Of a DNA stretch of 64,000 nucleotides, positions 1 to 64,000 are shown piece after piece. Location of the stretch: positions 242,296,001 to 242,360,000 of the forward strand of contig OZ024742.1 of the NCBI GenBank assembly GCA_964016885.1. The letters run 5' to 3'. This stretch comes from Eledone cirrhosa (lineage: Eukaryota). The position numbers and the translations under genes are program-made. Every line of letters starts with the position of its first letter. Within the stretch, counting starts at the first letter, position 1. Below the pieces are notes generated by a model, which saw nothing but the letters and a program-made list of their open reading frames with translations, ran no database searches and had not been told where the DNA came from.

Positions 1-70
1 GATCGATTTAGTCGACTTTCCCCTTCCATTCAAATTACTGACCTTGTGCCAAATGTAGAAACAATTATTT
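1..70 (+). mobile_element. 3' end of tRNA-derived OK-like (Meta-domain) SINE
   Basis: gatttagtcgactttcccc...ccttgtgccaaatgtagaaacaattatt matches the 3' end of the longer copies at 30632-30850 and 39090-39312. Confidence 0.75.
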
Positions 71-702
71 TCTCCCATGAAACTAAACACGTTCCATGGG
101 TCAACACTTATCTCAAATGTCAGTGCTACTAAGAAGAGAGATAAACTCACATCTGTGTAAAACAATCTATTATAAAATTCTATTTAAGTAATATGTAATT
201 ACTGAATGCATATGAAAGTATACCACTCAGTTTACTACTAGAAATAGCTGTGTAAGTTTACATTGAAGCATCACTTAAGCAATTTTATGTGCAGCATTTA
301 TGGATTTCTAAGCTGTCTTCAGTTCAATGTAGATTATATTCTTACGCACATGGGCCGTTTCCATAGTAAAAAGGGCTAACTCTATTATATCAATGATATT
401 TCTTCCTTTGGCGTAAAAAAATAAAAAGCCGCTACTTCAACTCAGACAGAGGAAGGAACTTAATTTCTATAAGATATTTTGTGTGTTTTTTTCTGTTCAG
501 ATTATTTCCAATTTACTATAGTAAAATTAATTTTGTCTTGCCTTGTCGTAAGCCCCAAACTTCTGATGGAGCCATAGACAAGCCAACCTAACCTGCTGGT
601 GTCCATATCTTTTTAAGTTTGAGGACAGACGATTTCTTCCAGATGGCTTGACTGAGTAAATGGGTGAATGAGTGAGAAAGAGAAATAAAATTCTATATTT
701 GA

Positions 703-835
703 TTGGTACTTTATTTTATCGATTCCCAAACGAGAACATACAAATTAGACTTCGGTAATATTTGAAACCTGTATGCAGAGAATCGGAACCAGTACCGCAA
801 GGTATTCTAACCGTCGCTCTAGCATGTTTTCCGAT
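703..835 (-). mobile_element. Degenerate OK-like SINE
   Basis: ggtactttattttatcga...tttgaaac, a diverged match to the family. Confidence 0.55.
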
Positions 836-1534
836 TAAGCTGTTGTTTTCAAATTTACAAACAGCATCGCATTATAGCGGCTGACGGGATTCCCCATGTT
901 AGTATACGACGGCTCATTAAACGAGTTTGTCGATAGCTGTTTTTATGTTATCATTACGTGTATTTTCTACTTTATATTGTGAGAAATGATAAATGAAATA
1001 TTGAAAGATGTATAGTTTAGAACATCTTTTACACTGATTTTTAATCGAATTGAAAGTACCTATAATATTATCGAAAGATCGTAAATTGATAAGGATGTAA
1101 AAACTTTAATAATTTATGGTTTCCCTTGCAGACGCTGTTCAAAGTGTTGTTAGTGTGATATATATATACAAGGGGTTTCATAGGTTTAATGTAATTTTGT
1201 AATTCACTTAGTAAAATCCTCAATTAGTATACTATTAAACGTATTATGTGGCTCATTAATCCCTCTCCAATTAAGCAACTTCGGGAATTATATACTTCCA
1301 TTATCTAATTTTAACAGTTTTCCACTAATACATATATTGATAAATTTACTTATGGTAGTTTAAATTCTGTTCCGATGTCAAAAATATAATCATCATCATC
1401 ATCATCAGCAACAGCAGCAGCATTTTCATCGTCATTATCATCTACTTCTTATAGTAGTCGCTATAGTCATTCACTAATGATCAGTATTTCTGTCACCGGA
1501 GAATTGATATCACGTAGATGATAAATTACTTCAT

Positions 1535-1695
1535 GTGTCCTAGTGGTAAGGGTGTTGGTCGTATGATTATAATGTTGAATGTTCGATTCCTGGACTGAGT
1601 TGTTTGTGGTATTCTTAAGCAAAACACTTCATATCCCGTTGCTCCAGTATACTCAACCGAAAATGAGTACCAGTAATAGATGGTTTAACTCTGCA
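1535..1695 (+). mobile_element. CORE-type (OR-like) tRNA-derived SINE, partial
   Basis: A-box-like gtgtcctagtggtaagg, B-box gttcgattcc, then cttaagcaaaacacttc...gttgctccagtatactca; antisense homologs at 29935-30190 and 61612-61860. Confidence 0.7.
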
Positions 1696-2348
1696 TATTA
1701 TTAATGAAAATATTTACAATGGATCCTACTGTGAAATAAAACTACTTTAGTTCAATAAAGGAACAAAAATGGTAACAGTGAAGGGCGGTGCCACAACATT
1801 GCCTCAGCCGGATGGCTAGAACAGGTAAAAGAGGGTAAAAGTAAAAGTGAACTATTAACATTGAGTTAATTTAAACAAAGAAACTTAGTGAACTATATGG
1901 GAAGGAATCAATACCAAACACAGAAATAAGAGGATACCTCTCTATAATAATGTATCCTTCATTTAAGTTTAAGGTTCAATTACTGACGTATGTATGCTAT
2001 CAGGATCGATTTGTTAATATCCCCTACTACACATCAAACATTAATATTCGCAATTCGGAATATATTGTTTCTGGGTTAAAAGGTTTACCGATGCAAATTG
2101 TCCATCCCCAAAAGTCCTGTAATGTCTATTGGAATGTAACGATGGCGTTTTCCCTTTTTTGAAATCATATTTTCCTTAAGTGTTTAAGTATCTTATTGTA
2201 GTTAGAATGTTTAAGAACAAATATCGCTGGACGGGTTTTACAGCCAAAGCCAGCCCCCAGGAAACTCAGATGGTAGACCCTGAACATGATAGCTAAATAA
2301 CATCCATAAAATCTGTTTGTCTCGCATAGGGATGCAGGTGGCACATTG

Positions 2349-2454
2349 GAAGAAGAAGAAGAAGAAGAAGAAGAAGAAGAAGAAGAAGAAGAAGAAGAAG
2401 AAGAAGAAGAAGAAGAAGAAGAAGAAGAAGAAGAAGAAGAAGAAGAAGAAGAAG
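2349..2454. repeat. (GAA)n microsatellite
   Basis: Perfect GAA array; source of the poly-E/poly-S ORFs. Confidence 0.98.
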
Positions 2455-3253
2455 GAGGTCCCTTAATAAGATATAACATAATTATATGTGTTTATTTTTT
2501 ATTTTATCTTTGTCTTCACAGTATATTTTATATCCTCAAATTCAAATGCAAATTAAGCGTTGCCTTTATGTTCTGGTTTTGAAATTGCCTATTGCATCCG
2601 AAGAGATTTTAGACAGGAAATCTACAGAACTTACTGAACATCAAAAGCAAGCTTCAATAATCTTCTTTCAAAAATCCAACAAATCTTTTAATATTTTAAA
2701 TTCCTTGCTGAGGCTTTTGTTGTAAATATTTTCTATTATTTCCTTGGGGGGATTCATTCGTTAAATTACATGATTATACAGATATATAAAAGTATATATT
2801 TCCTATGAATGTGTATTCCATACGCACGGGAAGAGCGTAGATACATGATCAGTGCACATTCGTTGACATAATTAGAGTAAATATATGATGCTTGTATATT
2901 CAAGTATTAATGAGGGAATTTTACAACAATGTAATTATATGTAGTTTTGTAGATTAATATAATTAGGAACTATCAACATTGTTTTTGAGTTTCTATTTGA
3001 TTTTGGATATTTATCAACAGTATCACATGTATTCTTCAAGCATGATAATCAGTACTTAGTAGAAATGAGAAGTTCTGATGTTCAATCCTATATAATGGCA
3101 CACAATGTAGAGAAGATAGCTATTTAAATCTATATACCACCACAAATGAATACAAATATTTGTATATAACCATATACTTGTATGAAAAGATAATAACCTG
3201 CAAACATATGCATATATATTAATATATATATATTTATATATATATATATATTT

Positions 3254-3432
3254 ATAGGAACCAGTAAGACCCCGACAGCTGAGCTCAAGCCGTATCGACG
3301 GCTAAGCCGTCGAAACGGCTTGAGCTCAGCTGTCGGGGTCTTACTGGTTCCTATTACCCACTCTACTACCTCAAGTATTGAGTACTTTGGTGCGTTATGG
3401 TCCACCTGGTTCCTTACCACATTTCCTTCGTT
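3254..3432 (+). mobile_element. Family A fold-back PLE pLTR-like element carrying the 3' half of a hammerhead
   Basis: Palindrome 3254-3354; GAAA-cggc...gctg-TC-gggg at 3312-3338; tail homologous to 8081-8230(-), 18813-18911 and 40572-40775; flanked by (TA)n. Confidence 0.7.
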
Positions 3433-3793
3433 ATATATATTTATATATATATATATATATAATACATATAACATATATAAATATATATATATATTTAATA
3501 CATATAACATATATATATATATATTTAATACATATAACATATATATATATATATATATAAACACAGAGACACATACAAACCGATACACACATAGACACAA
3601 ATATAAATTGAGGAGAGGAAACACATTAATATATCATATCAATTATATTATACTCTATTGTATTACATTAATCGTTTGGCCTGAATTGTTTGCATGTCAG
3701 TATAAATTATATGTATACACACATACACACACACATATATATATATGTGTGTGTATATACATATATATACATATATATACATGTATATATATG

Positions 3794-3873
<80 letters not shown>

Positions 3874-3955
3874 TATATCTATATATATGTGTACATATAT
3901 TCATATATATATACATATATATCTGTATATACATATATATATGTAAATATATATA

Positions 3956-3986
<31 letters not shown>

Positions 3987-4090
3987 GTATATATATATAT
4001 GTATGTATATATGTATATATATGTATATACATATACACATATATATCTACATACATATATATATATATATATTTATACATACACATATAC

Positions 4091-4153
<63 letters not shown>

Positions 4154-4190
4154 TTTGTTTGTTTGTGTGTGAGTATGTGATTGCGTGTGT
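3433..4190. repeat. Compound (TA)n/(CA)n/(TG)n microsatellite block
   Basis: Seen directly; explains the YI/IY/CV ORFs. Confidence 0.95.
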
Positions 4191-4747
4191 GTCTGAATGT
4201 AGTTTAGGAAAAAAAACGTATTACTATACAAGCATCCAGTGATTAAAATTCACTCATTTTGTTTATCTTCAAATGCATTAAAATATAAAGAATATACAAA
4301 AGAAATATATTACTTGTTATGATTTTGATGTTAATGTTTTTTTTTATTCTTCTTCATTAACAATAGACGTATTATGCAACGATATCATATGCTTCAGCAA
4401 CTTATAAAAGCAAGATGAAAGAAAAGAGAAACATAAATAGAAACACAAATCTAATTTATTTTCTTTCTGTTTGCATTGATTTAATAGGCTTTTAATTTGT
4501 TTACTGTAACAAACCCTTAATAGGATTTTCATTTATAAGTACGAAAAGCATTCTTCTATTCTTCATAATAATATATGAGTATAATGTGTATTAGTTTACT
4601 TATAAGAAATTCTTTCCAATGGTATGCGTTTTCCATATTAAGATATAACTAGACTTATATATACCTCGAAATGTATAAATAGATACATATGTACATTTAC
4701 ATAGGCACGTACACTCACAAACGCACACACACATTTCTACATATGTA

Positions 4748-4816
<69 letters not shown>

Positions 4817-4851
4817 TGTGTGTGTGTGTGCGTGTCTATGCGTGCATAAGT

Positions 4852-4906
<55 letters not shown>

Positions 4907-4909
<3 letters not shown>

Positions 4910-5535
4910 TTTCTGAATTTGTTTAGCAAGATTCTTTATCTGAAAATGTGTGTTGAAACCGATATTGTTATACTTTGGGAGGGTCATGTTGCCAATAAGA
5001 AACACAGGCACTAGATGCTTTCACTCCAATTTATTTTAATAAATTTATAAATTTAAGAATTTATAAATTTCCGGTTGGTTGGTTGGGTGGTTCCACATCC
5101 GGACGGTTGTTTATATATTGTCAAATTTCTTTCGTCACACATTCTGTGATCTCTTCAGTGACTGGGGATTCTTTTTTTGTTTTTGTGCCTCTCCTTTGTA
5201 TCTGTCCTACGCCATCTTGCTTTTGTCTGTGTTGGGTGCTTAGTTTGCGCATGTATTACATCCGGGTGTTTGTGTGTGTTTATATTTGTTTATTTATTTG
5301 TTTATTTACAAAGGAGAATCACAAAAACAAAGAAAAGAATCCCCAGTCACTGAAGAGGTCACAGAATGTGTGACGAAAGAAATTTGACACTATATGAACA
5401 ACCGTCCGGTTGTGGAACCAACCAACCAACCAGAAATTTATAAATTCTTAAATTTATAAATTTAATTTATAATAAATTGGAGTGAAAGCAACTGGTGCAT
5501 GTGTTTCTTATTGGCAACATGACCCTCCCAAATTA

Positions 5536-5540
<5 letters not shown>
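4907..5540. mobile_element. Family B fold-back HHR element
   Basis: About 235 bp inverted arms (~4965-5200 vs ~5305-5540); HHR at 5346-5388 with its mirror at ~5120-5162; (TA)n on both sides. Confidence 0.75.
5346..5388 (+). ncRNA. Minimal type I hammerhead ribozyme
   Basis: gtca-CTGAAGA-g-gtcac..gtgac-GAAA-gaaa-TT-tgac; stems I and II pair, stem III is minimal. Confidence 0.65.
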
Positions 5541-5589
<49 letters not shown>

Positions 5590-5594
<5 letters not shown>

Positions 5595-5969
5595 AAGTCG
5601 TAGAATATTAGTCTACGACTTCTTTTATACCATAAACGTGGTTCTGTCTTTGCGTGTAATTGTTTTTTCACCGCTCCTATTAATGACGTATTATATACGT
5701 TTTTTCCCGTTCTTTGCCAGGGAACGTTTCCACGAACCAAAGTCTTCCTGTCTTCCTCCGGTTGCAATGTTTTTTGAAATATTCACTTCTGCGTTTACAG
5801 ATTGACTTTGTCAGTTTCAGAAGATCCCGTTAAGGGTGAAAGCAGCGATTCTTTGCTTAAACTTTAATCTGTTATTTTAATAAATATTTGCTCTACGGTT
5901 CTTATATATTTTATATATATTTATCCTATCGAGCCCTCTTAGGATTTTAGTCTTCAAATTTATTATTAT

Positions 5970-5972
<3 letters not shown>
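5590..5972 (+). mobile_element. Family C HHR element with a short 5' hairpin
   Basis: Terminal hairpin aaagaagtcgtaga/tctacgacttcttt; HHR at 5813-5863 agttt-CAGAAGA(U4>A)-tccc..gggt-GAAA-gca..tgc-TT-aaact; homolog at 43874-43936(-). Confidence 0.65.
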
Positions 5973-6444
<472 letters not shown>

Positions 6445-7035
6445 TAGGTATGTATACGTCCATACATATATGTATACAGACGTACACTAGTATGTACATA
6501 CATACATGCACACATATATATATGTCCGTATGGGTTTACCGAACATTTATTATAATGCTCGGTTTGTTTGTAAATAAACAGCCTGAATTAGTAGGCGTAC
6601 AGTGTTCGGCCACCATTGTTGTCATTTTGTTCAACACTGACAAAGGAACGATGAACTAGTTTATAGCTTATTATCTGTCATCAGCACCGTATACCTTCCT
6701 GTCAGTCAATTGAACGTTTGAAAGTATATACTTTCCTTATGCATATTAACGGCTGAGCAGCCTAATTTGCATATCGAGTGAGTTAGTCGGTCGGGAGTAC
6801 CGAAAACGATAAATGGAAAAAATGAAATTTTAGTTCTCACTCTTAGTACGGCTGATACTTAAATATAAGTATGGATACGTACATACATATATGTATACAG
6901 ACGTACAGTAGTATGTATATACATACATGCACACATATATATATATATATACGTATGAGTTTACCGAACATTTATTATAATTATAAGTATCAGCCGTACT
7001 AAGAGTGAGAAATGAAATTTCATTTTTTCCATTTA
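6445..7035 (-). mobile_element. Tandem plus inverted pLTR-like element (about 420 bp unit)
   Basis: Direct repeat 6449-6556 vs 6869-6981; inverted repeat ~6810-6862 vs ~6985-7035; minus-strand CTGATGA closed by a tacggtg/cactgta stem. Confidence 0.55.
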
Positions 7036-7056
7036 TATATATGTATATATATATAT

Positions 7057-7445
7057 TTCGTTTCTGAATTTGTTTAGCAAGATTCTTTATCTGAAAATGT
7101 GTGTTGAAACCGATATTGTTATACTTTGGGAGGGTCATGTTGCCAATAAGAAACACGCGCACCAGTTGCTTTCACTTCAATTTATTATAATAAATTTATA
7201 AATTCAGGAATTTATAAATTTCCGGTTGGTTGGTTGGTTCCACAACCAGATGATTGTTTATATATTGTCAAAGTTCTTTCGTCACACATTATGTGACCTC
7301 TTCAGTGATTGAGGATTCTTTTCTTTGTTTTTGTGCCTCTCCTTTGTTCTTTCCTACGCCATCTTGTTTTTGTGTGTGTGTTGTGTGCTTAGTTTGTGCA
7401 TGTGTTACATACGGGTGTCTGTGTGTGTTTATATTCGTTTATTAT
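7057..7445 (-). mobile_element. Family B HHR element copy
   Basis: Near-identical to 4907-5295; minus-strand CTGAAGA-ggtcacataatgtgtgac-GAAA-gaac-TT-tgac at ~7268-7308. Confidence 0.75.
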
Positions 7446-7490
7446 TATATATATATAATATACCGCATTCAATTGCAACTCTACAACGAC

Positions 7491-7586
<96 letters not shown>

Positions 7587-7769
7587 TGTATCAGCCACTG
7601 CCTTTTCCTTGGACTATATCGGTGTCATGGTGTGGAAGGACTGGCATCCATTAGCGAGAGTTGTTCTTACACAAAAATAACTTGCTTGGGCTTGTGCCTT
7701 TAAAAATGAAGTTATACTTGAAAAATCCAAAGTCATTCGTCACCGAAGGGTATTTTTTACCCTTTTACT

Positions 7770-7828
<59 letters not shown>

Positions 7829-8029
7829 GCACGTGTGTGTGTGCATGTGTGTGTAAATATATATACTAATTGAAATCATCATAATATATGTAATATGTGT
7901 GATGAATATGTTTCTCAGCAGAAATGTGCAATGATTGATTGCTTAAATCGATTTTCATTCTGATTCTACGAACTATGAAAAAAAAAAGTTTTCCACCTTA
8001 AAGTATATACTGTCTCCTAAATATTATAT

Positions 8030-8080
<51 letters not shown>

Positions 8081-8230
8081 CAAAGAAAGTGTGGTAAGAA
8101 ACCAGGTGGCCCATAACGCACCAGAGTAGATGATACTTAGGGTAGTAGAGTGGGAAATAGAAAAGTAGTCAGGACCGCTATGGTTGAGCTGAGCTCCGGC
8201 CGTTTCGACAGCTAGATCTAGTTGACGAAA
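8081..8230 (-). mobile_element. Family A copy
   Basis: Reverse complement of the family A tail; ends in the imperfect palindrome tttcgacagctagatctagttgacgaaa. Confidence 0.65.
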
Positions 8231-8345
8231 TATATGTATATAGCTATATATTATTAGAGAAACACATAGTATTTTGTGTGTATATATAAATATATAAATA
8301 TATATATATATATATACAAAATACTATATGTTTATCTAATGATAT

Positions 8346-8532
8346 ATAATTGTTTCTACTTTAGGCACAAGGCCAGCAAATACCCAGTGCATTACTGGTA
8401 CTTTTATTTTATCGACCCCGTAAGGATGAAAGGCAAAGTCAACCTCGGCGGGATTTGAACTCAGATCGTAAAGGGACGTAACTATGCTGGAAAGCATGGC
8501 GTCCGACCCTCTACCGATACTGCCAATCCAAT
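8346..8532 (-). mobile_element. OK-like SINE
   Basis: A box, B box (gagttcaaatcc) and gcctttcatccttacggggtcgataaa central domain on the minus strand. Confidence 0.85.
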
Positions 8533-8534
8533 GA

Positions 8535-10472
8535 ATAATGCTCCAGAAACTGTTAAGCGCTTCTAGATGTAGTAGAGAACATGGGCCCTGGCATCAGCAT
8601 GTAGCTATTACCAACATGGGATTAACTGCATCCCATTCGGATTTTGGCTGCATTAAGCTATGTCTACGACACTACCCGGATCGTGCATTGCTACTTCTCT
8701 GTCAGGAACACTCAAACTTCGTCAGATCTCGTAGATTCTTCGAACAATCATCATATTCTATTATACCCAGTCTTGTATTGACTGAATTTTCCATCCTATA
8801 TTCCAAAGTGTTTGGGTTTCACATTGAAAATTAAGACTCGAACCTACACTACGTATCACCTGATACCACTCCTACTCTTCTATCATCTATATCTATATTT
8901 ATAACCCTATCATCTATATCTATATTTATAACCATGTATTCTCCAACCCTGTTACCTATTGTTTATTTACTACACCTTGTTCTGTATTTTATTTCTTCTG
9001 TATTTTGATATCTTCGATATTTTCTTATTTACTTCCATTTTTACTCCCACAATTACCACCCTTCGTATGACTGTATTTTATTCATTTTATTCTCCTTATA
9101 TACTTATCCCTTTACTCATCTGTTACCTAAAATTAGCACACAACACTAGAATATTACTTTCTGCACCCTTTATAACTGTTTATCTTTAATTACTCCCCCT
9201 ATCCACTCAGGATTCACACTGCATATAAATTGAAATAACCCGGGCTTTTAAACTTCACACCAATCGTTTGGTACACGCGATGATCCGATGGCTATGACGG
9301 CTTTCCCGCTTGCACGCCCAGCGCTTGTCTCGGTCAACCTTCCTAGAGTGCTTGGAAAAATAAATTTCCCTTTCTTTCGGTAAACGAAAATACTCTGAAT
9401 CCGCCGTGTCACCGGTTAGTGACCGCCAAACAGTACTCTTAAATTTTAGGTTTAATCTTTAATCCTAACTTTAAATTCTACCCTAAAAAGTTATCATGAA
9501 TATCAAAAGTATATTTAACTTTTACATAAATGCCTCCTTCTACTAGTTCTATAACTAAATCCCCCACTAGTGTGAATAACTAATAATCGTTTGGTATACG
9601 CGTTGATCAGCTGGTGACGGCCTTCCCGTTATCACCCCCAGCGCTTGAGTTGGTTAACCTTCCTGGAGTGCTTGGAAAAATAAATGTTCCTTTCTTTCGG
9701 TAGACGAAAATACTCGGAACGATTGACACGCCTTTGGGCCCTGAGTGGGCTGGGAATCCGTCACGCTATTGGTTATTGACCGCCAAACGGTACGCTTAAA
9801 TTTGAGCTTAATCTTACTTTTTTTAATCTTAACTTTATATTCTACCCTGAAACTTTATTATGACTATCAATAATACATTTTACCTTTTCATAAATGCTTC
9901 CTTCTGTATATTCTTTAACTAGATCTCCCAATTTTAAACTTACATCTTACTTTTCTAACCTTTAATCTTATCTTAAATTATATCTTTTAATTCTAATTTT
10001 ACATTTCTAATATTTAATCGTAATTTCTAACTCTACATTCAAAAGCCTACTGTAGATCCGTCAACTATATTTTTAATTTATTTCTTAGTACTTTTTATCA
10101 CTTCTTACTAACTCTTATATGTAACCTGATCTCACCGCTAGCATCTGTCCACGACGTGGTAGTAGTAATATACACTATAAACGTACGGCCCATTGACCAG
10201 ACCGACAGACAAGATTAAGTATAATAGAATCCTCACTTGGAGGCAGCCGCCTGGACTAGTAACTGCTAATTTCTGGCCACCTTCTCCTCTTGAGCATTTC
10301 TCTCTGCTTTTCAGCCCCTTGGATTGTGTCTATTATTATATTCCTTTGTTGGATGAATTTAAGAATACCTGATGATGTCACCGGATTCATACTGAACTCG
10401 GTCATTGAAATGTTCATAGTATAATAAATATTTAAGGAATTACACTAGTCCAGCCTCCTGTCATTTTATAAT
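8535..10472 (+). mobile_element. Family E: PLE-derived element with long 3' region, two tandem structured-RNA modules and a terminal HHR
   Basis: Tandem ~320 bp duplication (9262/9585); HHR at 10365-10422; the last ~170 bp are homologous to the termini of 41065-43008; weak GIY-YIG C-terminus-like RRFFEQ segment near 8730; the 5' boundary is uncertain. Confidence 0.55.
10365..10422 (+). ncRNA. Type I hammerhead ribozyme
   Basis: atac-CTGATGA-stem II-GAAA-tgttca-TA-gtat followed by aataaa. Confidence 0.75.
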
Positions 10473-10490
10473 TATATATATATATATATA

Positions 10491-10961
10491 CTAGCAGTGG
10501 TACCCGACGTTTCACGGGATAAGGTATTTTGGAACGCGGGCCGCCAACAGACCTAATCGTGGAAAAACTGCATGCCTGGACAATATGTAAAGAAAATAAA
10601 CCGAATACTCTAATGGCTGGATAATCTTTAAGATTTTCCTCGATGAAGCAGGAAAAATGCAGGTTTTCACCTAAGGCCACAAACAAGTTGGATTTTCTTT
10701 GCTCAAGGTATGAAGAAGAGACTGACTAATACATAGTTACAATTTCAAGGAAATCGGTCTGACGTAACGCCTAAAAAAAACCCTAAAAAGCTTTAAAAAC
10801 GTAGTTTTTCACCTAATGCGGGTCCAAGGAGATTAAAAAAATTGAATTTCTTACGTTCATAACACTCCCTGAAACATAAGTAATACACATGTAAAGTTTG
10901 AAAAAGGTCGGTTGGGTAGTTCTCGAGTTTTAGGGATTCAAACTCACAGAGACACACACAC

Positions 10962-11025
<64 letters not shown>

Positions 11026-11325
11026 TCTTCATGGAAATGACGTGATGCAGACAGCCAGACATACAGACAGATATTATAAGGGCGCGACCTTATATGTTTG
11101 TATCTATCTAAAAAGAGAAAGACTAAGAATTATAGAGAGAGATCGCTAAATTGCCTAATGCTGTCCCTCGGGCATTGAAAATTTGAAATGTTTTTGCTCA
11201 GAACACTTCCTGAAACATAAGTTTTACACGTGTAAAATTTGAAAACAGTCGGTTGGGTGCTTCTCGAGTTTTAGGGATTCAAACTCCCACACACAAAGAG
11301 ACATCCTCAGTGTTATATATATAGC
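10491..11325 (-). mobile_element. Non-autonomous Helitron-like element
   Basis: Minus-strand 3' end has the cccgtgaaacgtcggg hairpin plus CTAG|T; internal (CA)n; duplicated gaaacataag...gattcaaactc block (10870-10945, 11212-11287). Confidence 0.7.
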
Positions 11326-11577
11326 TATATCTGTCTTCTTGTGGTTTTATAATTTCGCAAATTATTTCCCAATAGAGAGAGAGTCGGTTTCTGACATAGA
11401 CACAAGACTCTCACAGGGGAATTTACACATCAACTAGGTAGATTATGTATGCATGCATGTATGTGTAGATATGGATGTTATTGTATGTGTGGATGTGTAT
11501 GTTTTGAGTTGTATGTGTGCATGTGTATATGCTTTGTATCTGTACATGTGTATATGCAGTTATTAGTAGCAACATTT

Positions 11578-11765
11578 TTGAAGGCAGTCTTTTGAGGCAG
11601 TTACTAACATACCCCAGTGCCCCAATAAGCACTGGCATAAATCTGAAGGTGTAATCAGGGTGGAGTATCTGCAGATTTCTCATCAATTCTGCATAAATAT
11701 TCTCCCTTTCGCTAATCTTTGATATTATATTGGCATCTGCTGGGCAGCTAATTTCCACACTGGGT
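11578..11765 (-). pseudogene. Fragment of the restriction-like endonuclease domain of an R4/NeSL-type non-LTR retrotransposon
   Basis: VEISCPADANI..K..E....Y..L...L......F.PVLIGALG, a typical RLE C-terminal pattern. Confidence 0.65.
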
Positions 11766-11929
11766 AATTTGCTGGCCTTGTGCCAAAAAGTATTAAAAAT
11801 TAATTATGTGGCGATGGGTGAGTTTGAAGAATTGTTAACAGGAAGTAGAATTATATTTATCGAAGATTTATGGGTGTAGTAGTAGTAGTAGTAGGTATTT
11901 TGTTTATAATTTGCAGACAACGGAGCGAG

Positions 11930-12390
11930 CGAATTGATGCTACAAGAGGCTTCCAGGTCAAAGAATATTAGGGTCTCCCATTGACAAATTAAAACTATTT
12001 TTTAGTTTTTTACCTTACTTTATTTATATGCCCTGATATTTCGAGATTAACATCCCTCCTTCAGAGAAAATAAAGGAACTATTCCAGTGTCCGGTGCGGC
12101 TTGCTATACCTATTTTTAGTTATCTTTTAGTTAATTGTATTACCAACTAGATGATCACATATTATCTAGTTGGTAATACAATTGTTGTTGTTGTAGTTTC
12201 GAGTGAGTGTCTCGGTTCGAAGTCTTTTTGTTGTGTTCGTTACTGGTAGCTAAGCTAACACTTGATTTACCTAAAATTACGCGCTAATATATACGTTTAA
12301 AAGAACACACATTTTGATTACATGAGTTTAGTACAAAGGATTTTAATGCGTGCGTGTGAATGCGTGCGTGTGGAGATGTTGTGGATGCGA

Positions 12391-12464
<74 letters not shown>

Positions 12465-14465
12465 TCCCGTCGAGGTTAACTTTGCCTTTCATCCTTACGG
12501 GATCGATAAAATAAAGTACCAGTAATGTACTAGGTAATTGCTGGCCTTGTGCCAAAAGTAGAAACAATTGTATTTGTATGTATGTGGGGTTTTGGCGAGC
12601 TAGAAGTGTGCGGGTGTGGTGTTGAAGTTATTATTTATTTGTTCTGCTATATAGTAGGCCGGCGATTTAGAGGAATACTTAAAATACATTAAACTATGGG
12701 CGGATTAAATTTCTACATTTTAATTTAGATGAGTTCTTGTACTCAAAAGTCGTATGTAGGTGGTTTTCGTGAGTATGTGTGAATATATATATGTTACTTA
12801 ATGTGGCTTTATGTATGTGGATTTGCATGTGTGTATGTGGATTTACTTTATGTATGTGGATTTACTTTATGTATGTGGATTTGCTTTATGTATGTGGATT
12901 TGTATGTATGTGGATTTGCATGTTAGTGGTGGTGATGAAAATTTGTTGTAATTGTTGTACAATATAGTGGTCCTGAGATTTTCTTCGGTCTCTATGTGTA
13001 CCCAGGAGGGGGCTTGCGGGGGTTGCCTGTGTGCAATTAGTTATTTATAGATTTGTAATGGAGTGCCTGGATGTGTATTGTCGTTTTAATGGATTGGTGT
13101 TGTGGGGTGAACCTATTTAGGAGTAATCCTGTATGAGTTGGATGTGCGACTTAGGTTGGTGTAAATTGAGCTGCTTCTGCGCCAGTTATTTCCGTGGTAT
13201 CGAGTGATTGTATGTGTATGTAAACATGGTCCCGTCAGCGCAGGTGCTTTTGTAAGCGCTAGATCTGGGTGGCTCTCTAGTTGCTGGCATCGAGTGCTGT
13301 CTTGAGGGGTTTGCAGGTGAGATTTAGATGTGCGTCTGTACTGTGTGAATCTAAGTGTATGTCTACTGGTCTGGAGGCATAATTGTGTGTGTAAATGTAC
13401 TGTGTTTACCTAAGGATGTATATGCCGGTGTAGATGTGCACAGTGGATTTTCGGAAAATAGTCTTAACCTCCTGGATCGTGATAAATCCAGTGTTTACAC
13501 AAGTTTATCCTTTTTAGTTAATAGTTGTTCCTTGGCGAACAAAATTTGAATGGTTTCCTTGGAGCATAAATTGTACGAGCAGTGTCTTCTTATATAAGGT
13601 GTGACCTTGGACAAGGTACTCCAATTCAGTTGGAAAGAAATGTTGTTATCATGGAAGTCCATAATATGGTGGGATAGTACTGTAGATTTGGAAGCGGTTA
13701 ATTCGATGCAGGCTCTGTTTGTGTGTTCGTTCTCGACTGTACACTGAACAGGAGATACCGTTGGCGACATTTGTTGTTTAGTGACAGTGGTTTTTGTCCA
13801 TGCAATTATATGGTCTGGTTTCCTCCTCATGTCTGTCTGAGTGGGATCTATTATAGTTGAGTTCGATAGTGTTAGACGATGCTGTGGAGAAGATTAAATC
13901 AAGTCATGTTGCGTGAGTGGCTACACCACCTGCTAGTTCTACCATTGGGGCTTGGGTAGTATGTAAGGCATTCTTTAAATATGCTTGCCTTAAGTGGAAC
14001 ATTATAATTATGCGCACGTTCCTGAAAGATCTATCAGTTAGCAGACAGGCGGGAAATACGGAGGGAGTTGTTTTATATTAAATTTTTAGTCGGGTGGCTA
14101 GAGTGTGAATGTAACGGAGGAATAATGCAGCTGGTTCTCCAAGTTTGTGGTGACATCCAAAAGTTAGTACAGGTGAGGGACGTATGTACGGTGAATTTAG
14201 AACCTAATTCCTGAAGGAATTTGATTATATGTTTGCGTACCCAGTCCGTACTACTGGGGTTGAAACCGATGAGCCTGTCGTCTCTATACAAGCCCCCTCC
14301 AAGAGCAGCAACTCTTTCTATTTGTTTTTGGAGTATATAAAATCCTATCATGTCTGTAACTTCCACCGAGTCAGTTGCTCCCATACTGACACTGAAAGAT
14401 GAGTTTTGGGGCCCTTTTAATGCAGGTAGAGCTTTCAAAGTACATGATTGTCTTCCTTCAAACAA
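11930..14465 (-). mobile_element. Decayed Penelope-like element (RT, GIY-YIG C-terminus, 3' region, HHR-bearing end)
   Basis: RT motifs FSVSMGATDSVEVTDMIGFYIL and GLYRDD (14073-14465); endonuclease tail STVLSHHI..I.FQLNW..L....PY.....YNLCSKE (13495-13830); mutated minimal HHR at 12031-12068; SINE fragment at 12460-12570. Confidence 0.7.
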
Positions 14466-14669
14466 ACGCTCTCAACAAGCCTTTCTAAACAAAGGTAGCT
14501 AACACATCATCAATTGTATACAAGAAGCTAGGATAGTAATCATATTGGGTATGACTCGAAATTATAGCCGCCACAGCAGGTACTAATCGATTTGTTTGAG
14601 GCAATCACAAAACACTTAATGGAGCGAGAAGTTAAACATTATCGTCCAGAGTAATAGGGAAAGAGGGAG

Positions 14670-14673
<4 letters not shown>

Positions 14674-14745
<72 letters not shown>
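14674..14745. repeat. (GA)n microsatellite
   Basis: Seen directly. Confidence 0.95.
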
Positions 14746-14747
<2 letters not shown>

Positions 14748-14848
14748 CTGTGTTGCAGAAACCGAGGAGACAACTAATTGTGGCATTACTCGATGCAAGG
14801 GGAGCTGCAGAGGGGATATAGGGATATGTAAAATCCCAAGTGCGGCGC

Positions 14849-15410
14849 CATATCTCCATAGTTAATTTACCTGGCAATCAATGTTTATCATTGATTGATC
14901 AAGGGTTAAAAATGCAGATATAAATATATATTTATAGTCTATCAAAGCTCTTTCGTCACACATCTGTGACATCATCGGTGGTACTATTATGTTTCCCCCC
15001 GTTGTACTGTAATGCCTCCGCCATTTTTATTTTATTTATTTATTTATTATCGTCTCTGTCTCTATTTGCGCATGCGTTTGCGCGTGTGTTTAATGTTTGG
15101 TGTCTGTGTTTTTGTTTTTGTATTCTATCTTTGTTCACTAGTGTCTGTTTATATGTGTTTGTTGTTATTGTACTTGTGTATATATTTATTTATTTATTAT
15201 TTCTAACCGTTTGTCAATTAATGATAAACGTTGATTGCCAAATAAATTAACTATGGAGATATAAACGATACAGAAGCGAAAACCAACCCAAACCAAACAG
15301 TGGGTGTGTTCTGTTATTATTTCCGGCAATATTATAACAATATGACCCTCCCCAAGTAGAACAATATTTGTTTCGACACACGATTTCATATCAAAAACTT
15401 TCAAAAACAT
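14849..15410. mobile_element. Family B-related fold-back element
   Basis: Inverted repeat ~14850-14912 vs ~15200-15262; minus-strand CCGATGA-tgtcacagatgtgtgac-GAAA-gagc-TT at ~14940-14980; atgaccctcccaa tail shared with family B. Confidence 0.65.
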
Positions 15411-15414
15411 ATAT

Positions 15415-15655
15415 ATACACTACTAAAACTCTGTGATTGTGTACTTTTCTGTAATTCAATACAGCCAAAACGGCGCATAATGGGAAAATACTTTGAAAGG
15501 AAGTTGTTCCTTAAATAGGAATACAAATGGAATAAAACAAGTAAAGTGAAAATCGGAACACGGGTTCCCGAGATACGGGGTTTTTCCAGGTACGTTCATA
15601 AATAGAGAGAGAGAAACATAAAAAGAAAGAGATAGTGGTTGTGAGAATGCAGATT

Positions 15656-15719
<64 letters not shown>

Positions 15720-15740
15720 AAGTGGAAGAGAGTGAGAGAG
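15415..15740 (+). mobile_element. Partial non-autonomous Helitron-like element
   Basis: Homologous to 25379-25700 (tactaaaa..ctgtgattg, cacgggttcccgagat). Confidence 0.6.
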
Positions 15741-15854
15741 AGCTGCTGGTGTTGTTGAATGAAATTATAACAGGTGACTTCAAAGCATCGAATACAGCAT
15801 TACTGTATCGGGCTAAAATTTGGGTGACAGAATATTATGTCATATTTATTATAT

Positions 15855-16742
15855 ATCCTGTGGACTGTTATACTACACATTTCTGTGGTGAAACGAACTT
15901 GATTCGTATCAGCAAACTTATAGTTGTAAGGTTGGTAATTTAAAACTCTGCTTCAGAGATTTGATTCTGACTTAGTTTTTTTCTATTTAATTGCTAAACC
16001 TGTAGATATTGTTCTCTATACAGTAACGGTAAAAATCACTTGTAATAATTTTTTACACACATCTCACTGTGTAACTCTTTGTGTAATATATTTATATTTG
16101 TATTTGAGCTCAGAAGAAAATTCTCTATTCCTCTTTGAACTAATATTATTATTATTACTGTGAACTGCGGAATACTCTTAATTCCGATCTCTGTATACTT
16201 AACGAGCTCCAAATTGTTGAGGTAATAAATTCGAATGGTTGGGCTACCCTCTCTAGCATTTTCCCCAATCCATGAGAGCCGTTATTTGATGCAAAAAACA
16301 CGTGATTTCGCCCTACTTGAGCAGCGTGTATATTAGCTTTATCGCTATCCATGAGGTTAGATATGTCGTGAACAGCATCCACATTTACTAACTGAGGATC
16401 CAGTGGAGTGTTATACTGCACATTTCTGTGGTGAAACGAACTTGATTCGTATCAGCAAACTTATAGTTATAAGGTTGGTAATTTAAAACTCTGCTTCAGA
16501 GATTTGATTCTGGCTTAGTTTTTTTCTATTTAATTGCTAAACCTGTAGATATTGTTCTCTATACAGTAACCGTAAAAATTACTTGTAATAATTCTTTACA
16601 CACATCTCACTGTGTAACACACTTCTCTTTGTGTAATATATTTATATTTGTATTTGAGCCCAGAAGAAAATTCTCTATTCCTCTTTGAGCTAATATTATT
16701 ATTATTACTGTGTAGAGCGGAATACTCTTAATTCCGATCTCC

Positions 16743-16745
<3 letters not shown>
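15855..16745 (+). mobile_element. Non-coding element with two direct ~340 bp pLTR-like repeats (period 543) and an HHR
   Basis: 15855-16197 repeats at 16398-16745; complete HHR core at 16388-16455; ends in (TA)n. Confidence 0.75.
16388..16455 (+). ncRNA. Type I hammerhead ribozyme
   Basis: ctaa-CTGAGGA-tcca...tggt-GAAA-cgaa-cttga-ttcg-TA-tcag; one stem I mismatch. Confidence 0.7.
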
Positions 16746-16786
<41 letters not shown>

Positions 16787-16788
<2 letters not shown>

Positions 16789-17383
16789 TAGCTAAACTAC
16801 CCGTCCTTTGGACGGTTCATGTAGCTTTCAATATAGCTCATTAAACTAAATAAAGTAAATTTGAATACATAGAAGAAAAACATACTTTATTTAAACATGA
16901 AAACCTTAGGCACTATTCCAGCGAAATGATATTGTTATTATCTTTGTTTCAAGTAGAAGGTTATAAATTGCTGGTTGTGAAGTTATTATATTTGTTTCAA
17001 GTAGAAGGTTATAAATTGCTGGTTGTGAAATATACGAAATGATATTGTTATTATCTTTGTTTCAAGTAGAAAGAGTAAATTAAAACCCGACTGAGGCTAA
17101 TTACGAAAGATAACTGTTGATTAGGAAAGTTAACTCTTGTCTTACTTAATCACGAAAATCCACACAAATAACCGAAACTTTTTTAATGTCTCCAAAGGCC
17201 CCAATATCGATTTTTGAAAGCCTTTGTAGATCATGTACAGGTCTTGTGCAAGGAGAAGCTCTGTAAAATATTTCAAAGAAATCGCATGAATGGTTTAGAA
17301 TATATGAGCCCTCATTAAAAAAGCTCGACACACATATCCACATACACACATATACACAGAAACCTTCAGATTTATATATATAC

Positions 17384-17388
<5 letters not shown>
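16787..17388 (-). mobile_element. Non-autonomous Helitron-like element
   Basis: Minus strand: 5' a|TCTGTATATAT; 3' hairpin ccgtccaaaggacgg plus CTAG|T; internal short tandem duplications at 16925-17070. Confidence 0.7.
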
Positions 17389-17441
<53 letters not shown>

Positions 17442-17446
<5 letters not shown>

Positions 17447-17900
17447 AAAGATAACAAAGACGATTTGTTACTCCTTCAGTACATTTATTGGTTGGTGACG
17501 CGCGTTTCGCCACTGATCCGCTCAAGGTTCGATCTGTATCGATCTTACCCGACTCTGTAATCTGCGGGTCGACGGACCCCTTGAAATGCTAGTAGAAAAT
17601 GAATACATGCTTAATGATAAAGTCAGAAGTTCATATGTTGGTCAATACAGTTTGTTTTGATTGGTGGAATAGTTCATAGGGATGTTTTTGCCTGTAGTGC
17701 ATGTGGGGGTGGATGTGATGATAATATGGTGGTGACGGTCGCAGGCTGAAGTGGGCGATGTGTGGTGCGGGGAGCGGGGCATTGTCGGTAGACAGATTGG
17801 CATATATTTGTGGCTGATTTTTGTGTGTGGTGTGGGTGTGGTGTTGTTGTTTGTGGTAATGGTGTTTATGGTGGTGTGATGGATGTGTGTGTGAGTGTGC
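17442..17900 (-). mobile_element. Putative pLTR relic carrying the 3' half of an HHR
   Basis: Minus-strand GAAA-cgcgcg-TC-acc followed by aataaa and (TA)n; no CTGAnGA found. Confidence 0.35.
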
Positions 17901-18036
17901 GCGTGTGTGTCTATTTATATATAAGGAAATATATGTATATATTTAAACATAGTCAGAGATACATATATCAGTATTGACTACCTTCAACGGTGTGGCTCGA
18001 TGAATAAGTGAATTAAGTAAATAATTATTAAATTTT

Positions 18037-18752
18037 AAGTTTCAAGAACAGTCAGACAAAATCTAACTCTTTCCCTCCTTATTCCGTAGAAATCAAGTAG
18101 ATAAATAATAATTTAAACGGAGCTCAGTTTAAAATGTAACTTTGAAGAAATATATATACATATATGTCCTTATTAATTTATTCTATACTCCCTTACGGTT
18201 GAGTAAACCCTGGGCGGTAACTAACAGCTTTTTCTTGCAATGAACCTACTTGCCATCCCGCCTATCCTTCACAACTCTTTTACTTTGGCCTCTAGCTACG
18301 TGATGTTTTTCACCCCTTTTGAATTTCATTACTGACAGCAATCACTTTAGAAACTTTGGTTTTAACTGAGAGAGTCTCTTGAAAAGTTCGGAGCCTCAAG
18401 GATAATACTACGATTAAACGTATCCACAAAGAACGAGCGAAAGTATCGATAGTCGAGACTAGAAGAATTTTAGTAAAGTTTATCTACATTTTTTTCTTCA
18501 AACTTACATTTTTGACTTAGCTCTGTTTAATTGATTATCTGTCTAGTTAATTTCTACAGACTAAGAGGAAAGACTAGGTAAATTTTATCTAACTGCTCTT
18601 CATAGAGGAAAGTCTGCAACATTTATCTGTTATTTCTTCAAAGTTACATTTCAAACTTAGTTCCGTTTAAATGATTATTTATCTAGTTGATTTCTACGAA
18701 CTAAGGAGGAAAAGAATTGGATAGAGTTCGTCTGACTGTTCTTCAAACTTAT
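18037..18752. repeat. Fold-back insertion with ~115 bp inverted arms and an internal tandem copy
   Basis: 18037-18152 is inverted relative to 18631-18751; diverged direct copy at 18490-18605. Confidence 0.65.
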
Positions 18753-18762
18753 ATATATACCG

Positions 18763-18796
<34 letters not shown>

Positions 18797-18812
18797 CTTA
18801 TATATATATACT

Positions 18813-18911
18813 TAGAGTAGTAGAGTGGGTCCGGACTCTTTTCCTATTACCCACCCTACTACCCTAAGTATTGAGTACTCCGGTGCGATATGGTATTTAG
18901 CTCCTACTTCC
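18813..18911 (+). mobile_element. Family A truncated copy with a short inverted 5' piece
   Basis: agagtagtagagtgggt is inverted relative to acccaccctactaccct; family A tail. Confidence 0.6.
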
Positions 18912-18922
18912 GTGTGTGTGTG

Positions 18923-18955
<33 letters not shown>

Positions 18956-19098
18956 ACGTATGCATGATCTAGTTATATATTGTAAAACACACAACACTAG
19001 GTTTTCTATGAATAAACTACTTATTACAAAGTGCTAAATATTGTAACAATATTCTAGCAACAGAGCTACATGTCTATGGCTTCACATGGTTTGACAAA

Positions 19099-19958
19099 TA
19101 ATAACTCATATTGATACCGTGTAATTAACAAGCTCAAAGTATAAATACTGAGTATTATGTAATAATATATGTAGTAATAAACACAGTAATTTGTGTGTCT
19201 AAAATACGAGGCTTGAAATACCATGTTGGTTTGACAAATTTAACCTGAAGCAAACGAAAAATACAGAATAAAATATACTGACCGTCTCAATAACTATTTC
19301 ACCTCCCGGACAGAGTGGAGATTTAATCTGTTTCGCCCCGAGAATTGTGTTTGTAACAGATAATCCGTAGGCATCACCAGCAGGAGATTAGATCAAATGT
19401 GACAAACACCTAAAACTAATAGCCACACGAATGAACATTTCACCTCAATTACAGGGTATGAATATGAGTTATTAACTCTACATTTTAGTTGTATTACGGC
19501 TCCCTAACTAGGTGAGCTTATAAGTTGGGTGTAATAAGGCTAGTGTTTCTAGCCTATCCACTCACATCACTTTTGACTTCCTGCACGCGAAGTGAAATGT
19601 TCATTCGTGTGGCTATTAGTTTTAGGTATTTGTCACATTTAATCTAATCTCCTGCTGATGATGCCTACGGATTATCTGTTACAAACACAATTCTCAGGGC
19701 GAAACAGATTAAATCTCCACTCTGTCCAGGTGAGGAAATAGTTATTGAGACGGTCAGTATATTTTATTCTGTATTTTTCGTTTGCTTCAGGTTTAATTTA
19801 TCAAACCAACGTGGTATTTAAACCCTAGTAATTCTAGACACACAAATTACTGTTTTATTACCACATATATTATTATATAATGCTCAGTATTTATACTTTG
19901 AGCTTGTTAATTACAGGGTATCAATATGAGTTATTAACTCTACATTTTATTTGTATTG
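19099..19958 (+). mobile_element. Fold-back plus tandem HHR element (462 nt unit)
   Basis: About 345 bp arms 19099-19443/19592-19935; direct repeat 19447-19495 vs 19909-19958; canonical HHR. Confidence 0.8.
19649..19734 (+). ncRNA. Canonical type I hammerhead ribozyme (GUC cleavage after 19726)
   Basis: cctg-CTGATGA-tgcc...ggc-GAAA-caga..tctg-TC-cagg; all three stems pair. Confidence 0.85.
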
Positions 19959-20562
19959 CTTCACTTGTACATTTAAATATATTAATAGAAATTATATTTA
20001 ATATTTATATATTAATAGAAATTATATTAAATATATTAATAGAAATTATATTTAATATTTTTAGAATTGCTCTAGTCTTTAGGCTTAAATTTCCACATGC
20101 AGACGTAACTATCGGTAAATCAGAAGTATATTATAAGCATGCGTTCAATTTTTAGTAGTTCAGATAGCAGGATCCTTAGAGAAAAACAAACGAAGTGCCA
20201 TATTTTTATAAACTGAACAAACGAAATTGCGGTTCACCAAAAAGGTAATCAAATGATATATGCACTCACAAATTCCCTCATAGGAATAAGTGATAATACG
20301 AATATACCAAAATACTAGATTGTTTTCATTAATATTCATTCCTTCGAGGGAATTTATAAGTCCACCTTTCGCTTGTTTATTATTTCGATGAAATGCATTT
20401 TGTTCCTTCGGTGTACAGCAAAAATACGATACCGCGTTTCGTTCCCAGCTAGATTCATGCAATCCCCAGCTCCTAAAATTAATGGAGGTGAGCTTGAATA
20501 TTTTTCTCCTCACAAGCAACAATCATAAGCACGTACAGCTTTAGATTTAAAGATCCGATGTA

Positions 20563-20648
<86 letters not shown>

Positions 20649-20892
20649 CCAGAGAGAGAAAAGTGGTCCCAGAACAGATAATTATAACGATAGTTGATAC
20701 CTAAAATATTGGTTGAAAGGATCGGGAAAATTACCACTGGAGACGGAAATGTGTGGAGTTGAACCACCTATCTCTCAGATATCAGGCGAGCATTTTACCC
20801 AAATTCTTAAGGCTCTTAGCGGCTAGAATATAGACATCTGTTCGTTTACGTAAGATTTGGGAAATGTGAAATTTGACGATGTAGAAGTCTCT

Positions 20893-21360
20893 ATGCACAT
20901 AAATATAATAGTTACTACTTTTGGCACAAGGCCACCAATTATTCCAGTACATTACAGGTACTTTATCGACCCCGTAAGGATGAAAGGCTAAGTTAACCTC
21001 GGCGGGATTTGAACTGAAACCGTAAAGGGCCGTAACTGTATGTTGCAAAGCATGGTGCCCGACTCTCTACCGATACTGCCAATCCAACGCCTTGCACATA
21101 AATATAATTGTTTCTACTTTTGGCACAAGGCCACCAATTATTCCAGTACATTACAGGTACTTTATCGACCCCGTAAGGATGAAAGGCTAAGTTAACCTCG
21201 GCGGGATTTGTACTGAAACCGTAAAGGGCTGTAACTGTATGTTGCAAAGCATGGTGCCCGACTCTCTACCGATACTGCCAATCCAACGCCTTGCACATAA
21301 ATATAATTGTTTCTACTTTAGGCACAAGCCCAGCAATTACCCAGTGCATTACTGGTACTT
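20893..21360 (-). mobile_element. Tandem array of OK-like SINEs (period about 199)
   Basis: tgcacataaatat occurs three times, separating two near-identical copies and one partial copy. Confidence 0.85.
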
Positions 21361-21399
21361 TATCACTATATATAATAGTTGAAACAAACGGGTAAAGTT

Positions 21400-22237
21400 C
21401 ACACATAGATTGTTGTTCAGTCTTCCCCCAAAACATACATATACTTCAGAGTATGTGTATAGTTATATTCACAGTCAGTGTGCCGCGATATGAACAGATT
21501 CTCCGAGATCTTTGGCACTGGCGCCGTTAACGTTCTGCCTGAAGAGTTTCGTGCCGACCACTACAAGAACAGCATATGAATGTAGGGAATGCCAGAGAGC
21601 CAACGTAGTAGTGGACATACTGATTGACGGGGTTAGTGCCGAGTCTGGATGTGAACAAAATATTGAGACAAGTAGAGGAGAGACAAATATATTAGGGGTG
21701 GAAAAGTTAGGTACATGATTGAGGACGTCTGTAAGGCAAGGGTTCATGTGTTGGTGAAAGACTTCATACCAATTAGACACTAATTTCGGTGGCAGCGTTA
21801 TGGATGTTTCTGGGTAGCTCCGTTTCGTTGGGGGTGTGAAAGCAGTACTCACAGAAAATGTGTATGTGTTTAATACTTGTTGAGGATGGAAATATTTTCT
21901 GGCTTTAAGGAACTAGATCATTTTTCCTGATGCAGTGTCCTGATGCTAAAAGATATCGTTAGCGGAGTTGAGACGGAAGTCTATGATTTGTAGCCACCTT
22001 GTGATTTGTAGAGGAGGTTTAGCTGTGAAAGGTTAAGAATGTCTGGTGTCATGTGCACGAGATGGTATAATAAGGAGTAAGACTTTGATGTATAAAAGTA
22101 AGAATTTGGGTAACAAACTGGCCCGTGAAGTACATCAGAATTGTAGAATGTAGGTTAAAGAGAGTGCTATGTTCAAACTCAATGGCGATAGTGGTACACA
22201 AACAGACCCAAAGACACACAATCCCATACGAGAACAT
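21400..22237 (-). pseudogene. Possible highly decayed PLE-type RT relic
   Basis: Composition shift and weak RT-like spacing (..IAIEFEHSTL...); no intact catalytic motif. Confidence 0.25.
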
Positions 22238-23946
22238 ATATACATAAACATATTACGCAACAAATTCAACTGATATCAACGAAATACTTTGATTTATTTA
22301 TTTAAAGAAAAGCATGTTTTCACAGATCCAGTCTAAGACGATTGCAGTCTTTACAATACATTATGAATAAATAAAAATCTAGACAAGAGTATAGTATATT
22401 GTTTACTATTTTTAGTTTAAAATAGACACTTTGGTGAGAGATCTGGTGGAAACAATGTGGAATAGTAATAACAAATGCCATCTGGTCCTCATTTTAAAAT
22501 ACCATTTATCGTAACCCGAACAGCATGCAATGTCAATACTAAATGAAAACGTATATTACATGACACAATTAAATAGCTTAAATAAAACCTATTGAAACCT
22601 ATCACCCGAAGTAACTAAATACCACAAAACACTAATTAACTGTGATAGAAGAAACATGTCTAACATGCAGTACTGCGATATCTATCCTGTAAGCACGTGG
22701 TTATCAACTGGATGTTTTAGGCACACAGCTCTGTTTGCAAGTTAGTATATAATGCAAAATTTGAACATATAACTAGTGTGTGTTTAAATACAGTATCAAA
22801 TATACAATATTTTGGATATACGTGACATTAATATTTGACAAATTTGAAAGCCTTTAAATGTAGTATTTATTCCAAGTTTTACCGTAGCATTCGCATAATT
22901 TAGAATCCATTTCATTTACAATAAAGCTTATCGATCTCTGAGAACAATTCTTGTAAATCACCGATTATTGATCCAATTCTATAATCCATTTAAACTTTCG
23001 GAATAATGGAATAATTAAATACGACATTATACAGTTGAACTGAAAACTGTCTTGAACAAATACTTCGAATTAATTGAACTAATCAAGAATTTATTTTCAA
23101 GAATTGACGAATCTAAAATGCAACATTAAATATTGAATTATTATCAATATACAAGTTTAATTCTCTTTGGTATAAGGCGTGCAATTTATTTATTTTTCAA
23201 ATGTATTTCTATAAATAATCACCTTGAAATGGTTTCAAGAATGTTGTTGTTGTATTTCCCCCTGGCTACGCGGATCGATTCAGCCACTTCCCTTCTGTAT
23301 TTCCTTCTAGATATTATTTATGTTATCTAATCTAATCTTTCTTTTGAAGACGTATGGCTTAGGTTGAGGTAGATTTGACCTATTTCTAGTCTACCACAAA
23401 GTCACTTCATCGCCGACACAAAAAAATTAGTTACCTTCGGCAACCATAATTTTTTTTTAAATAACACAATATCTACTTTGTTTGAAATTCTAGATGATAA
23501 TATTTTTCTAAAAATTCTTTTTTCAGTTTTGTTTTTTCTGTCAACATTTAAGGGGAAATAGCAATAGAATATATGATGTTTATCATTTTCTAAAGAACAT
23601 TAACACGGAATGATTAAATAGATACCTATTAATGGGAACTGAAATAATTGTTGCATATTCACCGATTATTCCTTACACAATGACAATTTATATTTAGCCA
23701 TAATATTTATATTTTCACGAGAAAATTGAAAGACATGTAATCATATATCCGTCTCGATATACGCTTCAGTATATTACAGCATATGCATCAACATCTATTT
23801 TCGAGGGTAAAAATAACTTTTATAAATTTCTAAGGTAGTTCTTTACTCTTCTCGCTATTTCGACAACTTCTCTAAATTTATTGCTATTTATTTATTTTTG
23901 TCCGTCGTCGGCAGTATTGAAAATGATACGAAATTATCATTTGGAT

Positions 23947-24251
23947 CAGTGGCGTGCAACAGTCGGCCCGCAGGCCACAATGCGGCGCATCAGATCAATC
24001 AGAGTGGCCCGCAATGACCATTTTTAATTTTTACCTTGTAGGCTTACTTAGAATTTCTTTAATCTTCTATTAGTTGACCTATTCTAAAGGGCTTCACTGA
24101 TAGATTTATATGTGTTATAATTTCCCAGTCTCATGTTATGGAAAGAAGTTGTGGTGAATCTTTGGAATAGTGTTTAATAAATATTAATGGCCCTAATAGT
24201 TGTTCCAATGCTCAGAAGTGGCTCGCCAATCGAATATGTTGCAAACCCCTG
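23947..24251. mobile_element. hAT (Charlie-like) MITE
   Basis: TIRs cagtggcgtgcaaca / tgttgcaaacccctg; 8 bp TSD atttggat/atttagat. Confidence 0.75.
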
Positions 24252-25378
24252 ATTTAGATTAAATGTGATTTCGACAAGGGTGTAAATTAAGTGTCTTTGG
24301 TTATGTTACTCATATTATTGTTTGTATGATTCTACTTAAGGTAAATTATGTTGCTGTGATTGGATCATTAACAATTCTTAGGTCATGAATATCATGTAGA
24401 AGGATCACTTTTACATAAGTACCAACGTGTTATTAATCTTGTTTGTATGTTATGGTGTTGATAATGTAGCATTTTAGAGTATAAGATTTAAACACGAATG
24501 AAAATGGCAAAATATTTGATGATTCTCGTAAAAACATTTTTCATCCGTCTTTGACAAGAACATGGATACTAAGTTGTATTTCATATATTCCGAAACCTGC
24601 TTTTCCCATCGTGATTCGTTTATTATTGATAAAGCTTCATTAATCAATGTTGACACAGATCCAGATTCTTATGATGGAATCAGAAATACACATCTTCAAA
24701 TTTGTGTAGTTAGTATTTCTAAAAATATTTATCAATGCGACAAGCATTTCTTTTTACTTTTTAGAGACAATTTATGTTAGATTATTTCAGAAAAATTTTG
24801 AGGCTCCACATTGTCAAATTATTCATCGTCACAAAGTATCTGCAATGGAGCATCTCCTTTAAAAGGTAACAAGATAGACCTCATTCAGATATCAGCTAAT
24901 CGCTTGTTATATAAACCATTCATAATTCACAAACATCAGACTCTGACCTATCTGTTTGCTGTATCTTTAAACAAATTGTTTTAATTTAATTGCTACAGAA
25001 ATACTTTCAGAAGTACCTCCCCAAAAAACACATTACTCTATAACTGAATTACGTGTTCCAGCCGACAGGCTGATATCAGGCTGGCGCACTGCCATTGATG
25101 CTATACTTTCTATATCCAGCTTTCCTTGGTTGGCCATTGATGTAAAAAGGGGTTTGTTGCTGCCGCCCTTATTTGCCCTAACCCTCTTGCTGTGAGTTCA
25201 TCCGTTATAATTAATTATCTATTTTTGTTTCATTGAACAGCCCTACACCAAAATGCGCTTGTAAGCATTTATTTCAATTGATAATTCACTATGAAACTGT
25301 ATTTCACATTGTACTTGTACCTGCCGTCAGATATAGCCACCATATATGATCAACAAGTAAAGTAGATACTATATACCA

Positions 25379-25857
25379 TCTATGTATTACTAAAATTCTG
25401 TGATTGCTTGCTTGCTTGCCTGCTTGCTTGTCTGTAATGTAATGCAGACAAAAGGAAGAATAATGGGAAATACTTTAAAAGGAAGTTGCCCCTGGAACGG
25501 GAATACAAATGGAATAAAACAAGTTTCGCGTAAATCGAAGCACGGGTTCCCGAGATGTGGGGCTTTCTGGGTACCTTCATAAATAGAGAGAAGGATAGAG
25601 AGAAAGAGATAGTGGCTGTGAGAGAGTAGATTGAAAGAGACATAGAGAGAGGGAGAGGAAACAGAGAAGGAGAATGGAAGAGAGGGAGAGCGAGAGAGTT
25701 GGTGATGTTGTGTATATATATACATATATATGTGAGTGTTTGTGTATATATATGCGTGTGTGTATATGTATGTGTCTATGACCAGTGTATATAGATCACA
25801 GACATCCACACATATATATATACACACACAGACATATACACATGTATACAAACACAC

Positions 25858-25902
<45 letters not shown>

Positions 25903-26058
25903 CACACACGTATATATATATGGGCATTCCAGTTTCATTTCACATTATATACATGTCTGTGTATATTCTGATTATTTAAAAATTATTTGTAAGTAAACAT
26001 GATTTTAAAAAATATATTTTGAAGTGAACGTGACCCAACGGATCACGGGTGGTCTAAT
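25379..26058 (+). mobile_element. Non-autonomous Helitron-like element
   Basis: 5' a|TCTATGTATTACTAAAA; internal microsatellites; 3' imperfect hairpin acccaacggatcacgggt plus degenerate CTAA. Confidence 0.55.
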
Positions 26059-26432
26059 CAATAAATATAATTGTAATGCAGTTGTATTTTTCGGTCACAA
26101 AATCCCGGTTCTCACCGAACGATAAACATCGGATATATATTAACTGTATATCGACTGTCTTTAAGCCCTTTGTTGTTGCTGAATGAAACTCCACTTTGTC
26201 CTTATGCTCTTTAAAATGTTAAGTCCTAAAATGATTTTGGAGCACCTAAAATATCTATTGATAAAATCAATTACGTCACTGTACTATATAACTTTTATAG
26301 CCTCCATGATATTTTCTCTATTTATCCTGTTCAGCCCGGTTTCAACTCCAGCCAATTTCTTTCGAATTCAATCGCTTTCTTTATAATGACTTATATTCTT
26401 ACCAGACCATTATCTGTCGTGTGTGTTTGTCT

Positions 26433-27006
26433 GCGGTGGATTTGCAGGATCGGTAGTGGTTCTGATGCCATGCTTTGCAGCATAGAGTTACGACTCTTTA
26501 CAGTCTGAGTTCAAATCCTGCCGAGGTTAACTTTGTCTTTCATCCTTACGGGTCGATAAAATAAAGAACCAGTAATGCACTGGGTATGTGCTGGCCTTGT
26601 GCCAAAAGTAGAAACAATTATGTAGCAAACCTGCGCAGGATTGGCAGTATTGGTAGATAGTAAACCTGTATATTGTCAGCAATTCCATCAGTCCCACTGT
26701 CAACACAACACCAAAATCTATTGTTGCCAACCTTCATATGTCATCATAACAAAATACAAACGTTCAAACACACAACAAACCAACCATACAACCAGCCAGT
26801 TAGTGGAATAATCAGCAAGAGAATTATCATTGTCGCCATCTCTGTGATTGCCAGAATTATATTGGTGCTGAGATAACTTCCTACTACTACTACTACTACT
26901 AATACTGCTGCTGCTGCTGTTACTACTACTACTACTACTACTACTACAGCTACTGCTACTATTTCCGCTGCAGCTACCTTTACTACTTCAACTACTACAT
27001 CTACTC

Positions 27007-27039
<33 letters not shown>

Positions 27040-27645
27040 ATAATAATAATAATTATCATTCGTGCTTTGACGCATAGAGTTACGGCCCTTGCCATTCTGA
27101 GTTCAAATCCCGCCGAGGTTAACTTTGCATTTCATCCTTATGGGGTCGATAAAATAAAGTACCAGTTATACACTGGAATAATTGCTGGCCTTGTGCCAAA
27201 GGTAGGAACAATTATTATTTCTCATTTTGGCACAAGGCCAGCAATTATCCCAGTGTATTACTGGTACTTTATTTTATCGACCCCGTAAGGATGAAAGGCA
27301 AAGTTAACCTCGGCGGGATTTTGAACTAAGAATGGCAAGGGCCGTAACTGCCATTCTGAGTTCAAATCCCGCTGAGGTTAACTTTGCCTTTTATCCTTAC
27401 GGAGTCGATAAAATAAAGTACCAGTTACGCACTGAGGTCGATTTAATCGACTTTCTCATCTCCCAAAATTGCTGGCCTTGTGCCTATATAAGAAACCATT
27501 ATTATTAGTGTGGGCGGTGGATTAGCATTATCGGTAGAGGGTCGGACAATAATAATTGTTTCTACATTTGGCACAAGGCCAGCAATTATCTCAGTGCATT
27601 ACTGGTACTTTATTTTATCGACCCCGTAAGGATGAAAGGCAAATA
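26433..27645. mobile_element. Cluster of OK-like SINEs in both orientations, interleaved with (CTA)n/(TAA)n repeats
   Basis: Copies at ~26433-26620(+), 27060-27218(+), 27222-27350(-), 27350-27505(+) and 27550-27645(-). Confidence 0.8.
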
Positions 27646-27933
27646 ATAATAAAAACAATAATATAGATGATGATGATGATGATGATACTCTCACAGTTGG
27701 TGTTGCTATCATTGTTGGTATTTGTCATCTTTTTAAGATGTTTTAGCTGCAGCAGTTATTGCTATTGTTGATATTTAGACTATTAATTATTACTATTCAT
27801 TTGAAAAAATATGCTTGCTAATTACAATATTCACATTACTTGTTTTCTACTACTACTACGACTTCTACTACTACTAGTAGTAGTAGTGATACTGCTGCTA
27901 CTACTGATGTTGCTGTTTCTGCTACTACTTCCA

Positions 27934-28163
27934 AAGAAGAAGAAGAAGAAGAAGAAGAAGAAGAAGAAGAAGAAGAAGAAGAAGAAGAAGAAGAAGAAGA
28001 AGAAGAAGAAGAAGAAGAAAGAAGAAAAGAAAAAGAAGAAAAGAAAAAGAAGAAAAGAAAAAGAAGAAAAGAAAAAGAAGAAAAGAAAAAGAAGAAAAGA
28101 AGAAGAAGAAGAAGAAGAAGAAGAAGAAGAAGAAGAAGAAGAAGAAGAAGAAGAAGAAGAAGA
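27934..28163. repeat. (GAA)n/(GAAAA)n microsatellite
   Basis: Seen directly; explains the poly-K/E/R ORFs. Confidence 0.98.
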
Positions 28164-28429
28164 ATTGCAGTCTCCTTAAATTTTCATAATTTCATCATTT
28201 TACCGTTGGACGGATCAATTGATGGGTCTATACGTGTGGATTTTCCTAAATTCACTGATTATGTGATGTGTTAGATATTTACATCATTTGTATTCAACTA
28301 TTTTTTGTAAGCGTCTCTATATTACTGGCCAGGAAAAAAGTGGTGGATTATTTCTTTATGGTGTTTACAGTTTACCAGCTGACATTAGCCTTTTGATATA
28401 TCTTGTTTTGGTGCCTAGATATTTCCCCA

Positions 28430-29125
28430 ATCTCCTCCAAGCACACCGTCATCAGTGAGTCCCTTAGCAAGTGGGCCAATCCTAGGGTAGCCCTAGAACT
28501 GGAGCTGGCTCTGGCCGATTGGACCTGCGAAGGCCTCTGCATCGCCTACTATACAAATGTCCAAGGTAACAACAAGGTAACGACATCAAGTGCAGCGTCT
28601 GGCTTAGCCCAACACCCCCTTGCCTGCTTCCGATTCGCTTCGCGGCCAAACAGCGGTGTGTGGCTAATTCGGTATCCTCCTCATCAACCGGCACACATTC
28701 ATGACAATTTCACTTGCATCGGAGTAAAACAACGCTATGGTCTCGGCTTGTGTGAACCACACAAATACCGTTGTGGGGCTGTCATCAATGAGTTCAGCCT
28801 ACATTTATTATCATGCCATCAGAGAGCAAGCCGGTTCCACTGACATGCCACTCCCAACGACCTAATGAGAAGGAGCCTGGATGCGATTGGCTTCCTCATC
28901 GCAACTGGAGCCAGCAGGCCTCGACCGCGGGGACGGCAAGCACCCCGATGGAAATACCCTCTTTAAATTTGATAAATCCCTCATCCGTGACACGTTCTCC
29001 GCCTCCAGCATACTCGGTTCGGCCACAAACCCGGTACTGAGGCCCGTAGTGCAGGGGACAGGTAGACGAGCAAATCCAGACGACTTGTTCGGCTGCTTCC
29101 TCTTTGTACCGATCGCGTAGGGTTT
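28430..29125 (+). pseudogene. 3' fragment of a CRE-like RLE non-LTR retrotransposon
   Basis: CEPHKYRCGAVI..H.LSC zinc knuckle; GLDRGDGKHPDGNTLF...DTFSASS; homolog at 45640-46525. Confidence 0.7.
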
Positions 29126-29934
29126 GCACTTTCTCCCCTTTCCCTTTCTTTCAACCGTTGCCCAATATTCTTTGCTTTTCCATCCTTTTTCTCTCATTTA
29201 TGGTATTTATATTGCTTTCCTTTACTTTCCTATACAGCCAGATCTGCTCTTCTTTACGCCTGCCAATTTTTACCCTCTTTTTTTTATTCCTTAATTTGGT
29301 TTTTATCTTTTATAATATTTTCATGATTATATAACTTTTGTTCAATAAATTCATTCCTGTCGTAGCTAGGCATTTAATTTGCGTAGTTAAAAGTAGCCTC
29401 AGTTTCTGTCATAATTTTAAAGCGTTTTTTCAGCCATTCTTGGCATTCATATTGGTCAATTTTGTTTCTATTCAGTCTTACAGGTTAATCCTGATGGACA
29501 TTTTTACTTTGCATATATTTCTATCGGGGCGATTTGATGTAACACAATTGCTAATGGAGTCAGGGTTAGGCGAAAGTGTGGCAGCTAAAAAAGGTATTCA
29601 TGGAATATGGCTCTTTTTAAGAAAATAGAGCTAACATAAGTGTTATTGATATTTTCCATTTTGATATTGCATCGATTATTGTATTCGGACCTTGTGTAAA
29701 TGTATATATACACGTTTCAAGGATACATACCTCGCGCATATGTTTCCCTACTAGCAATATTAATGCATAATCACTGGTTCTACCCCAGTGCATATTTCAT
29801 GTAAATAGACAGACCGAAGACTTTATGAAAAAAGTAATAATGAGCCTCTTGCTGCTGTAGAATTTTTTTAACCAGATTTATGATAGATTACTATCTTCTG
29901 AAAAAAGTCTAAAGTCTGTCTTAAGCCAGAAGGC

Positions 29935-30190
29935 TCATTTGGCCGGTGATTATCCCGGTTTCATGGCGTGAAGCGACTGAGAATATAAGACTCCCCCATG
30001 GACAGGACACCAGTCCATCGCAGAGTTTACCCCCCAGCTATTGCTGGTACTCGTTTTCAGCTGAGTATACTGGAGCAATGTCAAATGAAGTGTTTTGCTC
30101 AAGAACACAACACGCAATACAGGAATCGAACCCATGACATTATGATCGTAAGTCCAACACCCTTACCACTAGGCCACGTGCCTCCACTTA
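29935..30190 (-). mobile_element. CORE-type (OR-like) SINE
   Basis: Minus-strand A box gtggcctagtggtaagg, B box ggttcgattcc, cttgagcaaaacacttc core. Confidence 0.8.
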
Positions 30191-30631
30191 CTATCTTCAT
30201 CCACGTGGATATTGATGTTACTATATTCTTTTACATTTCACAGTTTCTCCATTGTATATGAATGTGGAATATTGTAGGTCCGTCACTGTCATACTTAGAT
30301 ATTCCTTTTTCTTTATTATCTACTGTGATTTTCAATAGGTCTTCTTTATAGATACGTAATCCCTTCAGATAGTCTTCCACTCCTAAAGCAAGATATTGTT
30401 AATTAAAAAAAACAAAAAAGCAGTCGGTTGAAAATTATGGATGACAGCTGTATAAATTGTGGATGACAGCTGTATAAATTGTTGACAAACAGGCGATCAG
30501 TCTGAGGCTTAGATTATCCATGTAATTTTGGCAGATTCGTGATTTTGTTCATCTAATTATTCATATCACTTTAGTAATACCATGGTTTCTATTCATGTGT
30601 AGTAACTGCATTATTTTAATCAGAAATAATC

Positions 30632-31060
30632 GCTGTGGATTGGCAGTATCGATAGAGGAACAAACGCCATGCTTTACAGCATAGAGCTGCGGCCCTTTAC
30701 GGTCTGAGTTCAAATTCCGTCGATGTTAACTTTGCCTTTCATCCTTACGGGGTCGATAAAATAAAGTACCAGTCACGCACTGGGGTCGATTTAATCGACT
30801 TTCCCCTCTTCCCCAAAATTGCTGGCCTTGTGCCTATATAAGAAACCATTCTTTTAATCAGAAATATTGGCAGTGGTTACCACAGGGGGATGGATTGACA
30901 GTATCGGTAGAGCGTCGGACAGTATGCTTCGGAACATAGAGTTACAACCCTTTACGTTTCTGCGTTCAAATCCCGCCAAGGTTAGCTTTGCCTTTCATCC
31001 TTACGGGGTCGATAAAATAAAGCACCAGTAATGTACTGGGGTATTTGCTGGACTTGTGGA
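30632..31060 (+). mobile_element. Two OK-like SINEs
   Basis: A/B boxes and central domain; TSD ttttaatcagaaata around the first copy. Confidence 0.85.
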
Positions 31061-31469
31061 GTGTTGTTATTTTTTCTTTTTTAAATATGGTTAAATTTCT
31101 ATATTTGCTGGAGTATTTTCTCTTTGAATGTTTTTCATTGTAGACTTTTTCTAAAATATTTTAGTATTTGTTTCAAATACGTGATTCTCATAGAAGGAGT
31201 TCGTGTTTTTCAAACTTTTTATCCGATATGTCTTTACTAACATCAGTTGTTTTAAATTGTATTTATTTTCAATCTTTCTTTTTATATTATTGACTTTCCT
31301 AAATTTTAGTTTTTGCGTGCATTTTTTCAACAGAGTAGGATTAATGTCTTTCCAATTTTTTCAAAATGTTATCTCATATTTTCTTCCTTTTTTCTGTGGG
31401 CTTCAATGAAGGAGTTTTTCTGTTATGATGGGAGTCATATTCCTTCGCTTTTGCTATGGTTACTAGAGA

Positions 31470-31488
31470 GACAGACAGACAGCCATAC

Positions 31489-31549
<61 letters not shown>
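31470..31549. repeat. (GACA)n-(GATA)n microsatellite at the LINE 3' junction
   Basis: Seen directly. Confidence 0.95.
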
Positions 31550-31550
<1 letters not shown>

Positions 31551-31775
31551 GTTTCTATTTATTTGCTACGAGGGCACAAAGGAAGGGGACAAATACAAGG
31601 GGGGAGTTTACATAAAGGAACGAGTAAAAAAAAAACATAACAAATATAAAATTAACAATACAGTCCTCAATAGGGAGGAAGCGTTTTGGGGTTACACATA
31701 CTCCCGAAAAAGTGTCTAACCCTTTTCCTTAGGAGCACAGAGAGGGGGTGCTCCTTTGCACTTCCACCTTCCCAC

Positions 31776-34700
31776 TTACAGGCTGATAAAGAGAGAAGGT
31801 CCATTCACACGGGCGATTCTCGCTACTTTCATCCACCTTTCATAAAACTTGCTGGGGTAGAGCACCTCTCTCTCCATTCTGATCCTTCTCTTAAAATGGT
31901 ATTTAAAGAAAAGTACCAGTTGTTGGCCGGAGAGAAAGGTGTCCGACCTCAGCCCTTTCAAACGTGTCCACCATACCACCTCTTTCACCATGGTTATTAC
32001 ACAGAGGAAGACCGCCTCTCCTTCATATTTGAAGGGGGAGGCGGCTTGATCGTTACAATGGACTCAGTGGTCAACCGAATTGGTCCCACCCGTGACAGCA
32101 GTCGTTCGACATAGCCCCACAGATTGGCAACGCCCGAGCCGTGTACCAATGCATCCGCAACAGTTTCCTCGTCGCGCACGCATCTGGGACAGATTTTTTT
32201 CGAGGGGTCCCTACCCGGGCGCCCGTGTCTGTAGAGCTTTTCTCGAACGGGCAGCGCCCCTCGGTAGCACTGCCAGGCCAGGGACTTCTGGAAGTTGTCC
32301 ATAGGTCCCGGGCCAAATGTCGTCCCGAATAGGCTGGTCAGTTCGTCTTCCTCCAAGCCTAGGGCTTGTCCGAGGGCGTCGTCGCACCTACTAACCACCA
32401 GCCGCTATAGAATGACGAGGTGGAGTCTCCACCGATAGCCGGGTCCGCCCGCCAGAGAGCCGTGAGCACCTGGACACACTCGGTGTGCCAGGCGCCTAGT
32501 TTCTCGGTCTTTGCTTGACCCAGGACTGTAGCTCGGTGAGCGAGACGAGTCTCAGAAAGGTTCGCCATCAAACGGGCCCACACCGGTTGACCGGTGAGGA
32601 ATACCTGGAGGTGCCGTAGCCTTAATGCGTGTTTACGCATCAACAGCCAAGGCATCCCTAGCCCTCCTTTCGAAGGGTGTTGACAGCAGATGGATCTCCT
32701 CACCAAAGGAGCCCGCTTCTTCCAAAGGCATTGGAAGAGTGCGCGCTCCATTTTGGTGAGCGTTTCCCTTGGACAAGGCACGACCGACAGGCGGTAATAG
32801 ATGACGGACTCTATATAAGCGTTCGCCACCTCCGCCCGACCTTTCAGGGATAGTTTGCACTCAGCCCACTTCCGCGTCAGCGCAAACACGCTGTTTGATA
32901 CCTCACCCCAGTTCTTCTCCATCTGTAGGTCTGGCCCGAACCAGACCCCGAGAAACTTCACCGAGCCCTCCGTCCGACGATGCCGTTGGAGGCCATCGGT
33001 TTGCCCTTCCACTCGCCAAGATGCAAACCGACTGACTTGTCCCGGTTCAGCTTAGCCCCTTTAAACGTTTCGTATTCCTCCAGTAAGTGCCGTTCACTCC
33101 GATTTCCGAGGTGGTTGACACGATTACTGTCAGGTCATCGGCGTAGGCCGACACCTCTTTCCGCAATCCTGGAACCAAAGGGAAGCCCTGTAACAACTCC
33201 AACTTCCGCAGCAGTGGCTCTACGGCCAATACATGCAGAAGGGAGGAGAGAGGGCATCCCTGTCGGATGGACCGCGTGATTTCGAACGGCTCCGAGAGGT
33301 AGCCGTTCACCTTGACCCTTGAGCAGATGCGGCTGCTGTGCATGGCAGTGATCCAGCCCTTGAAAACGGGTCCGAAACCTGCCGCCACTAACACCGCATC
33401 CTGATAACGATGTTCGACCCTATCGAACGCTTTAGATTGATCCAAAGCCGGGTTCGTTCCCAACCCTCTCTATGATGTATCGCATGAGATGGAGGTTGTC
33501 GTGAATGGACCTGGACGGGATGGCGCATGTCTGCGCATCTCCCACCAGGTTGCCCACGACAAGTGCCAACCTCTTTGCTAACACCTTGGCCAAAATCTTT
33601 AACTCTACATTTAGCAGTGTTATGGGCCTAAAATTACTTATTTCATCCCCCTTGTTCTCGTCCTTCCTCACTAGCGAGACTACGCCCTTGGTCACAGAAC
33701 AGGGAATTCTCCCGTTCTTTTGCCAGTTGCAGTAGACCACTTCGAGGAGATCGAAGAACAAGTCCGGCATACTTAAATACAGTTCGTATGGAAGACCATC
33801 GAGGCCCGGAGATTTGCGTCTCCCGCATTGGCTCAGCACGTCCCCTATTTCAGCAGCTGAGATCGGCTTCTCGCAGGGCTTCGCCTCCTCGTCCGAAAGA
33901 CGCGGCAGGTCGTCGAGGTATGGACCGAGGTCCCCATCCCCATCCGGCCCCTCGTCCCTTCCGAACAATCCGGCAACGTGCCTTTGAAAGGCCTCGCACA
34001 TCTGCTTAGATTCAAGGATCACCCGTCCATACTGGTCTCGCAAAGATCGGATAGTGGATCTAGTCCCACGTTTGGCTTCTGTCACGCGGGCCCAGCTAAC
34101 AGCTTTGGTCCCCTCGTTTCCCATTTTGCTTGGAACAACACAGCCTTCGTGTTTCGCGTCGAAGAACTGGCCCAAGGCCGTTCTCGACGCTAGCAGTCTG
34201 GATACGTCGCCGCTTCTAATTGCCTCTTCTACACTATCTACCAACTCCCTTTCCTTCCTATTTCTATCTGAGGCTAACTCCTTACTAACTCCTATTGAAG
34301 CTACTCTAATCTCTCTTTTGAGAGAGTCCCACCACCTGCTATTGACGATGGCGCCTGTCAACCGCTCCTTAACTAATGTACTAATCCGGTTCCTGTAAGA
34401 TTTACTTGCCGGTAAGGACAAGTTGAGCTTCCAGTAACCGGGTCCCTGTCTATGCGTTCTATCAAGGTTGACAATGGAGGTCACTAACGTGTGGTCTGAA
34501 TAACCAGCCATGAGCCTTTTTGGACAACTTAAAAAGTCCCTATCCTTATTTCTAACTAAGAACCTATCTAGGTACGATCTAGATTGACCGCTGGGGTTTC
34601 TCCAAGTCCAGTTTGGCACAGTCGGAAAATCTTGTCGATATCTATCGGCCAGGTCGAATCGGCCGATTAACCCCTTGAGGCTGTTACAACCCCTCTATCA

Positions 34701-35148
34701 GGACATGCCCCTACATACCATTCCAGTCCCCCACTAAAAGCAAGGAGCGGGACATCCCTAGAAAAGTCTCCAGACGATGGAAGAAGTCCGGCCGTTTTGA
34801 CCCAAAAGGGCCGTATACGGCGACCAGCCTAAAAGCTCCGCCTTCACCACTGCCAATGTCCAGAACCATCAGTCGATCCTCCGGGTCCAAGTGTACCGTC
34901 TGTGTAGCGAGACCCAGATGTTTTTGCAGCAGAACGACAACCCCACCCCCACCTCCGGGCTGACAGAGAGATGCGTGCATCTCAAAGTCATCAAAGGTGG
35001 GGGCCAGCTGTCGCACGCTGCTGATCCGGGCCTCGCAAATAACCATCACATTTATACATCGTGACCTGAGGTAATTTAGAAGCATTGCTTGCTTCCAAGT
35101 TGAGCCCAGGCCACGCGCATTTAGACAACCTATTCTCAACACAGCCAT
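31776..35148 (-). pseudogene. Tx1 ORF2 (APE endonuclease-RT), broken into about 6 frames
   Basis: CLNARGL, GDWN, YLDRFLV, SDH, GPGYWKLN, KSPGLDG, FRPITLLNVELKILAKVLAKRL, LDQSKAFDRV, RQGCPLS, YADD, KFLGV, GGLGMP, CPRC. Confidence 0.92.
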
Positions 35149-35771
35149 GTTGGTGGTAAAGAGAAAAGGCACTTACCTCTCTGCGTCCCGGGTACTGGGC
35201 CGCACAATTTCCATGGGGGATGGGTTGTTGGGTGGGGTGGTGGTTTGTGGAAGTGTAGGGGCATCAGTGTGTAGTGGGGTTTTGGTGTTTGGAGTTGTGT
35301 GGGTGTCTGGGGGGGGGGGGGGGTTAGGAGGACACGGTTAATGGGTCTGACACAGGGGGGCCCCACGTCCTCTTTAAAAGTGTCTTTTAACGTTTTGTAA
35401 ATGTCCATTGGGGCTTTTATCATGTTTAGATGGGGAAGCCCCGCTGCTTGTGCGAAATTCGAACCTTCGGTTTTTATTAAGTTGTTATTATAAATAACGT
35501 TTAACAGTTTTTTGTCTTTTTGTATTTAAATAAGTATGTGCAAATTTTTCTTTTTGCGTGATGTTTTTTGTTTGCTGTTGTTGTGTGTTTTTTTTTTTTG
35601 TTGATGTATGTGTTATGTCTTGTGTTTGTATTTGTGTTCCTGCGGTGCGTTTTCTTTTTTTCTTTTAACTTTATGAAAGTACCCCCCCCCCCTCGTCTGA
35701 CGGCGAAAGGGGGTCGTCTTCGTTATTCGAGGGGAGGGGTTCATTTTCGGCTCGTGTTTGTGGTGTGGGTG

Positions 35772-36935
35772 TTATTGTATTTGTTTTCTGTGTGGGGGTA
35801 TGGATGGGATTGTTTTCAGTTGTGTTTTACCTTGTGGTGTTAGTTGTTTTTGTGGTGGTGGTGGCGGTTGGATTGTTAGTGTTGTAGTTGTTGGTGTGAG
35901 CAAAATCGGTATTTTTTTGTTTGCTTGGGAACAGGCAGCCCTCAGGTGACCTCTGCCACCACAGAGATAACAAGTGGTTCTTCTACCCTCCACTGTGATG
36001 TGTAAGTAGGCAAGCCCATCCAGCAATATGCGGTCGGGGATCCTAGCAATTCGTTCTGGCTGCATTTGCACCAGAACTTGCAGGCTAGTTCCACCGAACA
36101 CGTTGCTGGAAGACTTACGGACCGAAATTACTGCATCCTTTTTCAAATCGAGGAGGTCACACAGTACCGCCCAGAAATCAATATCTGGATCGATACTGTG
36201 TATGGTCAATCTTTGTGTTTTTCTTCCCAAATAAGTGGGGAAGAAAGTAAATAAGGGGAACACATTTGGGGCTAGGGAATGTTTTTCCGCCGTCAATTTA
36301 TCTTTCATTCGGATGGATAGACTACCGTAGAGTCTATCCTTCCGAATGAATACAGTGTTTTTCAGATGATCTTTTAACGCCAGTTCAATCTCTGTCTGTG
36401 TGAGTTGTACTGGCTTACGGGTTTTGTTTGATATTGTCCTATAAATAATAGTTTTTAAGCTATTTTCCTTTTTTAGTTCTGGGAGAGAATTTAAAGAAAA
36501 TAGACCATTCTCCTCCAAAGTTATATACTTCCGTGCATTTTCCATTTGCTGGGCCATGTTCGAAATGTCAATAGATTCGTTCACGATAGTTTTTTTATGC
36601 CTTGCGCGAACGTCATTTTGTTCGCCCCCTCTCTGTTTAGATTTGTCGAAATGTGGTTTTCTTGTTTTTTGTTGTTACAATTTATTTTTTGTTGTGTTTG
36701 TGTTATTTATGTTGGTGTATGCGTTCACATTTTTTTCCCCGTTGAGGTTAGACTCCATTTTTTCAAAATGTTCACCTATATTTTCAGTATCCGAGAGACT
36801 TGTAGTCACAGCTACTACCTCTCTTTCACCTTTGCTGGTGGGCGTGGCACCGTGAAAAGTCAAAACGGGATCCATTAATTTTGGCAATTTCACCGAGTCA
36901 ATTTTTTCATTAGGGTTAGGTTCCATTTTTTTCAA
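35772..36935 (-). pseudogene. Tx1 ORF1 (gag-like, zinc knuckle), interrupted
   Basis: CYLCGGRGHLRAAC (CX2CX4HX4C) preceded by VEGRR; upstream segment at 36675-36935; may continue into 35200-35770. Confidence 0.8.
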
Positions 36936-38129
36936 TGTTTCTAATAATCATTATTCTTTCAGTAGGGAGGCTTGTTGCCTCCGCTACCCTCTCTCCTTCA
37001 GTTTGTTTAGTGGGCGTGTCATCGTTACCTGTGGTAATGGCTTCCATTACCACTGGCGTAGAGACAATTACAAGATTTTAGGATGAAAAATAACACCCCA
37101 AAAGGGGTGAAATAAATTAACCCTAATGTCCGAAGACCCAGGCAAGGGGGTTAATTAACACAATAAAGCAAGAACACTTACTGTTAACACGTAATATCTC
37201 CAATACTTGAGGAGCCGATGTGAAGAACGTCTATACCATCCGGAGATAAATAGATAGATAGATATGATTTTTCTCTGAAAATACAGATACATAGCTAGGT
37301 AGCTATTCGTTTGACTAACTGTCACCACTCTTGTGAAAGATAGTGGTAGGAAGGAAGATATTACCATTTCCCAAATAGTGAGATATGGGGAGAGAGGGAA
37401 AGACGAAGGCAATGGGGGGTTTTGGTTCCATTGTGTTCGGATCTGGAGTATATGTATATATTTATTTCCCAAATAAACGACACAAAGTGGTTGCTACTAA
37501 CACTTCTCTTTTATTTATAAATATTGGTATTATACGTTTTGTTTTGTTTTGATTTTTTCTCTCTATGTTTGTCTTTATATATCGTGGTTTCTTATCCCCA
37601 TAAGTTATTTTATTTGGTCCTGTCGTTTTATTTGGATGAGCTTTCATGTCATTTTTCTATTGTATTATTGCCGGTGGTTTGTAGAAACTTATTTTTCTGT
37701 GTTCTTTCTTTTTCATACGTTGTGGTTTTATTCCTTTTACAATTTGAAGACAGAAACCATAGATTGTACGTCGAACACAATGTTTTGCATTATTTGCTCC
37801 GGCACAACGGAATTGCTAATGAAGTCGATTTAATCGACTGTAGATCTGTTTCTTTATGCAATGCACTTGCATGAGCTAGCTAAAAACCGAATTTTCCTCA
37901 AAACGTAACGATCCAAAGGCAGGGGAAGTGATGAGTCGGTCAAAATGCATTGTCGTCGTATGAATATCATCGATCTGTAACTCTCTATATTACTGCAAAT
38001 ATGTAAAAAGAAAAAGATAAACGGACCACATAAAAAGTGATAACACAAAGTAAATGGTTTTCTTTGATTAATTTGTTTTAATTGGTTAGTTATAAACCAG
38101 TGCACATTCTGTAATGTTTTAATCTAGTT

Positions 38130-38423
38130 CAGAGGTTCTCAAAGTGGGCGCTACCACCCCCATGGTGGTGGTGGGACGGTAGAGATGGTATAATAGTATT
38201 TTAAATATCAAATGATACATATATATAAATATAGTAAAATAAAAAATATATACTATTCATTAGAAACAATTATATTATTTATTATATAAATTAACGATTT
38301 TATTTGTTATATATTATTTAGAATTTGCGTGTAGGCAGGTTTCTCTGGAAAAAGGGTTGGGTGCGCTGTGGGTATTACGTGGCTGTCAGAGGGGCAGTGG
38401 CCCCAAAAGTTTGAAAACCTCTG
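38130..38423. mobile_element. hAT (Charlie-like) MITE
   Basis: TIRs cagaggttctcaaa / tttgaaaacctctg; imperfect 8 bp TSD atctagtt/gtttagtt. Confidence 0.75.
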
Positions 38424-39089
38424 GTTTAGTTGATGTCTTGTTTTTCTCTGCCCTCTATCGCCAGGTCTAGTTGACTATTTCGTAGTTTTAGCGGATTTTT
38501 TATTGTATGGTTAGGTTGGGTATTATGTTTGTAAACTTGTTGTGCTGTTGATTAGGTTGGGGCTGCCCTGGTCAAGTAGACGTACCATTAAAGGCAATCA
38601 ATGTGTTATCTTCCAATATTTGTCCTTGACAGAGTTCACATAGTAACTCTGCTTTTTATGAAAGGTAGGGTGTGATTTGAGTGAGATTTGCCTACTACTG
38701 TAGAAGCTGTTCCGATTTATATCCCGGTCTTATTTGAGACCGCAACCATACGTAGTTCTTACTTTGTGTAAATCTTACATAATCAAGTCAAATAAAATGT
38801 AATTATATATTAACTGTTTTAATTGGTGTCTGAATAATATCGACCTCTACTTATTCAGTTAATTTTTCTTTTAGAAGTTATGTTATTTTTTTTATTTTAT
38901 ATTATTTTTACAGGCCGCACTATCTCACTAGCCGTGGTATTTGAAAGCCATCAAGTCCTTTTATCATTCCTTAGAGGTTAATGGCAGATCAGCAGACAGG
39001 ATAGCTTCTGGAATTTATGCATAATTCTATATGGTCTGATTTTAATTCCCATTCCTATTATTGTTGTTGTTGTCATGAATATTATTATT

Positions 39090-39312
39090 AGGGTGTTGGA
39101 TTGGCAGAATCGGTAGAGCGTCGGATAGCAAGCTTCGCAGCATAGAGTTACATCCCTTTACGTTCTGAGTTCAAATCCGACCATGGCTAGCTTTGCCTTT
39201 CATTCCTTACGGGGTCGATAAATTAAAGTACCAGTCACGCATTGGGGTCGAATTAATGGACTTTCCCTTCTCTTTTAAATTGCTGGCTTTGTGCTTCAAG
39301 TAGAAACAATTA
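39090..39312 (+). mobile_element. OK-like SINE
   Basis: A/B boxes, central domain, (TTA)n tail. Confidence 0.85.
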
Positions 39313-40194
39313 TTATTATTTTTGTTGTTGTTAATTTTATTATTATCATCATCATCGCCATCGATATCTTTATTATCTTCAACCAGCCCATCACTAAGGT
39401 GAGAAGAATGCCTAATGCTGAAAAAACGCCATTACCAAACGCTATTTTCCACCCCATTATTTCTATGACAACAAGTATTAATATAAACAGCTATAAAAAG
39501 GAATACAGTAACCTTTGCTGAATGTCTTTGACTTTCTCTTCGTGTTACTTTCATCTTTGTTTCTCACACCACTCTAATATTCCTTCTAAGTTCTTTCCCT
39601 TGTCCCCTTTATCTCGAAGTTCTACATCACATCCCTCCCCGATGCCATACACTTATTGAATTTATTTGCTTCTCTCGTTTTCTTTTGTTCGATTTTCTTC
39701 TATATTCTCTATCTTGTAAGTTTCCCCACCTTGCTATTTGATTTTCTTTCTAATTACATTAACATCGTTAAATAGATTATACTATCATATTTCCCCCCAT
39801 CTGCATTCTCTATCTCCATATTTAATCTCTGATACAGACTTTGCGCTCGTCCCATAACCGCTCTTAATTTCACACCGCGATAATAAACAAGACTCCCAAA
39901 CTCCTGCTAATTTTTCATCACAACTTTTATTGATCCACTCCTACCAAAATGTACTACGAGGTTTTGTACACACACTCGTTGATCTCATGAAATCTCAATG
40001 TGTGTACCCAATAAAAGTCGGGTATTGTTGAACATGTGCCCCCCCCCCCCATTATACACTAAACACAAACACGTACAAATACATATATACACGTAACTCC
40101 TCTATTATTTGTTCATCTACAAAATGAATTCATACCGCTCAAAAGCTATTATACATACACATGCAATCTTACTATATATACACATATATACTTC

Positions 40195-40528
40195 GTTTTT
40201 GCTTAGCAGATTTCCTGATGTAAAGTCATGTGTTGAAAGACATTGTTATAATTGGGAGGGTCATATTGCCAATAAAAACACACGCACCAGTTGTATCTTC
40301 GTTTCAATGTATTATTAGTTAAGTAACTAATCCATTCATCGGTTAATTTAGTAACCGGATGATTGCTTATTTGTTATTTGACCTGTTAATTGTAAAAGGT
40401 CTCACGTCACGCGTGTGTGGCTTCTTCCATGATTATTCATGGAACTCTGTGTCTCCGCTTTGTTCTAATTTACTCTATTTTGTCTTATTGACAAACCGAT
40501 GAATAAAATTAGTTACCTACAAAGTATA

Positions 40529-40530
<2 letters not shown>
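40195..40530 (-). mobile_element. Diverged family B copy
   Basis: ttgggagggtcatattgccaataa tail; decayed HHR at ~40390-40432; short inverted piece at 40495-40525. Confidence 0.55.
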
Positions 40531-40571
<41 letters not shown>

Positions 40572-40576
<5 letters not shown>

Positions 40577-40775
40577 AAAATGCATGACCCCGACGGCAGA
40601 GCTCAAGCCGTTTCGACGGCTATTTCTGAACTATCCAGAAATAGCCGTCGAAACGGCTCGAGCTCTGCCGTCGGGGAGTCATACATTTTCCTATTACCCA
40701 CTCTACTACCCTAAGTATTGAATACTCTGGTGCGTTATGGTCCATCTGGTTCTTCACCACAACTCCTTTTGTACC
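40572..40775 (+). mobile_element. Family A fold-back copy
   Basis: Palindrome 40572-40694 centred on gacggctatttctg/cagaaatagccgtc; GAAA-cggc..gccg-TC-gggg. Confidence 0.75.
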
Positions 40776-40871
40776 TATATATATATATATATATATGTAT
40801 ATAATCACTTAGCCATGCGCTTTCAAGTGTTTATATACACACACACACAGTCATGTGTGTATATATATCTA

Positions 40872-40920
<49 letters not shown>

Positions 40921-41064
40921 TTATTTAGGTTTGAGGTTCACCACTGGATAGAGCTGGTCAATTCCGTATGGTCAATCTTAATGTAATAATATGGAGAGGA
41001 CTCCACGTAAAGCAGTTCAACCGTCTTTGTTTTTGTAGTTGGTGGTGCTATTACGGAGTTAAAT

Positions 41065-43008
41065 ATTATAATGAAATGACAGGAGGCTGGACTTGTGTAA
41101 ATCCTTGAAAGGTTTATTATACTATGATCATTTCAATGACCGGGTTCCGTATGAAGCCGGTGATATCATCAGGTATTCGAAATACAATAAGTGAATGCAA
41201 TAGATAAAATTCATGGGGCTGAAAATCAAAGACCGGAGGACGACCGCCATCCAGCATCTTCCACCTTTGCTGGTCGCCCTCAAGTGACATGGCTAAAGCT
41301 TATAGTGTGCTCCTACCGGTCAAATAGAGGAAAACAGAAAGGGAGAGGAACATAAGTCAGCGTTAATATCATGCCAAAAGAAAGAAGAGAAAAAAAGGGG
41401 GAAGGAAGAAAAGGAAGAAGAAGAAAAGCCAGGGATAATGTCCAGCTACAAGGAGAAAGACAGAAAGAAAGAGGAAGAAAGGTCGGTATTAATGTCAAAC
41501 TACAGTCAGGCCAGGCATGGCGCGAAAAAAAAATTTTCAAAGGGACCCGTATCTTAACAGCTACTACCGGTAAAATTTAGGCAAACAAAAAGGGGAGAGG
41601 AAGATAAGTCAGCGTTAATATCATGCCACAAGAAGAAAGACAGAAAGGAGGGGGAAGAGAAGGAAGAAAAGGAAGAAGAAGAAAAGTCAGGGTTAATGGT
41701 TACAAGAAGAAAGACAGAAAGAAAGAGGAAGAAAGTTCGGTACTAATGTTATTCTAATGTTATTTTATAATGTTATTCTGAATTCTTTCAACTTCATCCT
41801 ATAAATCTAAACAATAATTTAACGTTCCAACTTTCTGTCGGACTGTTGGGTTGGTTTTCCTGGCGGCGGGACCGGCCCCCTGGCGCATAGGCCTACCTTG
41901 AGTGCTTTGGAAAAATAAATTTCCCCTTCTTTCGGTAAATGAAACTACTCGGAGTGGCTTGATCCGCAGCAGGGGCCCGGCGCGTAGCCGGTTTTTTGAC
42001 CGGCATATAGTACCTTTAAATTACAGATCTAATCATAATTATTAGATGTATCACGCCTCTCTTTACTTATGCAAATCCCCCTCCTGGGTAAATGAATAGT
42101 ACTGGTTTTGTACAAGGATGGCCTAACGATGCGGGCTGACTTCCCGCTGGCGCACCTGAAGCCTGTTATACATTCCTAGAGTGCTCGGAAAAATTGATTT
42201 CCATATATTTCGGTACGCGATACCACTCGGAGTGGGTGGGCTGCGCAAGCCTGTGATCGCCGCATGCTGTTTGACGGCTAAACAAAGACATAATCTTTAC
42301 TCTATAATAAAATTTAAGTTTCTTCATAAAAGACACTTTCTTTGCTTAAACCCCGCAACCTTAAAAATGTTAAACTGTTTAACTTTCAATTTTCTTTAAT
42401 TTTATAATGTTAATATTAAAGATTCATTTTTTAACTTCATCCTATAAATCTAAACAAAAATGTAACGTTCCAATCTTCTGCTCACACATTATAACATACA
42501 AATCCCCATTATATTTACCTCTGCTAAGATACGGGTCCCTTTGAAAATATTTTTTTCGCGCCATTCCTGGCCTGACTATAGTCTGACATTAGTACCGAAC
42601 TTTCTTTCTGTATTTCTTCTTGTAGCCATTAACCCTGACTTTTCTCCTTCTTCCTTTTCTTCCTTCCCCCTTCTTCTCTCTTCTTTCTTTTTTCTTGTGG
42701 CACGATATTAACGCTGACTTATGTTCCTCTCCCTTTCTGTTTTCCTCTATTTGACCGGTAGTAGCACACTATAAGCTTTAGCCACGTCACTTGAGGGCGA
42801 CCGGCAAAGGTGGAAGATGCTGGATGGCGGTCGTCCTCCGGTCTTTGATTTTCAGCCCCATGGATTTTATCTATTGCATTCACTTATTATATTTCGAATA
42901 CCTGATGATATCACTGGATTCATACGGAACCCGGTTATTTGAAATGATCATAGTATAATAAACCTTTCAAGGATTTACACAAGTCCAGCCTCCTGCCATT
43001 TCATTATT
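41065..43008. mobile_element. Family E fold-back element, about 1.95 kb, with an HHR in each arm and two structured modules inside
   Basis: About 490 bp inverted arms (41067-41560 vs 42520-43008); HHRs at 41119-41176(-) and 42898-42956(+). Confidence 0.85.
42898..42956 (+). ncRNA. Type I hammerhead ribozyme with palindromic stem III loop
   Basis: atac-CTGATGA-stem II-GAAA-tgatca-TA-gtat, then aataaa. Confidence 0.75.
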
Positions 43009-43061
43009 ATATATATATATATATATATATATATCCATGACTGTGTGTGTGTGTATATAAA

Positions 43062-43390
43062 CACGTGAAAGCGCATGGCTAAGTGATTAAAGCGTTGGGT
43101 TTGCAATCATGAGGTTGTACGTTCGATTCTCGGACCAGATGATGCGTTGTGTCCTAGAGCAAGACACTTTATTTCACGTTGCTTCAGTCTACTGAGCTCT
43201 AGAAATGAGTGACGACAGAGTTGTATCGGCCATTGCCTTTCCTTTGAGCAAAATCGGTGGCGCTGAGAAGGCAATCTGATATGCATGGGTGGGTGACTGC
43301 TGTTCAACCATAAACAAGCGTGCCCGGTAGCGTACCTTTTCTAAGCGCAAATCTATGATCATTCTCGACTGAAGGACATGTTTACCCAAT
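43062..43390 (+). mobile_element. CORE-type (OR-like) SINE, second subfamily
   Basis: A box tggctaagtgatt, B box gttcgattc, gagcaagacactttatttcacgttgc; related pieces at 7585-7760 and 59092-59200(-). Confidence 0.7.
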
Positions 43391-43740
43391 ATATATGTAT
43401 ATACGTATATAAGCAAGATGTATGGTAGGTCGTATGTGAATCGTGATGATCACGATTTTTTAGGGTGCTTCTACGAGATCCCAAGTCTTTTACTTTTAAT
43501 ACGTAAATTATAAATTATCTAATTTTTAACCTTCAATCCCTGACTCTCAGGACATTTTCAAATTCTCTTAACTCCCCATAACCCATCCCTTTTACAATTC
43601 CGACAACTAATATAAAGGAGCCCCCTTAGAATATAGACCCCAAATATACAAGCGGAGCTGCTGATGTATACCACAATTTCAAACTGCTGGTCTTAAGTGA
43701 TACGTTGATGTAAATAATGAACTTACAATCACATGTTATA

Positions 43741-43787
43741 TGCCTTGAAAAGTCCCACCATATGGTCGGACGAAACGGCTGTCGGCA
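43741..43787 (+). ncRNA. Minimal type I hammerhead, U3-A8 core variant
   Basis: tgcc-TTGAAAA-gtcc..ggac-GAAA-cggctg-TC-ggca, then ataaac; (TA)n follows 50 nt later. Confidence 0.75.
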
Positions 43788-43846
43788 ATAAACTTGTTAT
43801 AATGTCATAATAGTTCCTTTGTTCTTTTTCATTAATAATATATACG

Positions 43847-43873
<27 letters not shown>

Positions 43874-43880
<7 letters not shown>

Positions 43881-43932
43881 TAACAGATTAAAGTTTAGGC
43901 AAATAATCGCTGCTTTCACTCAAGGGTGAAAG

Positions 43933-43936
<4 letters not shown>
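43874..43936 (-). mobile_element. Family C micro fold-back copy
   Basis: Reverse complement of 5836-5882, capped by the hairpin tgctttcac/gtgaaagca; lies inside (TA)n. Confidence 0.7.
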
Positions 43937-43982
<46 letters not shown>

Positions 43983-43987
<5 letters not shown>

Positions 43988-45134
43988 GTGCTTCAAAAAG
44001 CTTTTAAGTCCATCTGTGAAAAACTTAGGACCATGCGTATTTAAACCATGTCAAAGCAGTTTTTTTTTTACATCTTTACTTCAATGATGTTTTCAGGTTT
44101 CGAAACATAAATAAGTCTGATGAGGCTAAATCGGGACTGTAAGGTGGTTGTCGGATGATTTCCCATCGAAATTAGCCTAATACAGTTCGTGTCTGCCGAG
44201 CGCCATGTGCGGGATCATTGTCGTGGTGGAAGAGAACGTGCCGATGCAGCTTCCCCGGGCGTTTTTCCGCGATTTTCTTGGCCAGTTTTCTCAAAACGCC
44301 TTCATAATATGCAGCTGTAACTGTTCTCTTGTTCTTGAGGAAATCAACCAGCAAAATGCCCTCTGTATCTTAAAATCCCCTCTGTATCTCTTGAACGCTC
44401 CGATTTTGCCTTTACTTCCCCCCACCCCTAGCCAGCCACTATTTCAATTGAGTTTTGTCCTCAGGATAGTAATGGCAGAGCAACGTTTCATCAATTCTCC
44501 GCAGAACGCCTTCATACCACTTGTTCAAAATTTCCATAGAAAGATTTGCCATCATTTGCTGCTGATCTGAGCGCAACAGCTTTAGGATCCATCAAGCGCA
44601 AAGCTTGCTCAGCTCCAAATTCTCCACCAGAATTGCGCGTACAGAACCCGTGGAGATGTTGATTGTGTCGGCTACTGATTCAGTGGTTATTCGCGTATCC
44701 TTTTCAATTAGGTCGCGAACAGCATTGGTGTTTTCCACACAGAATGACGTGGATGGCCTACCACTGCAGGATCATCTTCTACCTCATCTCTTCCACTTCT
44801 AAAACGACTTATCTATTTCTAAGTTGTTGATTTCTTTGGGGAATTGCCCTCCTAATCTTTCCATAGAGCGTCAATGATTTGGCTACTCTTTTCCACCCTA
44901 ATGTCACCATGAATTTTATGTTTGTCCTGGCCTCAAATTGTGATGGAAGACATGTTGCTTGAGCGTGTGCTGATTTCCGACTGGTGCTGAAACGCTGCAA
45001 CATGCATTTAAGGGCTCATGGGAAAACATGTTCTGACACGTTAGTACGAGAACGTACAGGAGCATTGAGGTCAAAATGCCTGCATATGTTCTTTAGTTAT
45101 TTACTTTTTCCACGAAATTTTTGAAGGCCCCTCC
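43983..45134 (-). mobile_element. Mariner DNA transposon, Hsmar2-like (irritans subfamily), decayed
   Basis: TIRs taagggtgcttcaaaaag / tttttgaaggcccctcc within TA; transposase pieces EARTNIKFMVTLGWK, LLVDFL, AEKRPGKLH..VLFHHDNDPAH, PPYSPDLASSD; probable ATG at 44953. Confidence 0.9.
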
Positions 45135-45173
<39 letters not shown>

Positions 45174-45639
45174 GCATATGCGTGTGTGTGTGTGTGTGTG
45201 CGTGTTTATTTATTATGGATATATTTCGAAATTAACAAAGCGTTGCGTAGGTTTCAAAGGTTTCTTAGAAAATGTATAATTCCACGCGGGAAATTACTGG
45301 AACCACAGTTTATAACCAAAGACAATAGCTTAGAGAATCGGGTAAAGTAGCCTTTATAAGCAAAAAATAGCGACCATAACCACCCATATATTCACTTTAA
45401 AGTCCTTCCAGTGGACACAGCGCATGGCATTCAAACATTATAAACTTGAAATCAACTACAGATATTCTTCTATTTTCCTTCGTTCGGAGTACCATTTTCA
45501 GACATTTCTTGGTTTTCCATCACCCATTTACCTCCCAAATATTGCATAGACACAGAAATACACACATTCGGACAGACACGCATATACACAGGTATAAACA
45601 CACAGACACATTAATAGTACACACAAAAACACCCTCATC

Positions 45640-46525
45640 AGCGAGGTCCTCAGTACGACGGCAGAATCTGACGTGACCCAATAACTGGAGCAGGCCATGG
45701 CCGACTGTAACAGCGAAGGTCTCTCCGTCTCCCAGTATACAAATGTCCAACGTAACTGGGACGATATCAAGTGGAGGTCTACCATCAGACGTATCGAATC
45801 TGGCTTGGACCAACACTGCTTTGCCTACCTCCGTTTCGGATCGTAGCCAAACAGCGGCACGGGAGTCAACATGATGTCTCCTTATCAGCCAGTACTCTTC
45901 TTGACGAGAACACTCGCATCAGAGTAGCCCAACGTCTCGGCCCTCGCGTGTGTGAGCCACATAAATGCTCTTGTGGAGCTGTCATCAGTGATTTTGGCCT
46001 GCACCCATTATTATGCTGCCAGAGCACACGCCGGTTCCCCCAATATGACAATCTCTACGACATAATGAGAAGGAGCCTCAATGCAGCCAGCTTCTCGCCC
46101 CAACTGAAGTCAGTAGGCCTCGACCATGGTGATATCAAGCGTGCGGATGTAATGACTCTCTTCCCATTTGAAGGAGGTAAATCCCTCATCTGGGACGCGA
46201 TATACTTTGACACGTTCTCCGCCTCCAGCTGAGATGCTTCGGACACAAACCTCGGGACCGCAGCTCATAATGCATAGGACGGGAAGACAAGCAATACCCG
46301 ACCTTGTCCGGCCACTTCCTTTTCACCCTGGTCGCCATCGAGACTTCCTCCGTCCTCGGATCCCGTACAGCTGACTTCTTCTGTAAAATCGGATCTATAA
46401 CAGCCAGCCTGAGGAAGATGCCCCGCGGTATAGTGTGACAGTTGCAGTGTGTGTCCCTGACCATTGTCCACGAAAATACCTTTGCCATTTTGTATGCGGG
46501 GCGCAGATGTAAAGTCTGTGACACT
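45640..46525 (+). pseudogene. 3' fragment of a CRE-like RLE non-LTR retrotransposon
   Basis: RIRVAQRLG..VCEPHKCSCG...HPLLC; GLDHGDIKRADVMTLFPFEGGKSLIWD...DTFSASS; VSLTIVHENTFAIL terminus. Confidence 0.75.
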
Positions 46526-48484
46526 CTCTCTTTCTCCCTTTATTTCTCCCTTTTGACTGGTAGTACTTGTTTTTCCCCTCCTTTTCCTCTCATTTATGAC
46601 ATTTATAGTTCTTTCCAATACTGCTTTCTTTTTTGTATGTTTAACCGAATAAAAATAATACAACCAAAGACCGGACAGTGGAGAAGCAAACAAATTTCAC
46701 CGAAAGGTTTCTGTTCAGGTGTTCATCTAATTATCACGATTGAAGAACAACTCGAAGGACATAAGTTCTTGCGTTACAGTAGAAAAGAATTTAAACAGAG
46801 CTAACTAGATATTCGGTTGTCTATATTAGGATACTGCAGCTTCTTGTTGATTTCATCCACATTCAATATACTTATGAATACACAAATGAATTGCAATTGC
46901 TGATAAATCATTTTACTTTTACAAGTCAAAAATAATTGTTTCTACTTTTGGCACAAGGCCAGGAATTATGCCAGTGCAAATGATACAGTTCTAAAATGCT
47001 ATATTAGCATAATGTTAGTGTTAAGATTGTTGAAACAAAATAATACTTAGGCTAGAATTGTTATAGGAAAGCCAGTATCATGCAAGCTGGAAATATAGGA
47101 GTAAAAATGAGTTAAGTAATTAAACTAAAACAATAGCTTTCACGTTTACCTCACATTCCATTATATTTCCGGTGTCATGAGCCATTTTGCAGACAAAATG
47201 AAATAATATGCTGGTGATGACGAGCTGGTGTGCTCTGGCATCTCCATTCAATTCTGTTCCTTTGAAAAAGGAGTCATAACTCCGAAGTCCCGTTAAATAT
47301 GATATAACAGTGTTAAGGTTTTCTTTTTTCTTTTTTTTTTTTTGCTTTCATTTTCTCTTGATTTCTAGCGTATAGCATACTTACTTTTCCAAAACAATTC
47401 TAACCAGATATTCTAATTATTTTTGAGCCAAGTTAAATGGCGCATTATGTATTCTAAATAATATTTTGATAGAAAATTATTTATATGTATATCATAAATT
47501 CATTTGAAGCAATTTACAATAACTCCTTGCAGACTTTTAACATTTTTCGATTCACTCGTTTATACAAACCATTCATCTAGAATTTATTCGGTTGTCTATA
47601 TTAGGATACTGCAGCTTCTTGTCACCATAAAGAAACAGAACAAAAATTGTACCATAGCATATAGTATTCTGTGGTGTTAATCTATAATTTCTACTATTGC
47701 TAGTCCTGTGAGAACTTCCAGCCGTTCATTTTCCTAGAATAGATTTTGTTCAATATGTGAAACCGCGAAACCCCGACCATAATATTTGAAACATTACAAC
47801 ACTGTTTGATTAGATGTTCACTCTTTAACAAAATAATCATGTGTGACTTTCGACTGACAATTTCAACTTAAAACATTAAATCTGTATTCGGTTTTTCATC
47901 TCTTGATAACATATCTAAAGAACATTTTCAGACCGGTTCTTTCTTTTTGAATGCCACACAAAATGTTTTAAACGAATTTCGACTAGTTTAATCTCCAGCT
48001 TTGTATTTTAACTGCTTCTGTTAGATTATATATTATTTAAAAGGATTGCATATCAGAGAGAATATTTGAAAATATTTGGCTTCTTTGCGATTCTATTAAA
48101 CTAGTTAAGTTAGTTGAATTAAAATGTTTGCTTTAGACTGAAAAGCTCCCCGTTTAATTATTAATTCTTTGTGTAGACACTCCTGCAATCTGGTTTCTAT
48201 TCATCAGAAGAACGCAAACATTTAGAGCCCATACCTCTGGATTTCAAATGGATAGCATTGGAATTAAAACATTGAAGATTTCCTAATATTCTCAATAAGT
48301 CAAGAGATCACTGTGAAGATCAAATCTAAATAAATACAGTAAGAGGGAAACAATGAAGCCATCGATGAGAACCCATTAATGCGGTGGTACAATAAGATTA
48401 TATGGCCTAAATATAACAATGAATAAGGTGTGTTTAAAATGACACAAATTTTAAGGTTTGCCTAATTTGCTTATTAATTATTAG

Positions 48485-51305
48485 CTTGGCAGTATCGGTA
48501 GAGGGTCGGATACCATGCTTTGCAGCACAGATACGTCCCTTTACGGACAGAGTTCAAATCCCGCCGAGGTTAACATTGCCTTTCATCCTTACGGGGTCGA
48601 TAAAATAAAGTACCAGTAATACACTGGGATGATTGCTGGCCTTGTGCCAAAAAGTAGAAACAATTAATTATTAGCGTCACTGAAAAGCGGGAGTATTTCA
48701 CGTACATTTGCGGAATTACACAGCCATTACGTTTGTAATTCCAGATTCTGTTGTTACGTTTGGCCATACTATCCAAAACTGAGTGAGACTTATATTATTG
48801 ATTGAGCTGGAATGTAAAACAATACAATTATGGAATTACAACCAGTATATTAATTCAGGATTGGTAATATTATTACTATAAGGCTGTGGATTGGCAGTAT
48901 CGGTAGAAGGTCGGACGTCATGCTTTGACGCATAGAGTTACGGCTCTTGCCATTCTGAGTTCAAATACCGCCGAGGTCAACTTTGTCTTTCATCCTTACG
49001 GGGTCGATAAAATAAAGTACCAGTAATGTACTTGGTAATTGCTGGCCTTGTGCCAAAAAGTAGAAACAATTATTACTATAATAGAATTACAGCATATATT
49101 GGCAGAATCAGTGGAATGAAACCACATGCAGATCAAGGGTGATAATATATATGCAGCTTGACAATTTCTCGCTTACAACACTAAATTGTATATCTTGGGT
49201 CTGTATTAGAAATCATATATAATATTATTATATCTTTTACGAAATGAGATAGAGCGTTGCGTTTTTAACAAGCTTAACTATGGAATAAAATGGAAAATAT
49301 AATGGAAATCTTAGATTAATAATTCAAGTTCGAGTACTATGTTCCTATCAACAAAAACTGTAAAACAATACCGAAGACATGAATTTTTTTAAATTAATTA
49401 AATAATCTTTTTTAAATTAATTAAATAATCTTTTGACGATATATACATTTTTGTATCAAAATAAAAATATGTATTTGTTTTGCAAGATAGGAACACAACG
49501 GGAGGAAACTTGGAAACATGATAATCACTGAAGATGTCACAGATACATGTTATGAATGAACATTGAGAAACTATATTTATATTTATAATTTTAACTGTTG
49601 GTGATAAACAATGAATGCCAGCTAAATTATTTATACAAATATGAAAATATACTGAAGCGAAACCCAAATAAAACAGTGAATGTATCTTACATTTTTTTTT
49701 TCTGGCCATATGACTCTCCCCAAATATAACAATAAAAATAAGAATATTCGTAAAACCTTGAATGTGCACGTGTTTCGCTCGTTATTATTATTTTTAAAAA
49801 TGGCGGTGGAATGGCAGTATCGGTAGAGAGTCGGACACCATGCTTTGAAGCATAGAGTTACGTCCCTTTATGATCTGAGTTCAAATCCCGCCGAGGTTAA
49901 CTTTGCCTTTCATCCTTACGGGGTCGATAAAATAAAGTACCAGTAATGTACTGAGTAATTGCTGGCCTTGTGCCAAAAATAGAAACAATTATTATTCAAA
50001 ATAAAAATTGTAAGAAGGTATTCAACAGTGGCTGCAAGGAGAATGTTTGGTGGCAGTGATAAATTAATTGTTTCTACTTTTGGTACAAGGCCAGCAAATA
50101 TCCCAGTGCTTTACTGGTACTTTGTTTTATTGACCCCCGTAAGATTGAAAGGCAAAGTTAACCTTGGCCGGATTTGAACTCAGACCGTAAAGGGACGTAA
50201 CTCTATGCTGGAAAGCATGGTGACTAACCCTCTACCGATACTGCCAATCCACCGCCCTGGCAGTGATAAAATAATGTTTATTTAATACCCACACAGTCAT
50301 GATTCACTCTTGGATGGTGGACTTTAATTAAAATGAGACAAGTACGTAGCAAGTACATATTTTATCTACTTTGCAAATGGGAAAAGCAATGTTTACGTCA
50401 CCAGCATCGAAACTCAGTATTTAATAAATACTGAAAGATATCTTGTGAATTGGAGGATAGTTGTGAGTATAAACATTTTTTCCTACGTCTGTTCAATATA
50501 TTCCTCTTGAGATATGTTAAAATCCAAAATGTTATTTTTACTTTCATAGAGTCCATTTCACAATATTATATATAAACTACACTCTTCTATATTCTATCTT
50601 AAACCCATTGGTTATGAAAACTACGAAAAGAATTCCAATGGAACAGAAAACGTTTACGATAGGTTCACATATTACATGTTTTAAAATATAGAGAGAGTCA
50701 TGACCCAAACGTTTTTGACGGGGCAAAACAGAAATCATCTGTGAATTGCATAAACGTTACTTGCAGTATTTTACTTTATGCTTTCCCTAGTCCCACAAAG
50801 AACAGTTGCAGATTCCCTAAATACATTTTATTTGAATGATTTTTTTTTAAATATTGGTTTTTTTAAATATTGGTTTTTTAAATATTGTTTTTTTTTAAAT
50901 ATTGGCAAAGCAAATAATTTTGGGGGAAGAGAAAGTTGATTAAATCAACCCCAGGGCGTTAAAGGTACTTTGTTTTATCGGCCCTGTAATGAAAGGCAAA
51001 GCTAACCTCAACAGGATTTGAAATCAGAACGTAAAGCGCCGTAACTCTATGCCGCGAAGCATGGTATCCGACTATCAACCGCTACCGCCAATCCATTTAT
51101 AATATAATGCTTTCTTATATAGGCACAAGGCCAGCAATTTGGGAGGAGGGGAAAATCGTGACTGGTACTTTAGTTTACCGATCCCGTAAGGATGAAAGGC
51201 AGAGTTAACGTCGGCGGGATTTGAACTCACATCATAAAGAGCCGTAACTCTATGCTGCAAAGCATGGTGTCCGACCCTCTACTAATACTGCCAATCCACT
51301 GCCCT
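48485..51305. mobile_element. Six dispersed OK-like SINEs
   Basis: ~48485-48665(+), 48882-49072(+), 49802-49992(+), 50066-50257(-), 50903-51095(-), 51108-51305(-); TSDs tggcagtgataaa and caatccatttataatataatg. Confidence 0.85.
49490..49770 (+). mobile_element. Old family B-related copy with a decayed HHR
   Basis: atca-CTGAAGA-tgtcacagat.. at 49524-49545; atatgactctccccaaatataac tail. Confidence 0.5.
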
Positions 51306-51559
51306 CAATCCATTTATAATATAATGAACACGTTTTATACAGGCACAAAATAATAATAACTTCATAGATTCCTACATTGCGTTAATATTTGAATTTATTC
51401 GGAGTTATGATTTTTATTTTATAATCAAATCAATAGTTCGTACTGTTTGCAAAGATTTTCATGACTCTCTCTTGCAATCCAATTCTATTGTTTATCATAT
51501 TCGGCAAGTCAGAGGGACTGTAGTTTATGTCGTCACAAATCTACTTGATATAGCTCTTG

Positions 51560-52191
51560 GATTGTTATCCTCTGATACATCTTAGCTTACGAGTGTTGGC
51601 TCCATCTAATTTTCTTTCTAATTTTTGAGGTAAGAGTTGATGCTGAGAAACCATACAATAGAACAGAGGTAACAGCTGCTTGAAAGAGGTTTCTTTCATG
51701 TTGTCTGGAAGTCTAGATTTTCACACGAGAGATAATTTGTAAAATTTGTGAAATTTTATTTTGTCAGAGTTAACATTGAGACCAATAATTTAGCTGAATG
51801 TTCAAAACTATGGAGCTTTGCGTATTAGATCGGATTAGCACTAAATCACCAGTGTAACCTGCATATATAATTTATTTGTGGGGGAAACATATTACTCTTG
51901 GTGGATGTAGTGTGAATATATTGTGAATTTTATGGGAACCTTTCAAACCTAATTAGAGGTATATTCGCACATAGTCTCAACATATTTGGTATACATATGA
52001 ATGTGCACCTTGAACATGATCTTATGTGCAGATACACACCACATCGTCTTACGAATAGAAATGGAAACTACATAGATGATGGATACATAAAAGGGAACGG
52101 ACTAATTTGCCTAAACACAAGATTTCAGAACAGGAACGGCAATCTCCTAACATATAATAATCCAACAGTAAAGGGATTAATAGTGTTGTAA
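51560..52191. pseudogene. RTE-like LINE fragments (RT C-terminus on minus, APE piece on plus)
   Basis: Minus: FQAAVTSVLLYGFS; plus: TNRNG....GLICLNTRFQNRNGNLLTY. Confidence 0.55.
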
Positions 52192-52356
52192 TCTCTAAAA
52201 CTTATAATTCGTGCTGTGGGTTCACTTCTGACATAAAATGATTATATTATAAAGGAAATATCTTAATGTAAGGTGTTTTTCCTGTCCCAGATTCTCGTAT
52301 ATATATTTTCATCCTTACCATTTTGATGTTATCAATCATTTCCAATTTTATAATTA

Positions 52357-52524
52357 CTGCATTTCCCGGCGTCGAAGACGCTACGTTTTTCCTAAAATAA
52401 GCCTAAAAAATCTACCATGCGTCTTGCAGGTCGAAGGTTGTTTATTATATTTATTAAAATTGTTGGTCGTCAAAATTAGGGTGCGTCCTCGAGTACGAAG
52501 CGTCTTCAGTGCCAGGAAATACGG
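52357..52524. mobile_element. Tc1/mariner-superfamily (pogo/Tc2-like) MITE
   Basis: TA-flanked TIRs ctgcatttcccggcgtcgaagacgc / gcgtcttcagtgccaggaaatacgg. Confidence 0.75.
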
Positions 52525-53832
52525 TAATTACTATTAAAAAAATAGGATAAGGAATTAGTATAACGGGGATTGAGCTATGGTTTCTTATTGAATGAAGAGA
52601 TTGAGTCCGGGGAATTGAAATTTAGATTCGGTAAAATTACAGCAACTTGATATGAATAAAACACTTTCTCTTACAATATTGATATAGCTACAACTCCTGA
52701 AGAATGCTATGTTTCAATTCAAATTTCTAAATCTTTTTCTATGTTTTCTGTCTCATTTGAAATATTGTGCTGCAGTAATTATTTCACATATGCGCTGCAA
52801 GTTTCGTTTCTATTATCAACGTGAGAGCATTTAAATATGTTACTGGAAAAAGCGATTGAATAAAGTGAAAAGTAGCAAAACATCTAATATAAAATAACCG
52901 TCAAATGGGAAAATTCAACTACTCGACTAAAAGATAACTAACCTGAACAAAAATAGACTTTGTAAGTATTAGGAGAATAATCAATTTAAATACTGTCTTG
53001 ATCTCTTGAATAGACTCGTTAAAACTGATTCGGTATTTAGAGGCGATAACACTTACTTAAACAGAGAAAGTAAAACCGTAGAAATAGTAAATATGTTGTT
53101 GGTTCCTCAACGCAGACTGGATGTGTCCTCAACCAATGCTAGTATAACTAAAGGTCGTAGACACACTGAGAAACAGTTATTGTCAGAATGTTGTCCCTCG
53201 TTAAGTTTCTTTCATATTGTGTTAAAACTGAAATATTATTTATAGAGATATCATGTTTGGTCTGGTGATAATGCGATTTATTAATAAAATCTATTTTAAT
53301 ATTACACATATTTTATTAATTATTGTAAAATGTTATTTATTTATCATTTATTTATTCATATACATTATTTCATTGTTTGTCTCCGGGAAAATAGAATAGG
53401 TTTATTAGCTTTATGAATTTGATCTCGATACTAATGTTTTTAAAAACAACTGAGTATATGATTAGCCCCCTCTGGAAGGCAATTTGTCACGTCATACGCA
53501 AGCTTTATCTCGTCTATAATTCATTTAACATATATGACATGCAGATATATGTAGCATTCCCCAATTGGTGCAATTTTGAATTTGTTTAAATATCTATAAC
53601 TTTAAAATATAGCTGCTAGAAAATCTATACGAAAGTTGTAGTTGTATGATCACAGCTTACGCTGAAACACTAAAAGCTTTAATAGTCTTAAAATATCAAA
53701 TTTTCGTGGTACCGTACATGAAATATGCAATACTGAATTGTAACAGATTTTTGATTTTCATATTATGACTTACGTTGAAGATTAATACATTATTTCTCCA
53801 CCTGAATAGAAAGAAAAGAAGAACAGAAGAAC

Positions 53833-53880
<48 letters not shown>

Positions 53881-54261
53881 TATAAATTATATCCTTAGAA
53901 TCACTTGATAAGATATATACTCAATTTCCTCTCCCAATTAGCATAATTAACCACACAAAACACCAATTAAACCAGGCTATAAGATTAAAAGGCACCTGTG
54001 AAGAAATAATAGATAAATAAACGATAGCAACCTATTCGCGATCAACAGCCATAGAATATTTAGCCAGCATTTCAATAGCACGTGGAAATCGATTAAGTAT
54101 ATCGTCAACCATACACAATTAGGTATAAAATTAAAGTTAGAAGAAAAAATGCATATACACATACCAGGATTACATTTCTACCCTTTCGTTCGCTTTCGGA
54201 AATATCCTATCAAAGATAAATTCTTTCGGAAATATCCTATCAAGGATAAATATATATATAT

Positions 54262-54460
54262 ATATACAATATAGAAATGGTTTCTACAGGACTAGAACTG
54301 TTTCATTCGAAGGAAATCATAAATTCTAGTCAAGTAGAAGCCCTTTCTATATTTAATTTTTGTATATACTCTACTAATGTATTGAGAACCTTACTTACTG
54401 TGGTTACCCCCAAATGATCCCAGGACTATATATATATATATATATATAGTCCTGGGATAT
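54262..54460. repeat. Two fold-back palindromes upstream of the PLE relic
   Basis: aatatagaaatggtttctacaggactagaa / ttctagtcaagtagaagccctttctatatt enclosing a decayed minus-strand HHR-like core; atcccaggac(TA)n gtcctgggat. Confidence 0.55.
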
Positions 54461-54559
54461 ATATAAAGAATTCCAAGCTGGAAAGCCACGACAATGCAGG
54501 TTTGGACGGAGAAAAATCAAAACGTAAGAAACAGGGTTTGTGTTTTTACCTGAATCTTT

Positions 54560-55942
54560 TCAACGTCTCAAGCCTAGAAGGACCTCTATATATAATTTCC
54601 TGGCTCCTCACCCAGATCCTTAAGCCTATATCTTCACCTTCCCCGAGCATGTCAGTGGCTCCGATGAATTTATATAAAGATTCCACCAACTCCAACCAGA
54701 CCAACTTAGACTCAATAGGTACGCCTTTAGCCTCGACGTTGTCTCCCTCTACACTACAGTCCCCGCTCACCTAGCTGTCAACTTATTGACTGACTGCATA
54801 ATCTCCAAAAACATTTACTGCTCCGGCCTTCACCCGGCAGACATACACCAGCTTCTAGCTGTCTCGGTGGTTAATACTTACTTCACCTTCCACCACTGCA
54901 CATACAAACAGACAACAGGACTACCTATGGGATCCAGCCAATCGAGCGTGCTAGCAAGCACTTATAAGAAGCAGGTGGAAAGTTGGGCCTTCAACACCTA
55001 CTACTCCCCTGCCTTCTTCACCCGATATGAAGATGACATACTCATCTTTACACCATACCGTGAAGAAGCAGACAAAATATACACAGCATTCTCCAGCATG
55101 GACGTTAACATAAGGTTCAGCATGGAACACCCTCATGACACTGGATCCCTCTCCCTGCTAGACTTCCGACTCAAAGTAACGGAACAAGGCGGCATCCACA
55201 CCAGCTTCTACAGAGAAGCCGCTAGCAGAGATCTGTTCGTCCGTTTAAACTCGGCCCTACCCCTTGGTGACAAGTCAGGATACATAAGGAATGAACTGAA
55301 ACGTATCCGGAATAAATGCAGCACCACAAGAGACCGAGACACGCACACCCTACACTTCTTGGAGGTGCTTAAGCTAAACGGTTACCCAACATTCACTGTG
55401 AATCACGTTAGAAATAGGAAACACCTCATTTGAAGCACGAACTCCACCATCACATGCTTCCTGAAGATCCCACATTTCAGTGATGACACAACAGCCATCC
55501 ACAGGGCCATCCGAAAAGAAGGACTAGACTTACAACTAGCTCACTCAGGACCCTCACTATGCAGACAACTATCTAGGAGACAACCTAGAGAATACAACAG
55601 ACGCAGAACGCTGGATATCTGCCCCACCGATAACACAAACATATGTCATCAAGTATATGTCTTGTACAGATTCCAGTGTGATAAATGCGACAACTTCTAC
55701 ATAGGTAGCACCACCAGACACCTACACATCAGGATTAAAGAACACATTAACACTAACGCTTCCTCATTCAAGAAACACTTAAAGAAATGCAAAAACACCA
55801 CACAAAAAATATAACAGGTAAGGTTGAAACAAAAGAAAGAAACCTCAGCAATCTCAGAATTATGGAAGCATTAATCATAGCCAAAACACACCCGCAAATC
55901 AATAATAGACTAGAACTAAGGCTACTGGAGTCTACATATTAG
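54560..55942 (+). pseudogene. 5'-truncated Penelope-like element, Naiad-like RT plus C-terminal GIY-YIG endonuclease
   Basis: ISWLLTQILKP, FSLDVVSLYTTVP, GLPMGS, RYEDD, LSLLDF; after an in-frame TGA (55431) FLKIPHFSD...VLYRFQCDKCDNFYIGSTTRHLHIRIKEH; after a frameshift LRIMEALII...PQINNRLEL. Confidence 0.88.
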
Positions 55943-56194
55943 GGCAGATATATGCCCGCTTACGACCACATTAGCCATCTGGGAAAAATAATGTATATGC
56001 ATTCATGTGTTTACACGATTCCACCCACGCGTGTTTGCATATTTGTGTGCGTGCTTACACACACACATGTATGCATGCACGTGTGTTTTAGAGCGTAATA
56101 ATTTATATGCGTCTAAAGGGAAACGACACTCTGCCCCTTTGACCTGTCCAGACCTTAAATTTAACACAAAAGAGGTTAGAAAAAAAATAAATGA

Positions 56195-56490
56195 TAAATA
56201 ATAAAATCCCTTCCGGCCAGCAAACCACATCGGACACTGAAATAGCTCCTTTATTTTCCTCGGAAGAAGAGATATTAATCTCGAAATATCAGGACTTATG
56301 AATAAATTAAGGTAAAAAAATTAAATCTCTCTCATTTTTCTCTTTCTCACTTTCTATCGTTTTCTGGAAGAAATCTGCTGTACTCAGGCCTAGAAAGGGA
56401 TGGGCTCCACCAAGCTTAAAATGCCCAACAAACGCCATATGTCAATACGGCGCCCCTACGACTCTATCAAAAGTTACGGAACCAGTCATA
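56195..56490 (+). mobile_element. pLTR-like repeat with a mutated minimal HHR
   Basis: tcct-CGGAAGA-agagat.atta.atctc-GAAA-ta-TC-agga at 56257-56294; homologous to 11960-12105(-). Confidence 0.65.
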
Positions 56491-58439
56491 CATAATATAT
56501 ATATGTGAAGAGATACTTTATTACCTTGTGTGTAATCGACAAACGTTTATGAGATGTTTCTTATGTTACATTTGTTAGCCTAGCTAATACTGTTTTCTAT
56601 ACTTCAACCTACAAAAGGAGTGATAGTTTTTTTTAGGCTGTAGTGTGTATATTTGCAGCTTTCTATTGACTATAAATAACATGCTTTATAAAATTTCGGT
56701 TGTAAATTATTGAAAGTGTACCGATAGCTATTAGCAGTTTGTTATTTTTTAGATAGCTACTGGGCAAATGATCTATTGTTGAAAGAGTCTCTATGCATAT
56801 TAGAAGAGTCTTGGTGTCTGCGGTTTTGATTCAGCTGCTGATATCATTGTCTAAGAGAGCTTTCACTCCATCAAACTCAATGGAAAGTTGAACGCATATT
56901 TCGATTAAAGGTATGAATCTCCATGATGCTTAACTATAGCATATAAACAAACATATGCCACATTTGAATAAGAAACATAATTCGTTTTATTCACAAATAT
57001 AGTTAAATACCTACAATCAATCAATCCTATGTAAATTGTATTGTAAACTTATATTCATTTTAATGTACATTATGTTAGGGCAGAAATGAGTTTCAATCAG
57101 TTTGATTTTCTTTGGTTCACAGATATTTAAGTACGTTGGAATGATTGTTATTTGATGATTGCGGTGCTACATTGGTCTGTATGGCAGTAATAGTATTTGT
57201 AACTGCATGCCCGCTAGAAGTGTTTGGGTATGTTGCATTTCTGTTAATTATTTTTATTTCTGGATCTAGGTTGGCCTTCCTTGAAAATGTTTTGGAATAT
57301 TTCTGAATGATACTAAATCTCGCAATTTGGTCTTTCTAGGAAACAAAGATTGACAGTCATTCTATATAAAATTAGGTTTAGAGAGAACGTAGCCTGAAGG
57401 TATTGGCCTACATTCCCTCTTTTTCTCATATATATTTTCAACTATTTTTTTTTTTTTTTTTTTATTATTGTATCTTTTAATGCTCAGTAATTTTGTGTAA
57501 AAAAAATCAAATTTTCAATTTGTAATCTACCTTGTTATGTTGGCTTGAAAGAACTATAAAAATACATTGGGGCACTGCTGTTCTCTTTCTCCTCTCCCAC
57601 ACACAAATGGACGCACAAACACACACGCACACCCACATACACTCACACAACAACCATGTATACACACATACAATTATATACATTTGCTTGCTCGTCGTCT
57701 AACATATGTTTTCTGTCTAATTAATATCGTTCTTCATGTTTTAAGAATCTTTATATATTGTCAACAGGCGACGAAATTACATGATCGTTAGAACGACGTC
57801 GTATATAATGCTTTACGGTATTTCTGCTGGCCTTCTCTGTTCAAATTCTGCCGAGGTCAACTTTACCTTTCATCCTTTCCAACTCGTTCCAATACTGGGG
57901 TCTATTATTTCTCACTATCGCTCCTTCTCTGAGAGAAATCAGATGTCTTCAGATCTGGAGAGACGATAGGTTCTACCAGGCTTAAAGTAGACAAGTTATG
58001 TAGTCACGACGGTGGTCCTACGACTTCAGCAAGAATTATGCGTCTATACAAACAGACAAATATTGTATTTTCTATATAGCGTTTATTTCGTGTTTATAGA
58101 GTGAAACAAATTAACTTCTAGGCATTTTTCAGTAATATTCACCGAGAGAATTATATCTAATCATGTCGTTCTATTTATATATTCCTGAGATCACACTGAT
58201 TATGCAAAAGCGAAATAAATAGAAGCAACAAGAAAAGAATCGGGGTGGTTATACCGTCCGACAAAGTTAGCAATCTTACGTATCTAATGCTATCTAAGGG
58301 TAGGTAAATGGCAAGATCCCAGACCCCTCCACAGTATATGACCACTAGGTTTTTTTTCGTATGGAATATATCATAATTAGAAATGTACATTTTGCAAAAC
58401 TAATTATGAAGTATTAACAATGCAAAAACTATGAGAATT

Positions 58440-58680
58440 GTATGAATACATGATCGGAAACAAAATTTAATCCGTTTAGACACTTAATTAGAAAAAAGAC
58501 TGGATTCTCGAGACTTGATAGAAGGAAATATTAATAGAAACGAAGGAAGACAGAAAATAAAAAATATCCAACTGGATAGATTTAAATTACAGTTAACATA
58601 TTAGAACAGCAACAGAAAGACTGGTAATCCAAGGTTTTTCAAATTGATGAGAGCAGATGATATAAAATAGTAATGATGGT
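58440..58680 (+). pseudogene. Decayed RTE-like LINE 3' end
   Basis: LIEGNINRNEGRQKIK resembles the RTE C-terminal EGKIEGKR.RGR motif. Confidence 0.35.
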
Positions 58681-59013
58681 GTACATAACTTCACACAACA
58701 GATAAGTTTAAGATAAAAAAGTCATTTCAAATTAATATACGTGGTTATACGTGGTTATAGAAATAAATACTTTAGAAACCACATCGCACAGCGATATATT
58801 TCCATGTTGTAACACTTAAAACAAAGAAACTAATTAACGTATCAATTAAAAAACGTATAAAACCAAATCACAAAATACACATTACAATAAATATGTGTAT
58901 TTTATACCTAGACCTAAGCTTAATGTACATATCTTATATCTAGCATCAGTGGGGCACTAATGGACGTTGAATATTTTGTGATTTAGTTTTATATGTATCA
59001 TTGTTGGTATTAT

Positions 59014-59048
<35 letters not shown>

Positions 59049-59336
59049 ATCGACATTCAATTGAGAATATCCCAGACCTCATTCCCTTAACGAGAAATAA
59101 AGTGTCTTGCTCAAGGACATAACGCATCACCCATTCTGGGAATCGAAGTCACAAACTCATGATTGCGAATCCAATTCTCTAACCACTCAGCCACACGCCT
59201 TCACACACACACACACACACACATACACACACAATACATATATATATATAATAGTTGATAAATGAAACAAAGGAAACACAGGGATGTAACAATACATAGT
59301 CATATTAGCTCCATGCTTAGAGGAAGCGGGGGAAGG

Positions 59337-59370
59337 TTCTATATTTCGGACGGAAGTCCTTCATCAGGAA
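59337..59370 (-). ncRNA. Intact ultra-minimal type I hammerhead
   Basis: ttc-CTGATGA-a-ggac-ttcc-gtcc-GAAA-ta-TA-gaa; lies in a short element (~59250-59465) ending at (TA)n. Confidence 0.75.
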
Positions 59371-59467
59371 AGTCCGGATAATGAGAGAACAGGTAGGTAC
59401 ATGAAGGTAGTATGTGAAAGTTAGGAAAAGAGTGATGATATGTTGAGGGGGTAGGTGAGAGGTCCGA

Positions 59468-61225
59468 ATAATAATGTGTTCTTATATAGGCACAAGGCCA
59501 GCAATTTAGAGGGAGGAGAAAGTCGATTAAATCGACGCCAGTGCGTGACTGGTACTTTATTTTATCGACCCCGCAAGGATGAAAGGCAAAGTCAACCTCG
59601 ACGAGATTTGAACTCGTCCGAATAATAATTGTTTCTACTATAGGCACAAGGCCAGCTATTATCCAGTGCATTACTGGTACTTTATTTTATCGACCCCGTA
59701 AGGATGACAGACAAAGTTAACCTCGGTGGGATTTGAACTCGTCCGAATAATAATGCGAACATCAACTATAAGAAATTTACTAATAGCAAGATATTTGCAA
59801 CATCTAACTGTTGTCGTTTGTGTCATCAGACGAAAAGAGTCAAAGGGATACGAAACAATTCGAGAATCCTACAGTCTCTTAATGGCTATATAATCAGTTT
59901 AAATAATTCTACGTTAGTTCGAACCGCTGAAATTGATGTAATAATTTAAGCTCAACTTACAGGCATGAGCGTTATAATAATATTTCAAATAGAGTTTCGT
60001 CGATATATCAGAAAATATTTATTTGTACACAGTTTCTTAAAAGAGAACTAAATGGATATGAAGAAATAATGATTTTTAGTATAGGCACAAGGCCAGTAAT
60101 TTAGGGGGAGGGGAAAGTCGATTAAAAATTGAGCCCCAGTACATTGCTGGTACTTTATTTTATCGACGCTGTAAGGATGAAAGGCAAAGTTAACCTCGGC
60201 GTGATTTGAAAGCAGACCGTAAATGGCCGTAACTCTATGCTGCAAAGCATGGTGTCCGACCCTCTACCGATACTGCCAATCCACCGCCCTGATATGAAGA
60301 AATAATAATTTTCATAGTAAGCTTTATATGAAATTATTTAAAAAGAACAGTAAAAAAGGGAGGCAAAATAACACCCATTCCTAGATGAAACCCTAGAATG
60401 TTCAATTGTCTAGATATTTTTTCAGTGTTCCTATGCAGATTTGAACATAAGAAATCAATCTCTGACGACTTTTCTCATTTTTTTTTCTCAGTTGATATCA
60501 ACAACGACAGTAGTTGTCTTTGCCGCTATTCGTGAGTAGAAACTATCGTTTCTACTTTAGGCACAAGGCCAGCAAATTTTGGGAGAGGAAAGATGATTAA
60601 ATCGATTCCAGTGCATTACTGGTGACTTATTTTGAACTCAGAATGTAAAGGGCCATAACTCTATGCTGCAAAGCATGGTGTCATCTGCCGGGTTTAAAGA
60701 AAATAATTGTTTCTATTTTTGGCACAAGGCCGGCAATTATTCCAATGCATTACTGGTACTTTATTTTATCGATCCCGTAAAGATGAAAAGCAAAGTTAAC
60801 CTCGGCAGGATTTGAACTCAGGCGGTAAAGGGACGTAATTCTATGCTGCAAAGCATGGTGTCTAACCCTCTACTGATACTGCCAATCCACCACCCTTACT
60901 GATACTGTCAATCCAATATGAGTATGTATTAAATTTGTATGCGTATGACTATGTCTCTATTTTAGTGTTACAAAGTAAAATTATAAAGAGACACTAGAAA
61001 TGTTTGTTTCTTCAGATTTCCTCCCCTACGTATAATAATTGTTTCTACTTTTGGCACAAAGCCAGCAAATACCCAGTACATTACTGGTACTTTATTTCAT
61101 CGACCCCGCAAGGATGAAAGGCAAAGTTATCCTCGGCGGGATTTGAACTCAGATAGCAAAGGGGCGTAACTATGCTGGAAAGCATGGCGTCCGACTCTCT
61201 ATCTATACTGCCAATCGACCGCCCT
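59468..61225 (-). mobile_element. Six OK-like SINE copies or fragments
   Basis: ~59468-59615, 59622-59740, 60068-60289, 60547-60682, 60702-60895, 61033-61225; TSDs gatatgaagaaataat and ccctacgtataat. Confidence 0.85.
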
Positions 61226-61533
61226 CCCTACGTATAATATAACAAGCTAATCACTGCGTTTGTAGTTATTGTTCTTTCCCGATGAGGCGTACAAAAACTA
61301 TGTCGCGAGTAGAAACACATGGTCTGTCTACAATGCATATAATAATATATATATATCCATTTGAAAACGTATAACTATGTTTCTATTTTCAAATGTTTAT
61401 TCATTGGTAGTTATTACATCTTATATATCTTTACTCGCTAAGTGAATATTTCTTTATATTTATGGAGAGTTCATTGTTATTAAACTTTGCACAAAGAAAT
61501 ATTTCCAGTTCTATCTACGTGGTGCTATTTCAC

Positions 61534-61602
<69 letters not shown>

Positions 61603-61611
61603 TTTAAAGTC

Positions 61612-61860
61612 TAAAGTCATTTGACCGGTGCTTATTCCGGTGTCATGGCGTTAAGTGACTGAGATTACAAGACTCCCCTCTGGACAGGACGCTATTCCAT
61701 TGCAGGGTAAACCCCCAGCTATTGCTGGTACTCATTTTCAGCTGAGTATACTGGAGCACCCTGAAATGAAGTGTTTTGTTCAAGAACACAACACGCAACC
61801 AAGGAGTAGAACCCACGGCATTATGATCGTAAGTCCAACACCCTAGGCCACGTATTCCAC
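61612..61860 (-). mobile_element. CORE-type (OR-like) SINE
   Basis: Homologous to 29935-30190, including the aaagtctaaagtc tail. Confidence 0.8.
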
Positions 61861-62023
61861 ACATATATAGGGAGTGTACACACATATACAAACACACACT
61901 ATCACATACACACATATTTATATATAAGAGATGTCAACATGAATGGACCTGTTATTTTTATCTAAAGACATTTTTTCCAATTCCAACCCGCGCGTCCCTT
62001 CAATCTATCTTATTTCTCATTCT

Positions 62024-62060
62024 GTCTTCTAATGAAGGACAGCGTCCGAAACGTTAAGAC
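62024..62060 (+). ncRNA. Minimal hammerhead relic (G5>A)
   Basis: gtctt-CTAATGA-a-ggac-agc-gtcc-GAAA-cg-TT-aagac within a TA-flanked ~230 bp element. Confidence 0.6.
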
Positions 62061-62186
62061 CCTCTTCCTGCTATTTCAAGCGTTAACCTCATATATTCCT
62101 TCCATATACTGTACCGATTGTGTTGTTATTTCTGTTTACCTTTTACATACATATATATTTACATATACATATAATATATATACATT

Positions 62187-62218
<32 letters not shown>

Positions 62219-64000
62219 AGAAAAAGAGAGAGGTTTTGTGCTGATATACTTCTAATTAATTGCGCATCTCAATAGAATACCTAGATAAATACATACGCGT
62301 GCATATACAAAACCGTATACGCTACGCTTATGTGACGAGATGTATGTATAAATATGCTGAAATTAAACTCGTCCTCATTTAGTTAGCATTCCCATCCCCA
62401 TCTTCCCACTTTTTCATCAACTTCTTCCTCCGCATCATCATCATCACCATCACCATCACCATCACCAGCCTTTCTTTGCCTTCTATCAATTTTTTTTAAA
62501 TATTATTGCTGAGAATAGTACTAGTGTTCGTGCATTATATTTAAATTTAACCTTTACTCTTCGTGAAACATATTTAAAGAAAAATAACGTAAACATTGTA
62601 TGATTGTTCGTTTTAATATTTTCATATACCTACAATAGTGTACCACTATACTCACCCCTTTATGCCAGTATGCTTAGTATCTCACAGTGGAGTGACATAG
62701 AATATTACAGCTCCTGCATTTGTTTTTCTTTGTTATTTTGGCAGAAATTTCTGTTATTCATAAAGGTCAGATTAGACCACATATACCCATGATTTGTTTC
62801 TTTTCAATAAGTAATATATAGAAAAACCTTACAGCCATATATTTTATTGATAATATTCTTTCATTGAAAATGAATATGCTGAACAAACAAACAAGACTTA
62901 TTACATAAGAGAAATGTCTACAAAAGCAATGGCTCAATTCTTTATAATGTTTCCGTCTGTATTTCATGCAACCTTTTACTTACGAAGCAAATTTTGTAAA
63001 TTGTGATATAGAATGAATGTTTTATCTTATGATTTTCATATTAGAGAAGTGTATTGAAACGCTTTTAGTCTACATTTACTGGTGTCAGTCATTTGACTTC
63101 TATATTTTTTATGTCGATGCTATCTATATTTAACTGATATTTATAATATCGTTCTAGTATGATATGAATTTCAAAGCGAACACCCTCAAATTTGGACATT
63201 AATGACGTATGGTATTATAAACAAATGTAATAGGACTCGTTCCACGATGGTAGAGTGAAACAAAACACTACCTCACATTGATTCACTCTTTTTTGCAGAA
63301 GATGAAAGAATATGCAGTCTAATTTTTACAAGCACTTCTTGAAAGAAGAAATAATCCTAAGGCAACAACAGCATATTAATCGATTCAACGACGGCTTTAG
63401 CAACTCCAGACCTGTCATTCAGGATCTAGTTTCCCGTGCTGGATTTCTGGATGAAATTTACCACTCTCTTTCATAAAACATAATAGTTCTTCTTCACATT
63501 AACATCCTGCGTAAGACAGATTCTTACCAGGCACACATCTGTTGGCATAGACGTGCACCATAGTCCTAATCTATCTCAATGTTGCCTATTCTTGTCACCT
63601 AATAGTAATCAGTTTGGACTATATCATGTTATTATTAGAAGGGTTCAATACCGTGACCACGTCGTAGTCTAGGGACATTTCGTATTATTATAATCAAATC
63701 TTCCCCCTCCCCTACCCAATAAAGCACTTCATATTCCAATTAGACTTGGCTACATGCTAGATATCATCATCGTAGTGTTCTTATCAAGTATCCGAGAATC
63801 AGTCCTAAACCTCTTATTTGCAGAATTACTTCAAGGTATTTATAGTCTAACCTGTCAATTTTTTTAGATTCATTCAAATAGAATGTAGCCATAATTATAC
63901 AGAATCTCTTTTCTCTCTTCATTAGTGCATATAATGTAAAACGCAAGTTGTTCTAGAATACTTAGTCCGATGAGTAACGCGAACGTTTTAGCGAGTAATC

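Follow-up and report, generated by a model that had tools for sequence, protein, structure and literature searches.

Insertions in the window and the module they carry

The window, a 64,000-nucleotide stretch of Eledone cirrhosa DNA (contig OZ024742.1, positions 242,296,001 to 242,360,000), contains two insertions that each carry a structured RNA module in a tandem pair. The first insertion (8530..10470, plus strand) is a 5'-truncated copy of a non-coding unit, family A, and ends in (TA)n at the first of two 3' end sites. Module A1 lies at 9264..9432 on the plus strand, with its neck and Y-shaped head at 9342..9397 (CC, a UA bulge, GAGUG, two hairpins and UACUC). Module A2, which has a long rod, lies at 9587..9790 on the same strand; its neck and head at 9662..9717 have a UG bulge, and hairpin 1 is damaged in the window copy. 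At 10364..10423 (plus strand) the unit has a hammerhead of the minimal type I form, in which helix II is long and helix III has a single pair closed by a loop that reads GUUC here and palindromic GAUC in most copies. Comparison with family copies identified the second tail hairpin, of the type GCUC ... UU-GAGC, at 8540..8558 (plus strand), with one change in the window copy.

The second insertion, family B, consists of two back-to-back arms at 40917-43015, each of which ends at a different 3' site, an arrangement found in many copies. The inverted arm (40917..41749, minus strand) continues as far as the second 3' end site, where (TA)n follows. It includes a hammerhead at 41120..41180 and, at 41000..41059, the first tail hairpin ACUC-CG ... 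CG-[UG]-GAGU with an AC-rich inner part, both on the minus strand. The direct arm (41762..43015, plus strand) stops at the first 3' end site, again in (TA)n. On its plus strand it carries module B1 at 41836..42005, with a short rod, an internal loop rich in U, and a neck and head at 41896..41952 (UU bulge), module B2 at 42105..42289, with a neck and head at 42175..42230 (UA bulge), and a hammerhead at 42897..42956.

Other repeats surround these insertions. A short repeat is inserted just past the second 3' end site in several units (window about 8390-8530; loci L130, L139 and L194), and the same repeat occurs as a 199-bp tandem at window about 20894-21364. A tRNA-like repeat head is found at 30111-30179 on the minus strand (29.4 bits, at the Rfam gathering score), and the stretch near 43065-43140 resembles such a head by eye.

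The four module copies and their shared head of about 50 nt had been proposed in a first-pass annotation, and on re-reading the sequence both the coordinates and the head agree. The head pattern matched four times in the 64-kb window compared to a mean of 0.25 in shuffles, and 970 exact matches were found in the 3.0-Gb assembly compared to none for the reversed pattern, which served as a control; the module is therefore genuine. A neck-only pattern gave 1,869 matches genome-wide versus 89 in the control. This census relies on letter patterns and not on an RNA-model search, and very distant heads may be missed. The loss of part of the A1 3' arm, noticed earlier, amounts to about 37 nt relative to the lineage majority sequence. 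The outer stem that had been given for B1 (tgtcgg/ccggca) turned out to depend on a private change, as the lineage majority ends in GACCGCC/AACCGCC.

A search of Rfam 15 revealed no family at the gathering threshold over the module, in line with the earlier failure to match it to a known RNA, and none of the SECIS models matched at E values up to 10. A SECIS role, as in Naiad elements, was rejected: no ORF with an in-frame UGA lies upstream, and the nearby ORF family is of the C-terminal GIY-YIG type and has no module. Resemblances to K-turns and SRP RNA did not hold when inspected by eye. The head pattern had no match in viral contigs. It matched 82 stretches in metagenomes, of which none of the 80 examined completes the head, and an RNA model gave no score above 15 bits on 79 stretches. 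Among the viral contigs and metagenomes searched, the module was thus not found outside the Eledone genome. A weak RNA-model match in L358 falls in a palindromic repeat unrelated to the module; a repeat of palindromic structure, about 900 bp long, at L358:4032-4955, with a hammerhead-like core in each arm, is present in several other loci too. Neither the module nor the tail duplex presented below was found described in the freely available main texts covered; the supplements of PMC8557442 and PMC11167929 may show related hairpins. We conclude that the module is real and apparently undescribed.

The module hosts are non-coding units that span from hammerhead to hammerhead with a period of 1,778-2,627 nt (seven complete units). 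The seven complete units share no frame, their longest ATG frames being 44-175 aa, and tblastn of the protein of P1, an ORF-bearing Penelope family discussed below, gave no match in them. At least one head is present in all seven, and also in 8/8 loci that were chosen on the 5' region and reach past the module. Units carry one, two or three modules, and zero in none sampled; the tandem pair that both window elements had been said to keep is common but not obligatory. A lineage without B2 carries B1 twice, via two different repeat units. Many internal stretches of these units are duplicated, so modules can be repeated without selection, and this duplication of B1 after the loss of B2 is suggestive only as a sign of selection.

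As previously noted, hammerheads are present downstream of the modules on the same strand. The unit hammerhead, read from sequence, has the minimal form of the family A copy, mostly with the GAUC loop; it was undetected by Rfam, and its core pattern has 4,534 exact matches genome-wide and none in the control. Past the hammerhead, 60 of 161 3' ends fall at +110-119 and 61 at +240-269, mostly followed by (TA)n, and the target is AT-rich. The unit tail, between the two fixed 3' ends, is about 140 nt long. Partial tandems and an inverted 5'-truncated arm are also present in host units, and 4 of 30 5' truncations fall in B1, with no excess over neighbouring stretches. The hammerhead, the two 3' ends into (TA)n and the back-to-back arms match marks described for Penelope-like elements. 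These results support a Penelope-type, hammerhead-bearing host with a selected cis-acting RNA structure that is absent from Rfam, one of two hosts suggested in the first-pass annotation; the other, a small retrozyme, does not fit a non-coding unit of 1.8-2.6 kb. In at least five further families of minimal-hammerhead termini (L066, L070, L077, L191, L193 and others), helix II is long and the 3' ends lie at two sites, in (TA)n.

No autonomous element that shares the unit terminus was found among 30 loci picked by hammerhead or 139 module loci. Where read, Penelope ORF pieces beside 11 of the 139 module loci proved to be separate insertions, and a small ORF after the tail is not common to the families. 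In three sequencing runs, whose kind is not recorded, all 30 bins of the unit are covered; this shows its presence only. In loci L031-L034 (G000:C4:77.586-77.611 Mb), five near-identical family A module pairs with a spacing of 4.3-7.4 kb were amplified along with other retroelement pieces. We regard the host as a new and unusually large form of non-autonomous Penelope derivative, conceptually related to retrozymes.

Lineages, folding and covariation

The 227 distinct module copies form nine clusters, A1, A2, B1, B2, C1, C2, D1, D2 and E; families G and H were added later and were picked up via the neck. Between lineages the head is 87.5% identical compared to 54% and 44% for the arms, with head conservation inflated because copies were mostly collected via the head. 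The neck is kept in the distant families G and H, where BLAST showed no resemblance to family B in the surroundings of the module.

When folded singly, the four window copies gave weak z-scores (-0.82, -2.71, -1.02 and +0.45), as expected of decaying insertions. The Y appears in the minimum-energy fold of the third window copy (B1) only, and enforcing it on the four costs 0.7, 5.1, 0 and 0.1 kcal/mol; in eight of the nine lineage majority sequences the cost is zero. Pair probabilities in the majority sequences are 0.92-0.98 for hairpin 1 in all nine lineages, while hairpin 2 is weak in C2 and D2 and the neck is weak in C1. The rod and Y fold is thus predicted for the majority sequences of most lineages, with single genomic copies often lacking it. 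The plus-strand preference proposed earlier was also recovered, the z-score being better than that of the minus strand in 8/9 lineages.

Compensatory changes were counted on majority sequences, from which the structure was also derived, a procedure that favours it: the five long-rod sequences have 13-14 compensated pairs versus 2-5 with partners slid, and the four short-rod sequences have 8-11 versus 1-6. RNAalifold on 13 raw copies gave a much weaker result, 26 pairs of which 3 are compensated. Arm pairing is kept by 65 of 140 variants that are shared among several copies versus 273 of 879 rare variants (comparison within families; p about 5e-4, the counts not being independent). Selection acts on arm pairing. 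In the head, none of 19 pairs is compensated across lineages A-E, and one of 17 after the distant family G was added. The claim of covarying stems therefore holds for the arms but not for the three-way junction, where covariation is weak: the rod is backed by covariation, whereas the nearly invariant head is backed mainly by complementarity and conservation.

Three further observations concern the arms and the head. On the element strand of the paired arms, over all lineages, A-to-G changes are slightly more frequent than U-to-C changes (0.060 versus 0.046) and the two are equal elsewhere; this excess is too slight to claim RNA editing of the arms. At L146:1400-1600 an inversion broke at a module head, and two modules now form an almost perfect hairpin with each other. 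In the 5' arm, an RCUC-GG further upstream offers the neck strand another partner and could give a tail-type hairpin as an alternative fold; it was seen at L181 about 2940-2985 (minus strand) and in the A1 and G majority sequences, at a position that is not common to all lineages.

A bulged duplex in the tails and in the neck

Both clusters of 3' ends sit just 5' of tail hairpins, at about +118 and +250-262. The tails of the hammerhead families share a bulged hairpin, RCUC-NN ... N'N'-[UN]-GAGY: 47 of 81 long hammerhead tails have it, compared to 66 of 3,000 windows drawn at random. In the intact-ORF family P1 it is present in 23 of 24 tails, and in the F families in 32 of 43. A second hairpin of this kind lies beyond the second 3' end, in the units and in P1, where the two are at +93 and +194.

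The neck of the module contains the tail duplex with the strand order switched, CC-[UN]-GAGU-RCU followed by the two hairpins and YACUC-GG. In its letters it is the bulged duplex RCUC / UN-GAGY, circularly permuted, of which copies lie immediately past both 3' ends in these units and in ORF-bearing Hydra-type Penelope elements. The permuted duplex, a motif defined after seeing it, occurred 1-10 times in 5,000 shuffles of the head and 0-1 times with the RCU extension. Among 183 heads that were located by features other than the bulge, the first bulge base is U in 174 and the second is free (A 66, U 62, G 52, C 3). The tails exhibit the same pattern, a first base U and a free second base. The pair beside the bulge is G-C in the module and C-G or U-A in most tails, and nothing in the tails corresponds to the two head hairpins, which are the most conserved part. 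Recognition by a reverse transcriptase, one of several roles listed in the first-pass annotation, gains specific support, since the neck repeats a motif of the element ends.

Two ORF-bearing Penelope families are present in the genome. P1 is a young family with many loci (G000, L035-L084), open frames that span 910-970 codons, about 2 kb of 3' UTR, its own hammerhead and (TA)n targets. Its intact 915-aa protein has RWR (instead of RWK), DKT and CxCX5C motifs plus GIY-YIG at its C terminus, and by these motifs it is assigned putatively to the Hydra clade of Penelope elements. F2 (L353, L354 and L356), with a reverse transcriptase 42-52% identical to that of P1 and a long 3' UTR, is joined to RT and GIY-YIG coding sequence and includes the exact GAGUGCU motif in its tail; it is a candidate helper, as is P1. 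Arginine-rich stretches are present in the protein sequences of both families, in P1 near residues 90-100 and 627-637. The module was absent from 19 of 20 P1 loci, the remaining locus containing a separate inverted family B copy, and from eight F2 loci, and the tail duplex is all that P1 and F2 share with the module-bearing units. As these ORF-bearing elements have no module, the enzyme does not need it.

If the neck were read like a tail hairpin, the 3' ends of some copies should lie immediately 5' of its ACUC. Among 87 sampled 3' ends that map to family B, none is at the neck and none lies beyond +299. Two genome-wide patterns led to one locus, L391, that ends at the predicted place. L391 is a (TA)n insertion. 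Its direct arm breaks off 5 nt short of the neck ACUC, and its short inverted arm reaches the regular second 3' end site and ends there; the remaining part of its module is absent within 1.1 kb downstream. It is a single case, turned up by patterns designed around this very prediction. One locus genome-wide and 0/87 ends make the neck at most a rare start site.

Possible function and comparison with known systems

We propose, with a probability of roughly one half, that the module may serve as an internal docking site for the borrowed RT-endonuclease of an autonomous Hydra-type Penelope element, a site that would rarely start copying. Its observed part comprises non-coding hammerhead-delimited units, (TA)n ends, a shared duplex, the invariant bulge U, selection on the arms and the retention of at least one module. 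The element RNA would be transcribed, and the rod would display the bulged duplex, which could bind an arginine-rich stretch of the helper enzyme via a U-A-U triple, an arginine sandwich. In the tail, the AU-rich strand 5' of RCUC would be open and copying would begin there. In the module, the strand 5' of RCUC would be held in hairpin 2, and the enzyme would bind and seldom start. Such a site would thus load enzyme without truncating the copy, and with more sites the parasite RNA would compete for enzyme in trans. That the tail hairpin itself binds the enzyme is likewise a supposition, the available in-vitro work (PMC11167929) being concerned with another clade. The main gap is that docking leaves the two head hairpins unexplained.

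Penelope-type reverse transcriptases are the closest mobile relatives of telomerase. A wider generalisation, which we hold to be less likely than not, is that these enzymes might recognise RNA via a TAR/7SK-like arginine sandwich, and that giant protein-free parasites might display permuted, start-blocked copies of it as natural aptamers that soak up the enzyme of several helper families. The one in-vitro study of how Penelope-like enzymes choose their RNA maps binding only to about 170 nt (PMC11167929). A motif at both start sites that is permuted inside parasites offers a single-base test, at the bulge U, and a natural control that separates binding with starting from binding without it. If true, the model would explain how non-coding hammerhead elements move in trans, would provide a portable tag to load RNA onto a compact RT-endonuclease, and would connect the recognition of RNA by retroelements with a motif already described in 7SK and TAR.

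The strongest rival, which we regard as unlikely, is a host interaction like that of 7SK and TAR, which bind proteins with an arginine-rich motif: such a protein (e.g. HEXIM or a part of the elongation machinery), or a factor for export or stability, would bind the module, or a host factor its two head hairpins, and raise or relocate the element RNA. The neck geometry and strand order equal those given for TAR and 7SK in the portion of PMC6189040 considered here, the head hairpins are highly conserved, and the fact that ORF-bearing elements do without the module fits a need special to non-coding RNA. A generic sandwich, however, does not need the flanks GAGU-RCU and ACUC, which match the tail hairpin of the element, and L391 starts where an internal docking site predicts.

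It is more doubtful still that the neck derives from a tail hairpin, duplicated or inverted, and survives as a relic with no partner, the rod being kept only because a compact fold aids RNA survival. Inversions do arise in Penelope-type insertions (at L146 one falls on a head), head pairs are almost uncompensated, and the collection of copies via the head inflates its conservation. A relic would nevertheless have to account for the excess of head over arm identity between lineages (87.5% versus 54% and 44%), for a neck kept in G and H in the absence of BLAST similarity around the module, and for a bulge with one fixed and one free base.

A poly(A) signal or a DNA-level promoter element in a structured context is improbable as the role of the head. 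AAUAAA is found in loop 1 of A1, A2, B1, C1, D1 and E and is shifted in G, and the head letters are conserved more than the head pairing, but the second modules B2, C2 and D2 do not have the hexamer, cleavage at the head would remove the tail needed for copying, and the arm covariation and strand bias indicate RNA. Slightly less probable again is a stability element in which the rod clamps a poly(A) tail. The B1, C1 and D1 majority sequences do have U runs on both strands beside a CC/GG stem, a U-rich internal loop beside G-C pairs like that of ENE triple-helix elements as defined in the parts of PMC12501189 and PMC7583470 used here. Unlike in those elements, the loop is missing from the seven other lineages with a majority sequence (A1, A2, B2, C2, D2, E and G; 3/10 have it) and therefore cannot be the common function of the module, and hammerhead-cut RNA would have no poly(A). 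Least probable is a new self-cleaving or otherwise catalytic RNA, an early suggestion that the near-invariant three-way junction with conserved unpaired bases and no Rfam match might recommend, but which is unsupported as neither 3' ends nor 5' truncations cluster at the module, the unit already has a hammerhead, and cutting would destroy the template.

The units and their module can be set beside known systems. Hydra-clade Penelope-like elements have, in the sections of the published account covered here (Craig et al. 2021, PMC8557442), a hammerhead terminus, partial tandems, an inverted truncated arm, a one-sided tail and (TA)n targets. The module hosts share all of these, and P1 has RWR, DKT and CxCX5C motifs. 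Unlike those elements, the hosts code for no protein, and their tail is about 140 nt compared to the published 30-40; the same sections describe neither an internal structured module nor a bulged tail hairpin. Metazoan non-LTR retrozymes, as far as the excerpts of PMC7229834 and bioRxiv 10.64898/2026.07.22.740005 go, are non-coding and hammerhead-delimited, some of them head to tail, and their mobilisation by Penelope-like elements was proposed. The host units resemble them in these three structural features. They differ in size (1.8-2.6 kb, not 150-450 bp), in that most copies are truncated two-armed insertions, and in their minimal hammerhead. Like PAc, a member of another clade (Frangieh et al. 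2024, PMC11167929), the units have two fixed start sites past the hammerhead, an AC-rich tail stem-loop and AT-rich targets; the available text on PAc describes no bulged-duplex motif and no internal copy of one.

In the arginine sandwich of HIV-1 TAR and 7SK stem-loop 1, as outlined in the consulted part of Pham et al. 2018 (PMC6189040), the U of the bulge makes a base triple together with the A-U pair that lies two steps further up. The neck has the corresponding sequence, a bulge pyrimidine after a Watson-Crick pair and an A-U pair two steps up: a paired base, a bulge with U as its first base, followed by G-C and A-U pairs. Its two-base bulge is as at U40U41 of 7SK, and its bulged strand is 5' as in TAR. 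Unlike either RNA, the neck is capped by a predicted three-way junction and not by a small loop, and the resemblance to TAR and 7SK is probably convergent.

Follow-up and report, generated by a model that had tools for sequence, protein, structure and literature searches.

Paired copies of a predicted rod-and-head RNA module in two hammerhead-bearing elements of Eledone cirrhosa

The 64-kb stretch of Eledone cirrhosa DNA analysed here (the window) contains a fold-back element with two divergent copies of a structured module in tandem, and a related element to its left carries two more. The question raised by this locus is why the module comes in pairs: how old the pair is, whether both of its members are needed, and what such a module might do. 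In what follows, the modules are named c1 to c4, E1 is the left element (about 9262-10475) and E2 is the fold-back (41060-43010).

The modules and the elements that carry them

E1 holds c1 (9262-9436), which has a 37-nt deletion in its 3' arm, and c2 (9585-9793), whose rod is intact, while E2 holds c3 (41838-42013), predicted to form an intact long irregular RNA rod with its head at the tip, and c4 (42098-42288), a divergent copy with weakly pairing arms. All four lie on the + strand, and the count of two per element in both elements of the window was the same with nhmmer, with a pattern and with a covariance model run with its filters off. These searches were all built from the four copies, and beyond the four the next-best match had an E value of 0.29 with nhmmer and 0.53 with the covariance model, with nothing below. 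The pattern for the four heads, which fits them by construction, matched four times in the window and never in 100 dinucleotide shuffles.

The part that holds the copies together is the head, found at 9346-9395 in c1 (the best preserved), 9666-9715 in c2 (where P2 is weakened), 41900-41950 in c3 and 42179-42228 in c4, again all on the + strand. In c3 it is predicted to be a three-way junction with P1 (GAGUG/UACUC), P2 (GGAAA/UUUCC, loop AAUAAA) and P3 (loop GUAAA). In c4, P2 is intact with loop AAUUGA, P3 has a U-U mismatch and loop GUACG, and P1 is all Watson-Crick: the closing helix reads GAGTG/CACTC there and GAGTG/TACTC in c1-c3, so that one pair is G-C in one copy of four and G-U in the other three. 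The AAUAAA of the P2 loop is present in three of the four heads and lost in c4. Over 60 columns the heads are 92% identical between c1 and c2, 88% between c1 and c3 and 85% between c2 and c3, with c4 at 75-78% to the others (77% to c3). BLAST by itself was enough to link the heads (c3-c1, E 9e-16; c3-c4, E 1.5e-6). The arms of c3 and c4 align far less well, with z 2.3 on the 5' side (6 of 200 shuffles equally good) and z 1.1 on the 3' side (41 of 200), and in general the head is far better conserved than its flanks. An earlier sequence-only reading of E2 had described heads that remain recognisable, at exactly these E2 coordinates, between largely replaced stems, with a fully Watson-Crick closing helix in the fourth copy, and it was right on each of these points.

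The architecture of E2 is best understood from its right arm (42521-43010, + strand), the true 3' part of the element, which comprises a pyrimidine-rich tract, a hairpin, a hammerhead and the terminus, followed by (TA)n at 43008-43034. The left arm (41060-41560, - strand) is an inverted copy of this 3' end, agreeing with 42521-43010 at 458 of 482 aligned bases. After it come another inverted fragment (41560-41749, - strand; a copy of 42586-42765 at 89.4% substitution-level identity) and a direct fragment (41762-41837, + strand; a copy of 42399-42480 at 82.9%, 79/96), which adjoins the base of c3 and is older than the arms. The inverted duplication extends beyond the 1.95 kb of the fold-back: in reverse complement, 40802-40883 matches 43008-43089 at 92.7%, so that the duplication crosses the (TA)n and takes in DNA outside the element, among it the beginning of a dispersed SINE-like repeat. 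An unrelated insert of 145 nt (40915-41059) lies within the left side of the fold-back.

E1 has the same 3' end as E2, but no inverted arm, which argues that the fold-back is a feature of the E2 insertion and incidental to the family. The 3' domain of E1 (10239-10475, + strand) has the hairpin, a hammerhead variant and a terminus at (TA)n, with 138 of 162 bases identical to 42842-43007; the two termini are 85% identical. The hairpin 5' of the hammerhead (42793-42838, + strand; folding z -2.53) covaries with 10239-10284, its 11 outer pairs showing two changes on both sides and three on one side, with three pairs broken in one row. Terminus, upstream hairpin, modules and a junction segment between the modules are what the two elements have in common. 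From the last module to the 3' hairpin there is no significant similarity between them (z 0.1-1.7), and yet the head-to-ribozyme distance is nearly equal (654 and 674 nt), a combination that points to islands of conservation. Between the ribozyme cut and the element end, a small stem-loop with an ACAC loop occurs at 42972-42987 and 10438-10453, with folding z of -0.26 and 0.95; it is reminiscent of the AC-rich stem-loop at the RT start of the anole PLE.

Both elements close with a hammerhead variant and then (TA)n. The E2 copy on the right arm is of type I (42898-42956, + strand; predicted cut after 42952) and is laid out as a 4-bp helix I, CUGAUGA, a long helix II, GAAA, a palindromic helix III and an AUA triplet. 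A descriptor scan found a second type I variant in the left arm (41119-41176, - strand; predicted cut after 41123), and E1 has its own at 10365-10422 (+ strand; predicted cut after 10418). The minimal type I core (CUGANGA, GAAA, NUH), with the 4-bp helix I and the AUA triplet, is present in all three; helix III has the palindrome UGAUCA in both E2 copies and the near-palindromic UGUUCA in E1, and a U stands before GAAA in all three, so that the G10.1-C11.1 pair is absent. The descriptor matched the window five times, whereas 60 block shuffles gave 0.1 matches on average (maximum 1). Three of the five are in E1 and E2, and the other two are in two further fold-backs, 19099-19936 and 6027-6168 (core matches near 19655 and 6101).

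Neither element codes for protein: the longest stop-free frames are 99 and 87 codons and match no profile. The window does hold a broken, 5'-truncated PLE ORF remnant (54565-55927, + strand), with RT followed by GIY-YIG and flanked by TA and simple repeats, which is 50% identical to its best homologue. A PLE profile built from six of eight homologues matches just this remnant in the window at iE <0.5; no DNA similarity of the remnant to E1 or E2 was found with nhmmer in the window, and no PLE coding remnant was found close to either element. On these sequence features, E1 and E2 are best classed as non-autonomous PLE derivatives or truncated non-coding ends of PLE copies. The only direct repeat in E2 that could bear on a direct pLTR is the internal one of 76 nt (41762-41837/42399-42480), and it lacks the 3' end.

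The surrounding DNA is AT-rich, with many microsatellites and SINE-like repeats, and its repeat landscape seems octopus-like. An abundant SINE-like family is present in both orientations at 8340-8530 and more than 15 further sites, one copy bordering the upstream region of E1. A separate repeat family (4907-5544, 7058-7443, 40198-40322 and 14931-15406) has inverted arms terminating at (TA)n, with the word CTGAAGAG at 5351 and again on the opposite arm, and a MITE-like, near-perfect hairpin repeat lies between (TA)n at 40579-40687 and about 3270-3340. Frameshifts interrupt a LINE at 32359-36674 (- strand), which has an ORF1 with a zinc knuckle, along with frames for RT and an endonuclease-like domain, and which we take to be L1/Tx1-like from its appearance.

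Searches of catalogues and literature did not turn up the module. Rfam gave 145 matches up to E 5 across the window, none on the modules, and two and three weak matches in scans of the two elements, none on any head. ARAGORN found no genes, GTDB scans with the head pattern and with the hammerhead pattern found nothing in either case, and blastn of 41838-42290 found no match among phages and a single 25-nt match among plasmids (E 0.03), taken as chance. A SECIS reading (RUGA/GA core after a UGA-bearing ORF) finds RTGA at no shared position in the four modules, no ORF and no Rfam SECIS. A sigma-70/terminator scan, a test unsuited to animal DNA, stayed at shuffle level, and an HDV-like reading of a TTCCCG motif was set aside, since the helices on either side of it appear not to suit all copies. 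The available portions of the PLE literature, including PMC8557442, PMC8967140, PMC11892584, PMC13725137 and PMC13282606, yielded no description of a rod-and-head motif, and none was found under Penelope, pLTR and three-way junction together. Exact short-motif searches took in the supplements of PMC8557442 and PMC13282606; in the accessible text of the Craig et al. (2021) supplement the head and 3'-end motifs were absent as exact short motifs, a kind of match that line breaks or single changes would defeat, and the module was absent from those octopus Naiad 3' UTRs that were examined. The simplest summary is that a real RNA motif, probably uncatalogued, sits in a known kind of element, a family that may already stand in Repbase or Dfam as an unclassified or Penelope repeat.

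The predicted fold of the module

On the ribozyme strand, each module is likely to fold into a long, irregular rod of RNA with the three-way-junction head at its tip. The prediction is clearest for c3, in which rod and head together are the confident MFE structure (-69.6 kcal/mol, with P1 pair probabilities of 0.77-1.0). In c4 the head is within the MFE, but the stems are shorter, and in E1 the rod-plus-head fold lies above the MFE by 0.7 kcal/mol in c1 and 5.1 in c2, where the P1 probability in the unconstrained ensemble is 0. When the two arms are folded as a duplex and compared with 300 dinucleotide shuffles, c2 (-59.5, z -3.6) and c3 (-58.2, z -2.6) are each equalled by just three shuffles; the duplex of c1 is not above the shuffles (53/300) and that of c4 (-42.6, z -0.9) is no better than them (59/300). 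The arm duplex is stabler on the + strand in all four copies, a preference for which G/U content may partly account.

Arms also pair across copies. The 5' arm of c1 still pairs with the 3' arm of c2 (-71.2, z -6.4, 0/300 shuffles), and the cross pairings c3/c2 and c4/c2 are significant as well (2/300 each), so that the arm test shows retained complementarity rather than coevolution specific to a copy. In the predicted ensemble of 9263-9791, the c1 5' arm and the c2 3' arm form eight long-range helices with probabilities of 0.81-0.99, and this nested fold of E1 breaks both P1 helices. A comparison in which the c1 5' arm fitted the c2 3' arm better than c2's own did, by 11 to 0, was discarded because it is biased by the c1 register.

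Variation in the head falls mostly in its loops: 5 of the 30 columns that are paired vary, as do 11 of the 21 that are not (p 0.013). Among the 19 head pairs of the four copies none has changed on both sides. Adding the proximal helix gives two such pairs, in a register chosen from c2 and c3, which is not above shuffles (99/500). Whole-module folding z is -0.61, -2.78, -1.33 and -0.03 for c1 to c4, isolated-head z is -2.32, 0.13, 0.16 and -0.11, and RNAalifold on a MAFFT alignment returns a covariation term of just -0.31. Four copies are insufficient to prove covariation or function.

The age of the pair

The sequence-only reading held that the paired arrangement predates the divergence of the two elements, citing a spacer shared between them. 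In E2 the spacer between c3 and c4 (42014-42097, + strand) is AT-rich (GC 0.33), and the junction segment (42073-42112, + strand) is indeed homologous to 9557-9596 (+ strand) in E1, with 29 of 40 positions identical without gaps (z 8.6, 0/300 mononucleotide shuffles). The homology is real, but it is not specific to the junction throughout. The gcctc...aaatccccc half of the spacer recurs 3' of c2 (9889-9930, 33/42, z 9.8), and thus belongs to the repeat unit. What is left is an 18-nt linker, 9567-9584 in E1 and about 42083-42100 in E2, which the two inter-module junctions share and of which no copy was found upstream of c1 or downstream of c2 or c4; the sequence upstream of c3 was replaced by rearrangement and carries no information on this point. 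In E1 the linker sits between the two homologous tracts. A supposed recurrence after c2 of the sequence preceding c1 proved not significant (z 1.2).

The relationships among the modules point partly the other way. Module identity is 85% for c1/c2, 72% for c1/c3, 59-60% for c2/c4 and 58-60% for c3/c4, and c1 and c2 form a tandem unit of 305 nt that is 72-85% identical. On the assumption of similar rates, 46 sites unite c2 with c1 only and 6 unite it with c4 only (p 1e-8); for c1, the corresponding counts are 34 with c2 and 12 with c3 (p 0.002). The informative sites in the module alignments number 10 for (c1,c2), 3 for (c1,c3) and 0 for (c1,c4), and the tree (c1,c2 | c3,c4) is the best in nine of nine alignments, with c4 the deepest branch; AU tests exclude neither alternative topology (p 0.08-0.42). 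With c1 and c2 mutually closest, the modules do not group by position and the second modules form no clade. Clustering of the modules by element, an outcome that the sequence-only reading had named as refuting its claim, is seen for the left element.

An ancestral pair would accordingly need later homogenisation or re-duplication in E1. Plain tandem duplication leaves no unique linker and a homogenised old pair does, so the linker mildly favours an old pair. Taken with the deep branching of c4, it makes an old pair somewhat likelier than two independent duplications with a loss, as far as can be inferred from two elements, and we lean slightly towards a pair older than the split of E1 and E2. 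The early claim is plausible on a narrower basis than the one it cited, the 18-nt linker, and the close kinship of c1 and c2 weighs against it. The divergence of the c4 head (about 23%) also exceeds that of the E2 arms (5%), which argues that c4 diverged before E2 was inserted; its P1 and P2 survive nonetheless.

Possible functions and known systems

We tentatively prefer to model the module as a protein-binding cis element in RNA, read most likely by a partner RT, with a redundant second copy. E2 would be a single insertion from a PLE family, representing a non-autonomous derivative or else the 3' portion, without coding sequence, of a copy that was truncated. Its 3' end would have been copied into (TA)n, with the 5' junction gaining an inverted copy of that end and two smaller fragments. 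The module would act as RNA, an irregular rod of 175-210 nt that is free to drift in sequence as long as pairing holds and that presents a 50-nt three-way-junction head, conserved in sequence for recognition by protein, most likely the RT-endonuclease of a partner PLE during RNP assembly. The pair would go back to a tandem duplication in which a module was copied together with its spacer, probably before the split of E1 and E2, and turnover by conversion or RT template switching would keep one good copy, leaving the second redundant or useful for avidity only.

Several properties of the locus are consistent with this model. In both elements the distance from the modules to the downstream ribozyme is about 650-670 nt, all four modules are on the same strand as the ribozyme, and the hint at RT binding in the sequence-only reading agrees with the hammerhead and PLE architecture. 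Each element has one intact and one damaged rod (c2 and c1 in E1; c3 and c4 in E2), which speaks against both modules being needed. The suggestion that two modules are functionally required is not supported, since the 3' arm of c1 is shorter by 37 nt and the arms of c4 pair no better than shuffles; the deletion in c1 may postdate insertion, which counts against the argument for redundancy. Evidence against an RT-binding module comes from the anole PLE, the sole PLE studied in vitro according to the accessible part of PMC11167929, in which the needed RNA maps to the first 172 nt of the ORF, downstream of the ribozyme, while the pLTR upstream of it is dispensable. This counts against the model unless the module follows the RT start in a tandem or circular RNA. 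A further point against it is that E1 and E2 could be linked to no autonomous partner, the PLE ORF at 54565-55927 being dissimilar to both in DNA.

The alternative that survives best, though still unlikely, is that host RNA-processing factors rather than RT bind the module and that the two copies differ in role. A donor in the linker (the hexamer GTAAAT at 42088 is weakly splice-donor-like, as noticed post hoc) and a TTTTCAG acceptor would yield spliced RNA with one module and unspliced, transposable RNA with two, and the head loops (AAUAAA; G/GUA) could act in poly(A), U1, export or cap-independent translation control. This would account for the conservation of the linker. Across 8500-10480 and 41750-43010, GTRART occurs three times, at the linkers (9572 and 42088, as GTRAAT) and in the c3 head loop, and TTTTCAG once per element, at a homologous place upstream of the ribozyme (10308 and 42849), which together outline an intron of 740-770 nt around the second module. 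However, the signals are weak and post hoc, about 4-5 hexamers of the GTRART type are expected by composition in the scanned length by our estimate, neither donor has the G at +5 of the usual consensus, and the AAUAAA seen in three of the four heads is missing from c4. Precedents are found in the consulted sections of two papers, one describing PLE 5' UTR introns that cross the pLTR boundary (PMC8557442) and the other an intron end at hammerhead helix I in D. virilis (PMC4209133).

A true requirement for both modules, for instance one per protomer of a dimeric RT-endonuclease, seems rather improbable. Two heads are present in both elements, P1 and most of P2 and P3 are kept in all four, the junction linker is common to both, and the anole PLE protein is predicted to be a dimer that acts on both strands (PMC11167929, in the part available). 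The long-range pairing of E1 (z -6.4) could even let a single rod display two heads. The nested fold that it produces disrupts both P1 helices, however, a symmetric comparison of sites, made to test for selection on this fold, gave 8 against 3 (p 0.23), and no such long-range rod was found in E2; the damaged rod in each element is a further difficulty.

About as doubtful is a passenger status of the module, which would then be an ncRNA captured from the host or a SINE-like unit, duplicated locally and independently in each element and with no present role. The c1/c2 tandem unit could be read in this way, as could the weak folding statistics and the unproven covariation. Against it, no solo copy was found in 64 kb, all four copies being inside E1 or E2, the modules have no Rfam or tRNA match (ARAGORN) and, by the familiar consensus, neither of the Pol III boxes A and B, and conservation of the head is far above that of its flanks.

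Two other readings have very little probability. The head could be a ribozyme of a new kind, self-cleaving or acting in processing, and define the RNA 5' end, given its compact and conserved junction, the E2 5' junction at the base of c3 and the frequency of ribozymes in retroelements (PMC4209133, as far as accessible), but just 10 unpaired bases are invariant among four close copies, the modules have no hammerhead core (CUGANGA in none of the four) and Rfam finds no ribozyme in them. A DNA-transposon (MITE/foldback) or DIRS-like identity of the fold-back, with modules acting as DNA, is suggested by inverted arms of about 490 bp at 95% with TA flanks, and is hard to credit when the related E1 has a single 3' end and no terminal inverted repeats, the arms contain hammerhead cores, the inverted match runs on into flanking DNA and the wobble pairs favour one RNA strand.

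The protein-binding model can be set beside several known systems. RRE and CTE elements and plant-virus 3' translation enhancers use a long stem to present an apical junction, sometimes repeated; the module resembles these in shape only, with no Rfam match. A more specific but quite improbable idea, resting on analogy, is that the head is an RT-binding or RT-activating PLE domain like CR4/5 of telomerase RNA, distinct from the region where the template starts, and that it stays paired either for loading of a dimeric RT-endonuclease or because a splice donor between the copies makes the number of modules differ between spliced and unspliced RNA. The module would share with CR4/5 a three-way junction with a small 3' stem-loop atop a long stem, a likeness of predicted topology and a functional analogy only. 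The P6.1 loop of telomerase RNA has a conserved G, unlike the head loop, whose position 4 varies (A, G, A, C), and Rfam gives no telomerase or H/ACA match at the locus with models that may miss invertebrate RNAs; nor was a domain like the template/pseudoknot of telomerase RNA identified there. CR4/5 (P5/P6/P6.1) binds an RT that is sister to the PLE RTs (PMC11892584, accessible part).

The relationship of PLE RTs to telomerase gives the locus its wider interest, because how PLEs choose their RNA, retain introns and insert inverted copies is largely open. In the portions of the PLE literature found, the conserved RNA structures are the hammerhead, a SECIS in some Naiads and one stem-loop at the RT start. 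A compact, conserved junction at a fixed position would offer a concrete assay target and a handle on the autonomous partner; if the second module is merely a redundant duplicate, the locus comes down to ordinary annotation of repeats, plus one RNA motif that is not catalogued.

The strongest parallels are with PLEs and their derivatives. PLEs are described with inverted 5' copies, a preference for (TA)n and hammerheads in their pLTRs (PMC8557442 and PMC4209133, in the sections consulted), and E1 and E2 share the (TA)n terminus and, near the 3' end, the minimal type I hammerhead whose helix I is short and whose helix III is palindromic or nearly so, to which E2 adds an inverted, truncated copy on its 5' side (41060-41560 against 42521-43015). 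Unlike an autonomous PLE, they have no RT or GIY-YIG ORF, and their hammerheads lack G10.1-C11.1. Octopus Naiad consensus sequences in the available part of the Craig et al. (2021) supplement show the same (TA)n preference and similarly atypical hammerhead cores, and by eye the order of words around the hairpin upstream of the CUGA-GA core (10230-10300 and 42785-42845) is like that of the octopus Naiad 5' region given there. Non-LTR retrozymes are reported, in the accessible text of bioRxiv 10.64898/2026.07.22.740005, to be non-coding, non-autonomous PLE derivatives with a type I hammerhead, kin to PLE terminal repeats. E1 and E2 resemble them in being non-coding and having a type I hammerhead, and differ in arrangement: a retrozyme has a hammerhead in every tandem unit, whereas E1 and E2 have one per element end and a module-plus-spacer unit that carries none.
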